DNA of 64,000 nt from Spirochaetia bacterium (GCA_017535435.1 JAFXTY010000060.1:654-64653); one strand, 5' to 3'. Positions 1 to 64,000 are shown, numbered from the stretch's first letter. The notes: a model not told the origin generated them from the sequence alone. Numbers and translations are program-made.

Positions 1-903
1 GTCACCCTCGTTCCCTTCGCCATAGCTGTTGCCGAAGAGGGGCTGCAGGCCCTGGCTGGCCCCGATGAATATTGAGGCGGAGAAGGTGGCGATATACATG
101 AGGAGGGAATAGGCGTTGAGTGCGTTGTCCCCAAGATGCCGGGCCAGCATTATGTTGGTGAGCACCATGGTGATCGGAGTTCCGAAATGGGCCACGCATT
201 CAGGCATACCACGCTTGATCATGGTAAAGGTCAGCTTAGGGTCGAAATGGAAGGACCCAAGGTACAGTTTTCCTCTTCTGAAAAGGAAATGGCAGGAGAC
301 ATAGAGGAAGGAGATGCTTTGGGAGAGACCGGTGGCAATGGCCGCCCCCTTTATACCCATGTGCATGGGGAAGATAAGGATATAGTCTCCAATTATGTTG
401 AGTACCGACGCAGAGATTGTGAATGTGCTCACCAGCTCCGGAATGCCGTCGTTCCTGGCAAATCCCAGAAGAGTTCCGTTCAGGAAGCAGGGAATCATGA
501 AGATGGAATACCAGAAGATGTATTCCTTGACCAAGGGATAGAATGTATCAGTGGCCCCCAGCAGTCGGGCGATGAACCCTGCAAGGAGGGTTCCTGCAAG
601 GAAGAGGAAAAAGCTGATAGCTGTATTCAGGACCAAGACAAGGCGGAAAACCTGGTTTGCCCCCTCAAAATCTTTCCGTCCCACCCTGATGGCAGTGACA
701 GTGAGCCCTCCGATGGTGGTGAGCATGATCACAGACTCAAAGAACATGATGAAGGGGAAGGAGATGTTGATGGCACCCACCGCGTTGATTCCCACTCCGT
801 GGCCTACAAAGATGCCGTCCACGATGGAGAAGAGGAAAATGCTCACCATGCTGAGTATGGATGGGAGAGTGTAGCGTATGAGCTTGCGGGTCTGGTCTTT
901 CAT
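1..903 (-). CDS. MATE-family efflux transporter (partial; C-terminal part runs off window start)
   Basis: Reverse-strand translation from ATG (complement of 901-903) gives MKDQTRKLIRYTLPSILSMVSIFLFSIVDGIFVGHGVG..., a multi-TM protein with MATE/NorM-like N-terminal signature. Frame stays open to position 1. The + strand ORFs 136-927 and 551-874 (Glu/Asp-rich, low-complexity) are antisense artefacts of this gene. Confidence 0.7.
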   Translation of the reverse strand, partial: MKDQTRKLIRYTLPSILSMVSIFLFSIVDGIFVGHGVGINAVGAINISFPFIMFFESVIMLTTIGGLTVTAIRVGRKDFEGANQVFRLVLVLNTAISFFLFLAGTLLAGFIARLLGATDTFYPLVKEYIFWYSIFMIPCFLNGTLLGFARNDGIPELVSTFTISASVLNIIGDYILIFPMHMGIKGAAIATGLSQSISFLYVSCHFLFRRGKLYLGSFHFDPKLTFTMIKRGMPECVAHFGTPITMVLTNIMLARHLGDNALNAYSLLMYIATFSASIFIGASQGLQPLFGNSYGEGNEGD

Positions 904-923
904 GCCTGGTCAGTATATCCCTA

Positions 924-960
924 TTGACAAATTTTGTAAAATCATTAAATTTATTATACT
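924..960 (+). promoter_or_regulatory. candidate sigma70-type promoter region upstream of rplM (TTGACA ~924-929; TATACT ~955-960; spacing not ideal)
   Basis: Hexamer-like motifs in AT-rich divergent intergenic region between MATE gene and rplM; hand-read only. Confidence 0.25.
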
Positions 961-1063
961 TGTATTAGAATCTGCCCCGACTGTGCAGTTATGAGTCCGT
1001 TACCTTCATACCTGCCTGCTTCTAACAGACTGGAGCAGTGAAATTTTTATAAAGGACTATGAA

Positions 1064-1492
1064 ATGAAAACTATCTTTGTTAAACCAAAAGATGTTGTCA
1101 GAAAATGGTACGTGCTGGACGCCGAGGGTGTTCCTCTGGGACGCGTGGCTGTAAAGGCTGCTAACCTTGCAAGAGGTAAGCACAAGGCATGCTATGTTCC
1201 TCATCAGGAGATCGGCGACTTCGTCATCATCATCAATGCTGAGAAAGCAATTGTAACTGGCGGCAAAGAAAATAAAAAGATTTACTACAACTACTCTGGA
1301 TATCCAGGCGGAATGAGAGCAGAGACCTACAAGGCTGTCCTCGAGAAGAAGCCTACTTATCCGATGGAAAGAGCTGTAAAGGGAATGCTCCCTCACGGCG
1401 CTTTAGGAAACAAGCTTTTTGCAAACGTAAAGATTTACGCAGGACCTGATCATCCACATGCTGCACAGAATCCTGAAAAGCTGGAAATCTGA
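1064..1492 (+). CDS. rplM: 50S ribosomal protein L13
   Basis: 142 aa; MKTIFVKPKDVVRKWYVLDAEGVPLGRVA... is a typical L13 N-terminus; AGGA-type RBS upstream; followed by rpsI as in the conserved rplM-rpsI operon. Confidence 0.95.
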   Translation: MKTIFVKPKDVVRKWYVLDAEGVPLGRVAVKAANLARGKHKACYVPHQEIGDFVIIINAEKAIVTGGKENKKIYYNYSGYPGGMRAETYKAVLEKKPTYPMERAVKGMLPHGALGNKLFANVKIYAGPDHPHAAQNPEKLEI

Positions 1493-1510
1493 GGATAAGG
1501 AGAGTAAGAA

Positions 1511-1909
1511 GTGGCAAAAGTAACTAATCTTTCATTAGGAACCGGTAGAAGAAAAACTTCTGTTGCACGGGTTTATCTTAGAAGTGGAAACGGTGCCATC
1601 ATGGTCAACGGAAAGAGCGTTGAGGCATATTTCGCAAACCCTGAGCATGTGTTCACTGTAAAGCAGCCTCTGGTAGCTACAGCTTCCGAGGGCAAGTTTG
1701 ATATCCTTATCAATGTAAAGGGCGGCGGAGTCAGAGGACAGGCCGGTGCCTGCAGACACGGCATCGCAAGAGCTCTTGCAGCTAACGATGAGTCAAATAT
1801 CAGCGTTCTCCACGCCAATGGATTCCTCACCAGAGACTCCAGAATGGTAGAGAGAAAGAAATATGGTAGACGCGGTGCGAGAAGAAGATTCCAGTTCTCA
1901 AAGCGTTAA
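1511..1909 (+). CDS. rpsI: 30S ribosomal protein S9
   Basis: 132 aa ending ...GARRRFQFSKR, the universal S9 C-terminus; immediately downstream of rplM. Confidence 0.95.
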   Translation: MAKVTNLSLGTGRRKTSVARVYLRSGNGAIMVNGKSVEAYFANPEHVFTVKQPLVATASEGKFDILINVKGGGVRGQAGACRHGIARALAANDESNISVLHANGFLTRDSRMVERKKYGRRGARRRFQFSKR

Positions 1910-1952
1910 TATCTATATTACCGGAATTCAAACAAAGGAGGCATTCACCGAG

Positions 1953-2531
1953 GTGTCAATCTCGACTGGTGCCTCTTTTTTTATTTCCGATGCCGATTTC
2001 TTCTCTTTTCCTTTCGGCAAGGGGGATGAGATCTCTCCCGAAGTGGTGGAGCAGCTGGAGAGGGGACACAAGCTTATCCTGTGCCGCTCCAAGGCCTTAT
2101 CCCTCCTGGATCTGGCAGAGCACTCTGCCTTCATGCTCCGCACCAAGCTGCGGCAGCGGGGATTCGAGCCCCCTGTGGTAGAGACTGTCATTGCACAGCT
2201 TAAGGAAAAGAACTTCCTTGATGACAGCCGTTTTGCCCGGCTGTGGGTTGCCTCTCGGCTCAGGAGGAATCCGGCAGGAAAGAGCGTGCTGGTGTCGGGA
2301 CTCAGGGCAAAAGGGGTGAGCGCTCGTGATGCGGAAGAGGCTGTGGCTGAGGTTCTGGACGAGGAGGCTCTTTTAGAAGGGGCCAGGAAAGTGTATAATA
2401 AGGCTGCCAGGAAAAAGAATTCCACGCCTGATAAGATAAAAGCGGCGATGCTGCAGAAGGGATATTCCCTCTCTGTCATAAGACTTATAACAAAGGAGGT
2501 CTTGGATGGAAAAGAAACGGAAGAGGATTAA
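1953..2531 (+). CDS. recX: RecX-like regulatory protein (start uncertain)
   Basis: Repeated three-helix RecX-like segments (…LRTKLRQRGFEPPVVETVIAQLKEKNFLDDSRFARLWVASRL…; …LRAKGVSARDAEEAVAEV…). Longest ATG ORF (1863) overlaps rpsI by 46 nt. In-frame GTG at 1953 preceded by AAAGGAGG (1934-1941) is a more plausible start. Confidence 0.55.
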   Translation: MSISTGASFFISDADFFSFPFGKGDEISPEVVEQLERGHKLILCRSKALSLLDLAEHSAFMLRTKLRQRGFEPPVVETVIAQLKEKNFLDDSRFARLWVASRLRRNPAGKSVLVSGLRAKGVSARDAEEAVAEVLDEEALLEGARKVYNKAARKKNSTPDKIKAAMLQKGYSLSVIRLITKEVLDGKETEED

Positions 2532-3093
2532 GATTTATTCTGCCCTTGAAGTGGCCAACATCTGCGGAGTGGTGAACCAGACTGCCATAAACTGGATAAA
2601 GAACGGTTCCCTCAAGGCCTTCACAACCCCTGGCGGCCAGTACCGTATCTATGCCGAGCATCTGGTGGACTTCCTGAAAGAACGTGGTATGAAAGTGCCT
2701 GCCGAGGTGCTTGAGAGCCTGAACGACGGCTTTGTGAACGAGAAGAAAATACTTATAATTGACACCGACAGAATCGCTATGAAAGAGATGAGGGACGCCC
2801 TCGCTGACTCCCTGCCTGGTTATTCCTTCCTTTCGGCAGCCACCAGCTTTGACGCCGGGAGGCTCCTGATGGCAGAAAAGCCGGAGATAATCATACTGAC
2901 CGAATCTTTCCCGGAGCTTACTGTGGAGAACCTGTACGACACCATATCAAGCCGGCGGGATTACGAGAAACCGGTCATCATCTTCATTGCCGACGAGAAC
3001 TCAACAGCAAGGGAGAGCAAGAAGGCAGACCTGTTTCTGCACCAGCCTGTGGAACTGGAAAAGCTGTTGGAGGTTATAAATGGTATTCACTGA
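2506..3093 (+). CDS. excisionase/MerR-type HTH domain fused to CheY-like receiver-like domain protein
   Basis: 195 aa. N-term IYSALEVANICGVVNQTAINWIKNGSLKAF..GGQYRIYAEHL resembles HTH_17/excisionase-family DNA-binding domains. C-terminal ~120 aa (KKILIIDTD…PEIIILT…PVIIFIAD) has a receiver-like alpha/beta pattern. Confidence 0.5.
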   Translation: MEKKRKRIKIYSALEVANICGVVNQTAINWIKNGSLKAFTTPGGQYRIYAEHLVDFLKERGMKVPAEVLESLNDGFVNEKKILIIDTDRIAMKEMRDALADSLPGYSFLSAATSFDAGRLLMAEKPEIIILTESFPELTVENLYDTISSRRDYEKPVIIFIADENSTARESKKADLFLHQPVELEKLLEVINGIH

Positions 3094-4387
3094 TATTATA
3101 GAAAAGAAAAAGAACGGCCAGAAGCTTACTAAGGAGGAACTGGATTTTTTCATCGACGGCTATGTTAAAGGTGTCATCCCTGATTATCAGGTGTCGGCCC
3201 TTTTGATGGCTATTGTCCTCAAGGGGATGGATGATGAGGAGACAGCGGCGCTGACCACTGCCATGCTTAATTCAGGACCCCGGATGGACCTTTCCGGTAT
3301 CAAGGGCTTCAAGGTGGACAAGCACTCCACCGGCGGCGTAGGGGATGACACCACACTGCTGGTTGCCCCTCTGGTTGCTGCCTGCGGATGCAAGGTGGCC
3401 AAGATGTCGGGCCGGGGTCTGGGCTTTACCGGGGGTACACTGGACAAGCTTGAGTCTATTCCCGGCTTCAATGTTTTCCTGGACAACGAGACCTTTGTGA
3501 AGAATGTCTCCAAGGTGGGACTTGCCATAATGGGGCAGACCCAGGATCTGGTTCCTGCCGACAAGAAGCTTTATGCCCTGAGGGATGTGACCGGCACTGT
3601 GCAGAGCCTGCCCCTCATTGCCTCCAGCATAATGAGCAAGAAGATTGCCATGGGCACCGATGCAGTTGTCCTGGATGTGAAAACCGGCAACGGAGCCCTT
3701 ATGCCAGCCTTAAAGGATTCTATAAAATTGGCCGATATAATGGTAAGAATCGGCAAGGCCACAGGTCTTAAGACTACTGCTGTGGTCACCGACATGAACC
3801 AGCCCCTGGGCAACTGCATCGGGAATGCTCTGTCGGTGGAAGAGGCTATCCATGTGCTCAGGGACAACATCGAGTGCGACATCAAGACCATCTCCCTGAC
3901 ATTGGCAGCAAAGATGCTTATTCTGGGTGGAATCTGCGAGTCGGACAGCGAGGCCATGATGATGCTGGAGGAGAAGCTTGCTTCCGGTCAGGCACTGGTG
4001 AAGCTGGCTCAGATGATAAAGACCCAGGGCGGCGACCCTGCTGTGGTGGACGACACCTCCATACTGCCACATGCCAAGGAGCAGATTCCTGTATGTGCCG
4101 ATTCTGCCGGGTATGTGTCGGAGATAATCACACGTGATGTGGGCTCTGCCGCATCCCTTTTAGGGGCAGGCCGGATGACCAAAGAGGATGTGATTGATCC
4201 AGCTGTGGGCATTGTGATCAAGAAACGGCTTGGGGATTATGTGGAGAAAGGCGAGGAGCTTGCCATCTTCCATGTGAACGATAAAAAGAATTTTGAGGAA
4301 GCAGTGGCTAAGTTCAAGAAAGCATATACAATTTCCAAGGATCAGCCTGACGAGCTTCCCCTTATCTATACTGTGATTGAGGATTAG
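3080..4387 (+). CDS. pdp: pyrimidine-nucleoside (thymidine) phosphorylase
   Basis: 435 aa; KHSTGGVGD and glycosyl-transferase family 3 signature regions; C-terminal PYNP domain; overlaps previous gene by 14 nt. Confidence 0.88.
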   Translation: MVFTDIIEKKKNGQKLTKEELDFFIDGYVKGVIPDYQVSALLMAIVLKGMDDEETAALTTAMLNSGPRMDLSGIKGFKVDKHSTGGVGDDTTLLVAPLVAACGCKVAKMSGRGLGFTGGTLDKLESIPGFNVFLDNETFVKNVSKVGLAIMGQTQDLVPADKKLYALRDVTGTVQSLPLIASSIMSKKIAMGTDAVVLDVKTGNGALMPALKDSIKLADIMVRIGKATGLKTTAVVTDMNQPLGNCIGNALSVEEAIHVLRDNIECDIKTISLTLAAKMLILGGICESDSEAMMMLEEKLASGQALVKLAQMIKTQGGDPAVVDDTSILPHAKEQIPVCADSAGYVSEIITRDVGSAASLLGAGRMTKEDVIDPAVGIVIKKRLGDYVEKGEELAIFHVNDKKNFEEAVAKFKKAYTISKDQPDELPLIYTVIED

Positions 4388-6321
4388 TGTTTCCCTTGAA
4401 GAAGCTGGTTTCCATAGTCTTACTGCTTTTGCTTGTTCTCCCTTCTTTATGCTTTGCAGAGCTCTCTTATGACCCGAATGACGAAGTCATGCTTGTTGAT
4501 GTCCCTGTCTATATCGGAGAGGAGGCCTTTATCAAGAAGGCACAGGAGAGAGCGGCGGCGGCAGGACGTTCCCAGCCTTTAGGCCTTGTCCTTTCGGGCG
4601 GTGCAGCCCGGGCCATGGCTCATCTGGGTGTGCTTAAGAAGCTGGAGGAGGAGGGGATTGTCCCCGACTTCATGATAACCAACTCCATGGGTGCCATCAT
4701 CGGACTCCTCTACAGCGCCGGCATCTCCTGTGACGATATCTACAATGTGATGACAGAGTTCACCCTGGGGGAGTTCTTCAAACCCCAGCTGCCGGTGAAG
4801 GGGGGTGTTCTTGATACATCCCGCTTTATTTCGGTGATCCACGGAATCCTGGGGGACAAGCGCATAGAGGAACTGGACATTCCAGTGGCTGTCATCTGCG
4901 AAGACCTTATAACCCGCCGGCAGATTATTTTCGAGGCCGGGGATATGTATGACATTATCGAGGGAAGCATTGTAATCCCTGTGGATTTTGCACCTAAGGA
5001 ATATATGGGATACCTGCTTATGGACGGCGGGTGCACCAACCTGGTTCCTGTGGACCATGCTTACCGCTATACCGACAAGGTTGCAGTCTCCTCAACCTTA
5101 TACACCTTCAAGCAGAACCTGCGGAACTTTGTAACTGTGGTGAACCGCATGCAGGATGTGAGCAAGACAAGGAAGGGAGTGGAGGAGATAAAGAAGCACG
5201 AGAACCTGGTATGGCTCCGGAACCCGGTGGAGAAGTATTCATTCATGGGCTTCGACAAGAGCGATGAGATAATCCAGCTGGGATATGAGTGTGCTTCGAA
5301 GCATATGGCTGAGCTTAAGAGCCTGGCCGAGCTTTCGGACAAGACCGCTGCTGAGCAGGCATCATTCCTTTCCAAGAGAGAGAAAAACAGAGAAAAGATT
5401 GATGATTTCTGCAGGCGTTACCGGAAGACAGAAATGATTCCTCTCCGGGACCTGACTCCGCTGTTCACAGTAGGAATCTCCATGATGGGAGAAATTCCTA
5501 ACGACTACTATCTTAACAACTACAACTATATCTACCTGGGGGAAGAGCTGGGATACAAGACCATGCGGATCAACCTGCGGGAGTACTGGTTCCCCAATAA
5601 TTATGGCCTTGATTCTGCCCTTACCTTTGCCCTGGGAGACTTCTTCAAGTCCAAGACCAGGGGACTGGTGGACTTCAAGGACAACGATCTTCATAAATTC
5701 TATTATTATTCCAACAACGAGATAATCTACTTCTCCGGTGACAATGCCGGAATTGACCCGTTCTGCACCTTTGAGGGAACTATGGACAGGGATATGGATG
5801 AGATTGATTCCTTCCACCGTGCCGGACTTAAGGGATATATCGGCAGGGATAAGTTCATAAGATTCTCGGCTTTCGGATTCAAGGAGAACCGTGATACCGA
5901 CGGCTGGGGTGCATCTGTAACCTTTGACCACAAGCTGATATGGCTGCTGCATCTGGAGGAGAAAGCCACCTACAGGATGCCTCTCCCGGGCAATGACACA
6001 ATCTGTCTGTATAAAAACGACGGTGTACGGGGGAAGACCATAAGTGGAGATTTCGACCGGGTGCTGATGGCCCAGACCACTTTCTACCTTAAGCCTGATT
6101 TTACCCCCAGCCTGGCTGAAGCTTTCATCTTCAATGATGTGAGGCTGGGAGTGTTCGGCGACTTCTATTTCTTTGATGATGTCATATTCACAGCAGGTCT
6201 GTCACTGAAGTTTGACATAAGCTTTATCGGAGTGATGCCGGTCAAGTTCCTGTGCTATGGAGGCTGGGACTTTGACCAGAAGAAGATTTTCACCAAGTTT
6301 GCCATAGGTACGGAGTTCTGA
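4387..6321 (+). CDS. secreted patatin-like phospholipase with C-terminal beta-barrel-like domain (PlpD/type Vd autotransporter-like)
   Basis: 644 aa; GTG start; signal peptide MFPLKKLVSIVLLLLLVLPSLCFA. Patatin motifs: oxyanion LVLSGGAARAMAHLGV, nucleophile-Ser motif ITNSMGAIIG (atypical N in place of first G), and catalytic Asp-Gly LMDGGCTNLVP. The C-terminal half is aromatic/beta-rich and ends ...FAIGTEF (terminal Phe, OMP-like). Confidence 0.7.
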   Translation: MFPLKKLVSIVLLLLLVLPSLCFAELSYDPNDEVMLVDVPVYIGEEAFIKKAQERAAAAGRSQPLGLVLSGGAARAMAHLGVLKKLEEEGIVPDFMITNSMGAIIGLLYSAGISCDDIYNVMTEFTLGEFFKPQLPVKGGVLDTSRFISVIHGILGDKRIEELDIPVAVICEDLITRRQIIFEAGDMYDIIEGSIVIPVDFAPKEYMGYLLMDGGCTNLVPVDHAYRYTDKVAVSSTLYTFKQNLRNFVTVVNRMQDVSKTRKGVEEIKKHENLVWLRNPVEKYSFMGFDKSDEIIQLGYECASKHMAELKSLAELSDKTAAEQASFLSKREKNREKIDDFCRRYRKTEMIPLRDLTPLFTVGISMMGEIPNDYYLNNYNYIYLGEELGYKTMRINLREYWFPNNYGLDSALTFALGDFFKSKTRGLVDFKDNDLHKFYYYSNNEIIYFSGDNAGIDPFCTFEGTMDRDMDEIDSFHRAGLKGYIGRDKFIRFSAFGFKENRDTDGWGASVTFDHKLIWLLHLEEKATYRMPLPGNDTICLYKNDGVRGKTISGDFDRVLMAQTTFYLKPDFTPSLAEAFIFNDVRLGVFGDFYFFDDVIFTAGLSLKFDISFIGVMPVKFLCYGGWDFDQKKIFTKFAIGTEF

Positions 6322-7170
6322 TTGAAGAGAGTCCTTTCTGTCCTTCTGCTGTTTGCAGTAATGCTCTTGACAAGCTGCGATACACTGCCCCAGATCTTCG
6401 ACTGCCCTGCAGTCAAGCAGAAGCAGGAGAGGCAGACAGAGCAGGATAAGAAGGCGGCGGCAGGAATTGCTGAGGCTGCACCCAAAATAGTTTCCAAATC
6501 TCCAAACGGCACCAGCAAGAGTACAAATGCCAATACCAGCACCAGCTCAAGTACTGGTTCCGGCACCAGCCAAAGTACCAGTGCAGACACCAGCCCGGTA
6601 ATAACTCCAAGCCCAACCGTGACTAGTACCCCGAGTATCAGCCAGAAGCAGAAACAGCTGGTGGAGGCGGCCAACTGGGCAAAGGGAAGGAACTATCTGA
6701 CAATCAACGGCCATAGATTCAGGATGGACTGCTCCGGAGTGATCAGGGCTATATACTTTAAAGCGGGGATAGACCTGGCTAAGGATTTCAATAAATACAG
6801 GGGCGGCGGCACCCAGCGGATCCATGAGACTCTGCGGGTAAAAGGGCTCATATACAGGCCTACTGTCCCGGTGCCCGGTGATATCCTGTTCTGGGACAAC
6901 ACCTACGATGCCAACCATAACGGCCGGTCCGATGACATGCTGAGCCATATCGGCATGGTGGTCTCCTCCGATAAAAAGTCGGGAAATATAATCTATGTCC
7001 ATCATCACGAGAAGAAGGGGATAGTTTTTGAGAAGATGAACCTGCTTCATCCCAACGATTCCTCCTATAACGCTATAATGCGCTCCCAGAGAGCCCGCAA
7101 GCTGCCTGGAAATAAATATCTGGCCTCCCATCTGTATAAGGATGCAGGCAAAGGTTATCTGATGAGGTAG
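6322..7170 (+). CDS. NlpC/P60-family lipoprotein (putative cell-wall peptidase)
   Basis: 282 aa; TTG start; lipobox ...MLLTSC; Ser/Thr-rich linker; papain-like Cys (RMDCSGVIRAIY) and His (SHIGMVVS) arrangement. Confidence 0.6.
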   Translation: MKRVLSVLLLFAVMLLTSCDTLPQIFDCPAVKQKQERQTEQDKKAAAGIAEAAPKIVSKSPNGTSKSTNANTSTSSSTGSGTSQSTSADTSPVITPSPTVTSTPSISQKQKQLVEAANWAKGRNYLTINGHRFRMDCSGVIRAIYFKAGIDLAKDFNKYRGGGTQRIHETLRVKGLIYRPTVPVPGDILFWDNTYDANHNGRSDDMLSHIGMVVSSDKKSGNIIYVHHHEKKGIVFEKMNLLHPNDSSYNAIMRSQRARKLPGNKYLASHLYKDAGKGYLMR

Positions 7171-7178
7171 GGACAGTC

Positions 7179-8381
7179 ATGAATCTTGTAGTAGATCTTC
7201 ATTCACATTCACCATACGCAGGGGCCTCGGGCAAATCTGACTTCAAGCGTCTCTCCTATGTCATGGGGATAAAGGGAATCAATATCTATGGCAGCGGAGA
7301 CATACTCCTTAAGAAATGGGAGGATGAGCTTTGCGGCGAGTTCCCTTTCGACAAGCAGAAATCCATGTGGGTGATAAAGGAAGGGCAGTATCTTATGCCC
7401 CAGACCGAGATTATTGTCACCCTGCCATATGCCCAGAATCCGGCCAAGCGTAAGCTGTTTCATGTGGTGATACTCTTCGGTGACATGGAGAGCGTTTGCA
7501 CAGTCCGGGCTATGATGGAGAAGAAGGGGTCCAAGCTGGGAATCGGCCGGCCCTTTGTCAAGTTTGAAAGCTATGGGGAGATGCAGGATTTCTTTATAGA
7601 GATTAAGAGAAAGGCCCGGGTGGCCATAGTGCCGGCCCATGTGGTTACCCCGGAGGGAATCCTTGGAGGCAAGAACCCGGTGGATTCTGTGACCGAGATA
7701 TGGGGAGAGGCCTCCTCCTGCATAGACGCCCTGGAGACAGGCTTGAGCGCCGACCCGGAGATGCTGGGGGCGGTAGCCGGCGGCCTGGATGTCCCTCTGA
7801 TTTCCTCAAGCGATGCCCACTCGGCCGCCTTCAACAGGTTGGGTCGGGAGTTTACCCTGCTGGATATGCAGGAGGAGTCTGCTTCCGGTGTCCTGGCGGC
7901 ACTGGGGGCCAAGGCGGTGCTGAAGACAGCGGAGTTCCCGCCTTTCGAGGGGCGCTACTACCTGACAGGACACCGAGGGGACAGACCCGGCCACAAGGGG
8001 CAGGAGGTTTGGTACCTGGATAACCCGCCGGAGGTCTGCCCCCTGTGCGGCAAGCCCTTTGTGGAAGGGGTGCGCCAGCGTATCAAGCGTATCTCCAGCG
8101 GGCTTGCCGTACGGAAGCAGGCGTTTGTCTACCAGATGCCCCTTATCGAGATAATTGCCGCCAGCCTTGGCTGCGGCGTCGGCTCCAAGAAGGCATCTGA
8201 TCTTTATATCAAGATTGCGGGCCAGGCCGGGAACGAGAGCAACCTCTGGTTCGGCGATGCTGATGCGGCCCTGAAGGATGTTCCTGACGCAGTTGCAGAG
8301 GGAATAAGGGCAGTCAAGGAAAACAGGTTCAAGATAAAATATGGATTTGACGGGCAGTATGGTCAGATTTTGCTGGCTTGA
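7179..8381 (+). CDS. PHP-domain protein (possibly endonuclease Q-like)
   Basis: 400 aa; N-term MNLVVDLHSHSPYAG matches the PHP/histidinol-phosphatase His-rich motif; CxxC (EVCPLCGKPF) later; family assignment beyond the PHP domain is tentative. Confidence 0.55.
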   Translation: MNLVVDLHSHSPYAGASGKSDFKRLSYVMGIKGINIYGSGDILLKKWEDELCGEFPFDKQKSMWVIKEGQYLMPQTEIIVTLPYAQNPAKRKLFHVVILFGDMESVCTVRAMMEKKGSKLGIGRPFVKFESYGEMQDFFIEIKRKARVAIVPAHVVTPEGILGGKNPVDSVTEIWGEASSCIDALETGLSADPEMLGAVAGGLDVPLISSSDAHSAAFNRLGREFTLLDMQEESASGVLAALGAKAVLKTAEFPPFEGRYYLTGHRGDRPGHKGQEVWYLDNPPEVCPLCGKPFVEGVRQRIKRISSGLAVRKQAFVYQMPLIEIIAASLGCGVGSKKASDLYIKIAGQAGNESNLWFGDADAALKDVPDAVAEGIRAVKENRFKIKYGFDGQYGQILLA

Positions 8382-8412
8382 CAGCCTGTTTTTACCATTG
8401 TAAGGTGGAAAT

Positions 8413-9693
8413 ATGGATAAATATGTTATTGAGGGTTCTTATCCGCTTAAGGGCAAGATCAAAGCCAGTGGAAACAAAAATGCGGCGCTTCCATGCCTTG
8501 CCGCAGCACTTCTTACAGACGAGGAAGTAATACTGGAGAACATTCCTGAGATCGAGGATGTGGCTGTGATGGTGAGGATTCTCAAACAGCTGGGTTCCAA
8601 GGTCACCTGGATGGGAACCAATAAATATTCCATCAAGACAACAGATATAAAGAAGGCCGAGATTCCAGCCGCCGAGGCTAAGGCTGTCCGGGCCTCCATC
8701 CTGTTTGCAGGACCGCTTCTTGCAAGAACCGGTAGCGTCACTTTTCCACCTCCGGGTGGCGATGTAATTGGCCACAGAAGGCTTGATACCCACTTCCTTG
8801 CATTCACCGAGCTGGGTGCCCGGGTTTCTGCCGATGGCGTATACAAAGTCACTGCCAACAAGCTGGTGGGAGTTGATCTGTTTCTGGATGAGGCTTCTGT
8901 AACAGCTACCGAGAACGCTATTATGACAGCTGTGCTGGCCGAGGGTCAGACTGTTATTCAAAACGCCGCCTCTGAACCCCATGTTCAGGATCTCTGTAAT
9001 ATGCTGGTCTCCATGGGTGCTAAAATAGAGGGAATCGGCTCTAACATACTTAGAATCAAAGGTGTGTCAAAACTCCATGGCACCACTTTCCGCATAGGCT
9101 CTGACTTCATGGAGGTGGGCTCCTACATAGGTCTTGCGGCTGTTACCCACAGCAGGCTGGAGATAATCGATGCAGAGCCCAAGAACCTGCGTATGGCAAA
9201 AATTGCATTCGGCAAGCTGGGAATAAGCTGGGAGACCAGCGGCAATTCGATCCTTATCCGTCCACGGCAGGAGCTTAGGGTAAAGCCTGATATGGGAGAC
9301 CAGATTCCATCCATAGACGATGCTCCATGGCCAGGATTCCCACCTGATCTGACCAGTATTGTGACTGTAGTTGCCACCCAGGTGAGCGGTACTGTCCTGA
9401 TCCACGAGAAGATGTTTGAATCCAGGATGTTCTTTGTGGACAAGCTTATAGAGATGGGAGCCAAGATTGTGCTGTGCGATCCCCACCGGGCTGTGGTGAG
9501 CGGTCCTGCCGCCCTCAAGGGCTCCAGCATGGTATCTCCTGATGTCCGGGCTGGTATGGCTATGGTAATTGCTGCGTTGTGCGCAGAGGGAAAGAGTACT
9601 ATAAGCAATATCTACCAGATAGAGCGGGGCTACGAGAACCTGGCTGCCAAGCTTAAGAACCTGGGTGCGAAAATAGAGCGGATCTCCGACTGA
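8413..9693 (+). CDS. murA: UDP-N-acetylglucosamine 1-carboxyvinyltransferase
   Basis: 426 aa; MDKYVIEGSYPLKGKIKASGNKNAALP... canonical MurA N-terminus and EPSP-synthase fold repeats; RBS AAGGTGG upstream. Confidence 0.93.
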   Translation: MDKYVIEGSYPLKGKIKASGNKNAALPCLAAALLTDEEVILENIPEIEDVAVMVRILKQLGSKVTWMGTNKYSIKTTDIKKAEIPAAEAKAVRASILFAGPLLARTGSVTFPPPGGDVIGHRRLDTHFLAFTELGARVSADGVYKVTANKLVGVDLFLDEASVTATENAIMTAVLAEGQTVIQNAASEPHVQDLCNMLVSMGAKIEGIGSNILRIKGVSKLHGTTFRIGSDFMEVGSYIGLAAVTHSRLEIIDAEPKNLRMAKIAFGKLGISWETSGNSILIRPRQELRVKPDMGDQIPSIDDAPWPGFPPDLTSIVTVVATQVSGTVLIHEKMFESRMFFVDKLIEMGAKIVLCDPHRAVVSGPAALKGSSMVSPDVRAGMAMVIAALCAEGKSTISNIYQIERGYENLAAKLKNLGAKIERISD

Positions 9694-11361
9694 TCACCGG
9701 CTCTCTATAAGATAACGATATCCCTGTTCTGTAAGGAACTTCTGCCTGTTTGCTGAGAATTCCTCCTCCACGGTGAACCTTGATGTAAGGGTGTAGAATG
9801 TGGAGTTCCTGTCTTTTGGTCTCAATATCCTTCCAAGCCTCTGTGCCTCTTCCTGCCTTGATCCGAAGCTTCCCGATATCTGTATCGCCATGGATGCGTC
9901 AGGCAGGTCTATGGCAAAGTTCGCCACCTTCGATACAATGATTACCCTTTCCTCGCCCCGGCGGAACCTGTTGTAGATCTCTTCTCTGGTCTTGTTGGGA
10001 GTCTGTCCTGTTATGAGTGGGACATTCAGCAGCTTCTTCACCTCTTTCAGCTGAGAAAGGTACTGCCCTATGATAAGGATAAAATCATCAGGATGGTTGT
10101 CTATAAGCTCTTTGATGATAGGGAGCTTCCGGGAATTCTCCGATGCAATGCGGAACTTCTCCCTTTTGCCTGCGATGGAGTAGGGGACTTTCATATCCTC
10201 CGGCAGCTCCACCCGGATCTCGTGGCAAGATGCATCTGCAATCCACCCCTTGGCCTGCAGATCTTTCCATGGGCTGTCATACTTCTTGGGGCCTACCAGG
10301 GAGAAAAGATCTTTTTCCCTTCCGTCCTCCCTGATAAGTGTGGCGGTAAGGCCCACCCTGCTTATGGCCTGGATTTCCGCAGTTATCCTGAATACCGGCG
10401 CAGGGAGCAGGTGGACTTCGTCATAAATGATCAAGCCCCATTTGTTCTTCTTGAAAATCTCGAAGTGGGGGAAATGCTCTCTTTTATCAGGCCTCCAGGT
10501 GAGGATCTGGTATGTTGCCACAGTGATGGGCTTTATCTCCTTCTTCTCGCCGCTGTATTCCCCGATATCCTCAGGCTTTGCGAAGGACTTGTCCCGAAGC
10601 TCCTCCATCCACTGGTGCACAGCCGCTATATTGGTGGTCAGTATCAAAGTCTGGGTCTGCATAAGCTCCATTATCTTCATGCCCACCATAGTCTTTCCAG
10701 ACCCGCAGGCCATAACCACAGTACCATACCCATTGCCCGGGGCTCCCTTGCCGTAGAAGGCGTCGGCTGCCTCTGTCTGGTAATCCCGGATCACCAGCTT
10801 CTTGCCGCCTGCTGTGGTCTTCCGGAGCTTGAACTCCATTGGCGCACCGGCCCGCAGGGGAATGTTGTCCTTTACCGGATAGCCCAGGTTTATAAGTTCC
10901 TGCTTGACGGTGCCCCGGTCAAGGGTGTTCACAAAGAAGGCGTTTTCTTCAGGGGCGGGTATAAGGAGCTTTTCCAGCTTCTTCACTGCAAGAAGTGATT
11001 TGTACAGAATGATATTCTCAACCTTGAGCAGCAGGGTGTCGGGCTTATCAGTCTCCACCAGAACCAGCTTTCCGAAAAGGGAGCCGCTGTCCTCGATCTG
11101 GAACAGGACATTCTCGGGAATGGCGAACCTTGACCACTTCTTAAGCCGTTTTATCACCTGCTCAGTGGGGATACCGGCCGATGCGGCATTCCACAGGGAG
11201 ATGGGAGAGATGGAGTAGGTATGTATATGCTCAGGGGATTTAACAAGCTCTGCAAAGACAGAGATGTCGTCCCGTGCCGCTTCGAATTTTGAGGAGTGGA
11301 CATCCAGCAGAATGGTGCCGTCGCTCTGGACTATGATAGGTTTTTCTTCTGACAAAGCCAT
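9694..11361 (-). CDS. XPB/Ssl2-type SF2 DNA helicase (RED-motif helicase)
   Basis: 555 aa; Walker A MACGSGKTMVGM, DEVH box (YDEVHLLPAP), and the XPB-specific RED motif (GLTATLIREDGRE). Stop codon abuts the murA stop with no intergenic base. Confidence 0.85.
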   Translation of the reverse strand: MALSEEKPIIVQSDGTILLDVHSSKFEAARDDISVFAELVKSPEHIHTYSISPISLWNAASAGIPTEQVIKRLKKWSRFAIPENVLFQIEDSGSLFGKLVLVETDKPDTLLLKVENIILYKSLLAVKKLEKLLIPAPEENAFFVNTLDRGTVKQELINLGYPVKDNIPLRAGAPMEFKLRKTTAGGKKLVIRDYQTEAADAFYGKGAPGNGYGTVVMACGSGKTMVGMKIMELMQTQTLILTTNIAAVHQWMEELRDKSFAKPEDIGEYSGEKKEIKPITVATYQILTWRPDKREHFPHFEIFKKNKWGLIIYDEVHLLPAPVFRITAEIQAISRVGLTATLIREDGREKDLFSLVGPKKYDSPWKDLQAKGWIADASCHEIRVELPEDMKVPYSIAGKREKFRIASENSRKLPIIKELIDNHPDDFILIIGQYLSQLKEVKKLLNVPLITGQTPNKTREEIYNRFRRGEERVIIVSKVANFAIDLPDASMAIQISGSFGSRQEEAQRLGRILRPKDRNSTFYTLTSRFTVEEEFSANRQKFLTEQGYRYLIESR

Positions 11362-11425
11362 TCAAAAATTGTAGGTTTAAAAAAAGGAACTGTCAACTGG
11401 TACGGCAATATGTTATAGTAAAAGC

Positions 11426-12199
11426 ATGGGACAGATAAAGGAACATGTCAGACTGGACCGGCTTCTTGCAAACAGCGGGTATGGCTCCCGCAGCGATGTG
11501 AAGGCATTGATTCTTGACGGACTGGTGACAGTGAATGGAGTGCCGGCAGCCCGGGTCGATGTCCATGTGCATCTTTCCAAGGATAAAATCGAGGTGGATG
11601 GTCAGCCTCTCAAGGTTGCAATCCATGCATATTACATGATGAACAAGCCTGCAGGCTATGTCTGTTCCTCAAAGGGAGGGGCCAATCCCACAGTATTCGA
11701 CCTTCTGGATGTTGAGGACAGGGGCAGGAGGCTGGGAGGGGAGCTTGGTATTGTAGGGCGTCTTGACCTGGATACAGAGGGGCTTCTGATATTCACCACC
11801 GACGGAGATCTGAACCACAGATTGACTTCACCAAAATATCATGTTCCCAAAACCTATTTTGTACAGCTTGAGAATCCAGTCTCGGAGGCAGAGCAGAAGC
11901 AGTATGCAGAAGCTGTAGCTGCCGGTGTGGAGATACCTCCTGAGGACCATGAGCCAGGGGCTTTGTGCAGGGGCGGAAAGCTTGATTGGAAAAGTGATGA
12001 CACCTGTCAGCTGACTATCTACGAAGGGCTTTATCATGAGGTGAAGCGGATATTCACTGCTTTGGGGAACAGGGTTGCTTATCTCAAGCGGATCAACATA
12101 AATAATCTGGCCCTGGATCCATCTCTTGAACCGGGAGAGTATAGGGAGCTTTCGGAGCAGGAACTTTCGGCTCTAACCTTGACAAACGCTATTCTATGA
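11426..12199 (+). CDS. S4-domain pseudouridine synthase (RsuA/RluB family)
   Basis: 257 aa; N-terminal S4 domain (RLDRLLANSGYGSRSDVKALI) and catalytic motif GRLDLDTEGLLIFTTDG. Confidence 0.85.
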   Translation: MGQIKEHVRLDRLLANSGYGSRSDVKALILDGLVTVNGVPAARVDVHVHLSKDKIEVDGQPLKVAIHAYYMMNKPAGYVCSSKGGANPTVFDLLDVEDRGRRLGGELGIVGRLDLDTEGLLIFTTDGDLNHRLTSPKYHVPKTYFVQLENPVSEAEQKQYAEAVAAGVEIPPEDHEPGALCRGGKLDWKSDDTCQLTIYEGLYHEVKRIFTALGNRVAYLKRININNLALDPSLEPGEYRELSEQELSALTLTNAIL

Positions 12200-12897
12200 A
12201 TAAACTATTATATGTGAAAAAGTTTTATATTTTTATCTGTCTTATTATATTCCCAGTGCTTTTTTCTTCCGCTCAGGAACAGGATCGTATTGTCACAGCA
12301 AACGAATTCCTCAACTATGTCTCTGCCCAGTATGGCTCAATCAATGATTATGAGGCAAAAATTGCAATCACCAAGGGCAAGGAGAAGATGACTGGAATCA
12401 TATACTACAAGACTCCATCCCTCCTGAGGATCAATTTCGACAATCCGAAAGAGCAGGTCCTGGTGGTGGACAAGGAGAAGCTGGTCATCTATATCCCGAA
12501 ATACCGGGTCATCATGCAGCAGAAGCTGAAGAAGAAGGGTGGTGTCTCCGGAGCTGGTATGGCAAGCAAGGAAGGTCTTAAGCTCTTAAAGAAGAATTAT
12601 ACCGTCGCTTACCTGGAGAGCCCCGATTTTGTCCCTCTTGATGATGGCAGCGAAGAGATGGTGAAAAAGCTCAAGTTTGTCTGGAGGACTGCAGATGAAG
12701 GCTTCCGCCAGCTTATCATGTGTGTGGGGGAGGACAACCTTATACGGCGCATGATCTGTGTGACTGCCGATTATACCGAAATGCAGTTTGACTTTACCGA
12801 TATCAAGACCAACGAGGGTATCCCTGACACCCGGTTTGAATACGATTCCCCGGCCAGCGCCAATGTCTTTGAGAACTTCCTTTTCGAAGCGGAGTGA
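12196..12897 (+). CDS. secreted hypothetical protein (LolA-like size/fold suspected)
   Basis: 233 aa; ATGA overlap with upstream gene; signal peptide ...FPVLFSSAQE; no catalytic motif recognised. Confidence 0.4.
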   Translation: MNKLLYVKKFYIFICLIIFPVLFSSAQEQDRIVTANEFLNYVSAQYGSINDYEAKIAITKGKEKMTGIIYYKTPSLLRINFDNPKEQVLVVDKEKLVIYIPKYRVIMQQKLKKKGGVSGAGMASKEGLKLLKKNYTVAYLESPDFVPLDDGSEEMVKKLKFVWRTADEGFRQLIMCVGEDNLIRRMICVTADYTEMQFDFTDIKTNEGIPDTRFEYDSPASANVFENFLFEAE

Positions 12898-12900
12898 TCT

Positions 12901-13989
12901 ATGGATTCTATAGGCGCAATTCTTAAGGGAGCCAGAGAAGAGAAAAAGCTTCCTCTGAACCAGGTTTCATCCGATACTCATATTCTTCCGGGCTATATTC
13001 TGGCAATAGAGGAAAACCGTTTTCAGGACTTGCCGGGAGAGGCTTACTGTGCAGGTTTCATCGGCACTCTTGCCCGTTATTATGGACTTGACAGTGGAAG
13101 CCTGGTGGCTATGTTCAGGGGAGTTCCCGAGAAGGAGAGATCTGCCCCTAAGCCTAAGCCGAAAGCTCCTGTAGTAAAAACTGAAAAAAAGAATAAAGTC
13201 CCGGTGATACTCATCATTGTGATTCTGATTATCATGGGAGCAGCAATCTGGTTTATCCTTTCTGGCAATAAGAGTCAGGAGGTGGTTGCACCGGAGCCTG
13301 TGGCCCAGCAGGAAGAACCGAAGGCAAATGTATATGTGATGAACGAGGTCCTGTTTGAGCGATCTTTTGCAGAGAATGATATAGTGCAGGTGCAGCTGGG
13401 GGAAAGCTCTTCCGAGATTGCATGCAGAACAATCGGATCCTCTGTGCTGCTGGGAATCAGAAGCGGTAATGTCCTTCTGACCCCATCCCAGGAGAAGCTT
13501 TTGGACCTGAACGGTGATTCCAAGAATGATGTCAAGGTCACCCTCAAGGATGTCAATCCAGAGGCAAAAACTGCAATCATCCGGATAGACCGGGCTTTGG
13601 AGGCTCCTGTACCGCCTCCGCTGCCGGCTATTTCCATAGCAGCCAAGCCGGAATCAATAATAATGCATGACAAGGGCAGCGTGACAGTCCTTGCTTCTCC
13701 GGTAAAGCGGAACTTCATCATGGAGGTGAACTTCAGCGGGCCATGCATGTTCCGGTATCAGGCAGACAGCAATAAGAGTGCAGAAAAATATTATAAAGCT
13801 GAAGACCAGGTGCGCCTTGAGGTGGCTGACCAGGTCAGAGTATGGCTTTCCAATGCCGGTCATGCCAAGATTCTTATTGGTGATGCAGAGATAACCCTGG
13901 GCAACAAGGGTGATATCACATCAGAGAAAATCGGCTGGGAAGAGGCTGGGGATAAATCCTTCAACCTTTCAATTGTTGCAATGCACTGA
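12901..13989 (+). CDS. RodZ-like membrane protein (N-terminal XRE-type HTH, one TM, C-terminal periplasmic domain)
   Basis: 362 aa; N-term HTH (…KLPLNQVSSDTHILPGYILAIEENRFQDLPGEAY…), Lys/Pro-rich linker, TM VPVILIIVILIIMGAAIWFIL, C-terminal beta-rich domain; architecture typical of RodZ. Confidence 0.5.
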   Translation: MDSIGAILKGAREEKKLPLNQVSSDTHILPGYILAIEENRFQDLPGEAYCAGFIGTLARYYGLDSGSLVAMFRGVPEKERSAPKPKPKAPVVKTEKKNKVPVILIIVILIIMGAAIWFILSGNKSQEVVAPEPVAQQEEPKANVYVMNEVLFERSFAENDIVQVQLGESSSEIACRTIGSSVLLGIRSGNVLLTPSQEKLLDLNGDSKNDVKVTLKDVNPEAKTAIIRIDRALEAPVPPPLPAISIAAKPESIIMHDKGSVTVLASPVKRNFIMEVNFSGPCMFRYQADSNKSAEKYYKAEDQVRLEVADQVRVWLSNAGHAKILIGDAEITLGNKGDITSEKIGWEEAGDKSFNLSIVAMH

Positions 13990-13997
13990 GGTGAGCC

Positions 13998-15329
13998 TTG
14001 GAAAAAACTTTTTATATTGTGAACCTGGGCTGTTCCAAGAACCAGGTGGATGGGGAGACTGTCCTTGCCCTCATGGAGCAGAAGGGGTGGAAGTACACCG
14101 ATCTTGAGCATGCCCATGTGGTCATAATCAACACCTGCGGCTTTATCAACGATGCCAAAGAGGAATCCATCAACACAATCCTGAACTGCAAAAGCAGCTA
14201 TCCAGACAAGATAGTGATAGCGGCAGGGTGCCTTGCCCAGCGGTATGGGAAGGAGCTTTCCCAGGAGATGACTGAGGCTGACGGCTTTGTGGGAAACCAT
14301 GATCTGTATGCAGTGCCTGATGCGGTGGAGAAGATAGTAAAGGGAAAAACCCGGCTTGTGAGCCCCAAGAAGCCGTCGCCAGACTGCTTTGTGGAGCGCA
14401 GCACCCTCTTCACTTTCCCCAGGAGCACCTACATCAAGATTGCAGAGGGGTGCAACAACAACTGCACCTACTGTGCCATTCCTCTCATACGGGGACAGCT
14501 CAGGAGCATTCCTGCGGACATAATCATAAAAGAGATCAGGAGCTTTGTGAAAAAAGGCTTCTTCGAGATAAACCTGGTTAGCCAGGACCTGGCCTCCTGG
14601 GGTACTGACCTGGGACAGGATCTTATATATCTGCTCAAGCGGATATGCCGTCTTAAAGGAGACTTCCGGATTCGGCTCCTGTACATGCATCCTGACAAGT
14701 TCAATCCAGATATTCTCCCTCTGTTCAAAAAAGATGACCGGCTTATTCCCTATTTCGATATACCGTTCCAGCATGCTTCCGAGCCTCTCCTGGCTTCCAT
14801 GGGGCGGAAGGGGAACAAGGATAAATACCTTAAGCTGATTGCCTCTATCCGGAAAGCACTGCCTGAGAGCGTCATCCGGTCCACCATGATGCTGGGGTTT
14901 CCTGGTGAGAAAGAGGAGGATTTCCAGTGTCTTATGGACTTCCTTAAGGAGGCAGAGCTTGACTGGTGCGGCTTCTTCACTTATTCCAGGGAAGAGGGAA
15001 CCAAAGCCTTCAATTTCAAGGGAAAAGTGCCTATGGCCACGGCAGGGCTGAGGAAGGAGCAGGCTCAGGATCTACAGAACCGGATTACCGAGAAACGTCT
15101 TGATAGCTATGTGGGGAAAGAGATAGAGGTACTGGTGGAGGAGATTATAGCCGAGGAAGAGATTGCCCTGGGACGGGGATATATGAATGCTCCCGAGGTG
15201 GACGGCGCAATTATCCTTCACAGTGGCCTTGCCGCAGACGGTGGTGTGAAACCCGGCGATGTAGTCCGTGCACAAGTGGTGAAAAGGAACAACATAGATC
15301 TGGAAGCTGCAGATGTCAGATTATCTTGA
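13998..15329 (+). CDS. rimO: radical-SAM methylthiotransferase, MiaB/RimO family (RimO-like)
   Basis: 443 aa; TTG start; N-terminal MTTase domain (YIVNLGCSKNQVDGE), radical SAM CNNNCTYCAIP (CxxxCxxC), C-terminal TRAM-like domain; length and N-terminus favour RimO. Confidence 0.7.
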   Translation: MEKTFYIVNLGCSKNQVDGETVLALMEQKGWKYTDLEHAHVVIINTCGFINDAKEESINTILNCKSSYPDKIVIAAGCLAQRYGKELSQEMTEADGFVGNHDLYAVPDAVEKIVKGKTRLVSPKKPSPDCFVERSTLFTFPRSTYIKIAEGCNNNCTYCAIPLIRGQLRSIPADIIIKEIRSFVKKGFFEINLVSQDLASWGTDLGQDLIYLLKRICRLKGDFRIRLLYMHPDKFNPDILPLFKKDDRLIPYFDIPFQHASEPLLASMGRKGNKDKYLKLIASIRKALPESVIRSTMMLGFPGEKEEDFQCLMDFLKEAELDWCGFFTYSREEGTKAFNFKGKVPMATAGLRKEQAQDLQNRITEKRLDSYVGKEIEVLVEEIIAEEEIALGRGYMNAPEVDGAIILHSGLAADGGVKPGDVVRAQVVKRNNIDLEAADVRLS

Positions 15330-17388
15330 GAAACTGAATCCAAGACAGTATGAAGCCGTGGTGAACCAGGGGCATCCTCTTCTGATTCTGGCCGGCGCAG
15401 GCTCGGGGAAGACCCGGGTCATAACCTCCAAGATTGCATACCTGGTGGAGCACTGCGGCGCCCTGCCATCCTCCATACTGGCTGTCACCTTCACAAACAA
15501 GGCGGCAGGGGAGATGCGGGACCGGGTGGCCAATTTCCTTGGCTATACCGGAGATATGAAGTCCTACGAGCTTCCTATGATACGCACCTTCCACTCCTTC
15601 GGAGCCTGGATACTGCGGCGGAACAGCGAGTATGCAGGCCTTTCCCCCAACTTCTCCATATATGACGACTCTGATATGGTATCCCTTCTGAAAAGCCTTG
15701 AGAAGAGCGGCTCCAAGCGGGATATCAAGCTTTATGCCAATCTTATAAGCAGAGCCAAGGACTTTGGTCTTTCTCCTTATGACGATCTGACAGAGGTGAC
15801 CTTTGATCCTGATTTTCCTGCTGTATACAAGGCTTATCAGGAGAAGCTGGACTCCATAGGGAATGTGGATTTCGGAGACCTGATCCTAAAGGCTGTTGAG
15901 CTTTTAAAGAACAACAGGGAGATCAGGGATCACCTTTCCAGGAAGTTTCAGGTGATCCTGGTGGACGAGTACCAGGACTCCAACATTGCCCAGTTTGAGC
16001 TTCTCAAGCTTCTGGCCGGTGACGGCAGGAGCCTTACTGTAGTGGGGGACGATGACCAGTCCATATACAAATTCCGAGGCGCCGAGGTGCAGAACATAAT
16101 AGGGTTCCCTGAGTACTTCAGCGGCACCAAGGTGATAAAGCTGGAGCAGAACTACCGATCCACCGCCCCCATACTGAACCTGGCCAGCGCAGTGGTGGAC
16201 AGGAACAAAGGCCGGCTGGGCAAGAAATTGTGGACAGCCCGGAAGGGAGGCCGGAAGCCGGTGCTCACCTACTTCAACACTGCCCAGGAGGAGGCCGAAT
16301 ACTGTGCCAGCCTGGTGGCCAAGGACAAGGTGGAGACCGCCATCCTGTACCGCACCAATGCCCAATCCCGGCTTTTCGAGAACGTGTTCACCAGGCTCAA
16401 CATACCCTACCGCATAGTGGGGTCCCTAAGGTTCTACGAACGGGAGGAGGTAAAGGACACACTGGCATGGATGGCTTTCCTGGTGAACCCTAAGGATCAG
16501 GTCTCTTTCCAGCGCATAATAAACAAGCCGGCCCGGGGCATCGGGAAGGCGACTGTGGATAAAATCCTGGCATCGGAGGGGGAGGACATAGCCACCAGGC
16601 TCAAAACCTATGTGGCGGGCAGCCGGGGGAAGAGCAAGGAGGCTCTTGAGGAGTTCCTTGAGATATATTCCGGGCTTTCCACCCAGCTTGCCCAGCCGGG
16701 GGAGAACCTTTCCAGCCTGATAAACGAGATACTCTGCAGCTCGGGGCTCTATGACTACTACAAGGCTGAGGACAAAGAGGAGCGTACCTACAAGGTGGAC
16801 AACCTGATAGAGCTTTCCAATGCCGCCTCGGAATTCCCGGCCGGGGCAGAGGGGATAACCCAGTTCCTGGAGAACGTGGAGCTGGACTCCGGTGCATCCC
16901 AGACAGATGAGAACGCCCGTGTGACTCTGATAACCATGCACAATACCAAGGGGCTTGAGTTTGACAGGGTCATCATAACAGGCCTTGAGGACCAGCTCTT
17001 CCCCGGCCGTGGGGCCGAGGAGGAGGGGGAGATAGAGGAGGAGCGGCGCATCTTCTATGTAAGCATAACCAGGGCAAAAAACGAGCTTTATATGACATCC
17101 TGCCGGCAGCGGATGATCTGGGGCAAGTCCCAGTTCTGCAGCCCCTCCCGCTTCCTGGACGAGATTCCAGCAGGATATCTTGATATCAATGGAGGTGGTC
17201 ATACCAGGGGTAGGACAGGCACTGGATATAAGATAGGTGACTATATCTACCGGGACGACTACGGGGTAGGTGTTGTGGTGAAAAGCTGGGTCGAGGCTGG
17301 AGAACCTGTGGTGGTAGTACGGTTTGAGACCGGTCAGTATGCCCGGTTCCTGACTAATTATACTAAGCTTGAGAAGATAAGTCCCTGA
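15313..17388 (+). CDS. uvrD: ATP-dependent DNA helicase UvrD/PcrA
   Basis: 691 aa; Walker A AGAGSGKTRVIT, SF1 motifs (VLVDEYQDSN, TVVGDDDQSIYKFRGA, YRS…), C-terminal Tudor-like tail; 17-nt overlap with rimO. Confidence 0.9.
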   Translation: MSDYLEKLNPRQYEAVVNQGHPLLILAGAGSGKTRVITSKIAYLVEHCGALPSSILAVTFTNKAAGEMRDRVANFLGYTGDMKSYELPMIRTFHSFGAWILRRNSEYAGLSPNFSIYDDSDMVSLLKSLEKSGSKRDIKLYANLISRAKDFGLSPYDDLTEVTFDPDFPAVYKAYQEKLDSIGNVDFGDLILKAVELLKNNREIRDHLSRKFQVILVDEYQDSNIAQFELLKLLAGDGRSLTVVGDDDQSIYKFRGAEVQNIIGFPEYFSGTKVIKLEQNYRSTAPILNLASAVVDRNKGRLGKKLWTARKGGRKPVLTYFNTAQEEAEYCASLVAKDKVETAILYRTNAQSRLFENVFTRLNIPYRIVGSLRFYEREEVKDTLAWMAFLVNPKDQVSFQRIINKPARGIGKATVDKILASEGEDIATRLKTYVAGSRGKSKEALEEFLEIYSGLSTQLAQPGENLSSLINEILCSSGLYDYYKAEDKEERTYKVDNLIELSNAASEFPAGAEGITQFLENVELDSGASQTDENARVTLITMHNTKGLEFDRVIITGLEDQLFPGRGAEEEGEIEEERRIFYVSITRAKNELYMTSCRQRMIWGKSQFCSPSRFLDEIPAGYLDINGGGHTRGRTGTGYKIGDYIYRDDYGVGVVVKSWVEAGEPVVVVRFETGQYARFLTNYTKLEKISP

Positions 17389-17604
17389 TCAGACCTTATG
17401 GTAAGCATAAAGCAGGAAAGTAAGGCCTAAAAGAAGGCACATTCTTCCTGCAAGGCGGATCTGCCGTATATGTTTTGCATGAAATGCATCCCACCATTCA
17501 GGATTCTTAGGGTTGTGAGGAAATGCCTTGAACTCCATGAGGAAACCGATCATCGAAGCTATGATAAGCACGCTTCCAAGTATCATTTTGAAAACTGGAT
17601 TCAT
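17389..17604 (-). CDS. small two-TM membrane protein (hypothetical)
   Basis: 71 aa, two hydrophobic helices; co-directional 17 nt downstream of the M23 peptidase gene; no homology recognisable. Confidence 0.35.
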   Translation of the reverse strand: MNPVFKMILGSVLIIASMIGFLMEFKAFPHNPKNPEWWDAFHAKHIRQIRLAGRMCLLLGLTFLLYAYHKV

Positions 17605-17621
17605 AAAACCACTATACCTGT

Positions 17622-18779
17622 TTAATCCTTTTTCTTCAAGTTCTCAAAAAGCTCATCAATCTGGGCTCTCCGCTTTTCAAAGCGTTCCATCTCTGCTTTT
17701 GTCAGGTTCCGCTCTGGAGGTGACTTCACCGATGCCGGGTTTATCTTGACATTGTTGAGAATCACTTCGTAGTGCAGGTGAGGGCCTGTGGACATTCCTG
17801 TAGTGCCTATATAACCGATCACCTGTCCCTGCTTTACCCGCACCCCTTTCTTGATTCCCTTTCCATAGGCATTCATATGGCCATACAGGGTCTTATACCC
17901 GTTGCTGTGCCGCAGTATGATGCAGTTTCCATAGATGTCGAACCAGCCTGCCAGCTCCACAGTGCCGCTTCCCGATGCCAGGATAGGAGTGTTGAGGGGT
18001 GCTGCGAAATCCAGCCCTTTATGAAAGGATTCGTAACCATATATCGGATTGGTCCGCTTGCCATAGGTGGATGATATCCTGGCGTTGGCCACCGGGGTCT
18101 TGAGCAATGTCTTACGAACGCTTTTTCCCTCGGAGCTGTAATAATCGTATTCATTGCTGTCGGTGACAAAGCCGTAAAGGTTCACATCTGTAAAATTGGT
18201 CTTGAGGGCTGCGAACACGATGGGACCATGCTTTGCCACAGTGCCGTCCTCCTTGATAAAATCGTAGTAGAGAACCTTGAACTTATCCCCTTTCCGGATG
18301 TCCCGCTGGAAGTCAATGTCAAAGGAGAATATCCGGAACAGCTCCATTATCTTGGATCCGGCCACCCCTGCTGCCGCCATATCGTTGTAGAAACTGCTCT
18401 CTATGGATCCTTCAGCCGCTATGGGCACCATCCTTAGGGTAAGCTTCTCGGGGTAGGATTCGTATGCATATCCGTTATATTTTACAACAATATCCTCGTC
18501 AAAGTCGGCGGAAAGGCGCAGTTCCATAAGCCGGACATCCGGTTCGTTCTCTGTCTTTATAAGTATTTTCTGGTTTGGATATATATGCCTGAGGTTGTAA
18601 TGGTCCGAGAGGGCTCTGGTGACTTCTGATATCTGCTGGCTTGGAATATCCTCGTTTCTAAGCAGCGTTGAGAGGTTTCCCCCCTTGGGGACTGTAAGCT
18701 CTTTTTCTTCGGCCGAAAGCAGGAACACCGGGAACAGCAAGGAAAGAATGATGATGCATTTTGCCAGAACACGCCTCAT
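17622..18779 (-). CDS. M23-family metallopeptidase
   Basis: 385 aa; signal peptide; HKGLDFAAPLNTPILASGSGTV and GPHLHYEV M23/LytM zinc-binding motifs. Confidence 0.85.
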   Translation of the reverse strand: MRRVLAKCIIILSLLFPVFLLSAEEKELTVPKGGNLSTLLRNEDIPSQQISEVTRALSDHYNLRHIYPNQKILIKTENEPDVRLMELRLSADFDEDIVVKYNGYAYESYPEKLTLRMVPIAAEGSIESSFYNDMAAAGVAGSKIMELFRIFSFDIDFQRDIRKGDKFKVLYYDFIKEDGTVAKHGPIVFAALKTNFTDVNLYGFVTDSNEYDYYSSEGKSVRKTLLKTPVANARISSTYGKRTNPIYGYESFHKGLDFAAPLNTPILASGSGTVELAGWFDIYGNCIILRHSNGYKTLYGHMNAYGKGIKKGVRVKQGQVIGYIGTTGMSTGPHLHYEVILNNVKINPASVKSPPERNLTKAEMERFEKRRAQIDELFENLKKKD

Positions 18780-18807
18780 TCTTATATATTAACATATTAT
18801 TATATGC

Positions 18808-18837
18808 TTGACAATTTACAATTTTTGTGGGTAAACT
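18808..18837 (+). promoter_or_regulatory. sigma70-like promoter for tRNA-Ser (TTGACA 18808-18813; TAAACT ~18832-18837)
   Basis: Consensus -35 with 17-18 nt spacer to a TAnnnT -10, ~12 nt upstream of tRNA 5' end. Confidence 0.5.
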
Positions 18838-18849
18838 GTACGAGCCTTT

Positions 18850-18939
<90 letters not shown>

Positions 18940-19008
18940 CAGCCAGGCACTGTGCAATTGAGCTCCGCCCAACCCCGTCAGGATCGGAAGGTAGCAGCGG
19001 TAAGCGGT

Positions 19009-19045
19009 AGCCAATGTGATGCAGTCTGCTTGGCTGTTTTTTTTT
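19009..19045 (+). terminator. rho-independent terminator (AGCCAA…TTGGCT stem + T9)
   Basis: 6-bp stem with 15-nt loop followed by nine T residues, ~75 nt downstream of tRNA-Ser. Confidence 0.55.
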
Positions 19046-19055
19046 GGGAGGTTTT

Positions 19056-20759
19056 ATGCGGCGTATTATTTTGGCAGTTCTCTTGTTCAGCCTTTTCCTT
19101 CATCCTGCTATGGCTCAGGGTGTCACTTTTTATCCACAGGAAACAACAGCATTTATAGAAAGCATTGAGGATACCGAAACCCTTGACCTTCTCTTTTCCG
19201 ATGCCACTGGCAAAATACCCTATGTAAGTCTTCAAGACGGTCTGGATTTTCTCTATGGAACAGGGGAATGTACCAGCGAGGTAAAGGATGGAATTATTGT
19301 TGTCACCAGGACCAACGGAGCATCCCTTGAGGTGGATACCGAGGAAGAGACAATTTATTTTTCCGACTATGACCTCTTTTTGAAACAGCCTGATGCTGTC
19401 ACCCTCCTTGATATTGTCTTGGATGATACTGTCATCAAGCATGAGCCATTAAGCTTTGAGAGCAGGGGACGTCCTCTGACTGTAGAATATGGGTCTTTTG
19501 ATATAGATATATTCAAGGCTGGTGACCTTTGCCTTCTTCCTCTCCAGACTTTTTCTGATATCTTCGGTATAGCTTCTCTTGGGGCTCTGCTTTACAACGG
19601 GGAGGATTTGTTCTTCGTCTCCTCAAAAAGCTGCCTGAAAAATTATGATGATGAGCTTACAGAGCTGGGAAAAAAGTATTATTCGGTAGAACCGGCTGAA
19701 CTTGACGAGGCTTTTGCCGATTTCAACTACAAGGAGCTGGGGCTTAACCTGCAGCTCAACTATGGTCTTGCAGAGAGTCATAATATAACTAAAATCAGGG
19801 AATGGTTCGAGATGCTGGGGCTGGATGAGAAGCTTTCCTCCACCGATCCATTCCAAGGCGATTATGCACTGGCAGAAATATGCTACAAGTATTTCGGCGA
19901 TCTCCACAGCGCTTTCCATGTCCGGTCTCCATACACAGGAGTGCACCGGGAAGGGATAGATATTGTCCCCAGTCCGTCAGTCAAAAGCTATATCCAGAAT
20001 CTGCATGAAAGGCTTTCTGCCCGGGCGGAATATTTCCCTGATGGTGTCCCGGGATTCCAGAAGAAGGGAGACACTGCATACATCACCTTTGATGATTTCA
20101 GCTTTGATCGGTCCAGGGATTATGCAAAAGAACCCCTTACCCGCAAGGAGAAACGCGCTATAGAGAAGGATTTTGCCTCCAGCGGAATTGATACTGTGGG
20201 CCTTATCCATTATGCAAATGAGGAGATTCAGGATAATCCTAAGATAAGGAATGTGGTCATTGACCTTTCCTGCAACACAGGCGGCTCTGTGGATGCCGAA
20301 ATCTTTGTGGCCAGCTGGCTTTTGGGACAGAGCTCTCTGGCTGTACGGAGGAATATAACCGACTGTCAGTCTGCCACATCCTATACAGCAGACGTTAACT
20401 TTGATGGAAAATTCGGAGAGGCCGATGATTATGTAGGCGACCGCCGCATATTCTGTATTATCTCCAGCACTACTTTCTCCTGCGGAAACCTGCTGGCCTC
20501 CATGCTGGCAGAATCTGGGAAAACTACTCTTATCGGAGCAAAGACCGGCGGCGGTGCATGTGCTGTTTATCTTACATCCTCAGCGGCAGGATCCCTGTTC
20601 CAGACCTCAAGCCCATGGCTTTTCAGCTCGGTGCGGAATGGCGCCTTCTTTGATATCGAGGGTGGAGTTGTCCCCGACTATAAGCTTACAGGCTATTCTT
20701 CGTTCTACGACAGATCAGAGAGAAAAGGGTTGACTGCTTTCATCAAGAAGCTATACTGA
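19056..20759 (+). CDS. secreted S41-like (tail-specific protease family) peptidase
   Basis: Signal peptide MRRIILAVLLFSLFLHPAMA (ATG 19056 after GGGAGG; track TTG 19044 is upstream in frame). C-terminal region IISSTTFSCGNLLASMLAESGKTTLIGAKTGGG resembles the S41 catalytic Ser/Lys region; family call moderate. Confidence 0.5.
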   Translation: MRRIILAVLLFSLFLHPAMAQGVTFYPQETTAFIESIEDTETLDLLFSDATGKIPYVSLQDGLDFLYGTGECTSEVKDGIIVVTRTNGASLEVDTEEETIYFSDYDLFLKQPDAVTLLDIVLDDTVIKHEPLSFESRGRPLTVEYGSFDIDIFKAGDLCLLPLQTFSDIFGIASLGALLYNGEDLFFVSSKSCLKNYDDELTELGKKYYSVEPAELDEAFADFNYKELGLNLQLNYGLAESHNITKIREWFEMLGLDEKLSSTDPFQGDYALAEICYKYFGDLHSAFHVRSPYTGVHREGIDIVPSPSVKSYIQNLHERLSARAEYFPDGVPGFQKKGDTAYITFDDFSFDRSRDYAKEPLTRKEKRAIEKDFASSGIDTVGLIHYANEEIQDNPKIRNVVIDLSCNTGGSVDAEIFVASWLLGQSSLAVRRNITDCQSATSYTADVNFDGKFGEADDYVGDRRIFCIISSTTFSCGNLLASMLAESGKTTLIGAKTGGGACAVYLTSSAAGSLFQTSSPWLFSSVRNGAFFDIEGGVVPDYKLTGYSSFYDRSERKGLTAFIKKLY

Positions 20760-20760
20760 G

Positions 20761-22815
20761 TTACACCAGATTGATGAAGAATGTCAGAACCAGGCTGTTT
20801 ATAAAGTCTGAGAACATACCGCCCACAATAGGAACTAAAAGATAAGCTTTTACCGAAGGGAGATATTTGTCGGTGAGCACCTGCATGTTGACCATGGCAT
20901 TCGGTGTGGCACCCATGCCGAAACCGCAGGTTCCCGCGGTAAGTATAGCTGCGTCATAATTGCGTCCCATGGCATTGAATATGACGAAATAGGCAAACAC
21001 AAACATCAGCAGAGTCTGCCCCAGGAGCATGACAAGCAGAGGCAATGCCAGATCTGCCAGCTGCCACAGCTTGAGAGTCATCATGGCAATACCCAGGAAC
21101 AGAGAGAGGCAGATACCTCCAAGATCAGCTATCTCACCCATATGGATGGAGAACTTACCGGAGAACTCCCCCCAGTTGCGCATTACAGCCGCAACTATCA
21201 TGGCCCCGATATAGGCAGGGAATGTCATGCCGCTTTTTGAGAGCAGGTGGGATATGATGGTGCCTAAACCCATGGCTATCATAAGCTGATATGCGGCGGA
21301 GGCATAGAGGCTGGGGTTCTTTCGATGCTTTATCTCATCCTCCACCAGTATGGAGTCATCCTGGACAACTGCAGTCTTGAGCAGGTCCCGCTTTTTGATA
21401 AGATGTGCTCCTAAAGGGCCGCCCATGAGAGAGCCCATTATAAGACCGAAGGTGGCGGCAGCGGTGCACAGGGTGATGGCGCTGTCCAGTCCCAGGTCTT
21501 CCAGTACCGATCCGAAGGCCCCGGCAGTACCATGACCACCCACCATAGGGATAGATCCGGTGCAGAGTCCTATGAAAGGGCTTACCCCCATCACCTTTGC
21601 CAGGAACAGCGCCAGCAGGTTCTGTGACAGAATAAGGAAAAATATGAGCACCAGGAATACGACCAGGGCCATGCCGCCGCTTTTAAGCACTTTGAAGTTG
21701 GCCTGAAAACCTACGGAAGTGAAGAAGATAATCATGCAGACATCACGCAACGTCTCGTCAAACACAAATTCCGCTATGCCGGCAGAATAGAGGATGCAGG
21801 AGAGAATAGCAAACACCAGGCCACCTGTAACAGGGCTGGGGATACAGAACTTCTCCAGGAAGGAAGTTCTGCTGCGCATGAACATTCCCAGGTAAAGCAC
21901 ACCTACTGCCATAGCCATAGTAAGGAACATATTTATATGTATCTTGAATATTCCGGAAGGTTTTTCCTCTTCAAACACTTTTCCAAAGCTTACCTGCTGA
22001 AGGGCAGGGTTGTTCTCATTCAGTATCTTGAGCAGGGTCTCTTCGGCCTCGGGCACCAGTTTGTCTGATGCCACAAGCACTGCGGTCACAGCAATGGTGG
22101 GGATATCTGTGTTCTGACCACGGTAGCTGCCGGCTGGAATAGTGCTTTTTGTATAGACAGGGTTTGTCTCAATTATTCTGTCGCGTATTTCTTCGGACAA
22201 CGGAATGAAGCGTATATCCAGGTCATTGGAAACATTTGTTATAGACAGTACAGGAATGCCGGCAGTCAGAAAGAAGGCATCTATTTCTCCGGAAGCCAGC
22301 GCAGCATCTGCATCGGCAAAGGAGAGAGGTGTTTCTATGATATCATACAGATGGATATTGGCGGCATCCAGAATATCAATGGCATTCTTACGTCCACCGG
22401 AATCCAGTTCACCCAGAGAGAGCCGCTTGCCCCTGAGGTCTTTGACTTCTTTGATATTTGAACTGGCAGGAACTACTATGTGGCAGCTTTCGGGATACAG
22501 ACCTGTGATCACATGGAATCCTTCCTGCCTGTTTCCTGTAAGCAGGTTGTTCTGAGTCATGGCAATATCAAGGAAGTCCCGGCTTATAAGGCGGATATTT
22601 GCAGCAGCACCCCCGGTGGACACAACTTCGATGCCATACTCTGTCTTCTGGCGTACAAGCTTGTCCAAAGCCAGGCCGTAGCTGTAGTAGTTGCCTCCTA
22701 TGTTGCCGGTTCCAAGTTTTAATGTTTTTCCTGCATTCTCTTTCCCGGAGCAGCTGGTAAAAAGGCAGACTGCCAGAACGAAGCATAAAGCTGCAACTAT
22801 TGCTTTTTTCTTCAT
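20761..22815 (-). CDS. TAXI-family solute-binding lipoprotein domain fused to GltS-like sodium/glutamate symporter
   Basis: 684 aa; lipobox LFTSCSG; TAXI-like SBP motif GTGNIGGNYYSYG. C-terminal ~370 aa is polytopic with FFTSVGFQA and a second repeat, as in GltS (ESS family). Confidence 0.6.
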   Translation of the reverse strand: MKKKAIVAALCFVLAVCLFTSCSGKENAGKTLKLGTGNIGGNYYSYGLALDKLVRQKTEYGIEVVSTGGAAANIRLISRDFLDIAMTQNNLLTGNRQEGFHVITGLYPESCHIVVPASSNIKEVKDLRGKRLSLGELDSGGRKNAIDILDAANIHLYDIIETPLSFADADAALASGEIDAFFLTAGIPVLSITNVSNDLDIRFIPLSEEIRDRIIETNPVYTKSTIPAGSYRGQNTDIPTIAVTAVLVASDKLVPEAEETLLKILNENNPALQQVSFGKVFEEEKPSGIFKIHINMFLTMAMAVGVLYLGMFMRSRTSFLEKFCIPSPVTGGLVFAILSCILYSAGIAEFVFDETLRDVCMIIFFTSVGFQANFKVLKSGGMALVVFLVLIFFLILSQNLLALFLAKVMGVSPFIGLCTGSIPMVGGHGTAGAFGSVLEDLGLDSAITLCTAAATFGLIMGSLMGGPLGAHLIKKRDLLKTAVVQDDSILVEDEIKHRKNPSLYASAAYQLMIAMGLGTIISHLLSKSGMTFPAYIGAMIVAAVMRNWGEFSGKFSIHMGEIADLGGICLSLFLGIAMMTLKLWQLADLALPLLVMLLGQTLLMFVFAYFVIFNAMGRNYDAAILTAGTCGFGMGATPNAMVNMQVLTDKYLPSVKAYLLVPIVGGMFSDFINSLVLTFFINLV

Positions 22816-22820
22816 ATTAC

Positions 22821-24470
22821 CTACTTTTTATAAGTTTCTAAATCCAGCTCTTTTTCACTGGCGGCAATCATGACTGTTGCGGCGATATCTCCGTTTACAT
22901 TGGAGGCTGTAAGAATTCTGTCGATAACATTGTAGATACCGATGATAAAGCCTATTGCTGCTGTAGAAATTCCTAAGGAAGAGAGAATTGTGGCCATGAC
23001 CACAATGCCGCAGTTAGGAACACCTGGAGTTCCGATGATCAGAAGGAAAGTAAGAACTGCTATCTTTATACATGCTGATGTGTCAAGGTCGACTCCGCAC
23101 ATTTTGGCAAGGAGAATGACGATGATAATATTATTCATAGCACCAGCATTCATGTTTATGGTGGCACCCAGAGGAATGGCGAAGGAGGTGATTTTCTTCG
23201 ATGCACCCAGCCTTTTCTGGCAGAAGTCAATGGTCATGGGGATGCAGGCACTGCTGCTTGACAGGGTGAATGGTGTCAGCAGATACCCAAAGGTCTTTTT
23301 TACGTATGGCATCGGCGAGACATGTCCACCCAGGGCGATGATGAAGCAATAGAGGAAATAAAGGATAATAGCACCTGTGACAGTTGCCAGCAGATAAGTG
23401 AGCAAGACAAGCAGCGTGGACATTTCACAGGAGAACACCAGAAGAGCCATGGAGGCAAAGGCAACCAGAGGCATGAAGGTGATGATGATTTCCATCATCT
23501 TGAGTAAAAGGGAGTTGGCCTCGTTTAAGAAGCTCCTTAGTGAATTGATTTTATCACCTAGTATGTTCAGGGCTGATCCGGCAAGTACTGCGACAAAAAT
23601 AATCTGGAGCATGTTGCTTTCAAGAACAGGCAGAACCATATTGCTAGGGATGATGCCCAGCAGAATCGTCTTCACTGAGACATCGGCTGTGTTATGAATA
23701 TCCTGCGGCAATGCAGAAAGGTTTTCAGGAAGTGCAGGCACTCCACCGCCGAAGAATAATTTGGCCAGTCCGAATCCGATTAGAATTGCCACAACTGTAG
23801 TGGCAAAGTAGGTGCCCACAACCTTGCCGCCGATTCTTCCCGCCTCTTTGCTGCCCGACAGCCCGGAGAGGCTGGTTGCGATGGAGAAGAACACCAACGG
23901 TGCCAGCATAAGGGAAATAGCATTTAGGAAAAGGGTCTGTATTACAGAGAAAATATTATCGGCAACAAATCCCGATACTGCCTGGGGCAGCCATTTCATT
24001 CCCAGTCCCACAAAGAATCCCAGAATCATGAAGGCGAAGGTGAAAGCCACTTTCCGGCTGTCGGTCCTGTGGGTATGGATGATTATTATATTGTTGCCAT
24101 TGCGGCGGCTGAAGCTTAAGTCGGCCTGGTAGGTGCGGAAAATCAGATCCCGGTAGTAATCCTCGCTCTCTATATCCCAGCTTTGTATGGATTCAAAGGG
24201 ATTATATGCCTCCCCGTGGGATGAGATTGTGACTGTCACATCACCGAACAGCTTATTTATCTTTGCCTTGACAGTCTGTCCTCCATTCTCATAGAGCCGG
24301 ACAATAATCTCTTCCAGAAGCAGGATAGTGCTTGCCACTTCTTTTGAGGATGCTTTCATCTCTAAAAGCCGTTTCCGCAGTTTCTCGCTCTGCTCGCTGA
24401 TTTTATCAAGGGGGATTAAAAATTTATTTTCTTCCTGATGTCCCTTTCTGTTCATTTGTGTCCTATGCAT
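22821..24470 (-). CDS. dicarboxylate/amino-acid:cation symporter (DAACS) with ~150-aa N-terminal cytoplasmic extension
   Basis: 549 aa; C-terminal 400 aa show the DAACS TM/hairpin pattern (…SSSACIPMTID…, …NMNAGAMNNII…); N-terminal soluble domain unassigned. Confidence 0.8.
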   Translation of the reverse strand: MHRTQMNRKGHQEENKFLIPLDKISEQSEKLRKRLLEMKASSKEVASTILLLEEIIVRLYENGGQTVKAKINKLFGDVTVTISSHGEAYNPFESIQSWDIESEDYYRDLIFRTYQADLSFSRRNGNNIIIIHTHRTDSRKVAFTFAFMILGFFVGLGMKWLPQAVSGFVADNIFSVIQTLFLNAISLMLAPLVFFSIATSLSGLSGSKEAGRIGGKVVGTYFATTVVAILIGFGLAKLFFGGGVPALPENLSALPQDIHNTADVSVKTILLGIIPSNMVLPVLESNMLQIIFVAVLAGSALNILGDKINSLRSFLNEANSLLLKMMEIIITFMPLVAFASMALLVFSCEMSTLLVLLTYLLATVTGAIILYFLYCFIIALGGHVSPMPYVKKTFGYLLTPFTLSSSSACIPMTIDFCQKRLGASKKITSFAIPLGATINMNAGAMNNIIIVILLAKMCGVDLDTSACIKIAVLTFLLIIGTPGVPNCGIVVMATILSSLGISTAAIGFIIGIYNVIDRILTASNVNGDIAATVMIAASEKELDLETYKK

Positions 24471-25243
24471 TCTCCCATCTTTACAGGGGTTTCAAAATAT
24501 TTCTTTGGCACTGAGAGTTTGTTCTTCTCTATTAGAAGGATAACAGTTGAGCCACCATATTCAAAGTAGCCTTTCTCCAGGCCCCGCTCCGCTTTTCCCT
24601 CCTGCTCCAGGTTCACGATACGGCCCACCAGCATGGCTCCAACCTCCATCTGCACCACTTTGCCGAACTCCTTCGATTCAATGACAGTATACTCACGGCA
24701 GTTCTGGGCAAATACTGGAAAGGTTTCCAGCGCTATCGGACGTACAGTGTGCAAGATGCCAGGGATAAAGATATTTGGTCCTTTTGTCCCGGAGACAGGG
24801 TAGGCATACCGGTGGTAATTGTCCACACAGAGGCGGAACACCAGGCACCAGCCGCCGTTGTATCGGGATGCCAGTTCTTTGTCATTCAAAAGAGAGGTTA
24901 TGGTATAGGCCGACTGCTTTATGGGGACCACAGTTCCCTCGTCATTTATGGGATAGGCAGAGAGGAGCCCGTCGCATGGAGCGCACATATGATCCGGGTT
25001 CATATCGAAAGGGCGCTTTCCATCTTTAATCCTGCGTCGGAAGAACTGGTTGAAGGTTTTTATTCCATCCAGCTCGTAGTCATTGCAATTTATGTTGTTC
25101 TTTTTGACAAAGCCTTTTATGAGGAATGATGACAGGGGTGAATCCATGAATGAGCCACAGAGCTTTGAGATAGCACGGGATGCAAGAATCTTTAAAACGC
25201 ATCTTCCGGCGGCAGTTTTATATAAGAAGGTGAGCCCGTCCAT
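24452..25243 (-). CDS. psd: phosphatidylserine decarboxylase proenzyme
   Basis: 263 aa; C-terminal GST (EYGGSTVILL) self-cleavage/pyruvoyl site and PSD family body; adjacent to pssA. Confidence 0.85.
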   Translation of the reverse strand: MDGLTFLYKTAAGRCVLKILASRAISKLCGSFMDSPLSSFLIKGFVKKNNINCNDYELDGIKTFNQFFRRRIKDGKRPFDMNPDHMCAPCDGLLSAYPINDEGTVVPIKQSAYTITSLLNDKELASRYNGGWCLVFRLCVDNYHRYAYPVSGTKGPNIFIPGILHTVRPIALETFPVFAQNCREYTVIESKEFGKVVQMEVGAMLVGRIVNLEQEGKAERGLEKGYFEYGGSTVILLIEKNKLSVPKKYFETPVKMGECIGHK

Positions 25244-25258
25244 GGCAGTCAGTGCTTA

Positions 25259-25969
25259 TCAGCGGTTTTTAAGGAATATGAATATAAGGCCCAGTACAAT
25301 AGCCTCGGCTGCACCGAAAGCAATCATCACAAGCACATCTTTTGTGGTAGGTTTTTTAACCCTTATATCAGAGATGAACAGGATGCCCATGATAACCATA
25401 AGCAGAGAGTAGAGGAGGGTGAAATCCATGCTGAACACTATGTGGCACAGAAGGACAGTGGGGAACACAAGGGCGGCGCTGGTCACAGGGAGTCCATGGA
25501 AGAACTTGTCTGAAGAATTGTCAGAGTTCTGCCGCTCCTCCTCCAGCACATTGAAGAAGGCCAGACGGATCAAAGCTGCCAAGGTATAGAATGTGGCAGT
25601 TATAGTGAAAGCGATTTTCACACCCATAGCCCGTTCGGTGATCTTTAAGAAGAAGATAGTGCTGGGCAATGTCTCGTAGTAGATGCTGCTCCGCATCATG
25701 GCAATGCCGATACATGCAGGCAGCACACCGAATGCCACCAGGTCAGAGAGAGAGTCGATCTGGATTCCGAATTTTTTCATCCGCTCGGTCCGGTTCTTCT
25801 TGGTCCGGGCCACCTTGCCGTCAAAGGCATCGCACAGTCCGCAGAACAGGAGGAAAAGCATTCCGATATAGGGATGCCCGATGTTGTTCAGGCAGAAGAT
25901 AATTCCGCATGTGGCGGAAATCATGGAAAGATATGTAAGGATGACTGTGTAATCATAAAAACCAATCAT
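25259..25969 (-). CDS. pssA: CDP-diacylglycerol--serine O-phosphatidyltransferase (CDP-alcohol phosphatidyltransferase family)
   Basis: 236 aa polytopic; CDP-OH_P_transf motif DAFDGKVAR…G…DSLSDLVAFG. Confidence 0.85.
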   Translation of the reverse strand: MIGFYDYTVILTYLSMISATCGIIFCLNNIGHPYIGMLFLLFCGLCDAFDGKVARTKKNRTERMKKFGIQIDSLSDLVAFGVLPACIGIAMMRSSIYYETLPSTIFFLKITERAMGVKIAFTITATFYTLAALIRLAFFNVLEEERQNSDNSSDKFFHGLPVTSAALVFPTVLLCHIVFSMDFTLLYSLLMVIMGILFISDIRVKKPTTKDVLVMIAFGAAEAIVLGLIFIFLKNR

Positions 25970-27012
25970 GGCTCAACCTCGCTTTTTCTTCTGTGCTGTA
26001 TAAACCGGATGAATATATACCCTAATATTACTATAAAAAGTGTTACTATGCTACAGATATAGAAAGAAATTCCTCGGCTTGCCACAGCCAGTCCCACAGC
26101 CATGTCATCTGTCATCAGCATGGAATAGCCGAAGAACATGATGAATTCAGAGATTCCGACAGCACCGGGTATAGGGATGAAGTTGGATCCCACCACCACA
26201 TAGCACTGGATGATGAATATCATAAGACCATTGGAATAGTTGCCATGGAGCGCAAAGTATACAAAGACCGGAACCAGTATCTGGCTTGCCCGCTGCATAA
26301 GGTTGAGGAGGAAAGTCTTGCTGTAGAGCCCTTTTGCTCCGGAAAGCTCTTTTACGCACAGATTGTATTTTTCCATTCCCTTGGTGAACCGGGTCTCCAG
26401 CTTTTCGGCCAGATGCTTGAAATGGAACTTGCGAAGCAGATAGAAGATGACGCTTCCAGCCTTCAGAAGCACTGTTTTTTTCTTAAGCAGGATTATGAAG
26501 CAGAGCGTCAGGAGCACCATGGAGAAGATGCCGATCAGGATCATAACCTTGCAGGAGAGAGGGAACTGGAAAAAGATGCTGGGGAAGAAGATTACTGAAA
26601 GAAGCCCCAGGGTTATGATGGCCAGAGTATACATGGTCAGATTGAGGATGAGGGCTGCTGTCACCACCTCGGCAGGGAGACCATCGATATACATGAAATA
26701 GGCACTGGCAGGCTGTCCGCCGGTGGCCGATGGTGTTATGGAGGAGAAGTAGATGTCGGCAGAGGCATAGAGGAACCCTTTCCTGTGCTTTACAGGGTAG
26801 CCCAGGGAGCGGGTTATAAGTATAAGCGATTTTCCCTCGAACCAGATGAAAAGGAGCATGCAGACAACAGCCGGGATAAGCCAAAGGACATTGGCATTAC
26901 GTATTGCCTCTATGAAATCCGGGACCGACAGACTGCTCCTATCAAAGCAGATATACATGGTGAGAATGGAGAGGATCAGTGTAACTATGGTCCAGAACAG
27001 CTCTTTCTTCAT
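25966..27012 (-). CDS. flippase-like / lysylphosphatidylglycerol-synthase TM-region family membrane protein
   Basis: 348 aa with ~8 TM helices; overlaps pssA by 4 nt; resembles UPF0104/MprF-N-terminal flippase-like domain by topology and conserved-Gly pattern; tentative. Confidence 0.45.
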   Translation of the reverse strand: MKKELFWTIVTLILSILTMYICFDRSSLSVPDFIEAIRNANVLWLIPAVVCMLLFIWFEGKSLILITRSLGYPVKHRKGFLYASADIYFSSITPSATGGQPASAYFMYIDGLPAEVVTAALILNLTMYTLAIITLGLLSVIFFPSIFFQFPLSCKVMILIGIFSMVLLTLCFIILLKKKTVLLKAGSVIFYLLRKFHFKHLAEKLETRFTKGMEKYNLCVKELSGAKGLYSKTFLLNLMQRASQILVPVFVYFALHGNYSNGLMIFIIQCYVVVGSNFIPIPGAVGISEFIMFFGYSMLMTDDMAVGLAVASRGISFYICSIVTLFIVILGYIFIRFIQHRRKSEVEP

Positions 27013-27060
27013 AACGTTATAATATTATATCGGCAGAAAAATAGTGTATATAACCAATTT

Positions 27061-28197
27061 TTAGCGTAGAGGTTCGTACCAGCGGTTCTGGTAGTCCTGG
27101 ATTTTGGAGAATGGCACAGTTTCCCCTATGTAAGGGGTGATGATCGTGATGCCGCTTCCCCCGGCAGCCTTGACCACCCGCTGGACGCTGTCGTCCCAGG
27201 GATGTCGTGCCAGCCTGAAGGTGCCCCAGTGGATAGGGACGACATGCTTTGCCCCCACAGCCTTGGCGGCTTCGAAGGATTCTTCCGGCTTCATGTGCAC
27301 CGACGGCCAGCGGATGTCGTACTGCCCCGCCTCTATGAAGGCCAGGTCAAAGCTGCCGTATTTTTCTCCTATGCGCTGGAAGTGGTTGTCCCAGCCGCTG
27401 TCGCCGCTCTCGAAGATTCTGTATTTCCCGTCGGACACCACCCAGGAGGCCCACAGGGTCTCAAACCGGTCGGAAAGAGTCCTGCCGGAAAAATGGCGGG
27501 CCGGGGTGCAGGCTATGTCGATGCCATCTATGCAGATTTCCTCCCACCAGGCCATATTGGTGATTTTATCCTCTGCTACCCCGAATTTTTTCAGGCGCTT
27601 TTCAACACCCAGGGGGCACACATATTTCTGGACCTTGGAATCCAGCTTTTTTATTGTATTCTTGTCCAGATGGTCGTAGTGATCATGGGATATGACAAGG
27701 ATGTGGATTTCCGGCAGGTCGGCGACAGCGCAGGGGGGCGGGGTGAACCGCTTTGGCCCGGCGAACTGCACAGGAGAGGAACGTTTGCTGAAGACAGGGT
27801 CGAAAAGGATATTTTTGCCAGCCATCTGCAGGAGCAGACTGGAGTGGCCGAACCAAGTGAAGAACAGCTTGCCGCCTGTGGTGTCACCGGTGAAATCGGG
27901 GGTCTTGAGGGGTAACCTGTTTTCCGGTATGACCTCTTTGTCCGAAAGAGCCCAGATAGGAGCATCTTTAGGAATGTCATTCAGAAGTATGAACTCGTGT
28001 TCATTGTAGAAAATCTTGCCATCGTAATTTGAAGCCCGTTTCCCATAATCAGCGGGGTCTGAGAATATCACCCAGGGCAAAAGCAGAAAAAGAATCAAAA
28101 CAAAAACCCTGTGCCAAAGCTGGCACAGGGAACATATCTTTTTAGGAGAATTACTTTTACTATTATTCCATGTTTCCAGGGAATCTTGGAATTGCAT
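27061..28197 (-). CDS. metallo-beta-lactamase-fold hydrolase, NAPE-PLD-like
   Basis: Signal/TM then FTWFGHSSLLLQMAGKNILFDPVFS and ISHDHYDHLD (HxHxDH) as in Lactamase_B_2/NAPE-PLD family. Longest ORF start (28272) overlaps the upstream TrpB2 gene by 110 nt, so start moved to Met 28197 (MQFQDSLETWN…). Confidence 0.6.
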   Translation of the reverse strand: MQFQDSLETWNNSKSNSPKKICSLCQLWHRVFVLILFLLLPWVIFSDPADYGKRASNYDGKIFYNEHEFILLNDIPKDAPIWALSDKEVIPENRLPLKTPDFTGDTTGGKLFFTWFGHSSLLLQMAGKNILFDPVFSKRSSPVQFAGPKRFTPPPCAVADLPEIHILVISHDHYDHLDKNTIKKLDSKVQKYVCPLGVEKRLKKFGVAEDKITNMAWWEEICIDGIDIACTPARHFSGRTLSDRFETLWASWVVSDGKYRIFESGDSGWDNHFQRIGEKYGSFDLAFIEAGQYDIRWPSVHMKPEESFEAAKAVGAKHVVPIHWGTFRLARHPWDDSVQRVVKAAGGSGITIITPYIGETVPFSKIQDYQNRWYEPLR

Positions 28198-29548
28198 CAA
28201 AACCTCTCTTGAGGTCAGCGTCGGTTGGGATATAGTCGCCCATCTGACCGTCGTTGTACTTCTGGTAAGCAACCAGGTCGAAGTAGCCGGTTCCGGTAAG
28301 ACCGAATACGATTGTCTTCTCCTCGCCGGTCTCTTTGCACTTGAGAGCCTCGTCGATAGCTACGCGGATAGCATGGCTGGACTCCGGTGCCGGGAGGATT
28401 CCCTCAATTCTTGCGAACTGCTCTGCTGCCTGGAATACTGATGTCTGCTCAACAGCCCGTGCCTCAATAAGCTTGTCATCATACAGCTGGGAAAGAACAG
28501 AGCTCATGCCGTGGTAGCGGAGTCCGCCTGCGTGATTTGCAGATGGGATGAACTCGGAACCCAGTGTGTACATCTTTGCCAGAGGACATACATGGCCTGT
28601 GTCGCAGAAGTCGTATGCATATACACCTCTGGTGAAGCTTGGACAGGATGCAGGCTCTACAGCGATGATCTGATAGTCTGCCTCGCCCCGGAGCTTTCTT
28701 CCCATGAATGGAGAGATAAGACCGCCAAGGTTGGAACCGCCGCCGGCACATCCGATGATCATATCTGGCTTAACACCATATTTATCCAGTGCTGTCATTG
28801 TCTCAAGTCCGATTACCGACTGATGCAGCAGTACCTGAGAGAGCACACTTCCAAGAACATAGCGGTAGCCTTCCTGTGTTGTAGCTGCTTCAACAGCCTC
28901 GGAGATTGCGCATCCAAGGCTTCCTGTTGTTCCAGGGAACTCTTTGAGGATTTTGCGTCCAACTTCAGTGGTGTCAGATGGAGAAGGAGTCACCTTTGCT
29001 CCATAGGTTCGCATAACTTCCCGGCGGAATGGCTTCTGCTCGTAGGAAACTTTTACCATGTAGACCTGGCAGTCAAGGCCAAAGTATGCACATGCCATGG
29101 AGAGTGCTGTTCCCCACTGTCCTGCGCCAGTCTCGGTGGTCACACCCTTGAGGCCCTGCTTCTTTGCAAAATAGGCTTGGGCGATGGCGGAATTCAGCTT
29201 GTGGCTTCCTGAAGTGTTGTTTCCTTCAAACTTATAGTAGATCTTTGCAGGGGTTCCCAGCTGCTTCTCAAGGCAGTAAGCCCTTACTAATGGTGATGGG
29301 CGGTACATCTTGTAGAAGTTCCGGATCTCCTCTGGAATCTCGATATATGGAGTGGTGTCATCCAACTCCTGCTTTGCCAGCTCCTCACAGAAGATAGGGG
29401 TAAGCTCCTCCAGCTTCAGGGGCTGATGTGTACCCGGGTGGAGCAGGGGTGCCGGTTTGTTCTTCATGTCTGCGCGGAGATTATACCAGCTCTTTGGCAA
29501 CTCACTTTCTGACAGATAGATTTTATAAGGGATTTCGTTTTTGCTCAT
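28163..29548 (-). CDS. trpB: TrpB2-type tryptophan synthase beta-like PLP enzyme
   Basis: 461 aa; PLP-Lys motif GSHKLN; length and N-terminal extension typical of TrpB2; no trpA adjacent. Confidence 0.85.
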   Translation of the reverse strand: MSKNEIPYKIYLSESELPKSWYNLRADMKNKPAPLLHPGTHQPLKLEELTPIFCEELAKQELDDTTPYIEIPEEIRNFYKMYRPSPLVRAYCLEKQLGTPAKIYYKFEGNNTSGSHKLNSAIAQAYFAKKQGLKGVTTETGAGQWGTALSMACAYFGLDCQVYMVKVSYEQKPFRREVMRTYGAKVTPSPSDTTEVGRKILKEFPGTTGSLGCAISEAVEAATTQEGYRYVLGSVLSQVLLHQSVIGLETMTALDKYGVKPDMIIGCAGGGSNLGGLISPFMGRKLRGEADYQIIAVEPASCPSFTRGVYAYDFCDTGHVCPLAKMYTLGSEFIPSANHAGGLRYHGMSSVLSQLYDDKLIEARAVEQTSVFQAAEQFARIEGILPAPESSHAIRVAIDEALKCKETGEEKTIVFGLTGTGYFDLVAYQKYNDGQMGDYIPTDADLKRGFDAIPRFPGNME

Positions 29549-29566
29549 AAGACTCTATAACCTCCT

Positions 29567-29617
29567 TGTTCTTATGGATAGAAACACAATAGCATGTTTT
29601 GTTTCTATGTGCAAGAA
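29567..29617. promoter_or_regulatory. 18-bp imperfect inverted repeat (GTTCTTATGGATAGAAAC … GTTTCTATGTGCAAGAAC) spanning the putative -35/-10 of the trpB2-like gene promoter: candidate operator
   Basis: Read directly: arms ~29567-29584 and ~29600-29617 with 15-nt spacer; on the gene strand TTGCAC-17nt-TATTGT lies between/within the arms. Confidence 0.35.
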
Positions 29618-29662
29618 CAAAATGCAAAATTTTTGAAACTTTTTTATAATTCTTTGCAATGC

Positions 29663-29692
29663 AATAAAAAAGGCAGGAACGAAGTCCTGCCT
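29663..29692 (-). terminator. rho-independent terminator after lipoprotein gene (AGGCAGGA-CTTCGT-TCCTGCCT + T-run on minus strand)
   Basis: 8-bp GC-rich stem; run of T on the minus strand (AATAAAAA on +). Confidence 0.6.
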
Positions 29693-29716
29693 TGAAACAA
29701 TTATTTTTTAAGAGAA

Positions 29717-30187
29717 TCACTGCTTTGTGTAAATCAGCATAGCGTGAATATTGGGTTCTTCTGTGCTATCGGTCAGAGTTTTGCCATCTGCGGAAATGGT
29801 GACTGTTTCTGTACCGCCCTTGGAGGTTGATTTTATGGTTATTGTTGAACCACTGCGGCTCCATGTTCCGGAATCCGAGTATTTGGTCTCCCCGCCGAAT
29901 AAAACATCAACAGTAGCGGTGAATTTTCCACTTTTATCTAATGTAGCAGAATCAAATGTAATAGTTTTATATATCTTACATTGCATGCCGCCTTCTTTAA
30001 ATTCTATACCTTTTCCTTTGACGACTTTAAAGTTTGATATGCCCATGTGCGAAGTTAAGTCAGTGACAGTAAATTTTGCACCAGAACTTTTACCTATTTC
30101 GGAAGAATCGCTACCGCCACTGCCATCACAACCGATCATAAACACTACAAGGCACAGGGCCAGAAGAATCAGAACTGTTTTTTTCAT
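29717..30187 (-). CDS. lipoprotein, hypothetical
   Basis: 156 aa; lipobox LALCLVVFMIGCDG; beta-rich mature domain; no recognised family. Confidence 0.55.
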   Translation of the reverse strand: MKKTVLILLALCLVVFMIGCDGSGGSDSSEIGKSSGAKFTVTDLTSHMGISNFKVVKGKGIEFKEGGMQCKIYKTITFDSATLDKSGKFTATVDVLFGGETKYSDSGTWSRSGSTITIKSTSKGGTETVTISADGKTLTDSTEEPNIHAMLIYTKQ

Positions 30188-30274
30188 ATAAACAACTCCT
30201 TTCTATTTTTTTTGAGTTGTAATAAATATAACCCCTCAATATTTAACCGTCAACAAATATAAAAATAAAAAAAC

Positions 30275-30303
30275 TTGCCAAATAAGAAATCTCATAATAT
30301 ATT
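30275..30303 (+). promoter_or_regulatory. sigma70-like promoter for ADH gene (TTGCCA -17- TATATT)
   Basis: Hexamers read at 30275-30280 and 30298-30303; RBS AAGGAG 30327-30332. Confidence 0.45.
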
Positions 30304-30337
30304 GTAATTGATAGTTATTTATTTATAAGGAGAAATT

Positions 30338-31489
30338 ATGGCAAACAGAATTACACTGAATCAGACATCTTACCATGGAAAAGGGGCAATCAAAGAGATT
30401 GTGAACGAGGTGAAGACTCACGGATGGAAAAAGGCACTGGTCTGCACTGACCCTGACCTCCTTAAGTTCGGCGTCACCAAGAAAGTTACAGATATCCTTG
30501 ACGGAGCAGGTCTTGCTTACGAAGTATATTCCGACATCAAGCCAAACCCACCGGTAGAGAATGTGAAGAGCGGTGTGGAGTTCTGCAAGAAATGCGGAGC
30601 AGACTACATCATTGCAATCGGAGGAGGATCCTCCATGGATACAGCCAAGGCTGTGGGTATCATCATGACCAACCCTGAGTTCGCTGATGTGCGGAGCCTT
30701 GAGGGTGTGGCACCTACAAAGAAGCCTTGTCTTCCTATCATCGCTGTTCCTACAACATCTGGTACAGCTGCCGAGGTTACAATCAACTATGTAATCACAG
30801 ATGTCCAGGCAAAGCGCAAGTTTGTATGTGTGGATGTCCACGACATTCCAGTAATCGCATGTGTAGACCCTGACATGATGATGTCCATGCCTGCAAAGCT
30901 GGCCGCTTCCACAGGTATGGATGCCCTGACACACGCTATCGAGGGCTATATCACAAAGGGCGCATGGGAGATGACAGACATGATGCATCTCAAGGCAATC
31001 GAGATCATCGCACGGTCACTGCGGGCTTCCGTAAAGGGCGATGCAAAGGCACGGGAAGAGATGGCTCTTGGCCAGTATGTGGCTGGAATGGGCTTCTCCA
31101 ACGTAGGTCTTGGAATCGACCACTCTATGGCTCATACTCTGAGCGCTTTCTACGACACACCTCACGGAGTTGCATGTGCAATTCTTCTGCCTACAGTAAT
31201 GGAGTACAATGCTCCTGCTTCTGGCGAGAAATACCGCAACATCGCATGGGCAATGGGAGTGAAGGGCATTTCAACCATGACTCCTGAACAGTACCGCAAG
31301 GCTGCAGTGGACGCAGTGCGCCAGCTTTCCATCGATGTGGGAATTCCACAGAGCCTTAAGGGAATTGTGAAGGAAGAGGATCTGGATTACCTGGCAGAAT
31401 GTGCCATCAAGGATGCATGTACACCGGGCAACCCACGGGATGCTTCTAAGGAAGATGTTCTTGCTCTCTTCAAGAGCCTGATGAAATAA
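30338..31489 (+). CDS. iron-containing (group III) alcohol dehydrogenase, lactaldehyde/propanediol oxidoreductase-like
   Basis: 383 aa; GGGSSMDTAKA NAD-binding motif and His-rich Fe site (…HAIEGY…, …DHSMAHTLS…). Confidence 0.9.
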   Translation: MANRITLNQTSYHGKGAIKEIVNEVKTHGWKKALVCTDPDLLKFGVTKKVTDILDGAGLAYEVYSDIKPNPPVENVKSGVEFCKKCGADYIIAIGGGSSMDTAKAVGIIMTNPEFADVRSLEGVAPTKKPCLPIIAVPTTSGTAAEVTINYVITDVQAKRKFVCVDVHDIPVIACVDPDMMMSMPAKLAASTGMDALTHAIEGYITKGAWEMTDMMHLKAIEIIARSLRASVKGDAKAREEMALGQYVAGMGFSNVGLGIDHSMAHTLSAFYDTPHGVACAILLPTVMEYNAPASGEKYRNIAWAMGVKGISTMTPEQYRKAAVDAVRQLSIDVGIPQSLKGIVKEEDLDYLAECAIKDACTPGNPRDASKEDVLALFKSLMK

Positions 31490-31533
31490 AAGAGGTCATG
31501 CTGAACCAAAATCAGTATGACATGGAGATAAGG

Positions 31534-31565
31534 AAAGGGCAGCTTCTTGGCTGCCCTTTTTATAT
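31534..31565 (+). terminator. rho-independent terminator (AAGGGCAGC-TTCTTG-GCTGCCCTT + T-run)
   Basis: Perfect 9-bp stem followed by TTTTTATATT. Confidence 0.75.
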
Positions 31566-31607
31566 TATATTGACAGCTTTCCTTTAATCGACTACTTTTT
31601 AAAGGCT

Positions 31608-32270
31608 GTGGACTTTGAATTCATAAAACAGGTTATTCCCCTCTATATTGAGGCTGCAGGGCTTACACTCCGCATTGCCTTGGTAGGCATTCTTTTTTCT
31701 TTTGCCGTGGGGCTTTTCTGTGCCCTTATCCGCTATTATAAAGTCCCGCTTCTAAGCCCAATAACAGGATTCTATATTGAGCTTTCCCGGAACACCCCCC
31801 TTCTTATTCAGCTGTTCTTTCTCTATTTTGCCTTGCCAAATCTGGGTATAAAACTTAGTTCATTCCAGTGCTGCATAATCGGCCTTACCTTCCTGGGGGG
31901 CAGCTATATGGAGGAGACTTTCCGCAGTGCATTGGAGACAGTGAGCAAGGTTCAGATAGAGAGCGGCCAGTGCATCGGCCTTTCCGGGCTGCAGGTCATG
32001 CGGTACGTGGTGCTGCCTCAGGCTGTTTCGGTTTCTATTCCTGGTTTCTGTGCCAATGTCATGTTCCTGATCAAGGAGACATCTGTATTCAGTATTGTGG
32101 CTGTGGCAGACCTGATGTATGTTGCCAAGGATTTGATAGGTCTTTATTACAAGACAGACGAGGCCCTGTGGCTTCTGGCTATATCCTACTTTATTCTTCT
32201 TTTGCCTGTCTCGGCCATAAGCGGCTATGCCGAAAGGAGGTTGCGCTATGCTCAGTTCGGAAGCAATTGA
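31608..32270 (+). CDS. polar amino-acid ABC transporter permease (HisM/GlnP family)
   Basis: 220 aa; 5 TM, EAA-like loop region; first gene of permease-permease-ATPase-SBP operon. Confidence 0.85.
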   Translation: MDFEFIKQVIPLYIEAAGLTLRIALVGILFSFAVGLFCALIRYYKVPLLSPITGFYIELSRNTPLLIQLFFLYFALPNLGIKLSSFQCCIIGLTFLGGSYMEETFRSALETVSKVQIESGQCIGLSGLQVMRYVVLPQAVSVSIPGFCANVMFLIKETSVFSIVAVADLMYVAKDLIGLYYKTDEALWLLAISYFILLLPVSAISGYAERRLRYAQFGSN

Positions 32271-32952
32271 AGCTATCTCCAAGGCCTTCAGTGTCTTCTT
32301 CATGGGGAAGAACTTTATCAGGCTGGTCATGGGACTTCTGGTCACTATCCAGATAGCTGCCATATCTGTACTTCTGTCTCTGTTCTTCGGCACCCTGTTC
32401 GGCATGCTTATGACTGTGAAAAACCGCTATATAAAGGCTCTGTGCAAGATATACCTTGAGTTCATGCGTATAATGCCTCAGCTGGTTCTGCTGTTCATGG
32501 CCTATTACGGCCTGACCCGTACCTTCGGAATTTCTCTTTCAGGCGAAGCTGCCTCTGTCCTTGTCTTCACTATGTGGGGTACTGCCGAGATGGGAGATTT
32601 GGTGCGTGGCGCGCTACAGTCAGTGCCGGCCCATCAGTACGACAGTGGTATGGCAATAGGGCTTACAGACAAGCAGATATTCCGTTATATTATCCTGCCT
32701 CAGACCCTGCGGCGGCTGGTGCCTCTTTCCATGAACCTGGTGACTAGAATGATAAAGACTACATCGCTGGTGGTATTTGTAGGTGTGATTGAGGTAGTCA
32801 AGATAGGACAGCAGATTATAGAGGGAAACCGACTTACAGTTCCTACCTGTTCCATTGCAGTGTATGCAGTGATTTTCTTTATGTATTTCTTCGTGTGCTG
32901 GATATTTTCCCTTATGGCCTCAATAATTGAGAAGCGGCAGAAAGAGGCGTAA
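32227..32952 (+). CDS. polar amino-acid ABC transporter permease
   Basis: 241 aa; paralogous to upstream permease; true start possibly at Met 32248. Confidence 0.85.
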   Translation: MPKGGCAMLSSEAIEAISKAFSVFFMGKNFIRLVMGLLVTIQIAAISVLLSLFFGTLFGMLMTVKNRYIKALCKIYLEFMRIMPQLVLLFMAYYGLTRTFGISLSGEAASVLVFTMWGTAEMGDLVRGALQSVPAHQYDSGMAIGLTDKQIFRYIILPQTLRRLVPLSMNLVTRMIKTTSLVVFVGVIEVVKIGQQIIEGNRLTVPTCSIAVYAVIFFMYFFVCWIFSLMASIIEKRQKEA

Positions 32953-32970
32953 AACCGGAAGGAGTGGATC

Positions 32971-33717
32971 ATGGCATTATTAGAGATCAGCCATCTTAAG
33001 AAAAGTTTTGATAAGAATGAAGTCCTCAAGGATGTATCTTTTTCTGTAAATAAAGGTGAGGTTGTCGTCATCCTGGGTCCCTCCGGCTGTGGGAAATCTA
33101 CTCTGCTCCGCTGCATAAACGGTCTTGAGACAGTACAGGACGGGAAAATAATCCTGGATGGAGAGGTTATTTCCAACCGCACAAAGGATATGCATCTGAT
33201 ACGGCAGAAGGTGGGCATGGTGTTCCAGAGCTATGACCTGTTTCCTCATATGAACGTGCTGGACAATATTCTGCTGGGTCCTATGAAAGCTCAGCACCGG
33301 GATAAGCAGGAGGTGGTCAGAGAGGCCGAGGAGTGGCTTGCACGGGTAGGGCTTCCCGATAAGAAGCTATCATATCCAAGGCAGCTTTCCGGTGGACAGA
33401 AACAGCGGGTGGCCATAGTGCGTGCACTGTGCATGAATCCGGAAGTGATGCTCTTTGACGAGGTTACTGCAGCCCTTGATCCGGAGATGGTAAGGGAAGT
33501 TCTTGATGTTATGATGAACCTGGCCAACGATGGAATGACTATGCTGATTGTCACCCACCAGATGGATTTTGCCCGGGCCATAGCTGACCGCATCATATTT
33601 ATGGATGAGGGCTCTATAGTGGAAGAGACCGAGCCGGGACAGTTCTTTTCAAACCCCAAGAGCGAGCGTGGAAAAAAATTTTTGGAAAATTTCACTTTTA
33701 GGGTTTACAGAAAATAA
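32971..33717 (+). CDS. amino-acid ABC transporter ATP-binding protein (GlnQ-like)
   Basis: 248 aa; Walker [10 protein letters not shown], signature [15 protein letters not shown], Walker [12 protein letters not shown]-loop. Confidence 0.9.
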
Positions 33718-33771
33718 GGAAAGGGATATAATGCCACTAACCTACCAGTTAGGTAGGTAAAGGAGAACAAG

Positions 33772-34602
33772 ATGAGAAAATCAACAATGGTAAAACTGCT
33801 TGCCGCATTTATTGCACTGACAGCAGTATTCAATGTATCAGCAGCACCGAAAGCAGGACGTACCGTTGAGCAGATTAAAAAAAGCAAGACAGTGCGCATT
33901 GCTGTATTCAGCGATAAAAAACCTTTCGGATATGTGGACGAGAATGGAGTTTATCAGGGTTATGATGTTTACTTTGCAGAGCGGATTGCAAAAGACCTGG
34001 GTGTGAAAGTCAAGTATGTTCCTGTAGAACCTGCTGCAAGAGTAGAGGTTCTTGAGACCAACAAGGTTGATATTGTACTGGCTAACTTCACAAAGACACC
34101 TGAGCGGGCAGAGAAGGTAGACTTTGCTCTGCCATATATGAAAGTTGCCCTTGGTGTGGTTTCCCCTGACAAAGCACTTATCACCAAGCCCGAGCAGCTT
34201 AATGGCAAGACCCTTATTATTGCAAAGGGAACAACTGCCGAGACATTCTTCACCGAGAACTATCCTCAGGTAAAGCTGCTTAAGTTTGACCTTTATGCCG
34301 ACACTTACAAGGCACTGCTGGATGGACGCGGAGATGCTTTCAGCACAGACAACACAGAGGTTCTGGCATGGGCGATTGAGAACCCGGGATTCACTGTGGG
34401 AATTGATTCCCTGGGAAGCCTTGATACTATCAACCCTGCTGTAAAGAAAGGCAACACAGATCTGCTTAACTGGCTGAATGCTGAGATTGAGGCACTGGGA
34501 AAAGAGAATTTCTTCCATGCTGACTACGAGGCAACCCTCAGAGCAGTATACGGAAAGGACAGCGATGCCGATGCTCTGGTTGTTGAGGGCGGAAAACTCT
34601 GA
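33772..34602 (+). CDS. amino-acid ABC transporter substrate-binding protein (SBP family 3)
   Basis: 276 aa; signal peptide; bilobed periplasmic-binding fold motifs (…DIVLANFTKTPER…). Confidence 0.85.
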   Translation: MRKSTMVKLLAAFIALTAVFNVSAAPKAGRTVEQIKKSKTVRIAVFSDKKPFGYVDENGVYQGYDVYFAERIAKDLGVKVKYVPVEPAARVEVLETNKVDIVLANFTKTPERAEKVDFALPYMKVALGVVSPDKALITKPEQLNGKTLIIAKGTTAETFFTENYPQVKLLKFDLYADTYKALLDGRGDAFSTDNTEVLAWAIENPGFTVGIDSLGSLDTINPAVKKGNTDLLNWLNAEIEALGKENFFHADYEATLRAVYGKDSDADALVVEGGKL

Positions 34603-34630
34603 GATAAATAATCAGTTATTGTATTTCTGG

Positions 34631-34670
34631 AGCCCTTGTCTGGTATTTGTTTACTCGGCAAGGGCTTTTT
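34631..34670 (+). terminator. rho-independent terminator (AGCCCTTG … CAAGGGCT + TTTTT), long loop
   Basis: 8-bp stem with 20-nt loop then T5; overlaps 3' end of minus-strand TSCPD gene. Confidence 0.5.
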
Positions 34671-34902
34671 CCACACCCAGGGCCAGCTGGTCGGCACAGG
34701 AGGTCCCTTTCCCGCCGCAGTCATTTCCTTTAAGAATATCAACAACCCGCTGGGCATCGGTTCCTTCCAGGAGCTTTGCTATAGCCTTGGTGTTGCCGGG
34801 GCATCCACCTGCAAACTTGATGTTGTAAATTTTTCCATCCTCAAGGGAGAACGAGATAGAGCGGGGACAGATATTGTGGGTAGGGATAGTGAAATCTTTC
34901 AT
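34651..34902 (-). CDS. TSCPD-domain protein
   Basis: 83 aa; …FAGGCPGNTKAIAKLLEG… and CGGKGTSCADQL conserved-Cys pattern of TSCPD domain. Confidence 0.55.
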   Translation of the reverse strand: MKDFTIPTHNICPRSISFSLEDGKIYNIKFAGGCPGNTKAIAKLLEGTDAQRVVDILKGNDCGGKGTSCADQLALGVEKALAE

Positions 34903-35741
34903 TTTTTCTCCTTGTCATCATCCAATTTCTTCTTTATCGCATCCAAGTCCTTCTTCATCTGTTTTAGCAGCTTTAAGCTCTCTTCTGCTTCTGCCTCTTT
35001 TGCCTCTTCCTGGGCATCCTCAAACAGGCCGGAGGAGATGATACCTGTAGGAACCGCAACCACTGCCATGCCCAGAATTGCCATAAAACCGCCTAAGATT
35101 CTGCCAGGTATAGTGATGGGCCAGATATCCCCAAGCCAGGCAAAAGAATAAATAGAAATAGCGTACCACAAGCCGTCCAGGGCAGTATGGAATATTCCAG
35201 GCTGTGCTTCGTTCTCAAAGCGGAACATCAGCACAGAGCAGACCAGCATCATGATAAAAAGGACAAAGAGGGAAGAAAGGAGCTCTGACCGTTTGGCCCT
35301 TATTACTTTGTGGATCCGCTGCAGCGATATGAGGTGCCGGTTTGCCTTGATAAGCCAGAAGACCCTTAGGATACGCAGGTCATCCAGGCGCCAGAAAGGC
35401 ATATAGTATGGCAGTATTGCCAGTAAATCGACGATAGCCATGAAGGTGAAGAAATATTTGATCCGCGCACGCCATGGCTGGATGTCCTGGTATTGATATG
35501 GAGCCACCCAGAGGCGCAGGACATATTCCACAGTGAAGACTATCACTGAAAAAGTCTCAAAATTGTCCATAAGGCGCTTAAAATATGGGGAGATGTCGAA
35601 GGTCTCGATAAATATTGCCAGGATATTGGTGATGATCAATGTCATCATAGAGATATCAAAAATATGGCTTGCAATATCTCCGGGTCTTGCCTTGTCCAGA
35701 ATCTCATATATTCTTCTTTTGATTTTTTGGTATAACATCAT
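34899..35741 (-). CDS. voltage-gated ion channel family protein (single 6TM-type subunit)
   Basis: 280 aa; S4-like helix with Arg/Lys every third residue (RILRVFWLIKANRHLISLQRIHKVIRAK); pore region FAWLGDIW is non-canonical (not TxGYGD). Confidence 0.7.
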   Translation of the reverse strand: MMLYQKIKRRIYEILDKARPGDIASHIFDISMMTLIITNILAIFIETFDISPYFKRLMDNFETFSVIVFTVEYVLRLWVAPYQYQDIQPWRARIKYFFTFMAIVDLLAILPYYMPFWRLDDLRILRVFWLIKANRHLISLQRIHKVIRAKRSELLSSLFVLFIMMLVCSVLMFRFENEAQPGIFHTALDGLWYAISIYSFAWLGDIWPITIPGRILGGFMAILGMAVVAVPTGIISSGLFEDAQEEAKEAEAEESLKLLKQMKKDLDAIKKKLDDDKEKK

Positions 35742-35803
35742 AAAAATTGTACCTTCCCGGCAGGTGATTTGTCAATTGACTTATGGCCTTAATTAAACTA
35801 AAC

Positions 35804-35809
35804 TATAAT
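35804..35809 (+). promoter_or_regulatory. TATAAT hexamer 2 nt upstream of dnaX ATG (candidate -10 for leaderless transcript)
   Basis: Perfect TATAAT at 35804-35809; no Shine-Dalgarno between it and ATG 35812. Confidence 0.3.
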
Positions 35810-35811
35810 AG

Positions 35812-37398
35812 ATGTCGTATACAGTAACTGCAACCAGAATGAGACCCGCCATTTTCGACCAGCTGGCAGGGCAGGATTTTGTGGCCACCAGCCTCAAGAA
35901 ATCGGTGGCTTCCGGCAAGATTGCCCATGCATTTCTGTTCTCTGGCCCTCGGGGTGTCGGCAAGACTTCTGCCGCCCGTATCCTGGCCAAAGCTATAAAT
36001 TGCCAGAATCCGTCCCCCGACGGAAACCCATGCTGCCAGTGCTCCAGCTGCAGGGAGATTGCCCAGGGCAACTCCATGGATGTCATCGAGATAGACGGCG
36101 CCTCCAACACATCGGTCAACGACGTGCGGCAGATCAAGGACGAGGTGCTCTTCGCCCCTGCCAATTCCAAGTATAAAGTCTACATCATCGACGAGGTGCA
36201 TATGCTTTCCAACAGTGCCTTCAACGCACTGCTCAAGACTATCGAGGAGCCGCCTCCATATATTGTCTTCATCTTTGCCACCACCGAGGTCTACAAGGTG
36301 CCAGCCACCATCCGCTCCCGGTGCCAGCATTTCAATTTCCGCCTTATCCACACCGACGTGATCAAGGATAGACTTAGGAAGATCTGTGAAGACAGCGGCA
36401 TAAAGGCCGATGATGATGTCCTCTTCTGGATAGCAAAGGAAGCCACCGGGTCCCTCCGGGATTCCTATACCCTGTTTGACAAGATAGCGGCATTCTCAGG
36501 AAGCGAGATATCCCTTGCCCTTATAAAAGAGAAGATGGGGCTGGTGGGCTTTGACAAGATAAACCAGCTGGCAGAGTGCTTTGCCGACAGCTCTTCCACC
36601 CGTGCTCTGGAAATACTGGATGATATCCTGGCCAGCGGCGTGGCTGTGGAGCAGTTTGTCACCGAGCTTACCGAATATTTCCGCAACATCCTGCTGATTA
36701 AAAACAATGTCACCAAGGAAGCTGTGCTGGGCTACTCCAGCGTCGCATTCTCCAAGAAAGTCATAGATACATTCTCTGTATACCAGATAGAGCAGGCTCT
36801 GGCTCTGGTGCTGCAGCTTTACCGGGACTTGCGTTATTCCTTGAGCCAGCGGTTCGAACTTGAGCTCCTGGTGACACGGCTCTCCTCTATGAAGAACTTT
36901 GTTTCCAGCGCCGAACTGGTGGAGCGGCTTGAGGCTCTTAAGAAAGGCTTTGCAGCAGCTCCAGGGCAGAAAGTGGATGTAAGGCCAACGCCGCAGCCCG
37001 TGGTGGAAGAGCAGCCTTATGAGCCGGAACAGCTGGTCCAGGCTCCGATTTCAGCTCCAGAAATAAAACTGGATATAAAAACTGTAAGGAACAGCGTCAT
37101 AGCTGCCTTCAAGAAGAGAAAAGAGCCTTTCCTGTCATCGGCTTTGGATCGTACCGGAGAATGGATTCTTCAGGACGGAAAGGTTGCAATACCCTGTCCC
37201 GACTCTTTCCAGGCTGTAAAGGTGGAAGAATCTACCCAAAAGATTGAGGCGGTGATTGCAGAGTTGACAGGTCAGAATATTGCAGTTGAGGTGTGCAGGC
37301 CTAAAATGGAGGAAGGCTCCGGGGCTGCAGATGAAAAGCCAGCTGTATCTCCATCAGTTGAGATGGTGAAAAAAGTTTTTAAAGGCGAGATTGTCTGA
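35812..37398 (+). CDS. dnaX: DNA polymerase III subunit gamma/tau
   Basis: 528 aa; MSYTVTATRMRPAIFDQLAGQDFV N-terminus, Walker A GPRGVGKTS, zinc module CQNPSPDGNPCCQCSSC, Walker B IIDEVHML. Confidence 0.9.
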   Translation: MSYTVTATRMRPAIFDQLAGQDFVATSLKKSVASGKIAHAFLFSGPRGVGKTSAARILAKAINCQNPSPDGNPCCQCSSCREIAQGNSMDVIEIDGASNTSVNDVRQIKDEVLFAPANSKYKVYIIDEVHMLSNSAFNALLKTIEEPPPYIVFIFATTEVYKVPATIRSRCQHFNFRLIHTDVIKDRLRKICEDSGIKADDDVLFWIAKEATGSLRDSYTLFDKIAAFSGSEISLALIKEKMGLVGFDKINQLAECFADSSSTRALEILDDILASGVAVEQFVTELTEYFRNILLIKNNVTKEAVLGYSSVAFSKKVIDTFSVYQIEQALALVLQLYRDLRYSLSQRFELELLVTRLSSMKNFVSSAELVERLEALKKGFAAAPGQKVDVRPTPQPVVEEQPYEPEQLVQAPISAPEIKLDIKTVRNSVIAAFKKRKEPFLSSALDRTGEWILQDGKVAIPCPDSFQAVKVEESTQKIEAVIAELTGQNIAVEVCRPKMEEGSGAADEKPAVSPSVEMVKKVFKGEIV

Positions 37399-37411
37399 AA
37401 AGGAAAAATAG

Positions 37412-37729
37412 ATGAATTTCAATCCCATGGATATATTGAAAAATGCCTCTGGCATCCAGGCCAAGATGGAAGAGATGAAGAAATCGATGGAATCCCTTTC
37501 TGTCAGCGGCTATGGCGGAGGCGATATGGTGCGGGTGGACATGAACGGCAAGATGGAGATCACCGATGTCAAGATATCTCCCGATGCTATAGATGCTTCC
37601 GACCCCTCTATGACAGAGCAGCTGGTGAAGGCTGCCTGCACCGATGCATATATAAAGATGAAGCAGAAGATAAATGAGGAATTCTCGTCCCGGATGGGCG
37701 GGCTCCCTCCTGGATTCGCAGGTATCTGA
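37412..37729 (+). CDS. ybaB: nucleoid-associated protein YbaB/EbfC
   Basis: 105 aa; conserved position between dnaX and recR; helical YbaB-like sequence. Confidence 0.85.
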   Translation: MNFNPMDILKNASGIQAKMEEMKKSMESLSVSGYGGGDMVRVDMNGKMEITDVKISPDAIDASDPSMTEQLVKAACTDAYIKMKQKINEEFSSRMGGLPPGFAGI

Positions 37730-38334
37730 TGAAGACTCAAGAGACCATCATTGATGTTCTTATAAAGAATTTCTCCTCTCTGCCCGGCATCGGGCGCAAA
37801 AGTGCGGCCCGGATTGTATATCATCTTCTCCGGCAGGATTCTCTTTTCACCGACAACCTGGCCGGCAACATAAAAAAGCTTAAAGAGACTATCAAGCCCT
37901 GTCCTGTATGCGGCTGCTATACCGATGCCCACGAATGTAGCATATGCTCTGACGCCACCCGGAACAAGAAGCTTCTGTGTGTTGTGGAGAATCCTCAGGA
38001 TATAGATATCATTGAATCCACCGGGGCTTTTGACGGCTACTATCATGTCATCATGGGGCTGCTCTCTCCGATTGAAGGTATCGGCCCCGAGAAGCTGAAT
38101 GTCTATCCCCTTATAAACCGGATTGAGAAAGGGGAGGTGGAGGAGCTTATCTTTGCCCTTAACCCATCGGTGGAGGGGGAGACCACTGCCCTATATATCC
38201 AGAAGATGCTTGAGAACAGGGGCATCCATATAAAGGTTACCCGCCTTGCCTCCGGCCTTCCTGTGGGGGGAGACCTTGAGTATGTGGACAGGATGACCCT
38301 GACCCGTTCTCTCCTTGGGCGTACCTCCATCTGA
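37729..38334 (+). CDS. recR: recombination protein RecR
   Basis: 201 aa; HhH N-term, C4 zinc finger CPVCGCYTDAHECSIC, Toprim domain; overlaps ybaB stop. Confidence 0.92.
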   Translation: MKTQETIIDVLIKNFSSLPGIGRKSAARIVYHLLRQDSLFTDNLAGNIKKLKETIKPCPVCGCYTDAHECSICSDATRNKKLLCVVENPQDIDIIESTGAFDGYYHVIMGLLSPIEGIGPEKLNVYPLINRIEKGEVEELIFALNPSVEGETTALYIQKMLENRGIHIKVTRLASGLPVGGDLEYVDRMTLTRSLLGRTSI

Positions 38335-38339
38335 TTATT

Positions 38340-39533
38340 ATGCTGACAAAAATCACCCCGGAAACAAAGAAATTTGTCATAGTCATGATCATAGTGGGGC
38401 TGGGAATGGCCGGGGATGCCATGATCTACTGCCTGCTGCCAGTCACTCCTGAAAGCTTTCATATAACAGTATTCCAGATTGGAATCCTGCTGTCGGTGAA
38501 CCGGTTTGTCCGGCTTATAACAAACGAGATCTCAACCTCGGTGGTGACCCGGCTCAATTCGGACAAGCCACTTGTAATAGCAGTATGCCTTTCTACCTTC
38601 ATTACATTGGGATATGCAATCCCCTGGGGCTTCTGGTGGCTCCTGTTCCTCCGCATACTGTGGGGAGGCTGCTTCTCGCTGCTCCGGATCGAGGGCTACA
38701 TAGCCGCCCTGCGCTATTCAAACCGGGAGTCCTTAGGCCGTTATATGGCATGGCACGAGACCATAAAAGGACAGATTTACGGCATAATAACTATTATCTC
38801 CGGCGTTCTGGCCGACCTTATATCCCCCCGGGCGGTGCCTGTACTGCTGGCGGTCCTGACTGCGGCATGCCTGCTGTTCTTCAAGGGGGGCAGGGCGAAC
38901 CTTATGGGTGTGGACGGAGCAGCGGTGGATACAGCACCCCGGGCAGGGCATGGCAAGGTAAGCAACCCAAAGGTGCTTGTTATACTGGGGCTTGTAATTC
39001 TGGTTTCCGCCACCTTTGCCACTATGATGGTGGCTCTGCGGGGCCGTGCTATTGTGGACTATATCCTGCCCGGGGCCGCCATAGCGGTGGGTGCCGCCAC
39101 CTTCGCCGCCCTGTTCCAGGTGGCAGGGCAGATTGTCTCCCTGAGCGGCCCTGTGATAGGGTATATCTGCGACAAGATTGGGCGAAGGAAAGCCTTCTCC
39201 ATAGTGTTCATGATCCAGCTGACCATAATCCTGACCCTTGCTCTCTTCAAGCTGTGGTACATAATCCTGGCCATGTTCGTGGTGCAGCTTTTCTCCGGTT
39301 CCGCATCCCAGATCCTGCGCACCTCCATCGCCGGGGAGTATGCCAACCCTTCGGAGCAGGCTGTGTTCATGAACCGCATTGCCACATTTCAGGATATGGG
39401 AAGCGCCACAGGGCCGTTCCTAGGTTATGCCCTGTACGCCGGAACAGGAAACTTCCAGCTTATCGCCCTTATTATGATTCCCTGTCTGCTGTTCTCTCTC
39501 TTTGCACTTAGAAAAATCGGCAAGGCAACTTGA
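38340..39533 (+). CDS. MFS transporter
   Basis: 397 aa, ~12 TM segments in two 6-helix halves. Confidence 0.75.
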   Translation: MLTKITPETKKFVIVMIIVGLGMAGDAMIYCLLPVTPESFHITVFQIGILLSVNRFVRLITNEISTSVVTRLNSDKPLVIAVCLSTFITLGYAIPWGFWWLLFLRILWGGCFSLLRIEGYIAALRYSNRESLGRYMAWHETIKGQIYGIITIISGVLADLISPRAVPVLLAVLTAACLLFFKGGRANLMGVDGAAVDTAPRAGHGKVSNPKVLVILGLVILVSATFATMMVALRGRAIVDYILPGAAIAVGAATFAALFQVAGQIVSLSGPVIGYICDKIGRRKAFSIVFMIQLTIILTLALFKLWYIILAMFVVQLFSGSASQILRTSIAGEYANPSEQAVFMNRIATFQDMGSATGPFLGYALYAGTGNFQLIALIMIPCLLFSLFALRKIGKAT

Positions 39534-39569
39534 CAACAAATATTGTAATAAATATACTTCTCTTATCTT

Positions 39570-39643
39570 GGGCCCTTAGCTCAGCTGGATAGAGCAACTG
39601 CCTTCTAAGCCGTAGGTCAGAAGTTCGAATCTTCTAGGGCCTA
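39570..39643 (+). tRNA. tRNA-Arg (anticodon TCT)
   Basis: Acceptor GGGCCCT/AGGGCCT (G1-U72), D-arm TAGCTCAGCTGGATAGAGC, anticodon loop CTTCTAA (TCT, U33, A37) with one stem mismatch, T-arm AGAAG-TTCGAAT-CTTCT, discriminator A. Confidence 0.7.
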
Positions 39644-39645
39644 AT

Positions 39646-39671
39646 GCCTCCCGAAAGGGAGGCTTTTTTTT
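39646..39671 (+). terminator. rho-independent terminator (GCCTCCC-GAAA-GGGAGGC + T8)
   Basis: Perfect 7-bp GC stem, GAAA tetraloop, eight T; directly after tRNA-Arg. Confidence 0.85.
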
Positions 39672-39673
39672 GC

Positions 39674-40429
39674 CTATTGCCCGGCAGCAGAGCCGGGATT
39701 GCATATCATCTTTACCGCCAGGTCGGCTATTGTAATCCCGAACACAGCGGTCACCGGGGGATAGCTGCCCAGTATGTTCCGTTCCCGGCCCCTGTGGAGC
39801 TGCTCGTCATCCGGGTCTATCTCCGGAGCCTTCAGAGCCTCGTTGTCCGGCAGCTCGGTGGAGTAGACGCACAGGATGCCGTCAGCTATCCCCCGGCGGC
39901 GCAAGTACTTGCGCAGGCTGCGGGCCAGGGGGCAGACCGTGGTCTTGAACAGGTCCCCGGTGCGGACAGCGGTGATGTCGGTCTTGAGGGCGGCCCCCAT
40001 GGAGGATATGGCCCGCAGTCCCCGCTGGTGGATAGTTTCCAGCAGTGCGGCCTTGGGACCCAGTGAATCTATGGCGTCGATGACTATGTCTGGTTTTTCG
40101 TCCAATATTGCATCCCGGTTGGTGTAGTCGGCAAACAGCTTGAGGGCTTTCACCTCGGCCTTGGGATTTATGTCCAGAATCCGGTTCCGCACCGCCTCCA
40201 CCTTGGGGATTCCTATGGTGGATTCGGCAGCGCAGACATGCCGGTTTATGTTGGTCTTGGCAATCTTGTCAAAATCCACCAGGGTGAAGTGTCCGACACC
40301 GCTCCGGGCCAGCATCTCGGCCGCCCAGGCCCCCACAGCTCCCAGTCCGAATATGGTTATATGGGCATTCTGGAGTTTCTGAAAAGCGTCTTCCCCTATC
40401 ACCTGTATGATTCTTGAAAATCGTTCCAT
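39674..40429 (-). CDS. tcdA: ThiF/MoeB-family E1-like protein, tRNA threonylcarbamoyladenosine dehydratase (TcdA/CsdL)-like
   Basis: 251 aa; nucleotide-binding GLGAVGAWAAEMLARSG; length and lack of C-terminal rhodanese/CxxC fit TcdA rather than MoeB/ThiF. Confidence 0.65.
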   Translation of the reverse strand: MERFSRIIQVIGEDAFQKLQNAHITIFGLGAVGAWAAEMLARSGVGHFTLVDFDKIAKTNINRHVCAAESTIGIPKVEAVRNRILDINPKAEVKALKLFADYTNRDAILDEKPDIVIDAIDSLGPKAALLETIHQRGLRAISSMGAALKTDITAVRTGDLFKTTVCPLARSLRKYLRRRGIADGILCVYSTELPDNEALKAPEIDPDDEQLHRGRERNILGSYPPVTAVFGITIADLAVKMICNPGSAAGQ

Positions 40430-40547
40430 ATATTTATTTTAACTATTACTAAAGTTATTATCAATATAAAAAATATATATAATATACCAACAAAAATCGG
40501 TTGACTTATAAGGTGAAATCGGGGAAAATATATGAACATATATCTAA

Positions 40548-41657
40548 ATGGAGGAAAATATGAAAAAAGCTTTACTTGTTCTTCTTGTTGTCCTCGTATG
40601 TGCATCTGTTGCATTTGCCGGCGGAAACAAAGAGAAGGCAGCTGAGGGAAACAAAGTTCTTAGAATGTTGACATGGACAGGATATGCTCCACAGTCACAG
40701 ATTGATGAGTTCTTCAGAATTTATGGTATCAAGGTTGAAGCTACACCATCAAGCAACGAGGAGATGATCTCCAAGCTGATTGCTACCGGCGGAAGCGGAT
40801 TCGACCTGGCACAGCCATCACAGGACAGAATTGTATCTGTTGTTAAGTCAAACGGCATCTATCAGCCAATCGACTATTCAAAGATCAACGAGGATCAGCT
40901 TGACCCAGCACTGGTTGCTTCCACAAAGAAGTTCACAGCTTATGAGGGCAAGATTTACGCAGTTCCACACGTATTCGGAACATCCGGACTCGTTGTAAAC
41001 AAGAAATATGTTAAGAAGAATCCAAAAGACCTGGACTACACAGACCTTCTGGACCCAGCATATGCAGGACACGTATCCTACAGATGCAAGAGACCTATCC
41101 TCTGCGCAATGGGATTTGCAATGGGATATGACGTATGGGATCTTTACAACAAGCCAGCAGAATACCAGAAGATGCTTGATGCAGTTGGAGCAAAACTGAT
41201 CGAAGGCAAGAAAGTTCTTAAGTATTACTGGGAAAACGGAGATCAGCTGCTGCAGGGTATGCAGTCTGGTGAGATCTGGATTGCAAAAGGTTGGGAGCAG
41301 GGAGCATGGAAGCTCTACAAAGAGAACCCAGACATCGACTACGTAGCACCAAAGAGCGGATCAATGGCATTCATCGATACATTTGCTATTCCTGCAAAGT
41401 CCGAGAATGTTGACGGCGCTTACAAGTGGATCAACTTCGTTCTCGAGCCAAAGAACGCTGCAGAGTTCACAAATGCAGAGGGTTATGGTACAGCATCAAA
41501 GGATGCAGTTAAGTACTATGAGCCAGAAGCTAAGGCTAACTTCGAGAGATGTTTCACACCAGAAGTTATGGCTAACATGAACTGGTATCCAACCGTTCCA
41601 GATGGCCTTGAGTCAATGGAAGGAAAGACTCTCGACAAGATGAGAGCTGCAAAATAA
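40548..41657 (+). CDS. ABC transporter substrate-binding protein, spermidine/putrescine (PotD/PotF)-like
   Basis: 369 aa; signal peptide; SBP family 1 polyamine-binding-like; first gene of potDABC-like operon. Confidence 0.75.
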   Translation: MEENMKKALLVLLVVLVCASVAFAGGNKEKAAEGNKVLRMLTWTGYAPQSQIDEFFRIYGIKVEATPSSNEEMISKLIATGGSGFDLAQPSQDRIVSVVKSNGIYQPIDYSKINEDQLDPALVASTKKFTAYEGKIYAVPHVFGTSGLVVNKKYVKKNPKDLDYTDLLDPAYAGHVSYRCKRPILCAMGFAMGYDVWDLYNKPAEYQKMLDAVGAKLIEGKKVLKYYWENGDQLLQGMQSGEIWIAKGWEQGAWKLYKENPDIDYVAPKSGSMAFIDTFAIPAKSENVDGAYKWINFVLEPKNAAEFTNAEGYGTASKDAVKYYEPEAKANFERCFTPEVMANMNWYPTVPDGLESMEGKTLDKMRAAK

Positions 41658-41670
41658 GTTTTAATCTTAG

Positions 41671-41704
41671 GCAAAGCTGGCTTTGTGCCGGCTTTGCTTT
41701 TTTT
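41671..41704 (+). terminator. terminator/attenuator hairpin after SBP gene (GCAAAGCTGGC…GCCGGCTTTGC + T-run)
   Basis: 11-bp stem with one mismatch followed by TTTTTTTTAT; located between SBP and ATPase genes, so likely partial (SBP over-expression) terminator. Confidence 0.65.
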
Positions 41705-41729
41705 ATCTTTTAATTAGTGCAGGTATAAC

Positions 41730-42839
41730 ATGGAAATTGCTCTTTCAGTAAAAAATGTAGTAAAGAAATATGGAGATTTTACTGCAGTGAATGATGTGTC
41801 CTTTGATGTGGAGGATGGAAAATTCTTCTCTATCCTGGGACCTTCCGGATGTGGAAAAACAACGTTGCTCAGAATGATTGCAGGCTTTTTTGAGCCTACC
41901 GCCGGTTCTATACAGATCCGCGGAAAAGATATGGCGAATGTACCACCTAACAAGCGGCCTGTAAACCTTGTTTTTCAGCATCTTGCACTTTTCCCTATGA
42001 TGGATGTCAAGGAGAATATAGCCTTTGGACTCCGCCGCCGCGGCGAGAAGACACCCGAGGTTATGAAAAAAGTGCATAACATTCTTGAGAGAGTAGGTCT
42101 TCCTGAGTATGCCGACAAGCGTATCGACCAGCTTTCCGGCGGCCAGAAGCAGCGTATCGCAATTGCCCGCTGTCTGGTGCTGGAGCCTGCTGTACTGCTT
42201 CTGGACGAGCCTCTGGGAGCTCTTGACCTCAAGCTGAGAGAGCACATGAAGGTGGAGCTCAAGAAGCTTCAGGCAGAGATCGGCACCACATTCGTCTACA
42301 TTACCCATGACCAGTCTGAGGCCATGGTCATGAGCGACCATGTGGCTGTAATGAACAACGGCCATTTCGAGCAGATTGACTCTCCAAGCAACCTGTACAA
42401 CAACCCGGCTTCTTCCTTTGTTGCTATGTTCGTAGGAAACAACAACAAGGTCACCGGCGTGCTGGCTAAGGACGATAGTGGCAAGTTCTTCGTTCAGGAC
42501 AAGAACCAGCTTAAGTATGCCATCAGCACTGTCAAGGACTGCAAGGAAGGGGATGTGGTAGGTATGTATACACGCCCCGAGGCAATCATCATCAACCCGG
42601 CAGAGGACAAGACCTTCTTCAACCGCACCGGTGTTCATGTGAAGGCTGTGCTGTTCGACGGCGGAAACTCAAGGCTTCTGGTTGTGACACCTACCGGACA
42701 GGAAGTTCTGGTTGCCCTGCCTCAGAACCATCAGTTCGACTATATCAAGAAAGGCGACAATATCGTAATCGGCTGGGATCCAGCTTCTTCTGTATGTTTC
42801 AAGGAAACAGGAGCGAAGATGTATGATGACGAAATCTAA
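41730..42839 (+). CDS. potA: polyamine ABC transporter ATP-binding protein (PotA-like)
   Basis: 369 aa; Walker [23 protein letters not shown], Walker B LLLDEPLGALD, C-terminal TOBE-like domain. Confidence 0.88.
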   Translation: MEIALSVKNVVKKYGDFTAVNDVSFDVEDGKFFSILGPSGCGKTTLLRMIAGFFEPTAGSIQIRGKDMANVPPNKRPVNLVFQHLALFPMMDVKENIAFGLRRRGEKTPEVMKKVHNILERVGLPEYADKRIDQLSGGQKQRIAIARCLVLEPAVLLLDEPLGALDLKLREHMKVELKKLQAEIGTTFVYITHDQSEAMVMSDHVAVMNNGHFEQIDSPSNLYNNPASSFVAMFVGNNNKVTGVLAKDDSGKFFVQDKNQLKYAISTVKDCKEGDVVGMYTRPEAIIINPAEDKTFFNRTGVHVKAVLFDGGNSRLLVVTPTGQEVLVALPQNHQFDYIKKGDNIVIGWDPASSVCFKETGAKMYDDEI

Positions 42840-43689
42840 AAAGCTCAGATGGAGCTTCTTTGTATTCTTTATCCCGGTATTCCTGTGGCTGCTGCTTCTT
42901 ATAGTGCTGCCCCACATAGAGCTGCTGAGAATGTCCTTCGCAAGACCTGCTTATCTTAAGCAGCCTGGTTTCACATTCTCCAACTACATAGAGTTCTTCA
43001 AGGAGCCTATCTACTGGAACACATTCTTCCGGACAGCTATGTATTCCATCACAGTCACAATGATTGTGCTGATCATAGGTCTTCCGGTTGCCTTCTATAT
43101 CACCAAGATTGCAAGCTTAAAGACAAGAGGCTTCCTGACAATCCTTATCCTTATTCCGTTCTGGGTAAGCGAGCTTATCAGAGTGTATGGATGGACAATC
43201 ATCCTCAGGGAGAGCGGTATCATAAACCACTTCATGACCAAGTATGGTATCTGGAAGCAGCCTATCGAGATGCTGTATAACGATGCTGCCATGATCATGG
43301 GTCTGGTCTATACTTCCATCCTGTTCATGGTCGTGCCTATAATCGGAGTAATGGACAGCCTGGACAACTCCCTTATCGAGGCAGCCTACGACCTGGGTGC
43401 CAAGAAGACAGTAATATGGCGTCAGATCATTATTCCTCACTGCATGCCTGGTATCATCTCCGGCTGCATCATCGTGTTCATGATGGTTCTTGGAAGCTAC
43501 CTGACACCGAACCTGATGGGAGGAAAGAACTCCATGTGGTTCACCGAGCAGATCTACAACCAGTTCATCCTTTACCGGAACTGGAATATGGGTTCAGCCT
43601 TCGGCTTCCTGCTGCTCTTTATGTCTTCCATCATTATCTGGGTAGCCCTGAAGCTTTCCGGCCAGAGCCTTAAGGAGGTGGTAAAATGA
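42823..43689 (+). CDS. potB: polyamine ABC transporter permease (PotB-like)
   Basis: 288 aa, 6 TM, EAA loop; 17-nt overlap with potA. Confidence 0.85.
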   Translation: MMTKSKKLRWSFFVFFIPVFLWLLLLIVLPHIELLRMSFARPAYLKQPGFTFSNYIEFFKEPIYWNTFFRTAMYSITVTMIVLIIGLPVAFYITKIASLKTRGFLTILILIPFWVSELIRVYGWTIILRESGIINHFMTKYGIWKQPIEMLYNDAAMIMGLVYTSILFMVVPIIGVMDSLDNSLIEAAYDLGAKKTVIWRQIIIPHCMPGIISGCIIVFMMVLGSYLTPNLMGGKNSMWFTEQIYNQFILYRNWNMGSAFGFLLLFMSSIIIWVALKLSGQSLKEVVK

Positions 43690-44543
43690 TCAGGTCACTT
43701 CCTAACTCCAAGCTTTATACATTTAGCTTTACAGCGTTTATAGTGCTTTATTTCTTTTTCCTTTTTGCACCTCTTCTGATCACCTGTATCCTGGCTTTCA
43801 ACAACTCCATGATTCCGACCCTTCCTTGGAAGGGCTTCACACTGGACTGGTTCTTCGGTACAGGCAAGAAGACAGGTTTCTTCCACGATCCTATAAACCT
43901 GCGGGCATTCGGTGTATCTTTCCGGCTGGCAATTGCAGTTTCCCTTATGTCAACAGCTATGGGAACCTGTGCGGCATTCCTCTTCGAGCAGGAGAACTTC
44001 CCCCTCAAGAATGTCATGTACCTGCTGATGATTGCACCTATCGTAATCCCTGGTGTAATCCTGGGTATCTCGATCCTCTCCTTCACCACTACAGTGGCTG
44101 ATTTCTTCAAGAACAACTTCGGAATCAGACTGGACTTCATAAGACCAAGCTTCTGGCTGGTGGCCTTCGGACAGTTCTCCTTCATATCCACCTATGTGTG
44201 TATGGTAGTTTCTGCCCGGCTTAAGAAATTCGACAGGACTCTGGAGGATGCAGCCTACAACTTGGGTGCAAACCGTTTCCAGGTGATCTGGTACATCACC
44301 CTTAAGTATCTGCGGCCTTCCATTATCGGAGGACTTGCACTTTCTTTCCTGCTTTCCTTTGAGAACTTCAACACCACAATGTTCCTGGTAGGAGCAGAGT
44401 TCCCGTTGCCGATCGCACTGTTCAACCGCGTGCGGGATGGATCAACACCAGTTATCAACGCAATATCGTTCCTGCTGATCTTTGCTACATCTGTCTGCGC
44501 AATGGTTAACCTGATTCTCTCAAGGAAGAAGAAAGAAGACTGA
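43686..44543 (+). CDS. potC: polyamine ABC transporter permease (PotC-like)
   Basis: 285 aa, 6 TM; ATGA overlap with potB. Confidence 0.85.
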   Translation: MIRSLPNSKLYTFSFTAFIVLYFFFLFAPLLITCILAFNNSMIPTLPWKGFTLDWFFGTGKKTGFFHDPINLRAFGVSFRLAIAVSLMSTAMGTCAAFLFEQENFPLKNVMYLLMIAPIVIPGVILGISILSFTTTVADFFKNNFGIRLDFIRPSFWLVAFGQFSFISTYVCMVVSARLKKFDRTLEDAAYNLGANRFQVIWYITLKYLRPSIIGGLALSFLLSFENFNTTMFLVGAEFPLPIALFNRVRDGSTPVINAISFLLIFATSVCAMVNLILSRKKKED

Positions 44544-44559
44544 AGAGGAAGCAAAAGAG

Positions 44560-45789
44560 ATGAGCTCAACACTTGAAACATACTTTGCAGATGTGGACAA
44601 GGCAATAGTCCGCATGAAGAGCTATCCCTCGAAGGAGATAGTCCTGCTGCATCATAACGACACCGACGGTCTTACATCGGGCTCTGTTTTATACAAGGCA
44701 TTCTGTGACGAAGGTTACAAAGTGCAGCGTTTCTCCCTGGAAAAGCCTTATCCTAAGGTGCTGGAGAAGCTGTTTGCAGAAAACTCCGGAAAGCTGATTG
44801 TGTTTGCAGACTTCGCGGGGAAGATCGCACCTCTTATCTGCAAGCTGAACGGCGACCGGAACTTGGTGATCCTTCTGGACCACCACAAGGCGGAGAAGTC
44901 TGTATCCGATTCTGTCATCAATCTTGACCCGGATCTCTACGGCCTTAAGGGGGACCGGGATATATCGGCATCGGTGACCTGCTGGTACTTTGCATGCCAC
45001 CTGAATCCGGCCAACAAGAAGATGGCCCACATTGCTGCCCTTGGCGGTATCGCCGATTTCTTCTACCTGGACTGGCAGGTTCACGGCGAGAACTGGAAGT
45101 GCGTGGAGGAGGCTGTTAAGCAGGGAACCATGCGCATCGAGAAGAAGGATGGCAAGGATGTCTTCTACATCACACTCCCGGACAGAGAGTTTGAGATAAT
45201 CGAGCTTTACACTCTGATGGATATCATCGGCGGGGTAGGCTTCTACGGCGGCGGTCCTGAGCTGGGAATAAAGATGCTGCTCCATGGCACAGATGCGGCA
45301 GACCAGAAGACTATAGAGAAGTTCTGCAGCATGAAGAAGGAGAAGTTCGACCAGGAATTTGACCGGATAAGGAAAGGGGAGTTCCAGGAGACAGAGCACA
45401 TTGTGTGGTTCGACGTGAAGGACCGGTTCAAGCCTATGGGTGTTAAGATGATCGGCCTTCTCTGCGAGGCTCTTACCGACAGCGGTCTGGTTCCGGTGGA
45501 CAAGTATCTGGCCGGTTATCAGCAGATTCCGGACGAGGTTCCTGGATTCGGCGAGGTGGATATGGGAGAGACCAAGGTTTCCATGAGGACATCATTGCCT
45601 CTTACCGACCGGGTGCTTAAAGCAGAACTTCCGGGCCTCAATGAGTTCCTGCCTGAGGCAACACTGAACCTGGGCGGCTTTGCAGATGCATGCCATAGAG
45701 TGGCGGCTGCAACCACAATTAAAATTGGAAAGGAATCACAGCTTATGGATGAATGCGAGAACGTTCTGAAAAAGCTTATGAATAAATAA
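44560..45789 (+). CDS. DHH-family phosphoesterase (NrnA/RecJ-like)
   Basis: 409 aa; HHNDTDGLTSGSVLY (motif I/II) and LLDHHK (DHH motif); C-terminal DHHA1-like region. Confidence 0.75.
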   Translation: MSSTLETYFADVDKAIVRMKSYPSKEIVLLHHNDTDGLTSGSVLYKAFCDEGYKVQRFSLEKPYPKVLEKLFAENSGKLIVFADFAGKIAPLICKLNGDRNLVILLDHHKAEKSVSDSVINLDPDLYGLKGDRDISASVTCWYFACHLNPANKKMAHIAALGGIADFFYLDWQVHGENWKCVEEAVKQGTMRIEKKDGKDVFYITLPDREFEIIELYTLMDIIGGVGFYGGGPELGIKMLLHGTDAADQKTIEKFCSMKKEKFDQEFDRIRKGEFQETEHIVWFDVKDRFKPMGVKMIGLLCEALTDSGLVPVDKYLAGYQQIPDEVPGFGEVDMGETKVSMRTSLPLTDRVLKAELPGLNEFLPEATLNLGGFADACHRVAAATTIKIGKESQLMDECENVLKKLMNK

Positions 45790-45813
45790 AACGTTAGTAA
45801 ACGGAGGATAAAA

Positions 45814-46785
45814 ATGGGTATTGGATATGCATATGGAAAAAACATTCTGATCGGCGACCAGTTTGTACTTAACGGCGTACCAGCAATTGTTTCAGCTCTT
45901 CCTTTCAGGACAGAGACAAAAGTAGAGCGTCTGCCTGCGGGATCAGACCTTATCATCGAGGACCACAGAACCGAGGTTCCAGGATATATTCAGAAAAAGG
46001 CAGCTAAATGCCGTCTTTCATATGAAAGAATGATTGAGAAGATGGGTCTCGACATCAAGAAGAACCCGATGAAGATCACAGTAGGCGGCGACCTTCTGGC
46101 AGGAAGCGGTGTAGGAGCCAGCGCAGCAATAAGCGTATCCTTCGGCCGTGCATGCAACGACGAGTTCAAGCTTGGTCTGGACCTGGTGGAGCAGAACTGG
46201 GTAGGATTCCAGGGCGAGTTCCCATATCACGGAGAGCCGAGCGGTGTTGACAACACAGCATCTTCCTTCGGCGGAATCATGATGTATCAGATCCGGGACG
46301 GCAAGAAGATGTACGAGCGGATCAAACCGCCGAAGCCACTCTATGTAGTACTGGCAAACAGTGGCGTGACCTACGACACAGCTCTGATGGATGCCGAGAT
46401 TGAGGCCCTTATCAAGAAAGATGCCGGCTTCTTCTATAAGAGACTTAACAAGACAGCAGAACAGGTATATGCCCTCAAGGCAGCCCTGACAGCTGGCGAC
46501 TACGACGCAGTAGGCGAGATCATGACAGCAAACCATCAGCTTCTTATCGAGCTTAACATGAGCCATCCACGGCTTATCGAGCTCTGCGAGCGCTCCATCA
46601 AGATGGGTGCTTACGGCGCAAAGCTCACCGGCGGCGGAAGAGGCGGCTACATGGTTGCTCTGGTCAAGGACCTGGATATGCAGGCTAAGATCGCAGGCAC
46701 CTTCGAGAAGGAAGGAGTTCCTGTCATCACTGCAGAACTTGGTCTTAACCCAGTTGACGATGTTGACTTTAGAATATTAAAATAA
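45814..46785 (+). CDS. GHMP-family kinase, mevalonate kinase-like
   Basis: 323 aa; N-term GKNILIGDQFVLNGVPAI (MVK-like), ATP motif GGDLLAGSGVGASAAISV, C-terminal KLTGGGRGGYMVAL. Confidence 0.6.
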   Translation: MGIGYAYGKNILIGDQFVLNGVPAIVSALPFRTETKVERLPAGSDLIIEDHRTEVPGYIQKKAAKCRLSYERMIEKMGLDIKKNPMKITVGGDLLAGSGVGASAAISVSFGRACNDEFKLGLDLVEQNWVGFQGEFPYHGEPSGVDNTASSFGGIMMYQIRDGKKMYERIKPPKPLYVVLANSGVTYDTALMDAEIEALIKKDAGFFYKRLNKTAEQVYALKAALTAGDYDAVGEIMTANHQLLIELNMSHPRLIELCERSIKMGAYGAKLTGGGRGGYMVALVKDLDMQAKIAGTFEKEGVPVITAELGLNPVDDVDFRILK

Positions 46786-46789
46786 ACGC

Positions 46790-47533
46790 ATGAAAATTTT
46801 ATTATCAGGCTACGGCCAGATGGGAAAGGAAATCGAGAAGATTCTCCTTTCCCGTGGTCATATTGTGTCTGCCATTGTAGACCCGATGGTTGAGACCGCT
46901 CACAAGGAGATATCAGCTGCTGTACTGGCTGATGCAGATGTAGTAATCGACTTCTCATCACCAGCAGCTGTGCTTAAAAACTGCACCGCCTACGCGCAGG
47001 GTTCCACACCTGTTGTTCTTGGAACTACCGGCTGGGGTGACAAGTATGACCAGATCAAGGCTATGATCGAGAAAGCAGGCATCGGCTTTGTATGGGGATC
47101 CAACTTCTCCATCGGCGCCCATATGCTGTTCAAGCTGGCAAGCTATGCCGCATTACTGGCAAACGCAGTGCCGGACTATGACATCATGGTTCACGAGATG
47201 CATCATAAGCTTAAGAAGGATTCACCCTCCGGCACCGCCATCACACTGGCAGAGAAGATTCTTGCCAACTGTGACCGGAAGACCAAGATCGTGACACAGT
47301 GCCTGGACCGGCGGATCGAGCCGGAAGAGCTTCACGTGTCATCCACAAGAGGTGGCAGCATTCCTGGAATCCATACTATGTATATGGATTCACCTGCCGA
47401 CACCATCGAGATAACCCATAATGCACGGAGCCGGGGAGGCTTTGCACTGGGTGCAGTCATGGCAGCAGAGTGGATCAAGGGCAAGAAAGGCTTCTACAGT
47501 GTAGAGGACTTTATAAAGGAAATTTTACCGTAA
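46790..47533 (+). CDS. dapB: 4-hydroxy-tetrahydrodipicolinate reductase
   Basis: 247 aa; N-terminal Rossmann MKILLSGYGQMGKEI, DapB C-terminal domain (…EMHHKLKKDSPSGTA…). Confidence 0.85.
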   Translation: MKILLSGYGQMGKEIEKILLSRGHIVSAIVDPMVETAHKEISAAVLADADVVIDFSSPAAVLKNCTAYAQGSTPVVLGTTGWGDKYDQIKAMIEKAGIGFVWGSNFSIGAHMLFKLASYAALLANAVPDYDIMVHEMHHKLKKDSPSGTAITLAEKILANCDRKTKIVTQCLDRRIEPEELHVSSTRGGSIPGIHTMYMDSPADTIEITHNARSRGGFALGAVMAAEWIKGKKGFYSVEDFIKEILP

Positions 47534-47548
47534 TATAGGAGAAAATAA

Positions 47549-48424
47549 ATGAAGTTTGAAGGAATTTATACCGCCCTTATCACACCATTCAATAAGGACG
47601 AGTCAATTGACTGGGGCGCACTCAAGGCCCTTGTAGATTTTCAGGTGGAATCCGGAGTTGCCGGAATTGCACCTATGGGCACCACAGGCGAGAGCCCTAC
47701 AATCATCCATGAGGATCACCTTAAGATTATCGAATTTGTAGCAAGACAGGCTGCAGGCCGCTGTCAGATTATCGCAGGTGCAGGCTCCAACAGCACATCT
47801 GAGGCAATCCATATGACCAAGATCGCAGCAAGCTTCGGAGTAGATGCCACACTGCAGGTTGCACCATACTACAACAAGCCCAGCATGGAGGGTTTCTACC
47901 GCCACTTCATGACAATTGCAGACGCAGCTGATATTCCAATGGTTGTATACAACATTCCTGGACGGACAGGAAAGAACATCGACAATGCCACAATGCTCCG
48001 CCTGGCACAGCATCCAAATATTCAGGCTGTAAAGGAAGCAAGCGGCGATGTGAACCAGATGATGAACCTGATTGCCGCAAAGCCAGACTCATTCACAGTG
48101 CTCTCCGGCGACGACAACCTGGGATTCCTCCTTATCGCCATGGGCGGAAAGGGAATTGTATCTGTAGCATCCAACCTCTATCCAAAGGAGATGAATGCTC
48201 TGTGCAACGCAGCACTGGCTGGCAAGCTTGAAGAAGCTAAGAAGCTCCACTACAAGATGCTTCCATTCTTCAGAGCAGAGTTTGCAGACACAAACCCAGT
48301 TCCTATCAAGTACGCTATGTACAAGGCCGGCATGATCCAGGAAGCTTACCGGCTCCCACTGTGCGAAACCTCTGCCGCTGTAAAGGCTCAGGTGGACGCC
48401 GCAATGGCCAAGCTGGCACAGTAA
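47549..48424 (+). CDS. dapA: 4-hydroxy-tetrahydrodipicolinate synthase
   Basis: 291 aa; TIM-barrel DapA/NAL family, GTTGE motif (PMGTTGESPT) and active-site Lys region (…LQVAPYYNKPS…). Confidence 0.9.
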   Translation: MKFEGIYTALITPFNKDESIDWGALKALVDFQVESGVAGIAPMGTTGESPTIIHEDHLKIIEFVARQAAGRCQIIAGAGSNSTSEAIHMTKIAASFGVDATLQVAPYYNKPSMEGFYRHFMTIADAADIPMVVYNIPGRTGKNIDNATMLRLAQHPNIQAVKEASGDVNQMMNLIAAKPDSFTVLSGDDNLGFLLIAMGGKGIVSVASNLYPKEMNALCNAALAGKLEEAKKLHYKMLPFFRAEFADTNPVPIKYAMYKAGMIQEAYRLPLCETSAAVKAQVDAAMAKLAQ

Positions 48425-48445
48425 TTATTTTATTAGCAAGTATTT

Positions 48446-48474
48446 AGCCCCGGGACAACCCCGGGGCTTTTTTA
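48446..48474 (+). terminator. rho-independent terminator (AGCCCCGGG-ACAA-CCCGGGGCT + T6)
   Basis: Perfect 9-bp GC-rich stem and T-run 22 nt after dapA stop; marks end of the core operon and start of accessory segment. Confidence 0.85.
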
Positions 48475-48557
48475 TGCTTGCGTTTTTAAACGGTACAAAT
48501 GCTTACCAGAAATGAAGCTGTTAGTTTCAACATAAATTCATTTTCAGGAGGTGTTTT

Positions 48558-49226
48558 GTGCAAAACATCAATTTTTTACCATGGATTGGCAAAAATTATC
48601 AGACAGGCCTCGGTCCAAAAGGTCTTCGGGTGCTGGTTTTAGGCGAAAGTCACTATTGTTTCACCCTTGGACAGGGAAAATGTCCAGGATGTTCACTTAA
48701 GAATTGTATTGCCGCAGGTTTTACAAAGGAAGATTTCGAGCAGCAGACAATAGAGTACATCAAGGATATCCTCTATAACAACAAAGGATTGCCTTATCAA
48801 CAGACAGCATTAAGCTTTGAGAGGGCAATCGTGGGCAAGAAGAAACTGACTCAGGCAGAGCGGGAGGATTTTTGGAACAGTGTTATCTTCTATAATTATA
48901 TTCAGAAGTCGCTTCCAAAGCTTGATGGAAAAAGGACAGAGTTCACAGTAAATGACTTGGTTGGTTCAGATTCTGCATTTGATTTCATACTTGGTACATA
49001 TTTGCCTGATCTCATCATTGTCTGGGGGTTCAGGCTGTTCAAAATTTTGCCTCCCTGGGGTTCTGTCCGGTCAGAGCTGGAGCTACCATCGGGAGAAAAG
49101 ACGGATATCAGGATGTATTATGTCTGTGGGAAAAGCATTCCAGCCATAAAGGTGGCTCATCCAAGCTGTCCAAAGGGTCGTCAGTGGGAGTACTGGCATC
49201 AGTTCTACGATGTATTTTTGAATTGA
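48558..49226 (+). CDS. hypothetical Cys-containing protein (first gene of accessory segment)
   Basis: 222 aa; GTG start 6 nt after AGGAGG; Cys cluster CFTLGQGKCPGCSLKNC plus HPSCPKG; no family recognised. Confidence 0.5.
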   Translation: MQNINFLPWIGKNYQTGLGPKGLRVLVLGESHYCFTLGQGKCPGCSLKNCIAAGFTKEDFEQQTIEYIKDILYNNKGLPYQQTALSFERAIVGKKKLTQAEREDFWNSVIFYNYIQKSLPKLDGKRTEFTVNDLVGSDSAFDFILGTYLPDLIIVWGFRLFKILPPWGSVRSELELPSGEKTDIRMYYVCGKSIPAIKVAHPSCPKGRQWEYWHQFYDVFLN

Positions 49227-49245
49227 GATTCTGAAGTCTGCTTAC

Positions 49246-49306
49246 ATATCGGCAATATATAAATGGTATATAAAGTAAAAATACCACTTTATATTTTGCC
49301 GATATT
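49246..49306. promoter_or_regulatory. inverted repeat ATATCGGCAA(49246-55)/TTGCCGATAT(49297-306) flanking an AT-rich hairpin upstream of the Fic gene; candidate operator/promoter region
   Basis: 10-bp perfect reverse-complementary arms ~40 nt apart; TATATA-like -10 candidates between and after them. Confidence 0.35.
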
Positions 49307-49322
49307 GTGTTATTATATAGAC

Positions 49323-50192
49323 ATGGGAAAAGTAGATTATCTGCAGGTCGCCGATATAGCCAAAGCATGGGAAGTCTCAGACCGCAGTGTGCGGAACTAC
49401 TGTTGCCATGGGCGGGTCCCTGGGGCCATCATTGCCGGCAAGACTTGGCAGATACCTGCAGATACCCCTAAACCAAAGCGGCAGATTCGTCATTGCAGGA
49501 AAAAAGAGGAGACTGTTCTGGAGCAGCTTAAGAGGGAAAAGGATTCTGGGTTTAAGGGAGGGATGTACCATCGTATACAGATTGATTTTACTTATAACTC
49601 TAATCATATAGAGGGCTCCCGCCTGACTCCGGAGCAGACCCGCTATATCTTTGAGACCAACACCATCGGGATAACCGATAAAAGCGTCAATGTAAATGAT
49701 ATCATAGAGACAGTGAACCACTTTCGATGTGTAGATCTGGCTATCGAAGGGGCCAAGTCAAAGCTGACCGAAAGTTTTATCAAGCAGCTTCATTTTATAC
49801 TTAAGAACGGAACCTCCGATTCCCGGAAAAGCTGGTTCAAGGTTGGCGAATACAAGCTGCTGGAGAACGAGGTAGGTGGCATGGAGACAGCGGCCCCCGA
49901 AGATGTGAAGCCCCGGATGAAGGAACTCCTTGCCTGGTACAATGCAAAGAAGGTTGTGACCTTGGATGATATTCTTGATTTTCATGTACGGTTTGAGCGT
50001 ATCCATCCGTTCCAGGATGGAAACGGCAGGGTGGGGCGGCTGATTATGTTCAAGGAGTGTTTAAAAAACAACCTAAAACCGATTATAATAACCGAACAGC
50101 TCAAGTGGTTCTACTACCGCGGTCTCAAGGAGTGGTTCCATGAGCGTGGTTTTCTACGTGAGACTTGTCTGGAGGCAATGGAGGGGGTATAA
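49323..50192 (+). CDS. Fic-family protein (AMPylase-type) with N-terminal excisionase-type HTH, class II auto-inhibited
   Basis: Canonical Fic motif HPFQDGNGRVGR; upstream inhibitory-helix motif SNHIEG ([ST]xxxE[GN]) in same polypeptide; N-term MGKVDYLQVADIAKAWEVSDRSVRNYC HTH. Track ORF starts 60 nt earlier (49263) inside the promoter-like AT-rich region. Confidence 0.85.
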   Translation: MGKVDYLQVADIAKAWEVSDRSVRNYCCHGRVPGAIIAGKTWQIPADTPKPKRQIRHCRKKEETVLEQLKREKDSGFKGGMYHRIQIDFTYNSNHIEGSRLTPEQTRYIFETNTIGITDKSVNVNDIIETVNHFRCVDLAIEGAKSKLTESFIKQLHFILKNGTSDSRKSWFKVGEYKLLENEVGGMETAAPEDVKPRMKELLAWYNAKKVVTLDDILDFHVRFERIHPFQDGNGRVGRLIMFKECLKNNLKPIIITEQLKWFYYRGLKEWFHERGFLRETCLEAMEGV

Positions 50193-50201
50193 TTTATAGG
50201 T

Positions 50202-51815
50202 ATGAGTGATAAAATAATTATAAAAAAAGAAGATGAAGGGATACAAAGACTTGAAGTTAGTAACGAAGTTGTTGATAGGCTTAATAATATTTTTCGACGT
50301 GTAATTTGGAGAGACCCTGAAGGAAAAAACGAAGGTTATTTTGACATAAATAAAGATATATCTTTTCATAAAGATCTCTGTGATAAAATATTAGAGAAGA
50401 AAGTATCTGATTATAGTATTGTTGAGATTTTTTATTCTAAGAAAAAAGATGATTCGAAATATGAATACTTATTGCCACCTGAAAAAGAGTTTAAACAGAT
50501 TGATATTAATGAATTTAATACTTTTAAAAGCGAGCCTAAATATACTGAAGGTGGTTATTACTATCTCTTTAATAAATGTTTTATTGAAAAGAATTTTGTA
50601 AAGAATCTCGGAATACCGACAAATAAAGAAGATGGTTTCTTCCCATTATGGAAAGAGTATGAGCAATTTGAAAAGAAAGAATGGATTTGTCAATATCTCT
50701 ATAGGCAGGCACGTTTTAACTGGTATAATAGCGGAAATATAAATTTTTATTATAAACCTGCACAGCCATGGGTAGAATTTTATCATTTTTGCCAATTTTG
50801 CTATACATTAGTTAGAGCCGGGCTTGAAGTGAAAAAAGACAATAAAGGAAAACAGCTGAAAGAGTATAAAAACGATGGATATAAATATCTTATAGATAGA
50901 TATCTTGGGGAAAATATAAAAAAAATTAATAAAATTAAAAAAATAATATCAGATACAAAGGGAAAAACAAGTAAAAAGCAGGATTCATCTTTAGAAAAAC
51001 TAGAAAAAGAGTATTCTTATATAATGGGAAATATCGAATATGGAATAGAAGATGATTCAAAACCATTTCATATAAAAAGCCTTAAAGAAACAATTTTACA
51101 AATAAATTTCCATAAAGTCCATAATAGTTATCAAAAGTATAATTTTTTTAGTTTTGATTCTAATGATTGTGAATCTATTAAAAATATATATAAGAAATTA
51201 AATGACAAAGATTCTGAAGGTGATTACAATATTAGTTTAAAAAATTATTCTCAAATGTTTGATTATATTTTAAAGCATATATCACAATTGTCTAAAGAAG
51301 ACAAGGATACTATAACCTATATTTTTAAAAAAAAGAACTTTAAAAAAAATCCGGAATGCTATGATAAAGATACTGAGACAGAAGGCAATGATAAAGATAC
51401 TGAAGAATCTGAGAATAATGCTTCCCCAGAAAAACATATAATAAGTGGATCAGAAGGTGCTGATGAAATAATGTACAAGAAAGCCCAAGAAGAGAAAATA
51501 ATTAAGATTACTATAAAGATTTTTTGCAAACAATTCCCTTTCGATGAAAGATTTGTTCATTGGTTGAATGGATTGAATAGTTATGAGGAACTTGAATCCT
51601 TTCTTGTTGCGTTTATTCAGCTTAGTAAAAAGGGTAAAGTAAAGGAAGATCTTGCTGAGAAGAAAGTTAAGAATATGCTAATTGATAAATACAATGAAAT
51701 GGAAAATCTAAAAGAATACAGTGATGAAATAATCTCTCTTTTTGAGGAAAGGGTTAAGAAAGTTAAGGATTTGATTAAGAGGAAGTATAATGGAAAAAAT
51801 GACCTTTCTGAATGA
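50202..51815 (+). CDS. hypothetical protein, AT-rich cassette gene 1 (Lys/Asp/Glu-rich)
   Basis: 537 aa uninterrupted ORF in ~1/3-GC DNA; 9 nt after Fic stop; contains internal tandem DKDTE(T/E)EG repeat; no NTPase/nuclease motif found by eye. Confidence 0.55.
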   Translation: MSDKIIIKKEDEGIQRLEVSNEVVDRLNNIFRRVIWRDPEGKNEGYFDINKDISFHKDLCDKILEKKVSDYSIVEIFYSKKKDDSKYEYLLPPEKEFKQIDINEFNTFKSEPKYTEGGYYYLFNKCFIEKNFVKNLGIPTNKEDGFFPLWKEYEQFEKKEWICQYLYRQARFNWYNSGNINFYYKPAQPWVEFYHFCQFCYTLVRAGLEVKKDNKGKQLKEYKNDGYKYLIDRYLGENIKKINKIKKIISDTKGKTSKKQDSSLEKLEKEYSYIMGNIEYGIEDDSKPFHIKSLKETILQINFHKVHNSYQKYNFFSFDSNDCESIKNIYKKLNDKDSEGDYNISLKNYSQMFDYILKHISQLSKEDKDTITYIFKKKNFKKNPECYDKDTETEGNDKDTEESENNASPEKHIISGSEGADEIMYKKAQEEKIIKITIKIFCKQFPFDERFVHWLNGLNSYEELESFLVAFIQLSKKGKVKEDLAEKKVKNMLIDKYNEMENLKEYSDEIISLFEERVKKVKDLIKRKYNGKNDLSE

Positions 51816-52530
51816 GCTTATGAATGCTAATGGTATCTCTATTGCAGATATTTCAAGGTGTCATAATTGCAAGTTTTTTAAAAATTTAAAATACAATGAA
51901 ATATTTAAATGTAATATAAACAATGATAATTCTTTGGCAGTAACTGTTGCTGAGTTATTATATCCAGAAAAAGTGAAGTATATAAAGAATTATTTATTTA
52001 AAGATTCTAAAAATTGGCGAAAAGATTTGGTAAATTATGGCAAACAGTACAAAAAAATAATTATTACTGCAATGTTATTTGATACAGATTTCTATGTATA
52101 TGCCAGTAACTGGTGCTATCTTATGAGATTAGCCGCAGATCAGTATTATGCCAGACATAAAGAAAAAAAATTCTATGTGCTTGACCGGCCCGCTGAGGGG
52201 TATGGTGCAAAGATTTTTGATATTGGAGAGCCAATGGTGCTGGAGGGCACCGGAGTTCTGACTGTGGCTGGCAGATATATTCATGAAGATAATGAAGGGG
52301 ATCCCAGTAAAAAGATAATGAAGACTACCTTTAATTTTGAGTTTGGAAAGGAAGTATTGGAAGGGAAAGACGTTAGAATAACTATAGAGTGTGATGATAA
52401 TGTTAATAAGACTAGAGAAATAGTAATTGATTCCAGGTCTCTACAGGATGGAAAGAATAAAGTTCATAAAACTGTCGACCTAGATTTTGAGAATGGTTTT
52501 GATATTTCTGTAAAAAAAAATATCCTCTAG
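51790..52530 (+). CDS. hypothetical protein, AT-rich cassette gene 2
   Basis: 246 aa; overlaps gene 1 by 26 nt (translational coupling); Cys pair CHNCKFF…C; no family recognised. Confidence 0.5.
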   Translation: MEKMTFLNELMNANGISIADISRCHNCKFFKNLKYNEIFKCNINNDNSLAVTVAELLYPEKVKYIKNYLFKDSKNWRKDLVNYGKQYKKIIITAMLFDTDFYVYASNWCYLMRLAADQYYARHKEKKFYVLDRPAEGYGAKIFDIGEPMVLEGTGVLTVAGRYIHEDNEGDPSKKIMKTTFNFEFGKEVLEGKDVRITIECDDNVNKTREIVIDSRSLQDGKNKVHKTVDLDFENGFDISVKKNIL

Positions 52531-52576
52531 AGAAATTTCTTTCCCCATAAAATCATTATATGGGTAGGAGGAAAAA

Positions 52577-54553
52577 ATGGAAATACTGATTCCAATTGTA
52601 GAAAAAACTGTAGAAGGAAAAACTGAAGTATCATTTCATAGCATAACTAATGTTTACCAGAGAGAGCTTGCCCGAGGTGGAGTAATCGCTGTCAACGAAT
52701 TTGATGAGGAAACAAAGTTTGATGAAGAAACGAAAGGAATATTTGGACAAGATTTGAACCCCTGTCAGGTCATGGTCGAGCCAAGACCCGCTACAGGCAA
52801 GGAAATATCTGCCAATGACATTGTGCTCTTACCAGCAATACCGCTTGGGATATTGCTGGCAATTGAAAAGATGATTAATTATAGATTCTTCAAAGAATAC
52901 TATGACATACTGATTGTTGCAGGCTATGTCGAGAATGGCATATTGAAAGCCATCAATGATAGTCAGCATATTTATGAAGAAGCAAGTAATAATAAGTATG
53001 TTGCACGTTTAATCTCAAATAAGAAGCGAGTTCAATTCCTATATGTGGCCAATGATGATATCGAGATTGTGACAAACAATAATGAAACTCACTGCTGGGA
53101 TGGTACTTATCCTATTTCTGTTTTTCGATTTGCCCCTGATATTCCATATGCCAATATTCTTGAAGAACTATTCACAGTCGTAGGTAATAAAATTGTATAT
53201 TATCCGAATTGGGTTGAGAACGATGGTCTGCCATGGGGACGGAAAGAAAACGATTTTTCAAGAGAAGATATAAAGTATAGAGATGCTTCATATATGTTCA
53301 CATATAAAGATGATGAACTTAAGAGTGTTAGAAAAATTAACAGTGCTGGATTGCCCTATGCCTATTCAGGTCCAATAGATAATCCTGTGTTTCAAGAGTT
53401 TTATTACCATGATTCTGATAAATCTGATAAACCAAATATAACAGTTCTCTACAAGACAAAATCTGGGAATACTGTATATAGAAAAGAGATTAAGAGAGAG
53501 AGTAATAATTCTTATAAGGTGACCTTCTATAACTGCTTGGATGCAGGTCCTTTCTTCTTTAACAGTGATTTTATGGAATATAAGCCTGAAACAATTGACA
53601 GTGTTTGCTCTTTGCCAGATGCATTCATAGGAAAAGAGTGGCTAGTAGAATGTAATCAGCATGGCTTCGTGACTAGCAAGCTTGCTACAAGAAGTAATAA
53701 TGAAATATATGGTATGGAATATTCCTATGATGAAGACGATAAAGCAGGCAACATTTGTAAGGAATATTTTCTTGGTCAAGATGGCAAGCCAATTACTGTC
53801 AATGGGATTGTTGGATATGAAATGCAGTATGACAATAATAATAATATGACAGAGCGGAAGGCATTGGATGCAGAATATAAAAATCTGAATAGAGCTAAAT
53901 TTGAATATGATGAGAACAACAGACAGGTTCGCTGCGAGCTTTATGATAGTCAAGGTAAGTGTCATGTGGTAAAGACAAACTGGAAAAACTTTCCCCGGAC
54001 AATAGAGACAGATTATGGTCATAGCATCTTAAGAAGAAAGTATGATTGGCTTGGATACTGTGTATCCCTGGCAGTTCTTGACGACAAGAATAAACCGACT
54101 TGTGGTAGAGTAGGTAATGCTCTATGCTCAGAGATTCGAAGAGTGTTTAATGAGGGAACTCTGCCAATTGAAATCTCATACCGAGATGAAGAACAAGAGC
54201 TTGCTTGTCGGGATGATGGAGTAGCTGTCATAAAGACCAAGTATGATCCTGATAAAAATATAGCAAAAGAGACTTATCATGGAATATATGGAAATGCAAC
54301 AGAAGATGAACGTGGAATTGCTCAGATAAAGCAATATTATGAATATTATAAAGATGGAAAAATTGGAAGGTTTATATTATTATATAGATTGTCAGAGCTT
54401 GATGATTTATATAAAGATGAAATCCAATTGGGTGAGATTAAGGATGGATTAGCTTGGTTTATGTCAAATCCTGTGAAAGTTCCCAATTTGGCCATAGATA
54501 TAAATGCATATCTTTATAACTTACCCCAAATACCGTTGCCTCTCCATTTTTAA
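52577..54553 (+). CDS. hypothetical large protein, AT-rich cassette gene 3
   Basis: 658 aa; AGGAGG RBS; Asn/Tyr/Asp-rich, no Walker A or known catalytic signature seen. Confidence 0.55.
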   Translation: MEILIPIVEKTVEGKTEVSFHSITNVYQRELARGGVIAVNEFDEETKFDEETKGIFGQDLNPCQVMVEPRPATGKEISANDIVLLPAIPLGILLAIEKMINYRFFKEYYDILIVAGYVENGILKAINDSQHIYEEASNNKYVARLISNKKRVQFLYVANDDIEIVTNNNETHCWDGTYPISVFRFAPDIPYANILEELFTVVGNKIVYYPNWVENDGLPWGRKENDFSREDIKYRDASYMFTYKDDELKSVRKINSAGLPYAYSGPIDNPVFQEFYYHDSDKSDKPNITVLYKTKSGNTVYRKEIKRESNNSYKVTFYNCLDAGPFFFNSDFMEYKPETIDSVCSLPDAFIGKEWLVECNQHGFVTSKLATRSNNEIYGMEYSYDEDDKAGNICKEYFLGQDGKPITVNGIVGYEMQYDNNNNMTERKALDAEYKNLNRAKFEYDENNRQVRCELYDSQGKCHVVKTNWKNFPRTIETDYGHSILRRKYDWLGYCVSLAVLDDKNKPTCGRVGNALCSEIRRVFNEGTLPIEISYRDEEQELACRDDGVAVIKTKYDPDKNIAKETYHGIYGNATEDERGIAQIKQYYEYYKDGKIGRFILLYRLSELDDLYKDEIQLGEIKDGLAWFMSNPVKVPNLAIDINAYLYNLPQIPLPLHF

Positions 54554-54555
54554 TC

Positions 54556-54598
54556 TGAGCGGGACTGAGTAATCAGCCTCGCTTTTTTTATTTTTTTT
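54556..54598 (+). terminator. probable terminator (imperfect hairpin + T7ATTTTTTTT)
   Basis: AGCGG…CC(T)CGCT stem with internal CTGA/TCAG hairpin followed by long T-run immediately after cassette gene 3. Confidence 0.45.
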
Positions 54599-54701
54599 CT
54601 AAAATTTTAATTTTTGTTACCCCAAATATCTATATGAACTATTGAGAGGGCAAAATGGCGTGTTTCGCCATCCCCTCATACATATTAAGTGGAGGAAAAC
54701 T

Positions 54702-55550
54702 ATGAAGAAAGCTTTCATTGCTGTGGACGGTATCTTTGGATTTGACCTGTTCCAGCATGGTAAGGAGCAGTACCACAAGGTACTTGATTTCGGTGGACTC
54801 ATTCAGGATGTCTGCCAGCGTCTGGGGACAAAAGGTGACTGCCAGGTCTTGGTTCCAAAGGTCTTAAGGCGGTGCTACATAGGGGCAACAACTAAGTGCT
54901 GGAATCCAGTCAGGAGAGAGTACGAGACTGCGCTGAGAAATGCCAAGTTCGTAATGCCCGGCAGGCCGCTTTGCAGCAACGGCAAGGAAAAGGGGATAGA
55001 CACTTTGCTCTTCTCTGAAGTCATAGAGGCTGCTCGGTATGACTATTTTGATTACCTAGTGCTACTGACTGGAGATCTGGATCACATCACACTGGTTCAA
55101 GATCTCAAAGAGATGGGGAAGGAAACCATACTGCTCACAGGGAAGGTATGTGGCGAGGATGGTTTGGAGAAGACTGGTTACTCAAAGGAACTTGAGAACA
55201 ACTGTATGGAAACAATAGATATATTTAGCCTTATTGGCGAACCTAAGGTATTTAAAGATGTCCCTGCCATTCCTGCTGTCGCAGCAGATAAGAAGCAGAT
55301 TCCGCAGGTCGTACAGGCAATTGTGGAAATAATGGCAGAGAAATCAAAGGAGGTGGGGAAAACAGCGGTCTTTGCCTACCAGGATATGGTTGAGGCACGA
55401 TTAGTCCAAAACGGCACACAGCTGGGTATGCCACTAGGCGAGTATCTGGTTTCCTTCCCGACAATTTTCAAGGTTGGGTGTGTCTGGTTCTCCCAGAGGA
55501 AGACAGTGTCACTTATTAACACCACTAATACTCTTAAGGAGGTAATATGA
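54702..55550 (+). CDS. NYN (LabA-like, PIN-fold) nuclease domain protein with C-terminal OST-HTH/LOTUS-like domain
   Basis: Start at MKKAF after GGAGGA (track ORF begins 54642). NYN motifs FIAVDG, GKEKGIDTLLFSEVIE, DYLVLLTGDLDHITLVQDLKEMGKETILL; C-terminal ~90 aa helical LOTUS-like segment. Confidence 0.65.
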   Translation: MKKAFIAVDGIFGFDLFQHGKEQYHKVLDFGGLIQDVCQRLGTKGDCQVLVPKVLRRCYIGATTKCWNPVRREYETALRNAKFVMPGRPLCSNGKEKGIDTLLFSEVIEAARYDYFDYLVLLTGDLDHITLVQDLKEMGKETILLTGKVCGEDGLEKTGYSKELENNCMETIDIFSLIGEPKVFKDVPAIPAVAADKKQIPQVVQAIVEIMAEKSKEVGKTAVFAYQDMVEARLVQNGTQLGMPLGEYLVSFPTIFKVGCVWFSQRKTVSLINTTNTLKEVI

Positions 55551-55614
55551 TCACTTTAGCAATCATAGCGTTTATTATCTCAAAACTGTGAGAAGCGAAG
55601 GAAAAATAATAATA

Positions 55615-55803
55615 ATGACTTTTGAAGAAATTAAGAAGCAGATTGAAATAGGCAATCTTGAGTGGAAAGAACTGCTTACTATGAGGGCTTTATTCCCAAA
55701 GTATCGGCAGGATTTAAGACACGAAGTAATTAAGAGGAACATCCCCTGGTGGATGCCATGTAAGGATTGGATTGCGAAAAGAATTGAGAAAAAGATCAAC
55801 TAA
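55615..55803 (+). CDS. small hypothetical protein (62 aa from MTFEEIKK…)
   Basis: Short ORF between NYN and DUF1232 genes; Trp/Lys-rich; weak RBS; could be non-coding. Confidence 0.3.
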   Translation: MTFEEIKKQIEIGNLEWKELLTMRALFPKYRQDLRHEVIKRNIPWWMPCKDWIAKRIEKKIN

Positions 55804-55813
55804 GGAGTAAAAA

Positions 55814-56215
55814 ATGAAATATAACTATGACGACAAAGACCTCAGCAGAGAGTTTGAGGCAAGAAAATCAACTTCTACAAAAGATGTGGATAATGTGCTG
55901 AAGAACGAGGAGAAAATCAAGAGGATGGCGAAGAAGGGAGCGCTGGCCAAGTTCTTTGGAGACATCGTACTGTTTTTCCAGCTGCTGGGTGATTATACCA
56001 GAGGAAGATACCGGAAGGTTCCTTTGCGGACGATTGCCGCTATTGTAGGCGCATTGGCCTATGTCTTGAGCCCTATAGACATTATCCCAGACTTATTTCC
56101 GGTAATCGGTTATGTAGACGATGCCGGAGTGATGGCCCTCTGCCTGAAGCTTGTTCAGTCAGATATCGACCATTATCGTACATGGAGAGAGGGTAACAAC
56201 AAGAAAGCTGCGTAA
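55814..56215 (+). CDS. DUF1232 (YkvA-like) membrane protein
   Basis: 133 aa; signature …PIDIIPDLFPVIGYVDDAGV… typical of DUF1232. Confidence 0.65.
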   Translation: MKYNYDDKDLSREFEARKSTSTKDVDNVLKNEEKIKRMAKKGALAKFFGDIVLFFQLLGDYTRGRYRKVPLRTIAAIVGALAYVLSPIDIIPDLFPVIGYVDDAGVMALCLKLVQSDIDHYRTWREGNNKKAA

Positions 56216-56374
56216 TTATCAATGGGGCGCCCTGCTTTTTTTGCAGGGCGATATTTAGAGTCCAACATTGAACCCCCAGAAAATCATATAAAAAGTAGAG
56301 AAGATTAAAAGGGCAGCCTGACAAGGGCAATTTTGAATTGAATAGAGCGCCATAGGGCTACCAAAGGAGGACAG

Positions 56375-57364
56375 ATGAAAAAGAGAAAATTAGTTAGGGG
56401 ATTAGTCGAATTTGTACTGGTCATGGCATTCTTGTTCACAGTTGTTATCTGCATTGGGGACAGGATAAGATTGTCTGGCCACAAGGAGCCGGTGTTCGAA
56501 AACGCAAAAGTGGTACCCGAAGCGAACTATAATTTGAATGCGGAGACACAAATGGCTATGGCTACTGCAAAGGAAGTTGCATATCAGTATGCTTGCGACG
56601 AGTTGGACAAATGGATAGCAGAGATAATGAAAGAGACAGACCGTTTCGCTAATGAATATTTTGAATATGGAGCAGAGAACAGCCGGGGGCTTTCAGCAGT
56701 CTACCATGATGTAATGCATAAGTTGATTAGTTCGCATAAGACAGCAAACGAAGCATTGATGGAAGACTTGGAGCAGCAGATTTCATGTCATCTTTTTAAC
56801 AAAGAGGCAGCACAGGCAAGAATTACAAACATAACAAACGAAACTGTAGCGGTCTACATGAAGACTTTTGGCCGGGAATTAGCCAAGATTCAGGAGAAGC
56901 ACAGTATACCTCAGCCAGTGTGGGACAAGCATATTTACCATCTCTGCTCCATAACCGCAGGCTTTGACTCAAGAAGTGTTCCTATGACAACTAAAGTTGT
57001 TGTCTCAACAGCAGCCGGTATTACTCTTAAGGTTGCAACTCCACTTGTTGCCAGAGTTGGACAGCATGTAGGAGAGAAGTTTGCTGCCAAAGCAGGGACA
57101 AAATTTGTTGCTAAAAACTTTGGGAAGTGGATTCCCGGACTTGGAACGGTTATTGCAGCAACAGTAATAGGCTGGGATTTGATAGATTACAAGCTGACTG
57201 CAGAGAAGAACAAACGTGCTCTTAATGCAGGGTTTGATTTGTATTTTCAGGAGATGAAAACCGAACTTCTTGGACCGACTGACGACAGCATCATGGGGTC
57301 TATTACCCTGTTGGAAAACAACATTAAGTCTAAGCTTGCTTTAAGTAAGGAGGACACAATATGA
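56375..57364 (+). CDS. uncharacterised single-pass membrane protein, paralog A
   Basis: 329 aa; N-in TM (VEFVLVMAFLFTVVICIG), long helical domain, C-terminal Gly/Ala-rich hydrophobic segment (…GLGTVIAATVIGWDLIDY…) and conserved tail QEMKTELLGPTDDSIMGSI. Confidence 0.6.
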   Translation: MKKRKLVRGLVEFVLVMAFLFTVVICIGDRIRLSGHKEPVFENAKVVPEANYNLNAETQMAMATAKEVAYQYACDELDKWIAEIMKETDRFANEYFEYGAENSRGLSAVYHDVMHKLISSHKTANEALMEDLEQQISCHLFNKEAAQARITNITNETVAVYMKTFGRELAKIQEKHSIPQPVWDKHIYHLCSITAGFDSRSVPMTTKVVVSTAAGITLKVATPLVARVGQHVGEKFAAKAGTKFVAKNFGKWIPGLGTVIAATVIGWDLIDYKLTAEKNKRALNAGFDLYFQEMKTELLGPTDDSIMGSITLLENNIKSKLALSKEDTI

Positions 57365-58344
57365 AAAATTATATCAGGATTATATGCTATCTGATTGCTG
57401 CTGTATTTGTTATAACAGTTGTTACCATATTTGGCTATTCCAACTCTTCAGAGCCGGAGGCCCCGCATTTTGAAAGCAGACAGATAGAAGAGAAGGAGTT
57501 TGTCTTTGACCACAGGATAGACATGGAAATACTTGATTCCTTGGACTTGGCTGAACAGAAGGCCAAAGAATATGCAGCCGGACGGCTTGATCGTTGGATT
57601 TCTGGGTTGATGGTGCGTACTGACAGTTTCCTTGACGAATATTTTAACCTGCTCAATGTCAAAAAGAGAGAGGTATCTGCAGCATGGCATACCGTCAGTC
57701 ATAAAATCAGCAAGAGTTCACCTTCGGCAGAAGATGTCATTATGGATGACCTGATGGCAAGATTTGAAGAGAAGGTTCTTAACCGGAATGATGCACAGCG
57801 GATGCTGGAGGATATAGGTAACAACGCTATAATGGTTTTTATTGACTTATTTGAACATGGCCTTGATTTGATTAAGGAAAAGTATAGTGTACCTGAACAG
57901 GACTGGACGAAACATATTTCCAGTTTGTGTGGCTATGCGGCAGACTTTGAGGCACGGCGGGTATCTATTATAGCCAAGATCTCAATAGCGAGCTCAGCTG
58001 TACTTGGAACGGAAGTTGCCTATAGAATTGTGTCCTCCGTTGTTAGTAAGCTTGGAAAGAATCTTGCAATTAAAGCTGGAACAAAGGCAGCCGGTTCAAC
58101 AGGAGCAAAGGCCGTAAGCAGTGCTGTCCCGATTGTTGGTTTTGCTATCACAGCAGCTGTAATAGGCTGGGATATCTATGACTCTATCACCACTTCAGAA
58201 CGGAATAAACGGGATATGCGAGCTGGAGTTGAACAATATTTCCAAGAAATGAAGGCATATCTTCTTGGCCCAGCCCAGGACAGCATCATAGGCTCTATTG
58301 TTTTATGGGAAAAAGAAGTACGGAACAGGATTCAGACACGATAA
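57361..58344 (+). CDS. uncharacterised single-pass membrane protein, paralog B
   Basis: 327 aa; ATGA overlap with paralog A; alignable along its length (…AVIGWDIYD…, QEMKAYLLGPAQDSIIGSI; KYSVPEQDWTKHISSLCGYAADFEARRV vs KHSIPQPVWDKHIYHLCSITAGFDSRSV). Confidence 0.6.
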   Translation: MKNYIRIICYLIAAVFVITVVTIFGYSNSSEPEAPHFESRQIEEKEFVFDHRIDMEILDSLDLAEQKAKEYAAGRLDRWISGLMVRTDSFLDEYFNLLNVKKREVSAAWHTVSHKISKSSPSAEDVIMDDLMARFEEKVLNRNDAQRMLEDIGNNAIMVFIDLFEHGLDLIKEKYSVPEQDWTKHISSLCGYAADFEARRVSIIAKISIASSAVLGTEVAYRIVSSVVSKLGKNLAIKAGTKAAGSTGAKAVSSAVPIVGFAITAAVIGWDIYDSITTSERNKRDMRAGVEQYFQEMKAYLLGPAQDSIIGSIVLWEKEVRNRIQTR

Positions 58345-58355
58345 GGAGGAAAGGA

Positions 58356-58589
58356 ATGACATTAAACTATTTTATGAACTTGCTTGAGGACCATGGATGG
58401 GATGTTGAGAGTGACCCTCTTTGTTTTACTAATGGAAATGCCGAGATTCACATTGGGTTTAATGAGTATGACGAAGAATATATTGAAGATGGTGCTCTTC
58501 TTTGTCATGTCACATGGATCAAGTTTACAAGGCGAAGTATGACAATTTTTTGGGATGATGGCGATAGTTGGAGATATAACTATTGGTGA
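58356..58589 (+). CDS. small acidic Trp-rich hypothetical protein (77 aa)
   Basis: Start MTLNYFMN… 6 nt after GGAGGAAAGGA; 12 nt downstream of paralog B; acidic, aromatic-rich. Confidence 0.4.
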   Translation: MTLNYFMNLLEDHGWDVESDPLCFTNGNAEIHIGFNEYDEEYIEDGALLCHVTWIKFTRRSMTIFWDDGDSWRYNYW

Positions 58590-58701
58590 AAGAAAAATAG
58601 GGTATTTTAAGCCCTATAAGAGGGGGATAGAATTATTGAGGGCGACGTCCAAACCTGCAGGGGAGTTGCCATATTTGAACCATAGAGAACCTCCTTACTT
58701 T

Positions 58702-58735
58702 GGGGGACCGAGCAATCGGTCTCCCCTTTTTATTT
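58702..58735 (+). terminator. rho-independent terminator (GGGGGACCGA-GCAA-TCGGTCTCCCC + T-run)
   Basis: GC-rich stem with one bulge, followed by TTTTTATTTT; separates membrane-pair operon from patatin-LRAT unit. Confidence 0.6.
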
Positions 58736-58799
58736 TCAGAGTTGGGTGGAATAATCTTCGTGAATACTGTAATCTCTTATATGGGAGAAAGCTAATACT

Positions 58800-59879
58800 A
58801 TGTTTTTCAAGCGTAAGATAGGGTTAGTTCTGGCAGGGGGCGGCGGCAAAGGAGCGTACGAGCTCGGTGTCTGGAAGTACCTGTCAGAGATAGGCCTTAT
58901 CAAGAAAATATCTGTTATCTCAGGCTCTTCGGTAGGGGCGCTGAACGCCATCCTGCTGAACCTATGTGATTTTGATACTGCTGTAGACATATGGACTACC
59001 CAGCTTGAGAGCAATATCCTTGACTTCAAATCCACCACAAAGCGGTCCGGGGCTATCTTCAGCAGGGAAGGGCTCTATCGGATTATGGAGCAGCTGGATT
59101 TCAGCAAGCTGCCTGCACTTAAGAAAAAGATATATGCAACCTGCCTCAATACTGATACTAAAAAACCTGAGAGCTTCTGTCTGAACAATTATGACGAAGA
59201 GACTGTGAAGCAGCTCCTGTGTGCCACCAGCGCCATTCCCCTTGTGTTCCAGGGTGAGAAGATTTTCGGAAACAACTATATTGACGGTGGTTGGGGAGAT
59301 GAGGTCCCTATCCAGCCTCTGCTGGATGAGGGGTGCACCGATGCAATCGTGGTGAACCTTAAGCGTAGTTATCATGTGGATTATTCCGGCCTTGGGATCA
59401 ATACAGTTGTGATTCATCCAACTGTCAACCTGGGGGACAACTGGTTTGGTATTCTTGACTTCTCTGCCAAAGGGGCACACAGACGGATGAAGCTGGGCTA
59501 TGATGACTGCAGAAGAAGGTTTGCACCACTCCTTAAGACATTGCGGGGACACTTGAGCTTCAGCCTCAGCGGTGTCCGGGCCAAGAAGATAAATGCCATG
59601 ACTGACGAGGAAATCCTTCAGAGGACCTTGGAGGTGATATCTGCCCATCCTGAGCATCTTAATGAAATACAGGGGTATTTCAACATCGATTTCCTGACGG
59701 CCGGTGGCGAGGTGTTCTGGAAAGAGCTGGCAGAATATCATGGCTGGCGGTTCCAGGAGAACAATATCACCAGACATATAAGACTGATTGATCCCACCAA
59801 TTTCCGCCGGGCCTGGGGCAGGAGACGGCAGCTGGTGGATTACTGCCGCTCTTTTTTAATTGGACAGTTGGCGAAATAG
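58800..59879 (+). CDS. cytoplasmic patatin-like phospholipase
   Basis: 359 aa, no signal peptide; oxyanion LVLAGGGGKGAYELGV, nucleophile GSSVGALNA (GxSxG), catalytic IDGGWGDEV (DGG). Confidence 0.85.
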   Translation: MFFKRKIGLVLAGGGGKGAYELGVWKYLSEIGLIKKISVISGSSVGALNAILLNLCDFDTAVDIWTTQLESNILDFKSTTKRSGAIFSREGLYRIMEQLDFSKLPALKKKIYATCLNTDTKKPESFCLNNYDEETVKQLLCATSAIPLVFQGEKIFGNNYIDGGWGDEVPIQPLLDEGCTDAIVVNLKRSYHVDYSGLGINTVVIHPTVNLGDNWFGILDFSAKGAHRRMKLGYDDCRRRFAPLLKTLRGHLSFSLSGVRAKKINAMTDEEILQRTLEVISAHPEHLNEIQGYFNIDFLTAGGEVFWKELAEYHGWRFQENNITRHIRLIDPTNFRRAWGRRRQLVDYCRSFLIGQLAK

Positions 59880-59903
59880 CCTTTCCGGAGGTATATTTAT
59901 AAT

Positions 59904-60368
59904 ATGACAAGTATCACTGAAAAAGTTCCGCTCTCTGGCGATGTGATAGTCGCAGACCGGGGATTATACAAGCACTATGGTATTTATATCGGGAACGGCC
60001 GGGTCATCCACTATTCGGCTGGCATGGGCATAGAGCTGGATGCAGCCAAGGCTAAGATAATCGAAACTTCCCTTGCTGAATTCCTGGATGGCAGCGCCCT
60101 CTATGTGGAGGAGTCGGATGAGCCGGGCGCCTTCCCGCCGGACCGTGTGGTGGAGAGGGCCAGATCCATGGTGGGCCACCTACATGGCGAGTACAACATT
60201 GCCTTCAACAACTGTGAGCATTTTACCCACTGGTGCAAATACGGAACTAAAGAGTCGAGCCAGGTGAACACGGTCCTGAAGGCAGTGGTGGGCGTGGCCG
60301 CCATTGCCTTGGGACTTGCCGCCGGGGGCAAGTTCCTGGGCGGGAAGGGTGGAAGAGGCCTGCTTTAA
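59904..60368 (+). CDS. LRAT/PLAAT-like (NlpC/P60 superfamily, H-box/NCEHF) protein with C-terminal membrane tail-anchor
   Basis: 154 aa; His box HYGIYIGNGRVIHY and catalytic-Cys motif NCEHFTHWC as in LRAT/HRASLS acyltransferase-phospholipases; C-terminal VLKAVVGVAAIALGLAAGGKFLGG hydrophobic tail; 24 nt after patatin gene, GGAGG RBS. Confidence 0.7.
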   Translation: MTSITEKVPLSGDVIVADRGLYKHYGIYIGNGRVIHYSAGMGIELDAAKAKIIETSLAEFLDGSALYVEESDEPGAFPPDRVVERARSMVGHLHGEYNIAFNNCEHFTHWCKYGTKESSQVNTVLKAVVGVAAIALGLAAGGKFLGGKGGRGLL

Positions 60369-60961
60369 GCCTTCTTTCCCAGCCCTATCACAAATGTTTC
60401 GAAGGAATTGCTCCGGGATGCCTGGGGCTTCAATATCTTCACTGCGCTGAAGTGCTTCTTCATATCCTCAAGAATCTCTTTCTCCTTGCCTCCCTGGAAC
60501 ATCTTGAACACAAAGTTACCGCCAGGGGTAAGCACCTGCAGGGCAGTATTGTAAATCGATTCTATCAGCTGTATTGAACGTTCGGTATCCACTATCTTGT
60601 TGCCTGTGGTGGATGGAGCAGCATCGCTCACTACTGCATTGTAAGGCCCTTTCTCTGCCAGCAGCCTTATGTTTTCGGGGTCAAAGGCATCGCCCTGGAC
60701 AAAGAAGAAGTTGGGGTTCTTTATAGTTATGCTCAAAGGCTTGAGGTCGATGGCTGACAAAAAACCGCTTTCTCCCAGCATCCTCATGATATACATGGTC
60801 CAGCTGCCTGGGGAAGCCCCCACATCCAGCACCTTGAAATCTTTCTTTATGACGCTGAATTTCTGCTGGATCTCCTGCAGCTTGTAGACAGAGCGAGCAG
60901 GGTAGCCTTCCTTCTGCGCCTTCTTGGTATAAAAATCATCGTCCCAGGTTCCTTTTTTCAT
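60365..60961 (-). CDS. rlmE: 23S rRNA (uridine-2'-O)-methyltransferase RlmE (FtsJ)
   Basis: 198 aa; ARSVYKLQEI…, SAM motif VLDVGASPGSW, FtsJ K-D-K-E pattern (…VVSDAAP…, …FVFKMFQG…). Confidence 0.82.
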   Translation of the reverse strand: MKKGTWDDDFYTKKAQKEGYPARSVYKLQEIQQKFSVIKKDFKVLDVGASPGSWTMYIMRMLGESGFLSAIDLKPLSITIKNPNFFFVQGDAFDPENIRLLAEKGPYNAVVSDAAPSTTGNKIVDTERSIQLIESIYNTALQVLTPGGNFVFKMFQGGKEKEILEDMKKHFSAVKILKPQASRSNSFETFVIGLGKKA

Positions 60962-60995
60962 CTTGCATTAAAACCCTATTACCCTTACATTATAT

Positions 60996-62033
60996 ATGAT
61001 GAGATTAGCAAAAATCGAGGAATATTTACAGACCATTCTCCCGGAAAAAGTTAATAAAAACTGGAAAGAGGCAGTAATGGGCCCTGCTGTAGTCAAGGAT
61101 GAGTTCCTGGACCAGATTAATGCACCGGCCCGGGATCTCCTGAGCCGTGGCGGCAAACGGTGGCGTCCTCTTCTTATGATGCTCTTCTACAACCTGTACC
61201 GCCCTGATGATGAAATCCTGCCCCTTACACCTCTGGTGGAACTGCCCCACAACGGCAGCCTTATAATTGACGATATTGAGGATTCCTCCGACTTCCGCCG
61301 GGGTAAGCCTGCAGTTCATCTTCTATATGGCACCGATCTTGCCATCAATACCGGCAACTTCCTCTACTTCTTGCCCCATATATTCATCGATTCGTGCTCA
61401 TTCCCGGATGAGATTAAGCTTGCAGCCTACAGCTATTACAACGAGAGCGTGACCAAGCTCCACGTAGGGCAGGGGCTGGATATTCTGTGGCATAGGGATA
61501 AGGATTACATTCCTTCTGTGGACGAATATATGACCATGTGCAGCTTCAAGACAGGATGTCTTGCCCAGCTTTCCGGCCGCTTGGGTGTAAGAGCCGGCGG
61601 TGGTTCTGAGGAGACTGCCCTTGCCATGGGAAAGGCCTGCAAGCAGATGGGAGTGGGATTCCAGATACTTGATGATGTGACCAACCTGACCACTGGAAAC
61701 CCTGGCAAGAAACGGGGGGATGACATTGTGGAGGGGAAGAAGAGCCTTCCTGTAATTCTTTGCAGCCAGCTGGGCGGCGACATGACCCGACTTAAGGAAA
61801 TCTTAGCCTATGCAGGAGAGCAGGGCATAGAGAAGGCAGGTGATGCAGTGGAGGAGGCTATAGCCCTTATCCAGGCTACAGGTGCAATCGACAAGGCAAA
61901 GGAAAAGGCTCTTTCTATCCTGGAAGAGAGCCGGAAGACTATAATGAACTCATATCCGGCCAGCCCTGTATTGGATGAAATAAACGCCCTGTTCAGCTCA
62001 TTCCTCAAACCTAAAAAAGGAGAAAACAGATGA
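60996..62033 (+). CDS. polyprenyl diphosphate synthase (trans-isoprenyl diphosphate synthase family)
   Basis: 345 aa; first Asp-rich motif LIIDDIEDSSDFRRGKP, second ILDDVTNL; chain-length class not assignable. Confidence 0.85.
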   Translation: MMRLAKIEEYLQTILPEKVNKNWKEAVMGPAVVKDEFLDQINAPARDLLSRGGKRWRPLLMMLFYNLYRPDDEILPLTPLVELPHNGSLIIDDIEDSSDFRRGKPAVHLLYGTDLAINTGNFLYFLPHIFIDSCSFPDEIKLAAYSYYNESVTKLHVGQGLDILWHRDKDYIPSVDEYMTMCSFKTGCLAQLSGRLGVRAGGGSEETALAMGKACKQMGVGFQILDDVTNLTTGNPGKKRGDDIVEGKKSLPVILCSQLGGDMTRLKEILAYAGEQGIEKAGDAVEEAIALIQATGAIDKAKEKALSILEESRKTIMNSYPASPVLDEINALFSSFLKPKKGENR

Positions 62034-62671
62034 AAATCCGGGACCTTCTTTCCACCAGGTTCAGATATGTCTACAACAACTGGTGTCTATATATAATCAT
62101 AGCCAATGTGGCAGTATTTCTGCTCACCTCTATGAACAGCCGCCTTGCCTCATACTTGGCCATGAACCCAATCAATGTGGCGCATCATCACATGTACTGG
62201 CAGTTTGTCACCTATATGTTTGTCCACGGAAGCTTAAGCCATCTCTTCTTCAACATGCTGGGTCTATACTTCTTCGGAATAGCTGTGGAGCAGTCCATCG
62301 GCAGCAAAGAATTTCTCCTGTTCTACCTTTTGTGCGGAACCCTTGCCGGTATCTTCTCCTATTTTGTCTATGTGAACACAGGCTATTTCCGTATATTCCT
62401 GCTGGGAGCCTCGGGCGCTCTTTTTGCCGTGCTTCTGGCCTATGCAGTGATATTCCCTGATTCAACTGTGTTCCTTTTCGGCATTGTCCCGATGTCGGCA
62501 CGGATGCTTATTCTGGGCTACACCGTGCTTGAGATTGTCTACCAGATGACTGGCTACAATGCTGGGGTTGCCCATCTGACCCACCTGGGTGGCTTTGCGT
62601 TTGCCTATCTTTACTTTGTGATCCGGTTCAGAGTTAATCCTGCAGACCGGCTTTTCGGCAGGAGACGTTGA
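62030..62671 (+). CDS. rhomboid-family intramembrane serine protease
   Basis: 213 aa; 6 TM; catalytic GASGALFAVL (GxSG) and His in AHLTHLGGFAFAY; ATGA overlap with upstream gene. Confidence 0.85.
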   Translation: MKIRDLLSTRFRYVYNNWCLYIIIANVAVFLLTSMNSRLASYLAMNPINVAHHHMYWQFVTYMFVHGSLSHLFFNMLGLYFFGIAVEQSIGSKEFLLFYLLCGTLAGIFSYFVYVNTGYFRIFLLGASGALFAVLLAYAVIFPDSTVFLFGIVPMSARMLILGYTVLEIVYQMTGYNAGVAHLTHLGGFAFAYLYFVIRFRVNPADRLFGRRR

Positions 62672-62672
62672 A

Positions 62673-63149
62673 ATGTTCAGACCTATGCGGAGATTCAAGC
62701 AGCAGCTTTCCCAGGAGGATTGCGTCTCTATTCTTAAGAGCGAGGTGAGGGGTATCCTGTCTCTTCTTGGTGATGACGATTATCCCTATGGAGTTCCTCT
62801 TGATTTCTACTATTCAGAGGAAGATGGCCATATCTATTTCCATGGTGCAGGGGAAGGACATAAGATTGACTCCATCAAAAAGCATGACAAGGTCTCATTC
62901 TGCGTCATGGACAAAGGAACCCCCGATGCCGAGAGCTGGTTTCTCCATTTCAAGAGCGTGATAGTGTTCGGCCGCATCAAGATTGTGGAAGACCATGCCA
63001 AGGCTCTTGATATCTGCAGAAAGCTTAGCTATAGGTTTGGATTGGCTCCAGATGTTGTTGAGAAGATGGTTGAGAAAAGCGGAGCCCATGTCACCTGTCT
63101 GGAGCTTATTCCAGAGCACATAACCGGCAAAGCTGTAAAAGAAGAGTAA
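62673..63149 (+). CDS. pyridoxamine 5'-phosphate oxidase-like FMN-binding split-barrel protein (NimA-like)
   Basis: 158 aa; MFRPMRRFKQQLSQEDC… typical PNPOx-like/nitroimidazole-reductase-family N-terminus and beta-barrel pattern. Confidence 0.6.
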   Translation: MFRPMRRFKQQLSQEDCVSILKSEVRGILSLLGDDDYPYGVPLDFYYSEEDGHIYFHGAGEGHKIDSIKKHDKVSFCVMDKGTPDAESWFLHFKSVIVFGRIKIVEDHAKALDICRKLSYRFGLAPDVVEKMVEKSGAHVTCLELIPEHITGKAVKEE

Positions 63150-63150
63150 T

Positions 63151-63996
63151 TCAACTTTCCAGAAATAATTTTATTTTTTCCAGCCGTTTCTCTGCAACTT
63201 GGCGTCCTGCTTCGTAGCACCGCTGCAGTTCATCAGGATTATGCTCTATCCGGGATATTCCCAGAGGTTTCTCAGGGCACAGCACTATAGCCTTTCCCTC
63301 TTTCTCCTGCTGGAATGCATAATCGTGCTGCCGGTTGTAATCGATATGGCGGTTCTCCATCTTTGCAAGGAGCTTGGGATAGCGGCGCAGAGAAAGTCGC
63401 ATTGGCTTTATAAGGGAATCAGGCTCTTTGATGAAATCCTTTGGCTGGGTCAGAATCACAATGTTCTTGTCGTAGCCCATCTCCTGGAACTTTGCCAGGG
63501 GGATTGAGTCGGTCATGCCTCCATCCAGAAGCTTGTAGCTGTCCACCTTCACCACGCTGGAGACTAATGGCATGCTGGCGCTGGCTCTCATCCATGTAAG
63601 GTCGGTTCCATATCCTGTCTTCAGCTCCTTGTAGATAGGTTCCCCAGTGAGGCAGTCTGATACCACCACGTAAAAGCGCATAGGGTCTTTGGCAAAGGTA
63701 TCGTAGTCGAAAAGATCCAGCTTGTTTGGAATCACATTGTAGCAGAAGTCGGCGCCATAGAGGTCGCCTGTAAGGAGCAGGGATCGGAGGCTGCAGTACC
63801 GCCAGTTGCGGGCAAAACGCTTGTTGTACCGTATTACACGGCCTATCTGATGTGATTTATAGTTGCAGCCGAAGGTGGCGCCGGCGGAGACGCCGATTGC
63901 GCCGTCAAATTTGATGCCGTGCTCCATCAGCACATCGCAGACACCGGCGGTGAACATGCCCCGCATGGCTCCGCCTTCCATTACCAGTCCAGTCAT
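63151..63996 (-). CDS. patatin-like phospholipase
   Basis: 281 aa; LVMEGGAMRGMFTAGV (GGxRG), GVSAGATFG (GxSxG), LLDGGMTDSIPL (DGG). Confidence 0.85.
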   Translation of the reverse strand: MTGLVMEGGAMRGMFTAGVCDVLMEHGIKFDGAIGVSAGATFGCNYKSHQIGRVIRYNKRFARNWRYCSLRSLLLTGDLYGADFCYNVIPNKLDLFDYDTFAKDPMRFYVVVSDCLTGEPIYKELKTGYGTDLTWMRASASMPLVSSVVKVDSYKLLDGGMTDSIPLAKFQEMGYDKNIVILTQPKDFIKEPDSLIKPMRLSLRRYPKLLAKMENRHIDYNRQHDYAFQQEKEGKAIVLCPEKPLGISRIEHNPDELQRCYEAGRQVAEKRLEKIKLFLES

Positions 63997-64000
63997 AATA

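Follow-up and report, generated by a model that had tools for sequence, protein, structure and literature searches.

Downstream of an HTH-Fic gene in a gut spirochaete, a block of AT-rich DNA holds three large open reading frames, g1, g2 and g3. The question raised by this locus is whether these are genuine genes acting together and, if so, in which process. A first-pass annotation had described them as a translationally coupled cassette of orphan proteins and as a candidate abortive-infection or defence module. We analysed the cassette within the 64,000-nucleotide stretch in which it lies (hereafter the window), together with its counterparts in a sister lineage (lineage B) and in distant genomes.

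Genes and transcription of the locus

The features of the locus are the following.
48446..48468, + strand: intrinsic terminator 3' of DHDPS, a 9-bp stem with 8 GC pairs, then a T-run; upstream boundary of the transcription unit
48558..49226, + strand: p222, an ORF for a 222-aa protein, first gene of the unit; no family match
49263..50192 (start possibly 49320), + strand: HTH-Fic, predicted AMP-transferase (PF02661, 2.2e-18; PADLOC PDC-S04, 1e-102)
50202..51815, + strand: g1, ORF of 537 aa
51790..52530, + strand: g2, ORF of 246 aa
52566..52571, + strand: ribosome-binding site (RBS) AGGAGG of g3, read directly in the sequence, 5 nt before the ATG
52577..54553, + strand: g3, ORF of 658 aa
54557..54598, + strand: intrinsic terminator 3' of g3, a hairpin of -14.8 kcal/mol (z = -3.0), then a T-run; end of the AT-rich unit
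54702..55550, + strand: NYN-domain protein, predicted PIN-like RNase (PF01936), with its own GGAGG RBS

The three ORFs, the 26-nt overlap of g1 and g2 and the AGGAGG site were all found in the sequence as first described. So was the sharp drop in composition at the cassette edges: G+C fell from 0.49 (positions 49800-50199) to 0.26 (50200-50599), ranged from 0.22 to 0.39 across the cassette and was 0.47 again at 54600. This drop was chiefly a third-codon-position signal. GC3 was 0.21, 0.30 and 0.30 in g1, g2 and g3 (overall GC of g1, 0.27), as compared with 0.55-0.65 in the housekeeping flanks, and the composition had rightly been called foreign.

Taking a stop probability of 0.089 per codon at the cassette composition, the chance of such stop-free ORFs was P = 2e-22 for g1, 1e-10 for g2 and 2e-27 for g3; the longest open run in 2000 shuffles reached 200 codons, against 661 observed. 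The three frames were also intact in both lineages despite dS values of 0.5-1.5, with dN/dS of 0.51 (g1), 0.23 (g2) and 0.34 (g3), all below 1. As had been claimed, these are real genes. A low-complexity, Lys/Asn-rich composition, especially that of g1, might point to a non-functional AT-rich insert or to decaying pseudogenes, to which we attach next to no weight. The intact ORFs, the dN/dS values and the stop-free probabilities of 1e-10 to 1e-27 effectively refute it, and the conserved RBS elements and terminator also argue against it.

The genes are tightly packed. In the window, 9 nt separate the Fic stop codon from the g1 ATG; in lineage B, these genes share 8 nt. The overlap through which g2 is translationally coupled to g1 spans 51790-51815, as compared with 4 nt in the other lineage, and a GAGG-type RBS stands 6 nt upstream of the g2 ATG. 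The g3 terminator was kept in lineage B with compensatory stem changes (-17.1 kcal/mol). Because terminators lie at both ends and the genes in between are tightly coupled, p222, HTH-Fic, g1, g2 and g3 form a single, co-transcribed unit. The earlier view of an operon immediately 3' of HTH-Fic therefore held, and its genes are coupled as described, but three genes proved too few: the functional unit also takes in p222, with which it begins, and Fic, and it has a conserved partner downstream in the NYN RNase.

The p222 protein, which had no match in Pfam, PADLOC, NCBIfam, PHROGs or PDB, occupies the same position in both lineages, with 70% identity, a dS of 2.3 and a dN/dS of 0.09. The Fic domain scored 67.3 bits with PF02661, and the HTH_17 match was weak. 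Its translation contains the canonical HPFQDGNGRVGR motif, which agrees with HxFx(D/E)GNGRxxR. The NYN protein scored 29.1 bits (1.7e-6), above the Pfam gathering score of 24.2; it has a host-like GC3, and its orthologs share 79% identity with a dN/dS of 0.21.

A possibility was that the locus is a Fic-centred toxin-antitoxin or addiction module, in which Fic would be the toxin and would be bound and neutralised by at least one of g1-g3. An intact active-site motif (HPFxDGNGR) and the translational link to g1 would suit such a module. However, purifying selection on Fic is strong and its G+C is host-like (GC3 0.56), neither of which holds for g1-g3, and this contrast points to different histories. 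Moreover, three large proteins far exceed the needs of an antitoxin. We consider this explanation unlikely, also in view of the data below.

Divergence between sister lineages and recurrence in distant genomes

The cassette occupies the same site in lineage B. Between the lineages, proteins of the flanks were 89-99.7% identical, whereas identity was 30% for g1, 52% for g2 and 71% for g3; within each lineage, the cassette carried no polymorphisms. The cassette evolves very fast between sister lineages, and the contrast of 30% with 99% identity illustrates plainly how divergence in nature can be concentrated at one locus. No genome without the cassette came to light, so it may be a fixed rather than an accessory component of the lineage. 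Its foreign composition, as judged by GC3, persists in two unrelated hosts.

The fastest-evolving gene is g1, which encodes a soluble protein rich in Lys and Glu with no TM segment found. Outside its own lineage its only relative was the sister-lineage ortholog (30-35% identity), and no DNA-level alignment was obtained between the two lineages. Similarity to its positional counterpart in L011, a distant and unrelated genome, was weak (hhalign P 0.002), and hhalign gave none to the g1-position protein of L015. The g2 protein shares 52-54% identity with its lineage B ortholog (g2b). Its distant homolog in L011 is a 257-aa protein whose gene likewise precedes that of the g3 homolog (blastp 2e-17 to g2b, 7e-8 to g2), and similarity to a 234-aa protein of locus L013 was marginal. 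The three proteins had been called orphans. Indeed, none of them matched Pfam, NCBIfam, PADLOC, PHROGs or PDB sequences, in line with the earlier inspection by eye, which had seen no catalytic signature, but g1 alone is a true lineage-restricted orphan, and g3 has a recognisable fold and a large family (see below).

In L011, the gene order is a 587-aa protein, the g2 homolog, the g3 homolog (P0005) and, directly 3' of it, an NYN homolog (37% identity, 3e-61). Similarly, a 991-aa protein, the 234-aa protein and P0044 follow one another in L013. Conservation as a unit, whose absence the first annotation would have counted as a refutation, was thus observed twice: the cassette is kept in the sister lineage, and the order large protein-g2-g3-NYN recurs in a distant genome. 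This bears on the idea that g1, g2 and g3 are separately acquired AT-rich genes, with no joint function and an accidental link to Fic. The g1-position proteins of other loci lack demonstrable homology, and Fic and NYN have a host-like G+C that g1-g3 do not share, as such an idea would have it. Yet overlapping or coupled frames were kept in two lineages despite 30-70% protein divergence, and homologous g2, g3 and NYN genes stand in the same order in a distant genome. Chance juxtaposition appears very improbable to us.

The g2-g3-NYN linkage of L011 exists without any Fic, whose slot is taken by a JAB/E1 enzyme, and this argues against an addiction module built around Fic. The gene in question, directly 5' of the cassette, encodes a JAB + E1-E2 fusion of CBASS type (PADLOC E1-E2 and JAB models).

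The g3 protein and its family

The g3 protein divides into four parts.
52577..53188, + strand: head, residues 1-204, an alpha/beta domain predicted to resemble the Lon/RadA protease domain in fold; Ala replaces the candidate catalytic Ser in the window allele
53189..53446, + strand: anchor module, residues ~205-290, family-defining entry into the repeat array (pLDDT 70-87)
53447..54385, + strand: YD/Rhs-type beta-hairpin repeat sheet, residues ~291-603, from predicted structure
54386..54553, + strand: C-terminal tail, residues ~604-658, no predicted fold (pLDDT <50)

The g3 profile retrieved 392 representatives. The protein belongs, as a soluble member, to a large YD-repeat family. It has no signal peptide, N-terminal hydrophobic segment or TM segment, its sole hydrophobic stretch being an internal helix (residues 82-100). 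The anchor bears the motif YYxxWVExxGLPxG...SYxF...INSxGxP. In 135 of 149 relatives, a local HMM of this module found a single copy, which lay at positions from 25 to 859, and collinear alignments of g3 to P0005, P0044, P0029, P0091 and P0086 backed a common layout. This layout consists of a single conserved anchor, an open YD/Rhs-type beta-hairpin sheet and interchangeable N-terminal heads. Those verified with Pfam were TIR (9 of 9 tested), kinase (4), caspase (1) and nSTAND1 (1). In g3 itself, TIR was not matched, being confined to relatives with the common YD core, and the YD sequence models PF05593 and TIGR01643 were likewise matched by relatives only. The C-terminal 69 aa gave neither a Pfam match nor a predicted fold; the tail is 93-97% identical between lineages.

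A model of moderate confidence predicts a Lon/RadA-like fold for the g3 head. The head profile had no match in Pfam or PDB sequences, and the hhalign probability against a manually entered E. coli Lon domain was 0.1%. In alignment A3, the candidate Ser column holds A in the window g3 and S in four others, and the candidate Lys region holds H in the window g3, R in the next and K in the others, the correspondence of these columns to the Lon Ser-Lys dyad having been assigned by eye.

Structural matches of g3 were Rhs, Tc and teneurin shells, the closest solved ones being T6SS Rhs effectors and Tc toxin BC components. These matches could suggest that g3 is a polymorphic toxin of Rhs type, secreted and accompanied by accessory or immunity genes, a reading that we find hardly credible. 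The g3 array (residues ~205-603) comprises only ~380 residues, as compared with ~1,000-residue Rhs chains, and the TM-score against Rhs chains of 964-1414 residues was only ~0.2, so that the likeness is local. In addition, neither g3 nor its lineage B ortholog g3b has a DPxG[LWM] autoprotease motif, g3 lacks a C-terminal toxin domain, signal peptide or TM segment, and no PAAR, VgrG or other secretion genes occur in the listed neighbourhood.

DUF3836-type small hairpin proteins were also structural neighbours of g3, and a distant relative, P0043, matches PF07661 (MORN_2). Both observations would favour the addiction module considered above, wherein g3 would act like a YwqK/MORN-type immunity protein and fast evolution would reflect toxin-antitoxin co-evolution. 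Against it, g3 itself has no MORN_2 match.

The majority of the family is anchored in the membrane, and the YD part is then predicted to be extracellular. A TM helix just before the anchor was present in 54 of 66 members of a mixed kinase cluster and in at least 24 of 51 of the TIR cluster. This arrangement would suit receptors for environmental cues no less than immune sensors. One could therefore picture g3 as a cytoplasmic offshoot of membrane receptors for environmental or host ligands, in a non-immune signalling or scaffold role, with g1 and g2 as lineage-specific partners in ordinary physiology and Fic as a regulatory AMPylase. Besides the TM helices, the kinase-type member P0008, a stand-alone gene in an ordinary neighbourhood, and the fixation of the cassette at one site, with no empty site found, speak for this role. 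On the other hand, extreme inter-lineage divergence with elevated dN/dS is atypical of housekeeping signalling, and the TIR, caspase and STAND head repertoire is typical of immune proteins. The foreign GC3 kept in two hosts and the setting of the soluble subfamily (next section) also weigh against it, and on balance we give such a role a small probability.

Proposed function and comparison with known systems

All four loci of the soluble subfamily (4/4) lie in defence-rich neighbourhoods. Caspase-like genes are found near the L013 cassette, a CARF-adenosine deaminase (5e-142) and a DolB/PDC-M37B-like ATPase in L019, and a restriction-modification-like fusion in L020. Because only ~4 independent loci carry the soluble subfamily, this association is anecdotal, not statistical. 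PADLOC 2.0 matched neither g1-g3 nor their L011 and L013 counterparts; only the neighbouring Fic was recognised (PDC-S04). The initial proposal of a defence or abortive-infection role thus gains relatives among recognised defence genes, and what it says of function still comes from context and architecture. On these grounds we lean, with a little less than even confidence, towards a conflict-type operon, most probably directed against phages or other mobile elements.

In such a defence operon, the YD sheet of g3 may be a binding or sensing platform; in relatives, such a sheet is coupled to a head of the TIR, kinase, caspase or STAND type. The Lon-fold head, its Ser missing in the window allele, would be an oligomerisation or switch module and not a protease. 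The most divergent gene, g1, could provide target specificity and g2 could be an adaptor. Sensing would release or activate an enzymatic effector, through Fic AMPylation or the NYN RNase, and the activated effector would arrest the cell or degrade invader RNA. A bolder version, which we put forward tentatively and hold to be somewhat doubtful, is that p222-Fic-g1-g2-g3 (with NYN) is an unrecognised multi-gene anti-phage system, in which the open, cytoplasmic YD sheet would sense the invader and an inactive ring of Lon-like fold would be the switch. The YD anchor-and-repeat module would then define a new sensor class. Its members would be undescribed proteins, in the hundreds, that combine a TIR, kinase, caspase or STAND head with a TM helix and a YD array.

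Compared with Rhs/YD proteins (T6SS Rhs effectors, TcB-TcC, teneurins), g3 is predicted to have a like beta-hairpin repeat sheet. Its array is roughly a third as long as that of cocoon-forming Rhs chains and is therefore probably an open sheet, not a cocoon. Unlike Rhs/YD toxins, g3 has no N-terminal plug, DPxGL autoprotease, encapsulated C-terminal toxin or secretion signal, and the variable part of its family, a head with a signalling or effector domain, is N-terminal. Secreted toxins are known to have shells built of YD/Rhs repeats, and in eukaryotes such repeats are known from adhesion modules; we know of no case in which they are the shared sensor or scaffold of immune or signalling proteins of modular design. 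As to Lon (S16) and RadA/Sms, the g3 head differs in having no detectable sequence or profile similarity and no attached AAA+ module. The Lon-like domain of RadA/Sms is non-catalytic and ring-forming, and the window g3 head, with Ala for the candidate Ser and His for the candidate Lys, would resemble it.

The g3 family shares the swappable-head design of single-chain immune sensors (TIR, caspase, STAND; Thoeris ThsB-type TIR), as ThsB_TIR/TIR_2, Peptidase_C14, nSTAND1 or kinase heads sit on one conserved repeat module. In contrast to those sensors, the repeat is a YD sheet rather than TPR, WD40 or LRR, and a TM helix usually separates it from the head; g3 itself lacks such heads and has two dedicated partner genes. 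The operon has in common with Fic/Doc and PDC-S04 systems its first enzyme gene, which encodes a Fic of PDC-S04 type whose active-site motif is intact. PDC-S04 is a single-gene candidate model, whereas the window Fic is translationally joined to three more genes. With CBASS Cap2/Cap3 (E1-E2, JAB), the likeness lies in the JAB/E1 enzyme that fills the Fic slot in L011, and we infer that both are ATP-using protein-modifying enzymes. There is neither a CD-NTase nor a cyclic-nucleotide effector, as CBASS would have, and E1 and JAB genes are absent from the window locus.

The cassette is thus a credible candidate for a new defence-type operon. It brings to light a large family, of which we found no description in the searchable literature, whose members join a common YD core to a head of TIR, kinase, caspase, STAND or Lon-like type. 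It also shows a soluble branch of this family that is rare, has partner genes of its own and lies in defence-rich neighbourhoods. Should the cassette defend against phages, it would represent a new sensor architecture and a tractable case in which an immune module is coupled to an enzyme that modifies proteins, Fic or JAB/E1.

Coding reality and limits of the transcription unit

The cassette consists of three AT-rich genes, g1, g2 and g3, located 3′ of a gene encoding an HTH-Fic protein. Its coding content and surroundings were as follows:

48446-48468, strong terminator after the DHDPS gene
48558-49226, p222, 222-aa protein, first gene of the unit
50202-51815, + strand, g1, 537-aa ORF
51790-52530, + strand, g2, 246-aa ORF
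52577-54553, + strand, g3, 658-aa ORF

The three ORFs, a 26-nt g1/g2 overlap, an AGGAGG ribosome-binding site for g3 and a G+C drop at the boundaries had been described in the first-pass annotation, and all were confirmed from the sequence. The AGGAGG lies 5 nt 5′ of the g3 ATG, and a GAGG-type site was also present 6 nt 5′ of the g2 ATG. The G+C content fell from 0.49 to 0.26 in one 200-nt step at 50,200 and was back to 0.47 at 54,600. This drop is mainly due to third codon positions, GC3 being 0.21 for g1 and 0.30 for both g2 and g3, whereas the housekeeping flanks have 0.55-0.65. Taking 0.089 as the per-codon probability of a stop, the probability of finding ORFs of such lengths by chance was 2e-22 for g1, 1e-10 for g2 and 2e-27 for g3, and an open run of 661 codons was observed as compared with a maximum of 200 over 2000 shuffles. 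Together with dN/dS values below 1 for each gene (see below), these figures bore out the proposal that the long ORFs are real genes. They are also what a reading of the region as non-functional DNA would have to accommodate, and we consider that reading extremely improbable.

Two local features were noticed. In g1, positions 51354-51403 of the window hold a 27-nt near-perfect tandem duplication (91% identity) encoding ...YDKDTE / ...NDKDTE, an acidic low-complexity stretch. Around 54240-54700, where AT-rich sequence gives way to normal G+C, contigs from several independent metagenome assemblies stop or begin within g3 or shortly after it (L008 and L010 end there, L025 and L026 start there); coverage or strain heterogeneity may account for these breaks.

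The terminators after DHDPS and g3, and the close spacing of Fic and g1, delimit a p222-Fic-g1-g2-g3 unit. Indeed, the stop codon of the gene for Fic (a PF02661 match at 2.2e-18) lies 9 nt 5′ of the g1 ATG, and the sister lineage has an 8-nt overlap between these genes. The g3 gene is followed by a hairpin and a T-run (-14.8 kcal/mol, z = -3); the sister-lineage counterpart (-17.1 kcal/mol) preserves the stem through compensatory changes. The p222 protein had no match in any library searched nor in PDB; its gene is found at a conserved position in the two lineages, with a dN/dS (0.09) indicative of purifying selection. The next gene after the unit encodes an NYN-domain protein, a predicted RNase (PF01936, above the gathering score), and has its own ribosome-binding site. 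The composition boundaries are not flanked by direct or inverted repeats, integrase genes or tRNAs, and no element was matched in an Rfam search.

Distribution and divergence of the cassette

Searches with g1-g3 against Pfam, NCBIfam, PADLOC and PHROGs gave no match, and those against PDB sequences gave only a weak DUF3836 match for g3. Phage and plasmid collections yielded nothing in tblastn with g3, nor did IMG/VR when scanned with g3 and g2 profiles, nor did scans of species-representative genomes and JGI metagenomes. In a word-indexed search of 5.8 billion proteins, matches were confined to two lineages, that of the window and a related lineage B (contig L002). An exhaustive HMMER search with the g3 profile retrieved 392 cluster representatives with E values of 1e-3 or less, 67 of which reached 1e-10 or less. 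Thus, the earlier description of the proteins as orphans did not hold for g3; as judged from sequence, g1, found in the two lineages only, stays a lineage-restricted orphan. A candidate HTH in the N-terminus of g2 was discarded, as it was merely a sub-threshold Trp-repressor match (E 0.055).

The g1 gene is annotated in a Spirochaetia MAG, and several metagenome assemblies from gut or rumen contain identical copies. Lineage B carries the cassette at the same site and in the same gene order. Protein identity between lineages was 30% for g1, 52% for g2, 71% for g3, 70% for p222, 84% for Fic and 79% for NYN, as compared with 93-99.7% in the flanks (DHH, GHMP, DapB, DHDPS, DUF1232 and downstream paralogs) and about 89% for patatin and LRAT. 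At the DNA level, g1 of one lineage did not align at all with that of the other. The dN/dS values were 0.51 for g1, 0.23 for g2 and 0.34 for g3, most flanking genes lying at 0.005-0.11 and LRAT at 0.23. This indicated that g1-g3 are selected, but far less constrained or partly diversifying.

From p222 to g2, dS reached 1.2-2.3 vs 0.05-1.0 in the flanks, which suggests old alleles or allele replacement via recombination. Within each lineage, the cassette showed zero polymorphism and is therefore not phase-variable. A genome with an empty site was sought, and none was found.

Other differences were seen along the chromosome. Between 44560 and 60368 of the window, dS relative to L002 differed ~40-fold between adjacent genes (0.05 for a 327-aa gene, 0.9-1.0 for DHH and patatin, 2.3 for p222), indicating a recombination mosaic. 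The downstream edge of the divergent zone is marked by a 62-aa ORF at 55615-55803, between NYN and DUF1232 in both lineages (65% identical, dN/dS 0.45). Positions 56375-58344 hold tandem paralogs of 329 and 327 aa, with no significant Pfam family and 93-99% identity between lineages, located 3′ of the DUF1232 gene and 5′ of a 77-aa ORF and a patatin-like phospholipase gene. Two extra genes of lineage B, DUF3990 and HTH_3/XRE, lie between patatin and the LRAT/NlpC-like gene (L002 17430-18738) and are missing in the window lineage (~59880-59903), a second small indel.

The g3 family and its interchangeable heads

A local HMM built from residues about 200-290 of g3, hereafter the anchor, occurred exactly once in 135 of 149 family matches, at positions ranging from residue 25 to 859. 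C-terminal to it come repeats that share the consensus YDxxGNxxExxYFGxDGKPxLxxxG, and the repeats of relatives matched Pfam RHS_repeat and DUF2963 and NCBIfam YD_repeat_2x. Such repeats bring to mind an Rhs-type secreted toxin; as an account of the cassette we hold this very unlikely. The regions N-terminal to the anchor are interchangeable heads. A TIR head (TIR_2/ThsB_TIR) was found in all nine tested members of a 51-member cluster, and a mixed 66-member cluster yielded Ser/Thr kinase (4), caspase Peptidase_C14 (1) and nSTAND1 NTPase (1) heads. HEPN heads, proposed by eye for the relatives P0029 and P0091 from an RNxxxH motif, received no support from Pfam and were discarded.

Across the family, a TM-like helix usually lies directly N-terminal to the anchor. 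The g3-type head is confined to g3, its ortholog, the relatives P0005 and P0044, and a 786-aa protein neighbouring the latter; with the exception of this 786-aa paralogue, these proteins lack a TM helix at that point. As a reading of the cassette, a non-immune signalling system descended from membrane receptors is in our view rather unlikely.

The relatives P0006-P0153 make up a large, apparently undescribed membrane-protein family (e.g., P0050, L029 6001-8412, and P0008, L030 6001-9930), with a cytoplasmic TIR, Ser/Thr kinase, caspase or nSTAND1 head, a TM helix, the anchor and a YD-repeat array predicted to be extracellular. The Akkermansia member MBR1979625.1 is annotated just as "TIR domain-containing protein".

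With a 2-sequence alignment, AF2 gave no usable model of g3 (pLDDT 33.5). With 20 rows, in which g3-type relatives were kept whole and other family members cut so as to begin at the anchor, pLDDT rose to 65 overall; it was 70-93 over residues 205-590 and 50-80 in the head (residues 84-200). A BFVD search returned generic MORN-like hairpin proteins only. As judged from a moderate-confidence model, the head may have a Lon/RadA-like fold. In the head alignment, four sequences have Ser in the column picked by eye as the catalytic one, and the window g3 has Ala there, with His at the candidate Lys. These by-eye assignments suggest a non-catalytic, RadA-resembling role for the g3 head, possibly oligomerisation. 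A Lon link at the sequence level was rejected, since neither Pfam and PDB head-profile searches nor hhalign supported it.

Distant cassettes, defence genes and likely function

P0005, 27% identical to g3 over 659 columns, lies in contig L011 in the order JAB/E1 enzyme, 587-aa, 257-aa and 114-aa proteins, P0005 and NYN protein. The 257-aa protein is homologous to g2 (blastp 2e-17 with the lineage B ortholog, 7e-8 with g2 itself), the NYN protein shares 37% identity with that of the window (3e-61), and the 587-aa protein matched g1 weakly (hhalign P 0.002 vs 0.3-0.5 for controls). P0044 (L013) is preceded by 991-aa and 234-aa proteins whose homology to g1/g2 is absent or marginal. Hence, the view of the genes as a conserved unit gained support elsewhere, g2 and g3 homologs and NYN recurring in L011 and the whole cassette in the sister lineage; chance juxtaposition, which such recurrence speaks against, is improbable. 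In L011, GC3 was 0.18-0.25 for the three core genes vs 0.37-0.42 in the flanks, and NYN composition follows the host in both genomes. This indicated that AT-richness is maintained and not merely a trace of recent transfer. Typical TIR-type and kinase-type members stand alone, and the cassette arrangement is specific to the soluble branch.

The window Fic matched the PADLOC candidate PDC-S04 (1e-102). In L011, the slot held by Fic is taken by a 716-aa "ThiF" protein (4885-7035), which matches PADLOC JAB and E1-E2 models and is a CBASS Cap3/Cap2-like fusion. A Fic toxin-antitoxin module is an alternative reading of the cassette, to which we give a small share of our belief. Genes in the P0029 and P0091 loci matched CARF-adenosine deaminase (5e-142), NACHT and a DolB/PDC-M37B-like ATPase, and a restriction-modification-like fusion is also encoded there. 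The link to defence genes, drawn from four or five loci, is qualitative.

Two unrelated contigs (L019 5450-12925, L020 2690-12862) share a conserved string, namely a TPR protein (~695 aa), the CARF-adenosine deaminase (PADLOC CARF_ADA), a Nudix-like protein of 189/190 aa and the soluble YD-repeat protein with a helical head (P0029/P0091), L020 having an additional 852-aa restriction-modification-like gene. This string may be a separate system. The 189/190-aa proteins were rejected as g2 homologs, being Nudix-like. In L013 (13068-22098), the 786-aa paralogue, which combines a putative Lon-like head with a TM helix N-terminal to the anchor, lies directly 3′ of P0044. After it come two caspase-like (Peptidase_C14) proteins, of which one carries WD40 repeats, and then an FGE-sulfatase-domain protein.

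A conflict or defence operon is the most likely function, a reading we hold at a little below even confidence. Whereas its anatomy, evolutionary pattern and linkage were observed, we infer the flow of information between its parts. The YD sheet of g3 would serve as a binding or sensing platform and its putative Lon-fold head as an oligomerisation or switch module. The rapidly diversifying g1 would be the subunit that sets specificity, with g2 as an adaptor, and the enzymatic output would come from AMPylation by Fic, from the NYN RNase or from both.

None of the PADLOC models describes a p222-Fic-g1-g2-g3-type cassette or a YD-core multi-head family. The searchable literature on YD repeats with TIR, kinase, Lon or defence contained nothing relevant to the cassette, and no paper in it dealt with a YD-core family bearing TIR, kinase, caspase, STAND or Lon-like heads. 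Repeat sensors with exchangeable effector heads, accompanied by accessory genes in defence islands, are themselves a well-known design principle.
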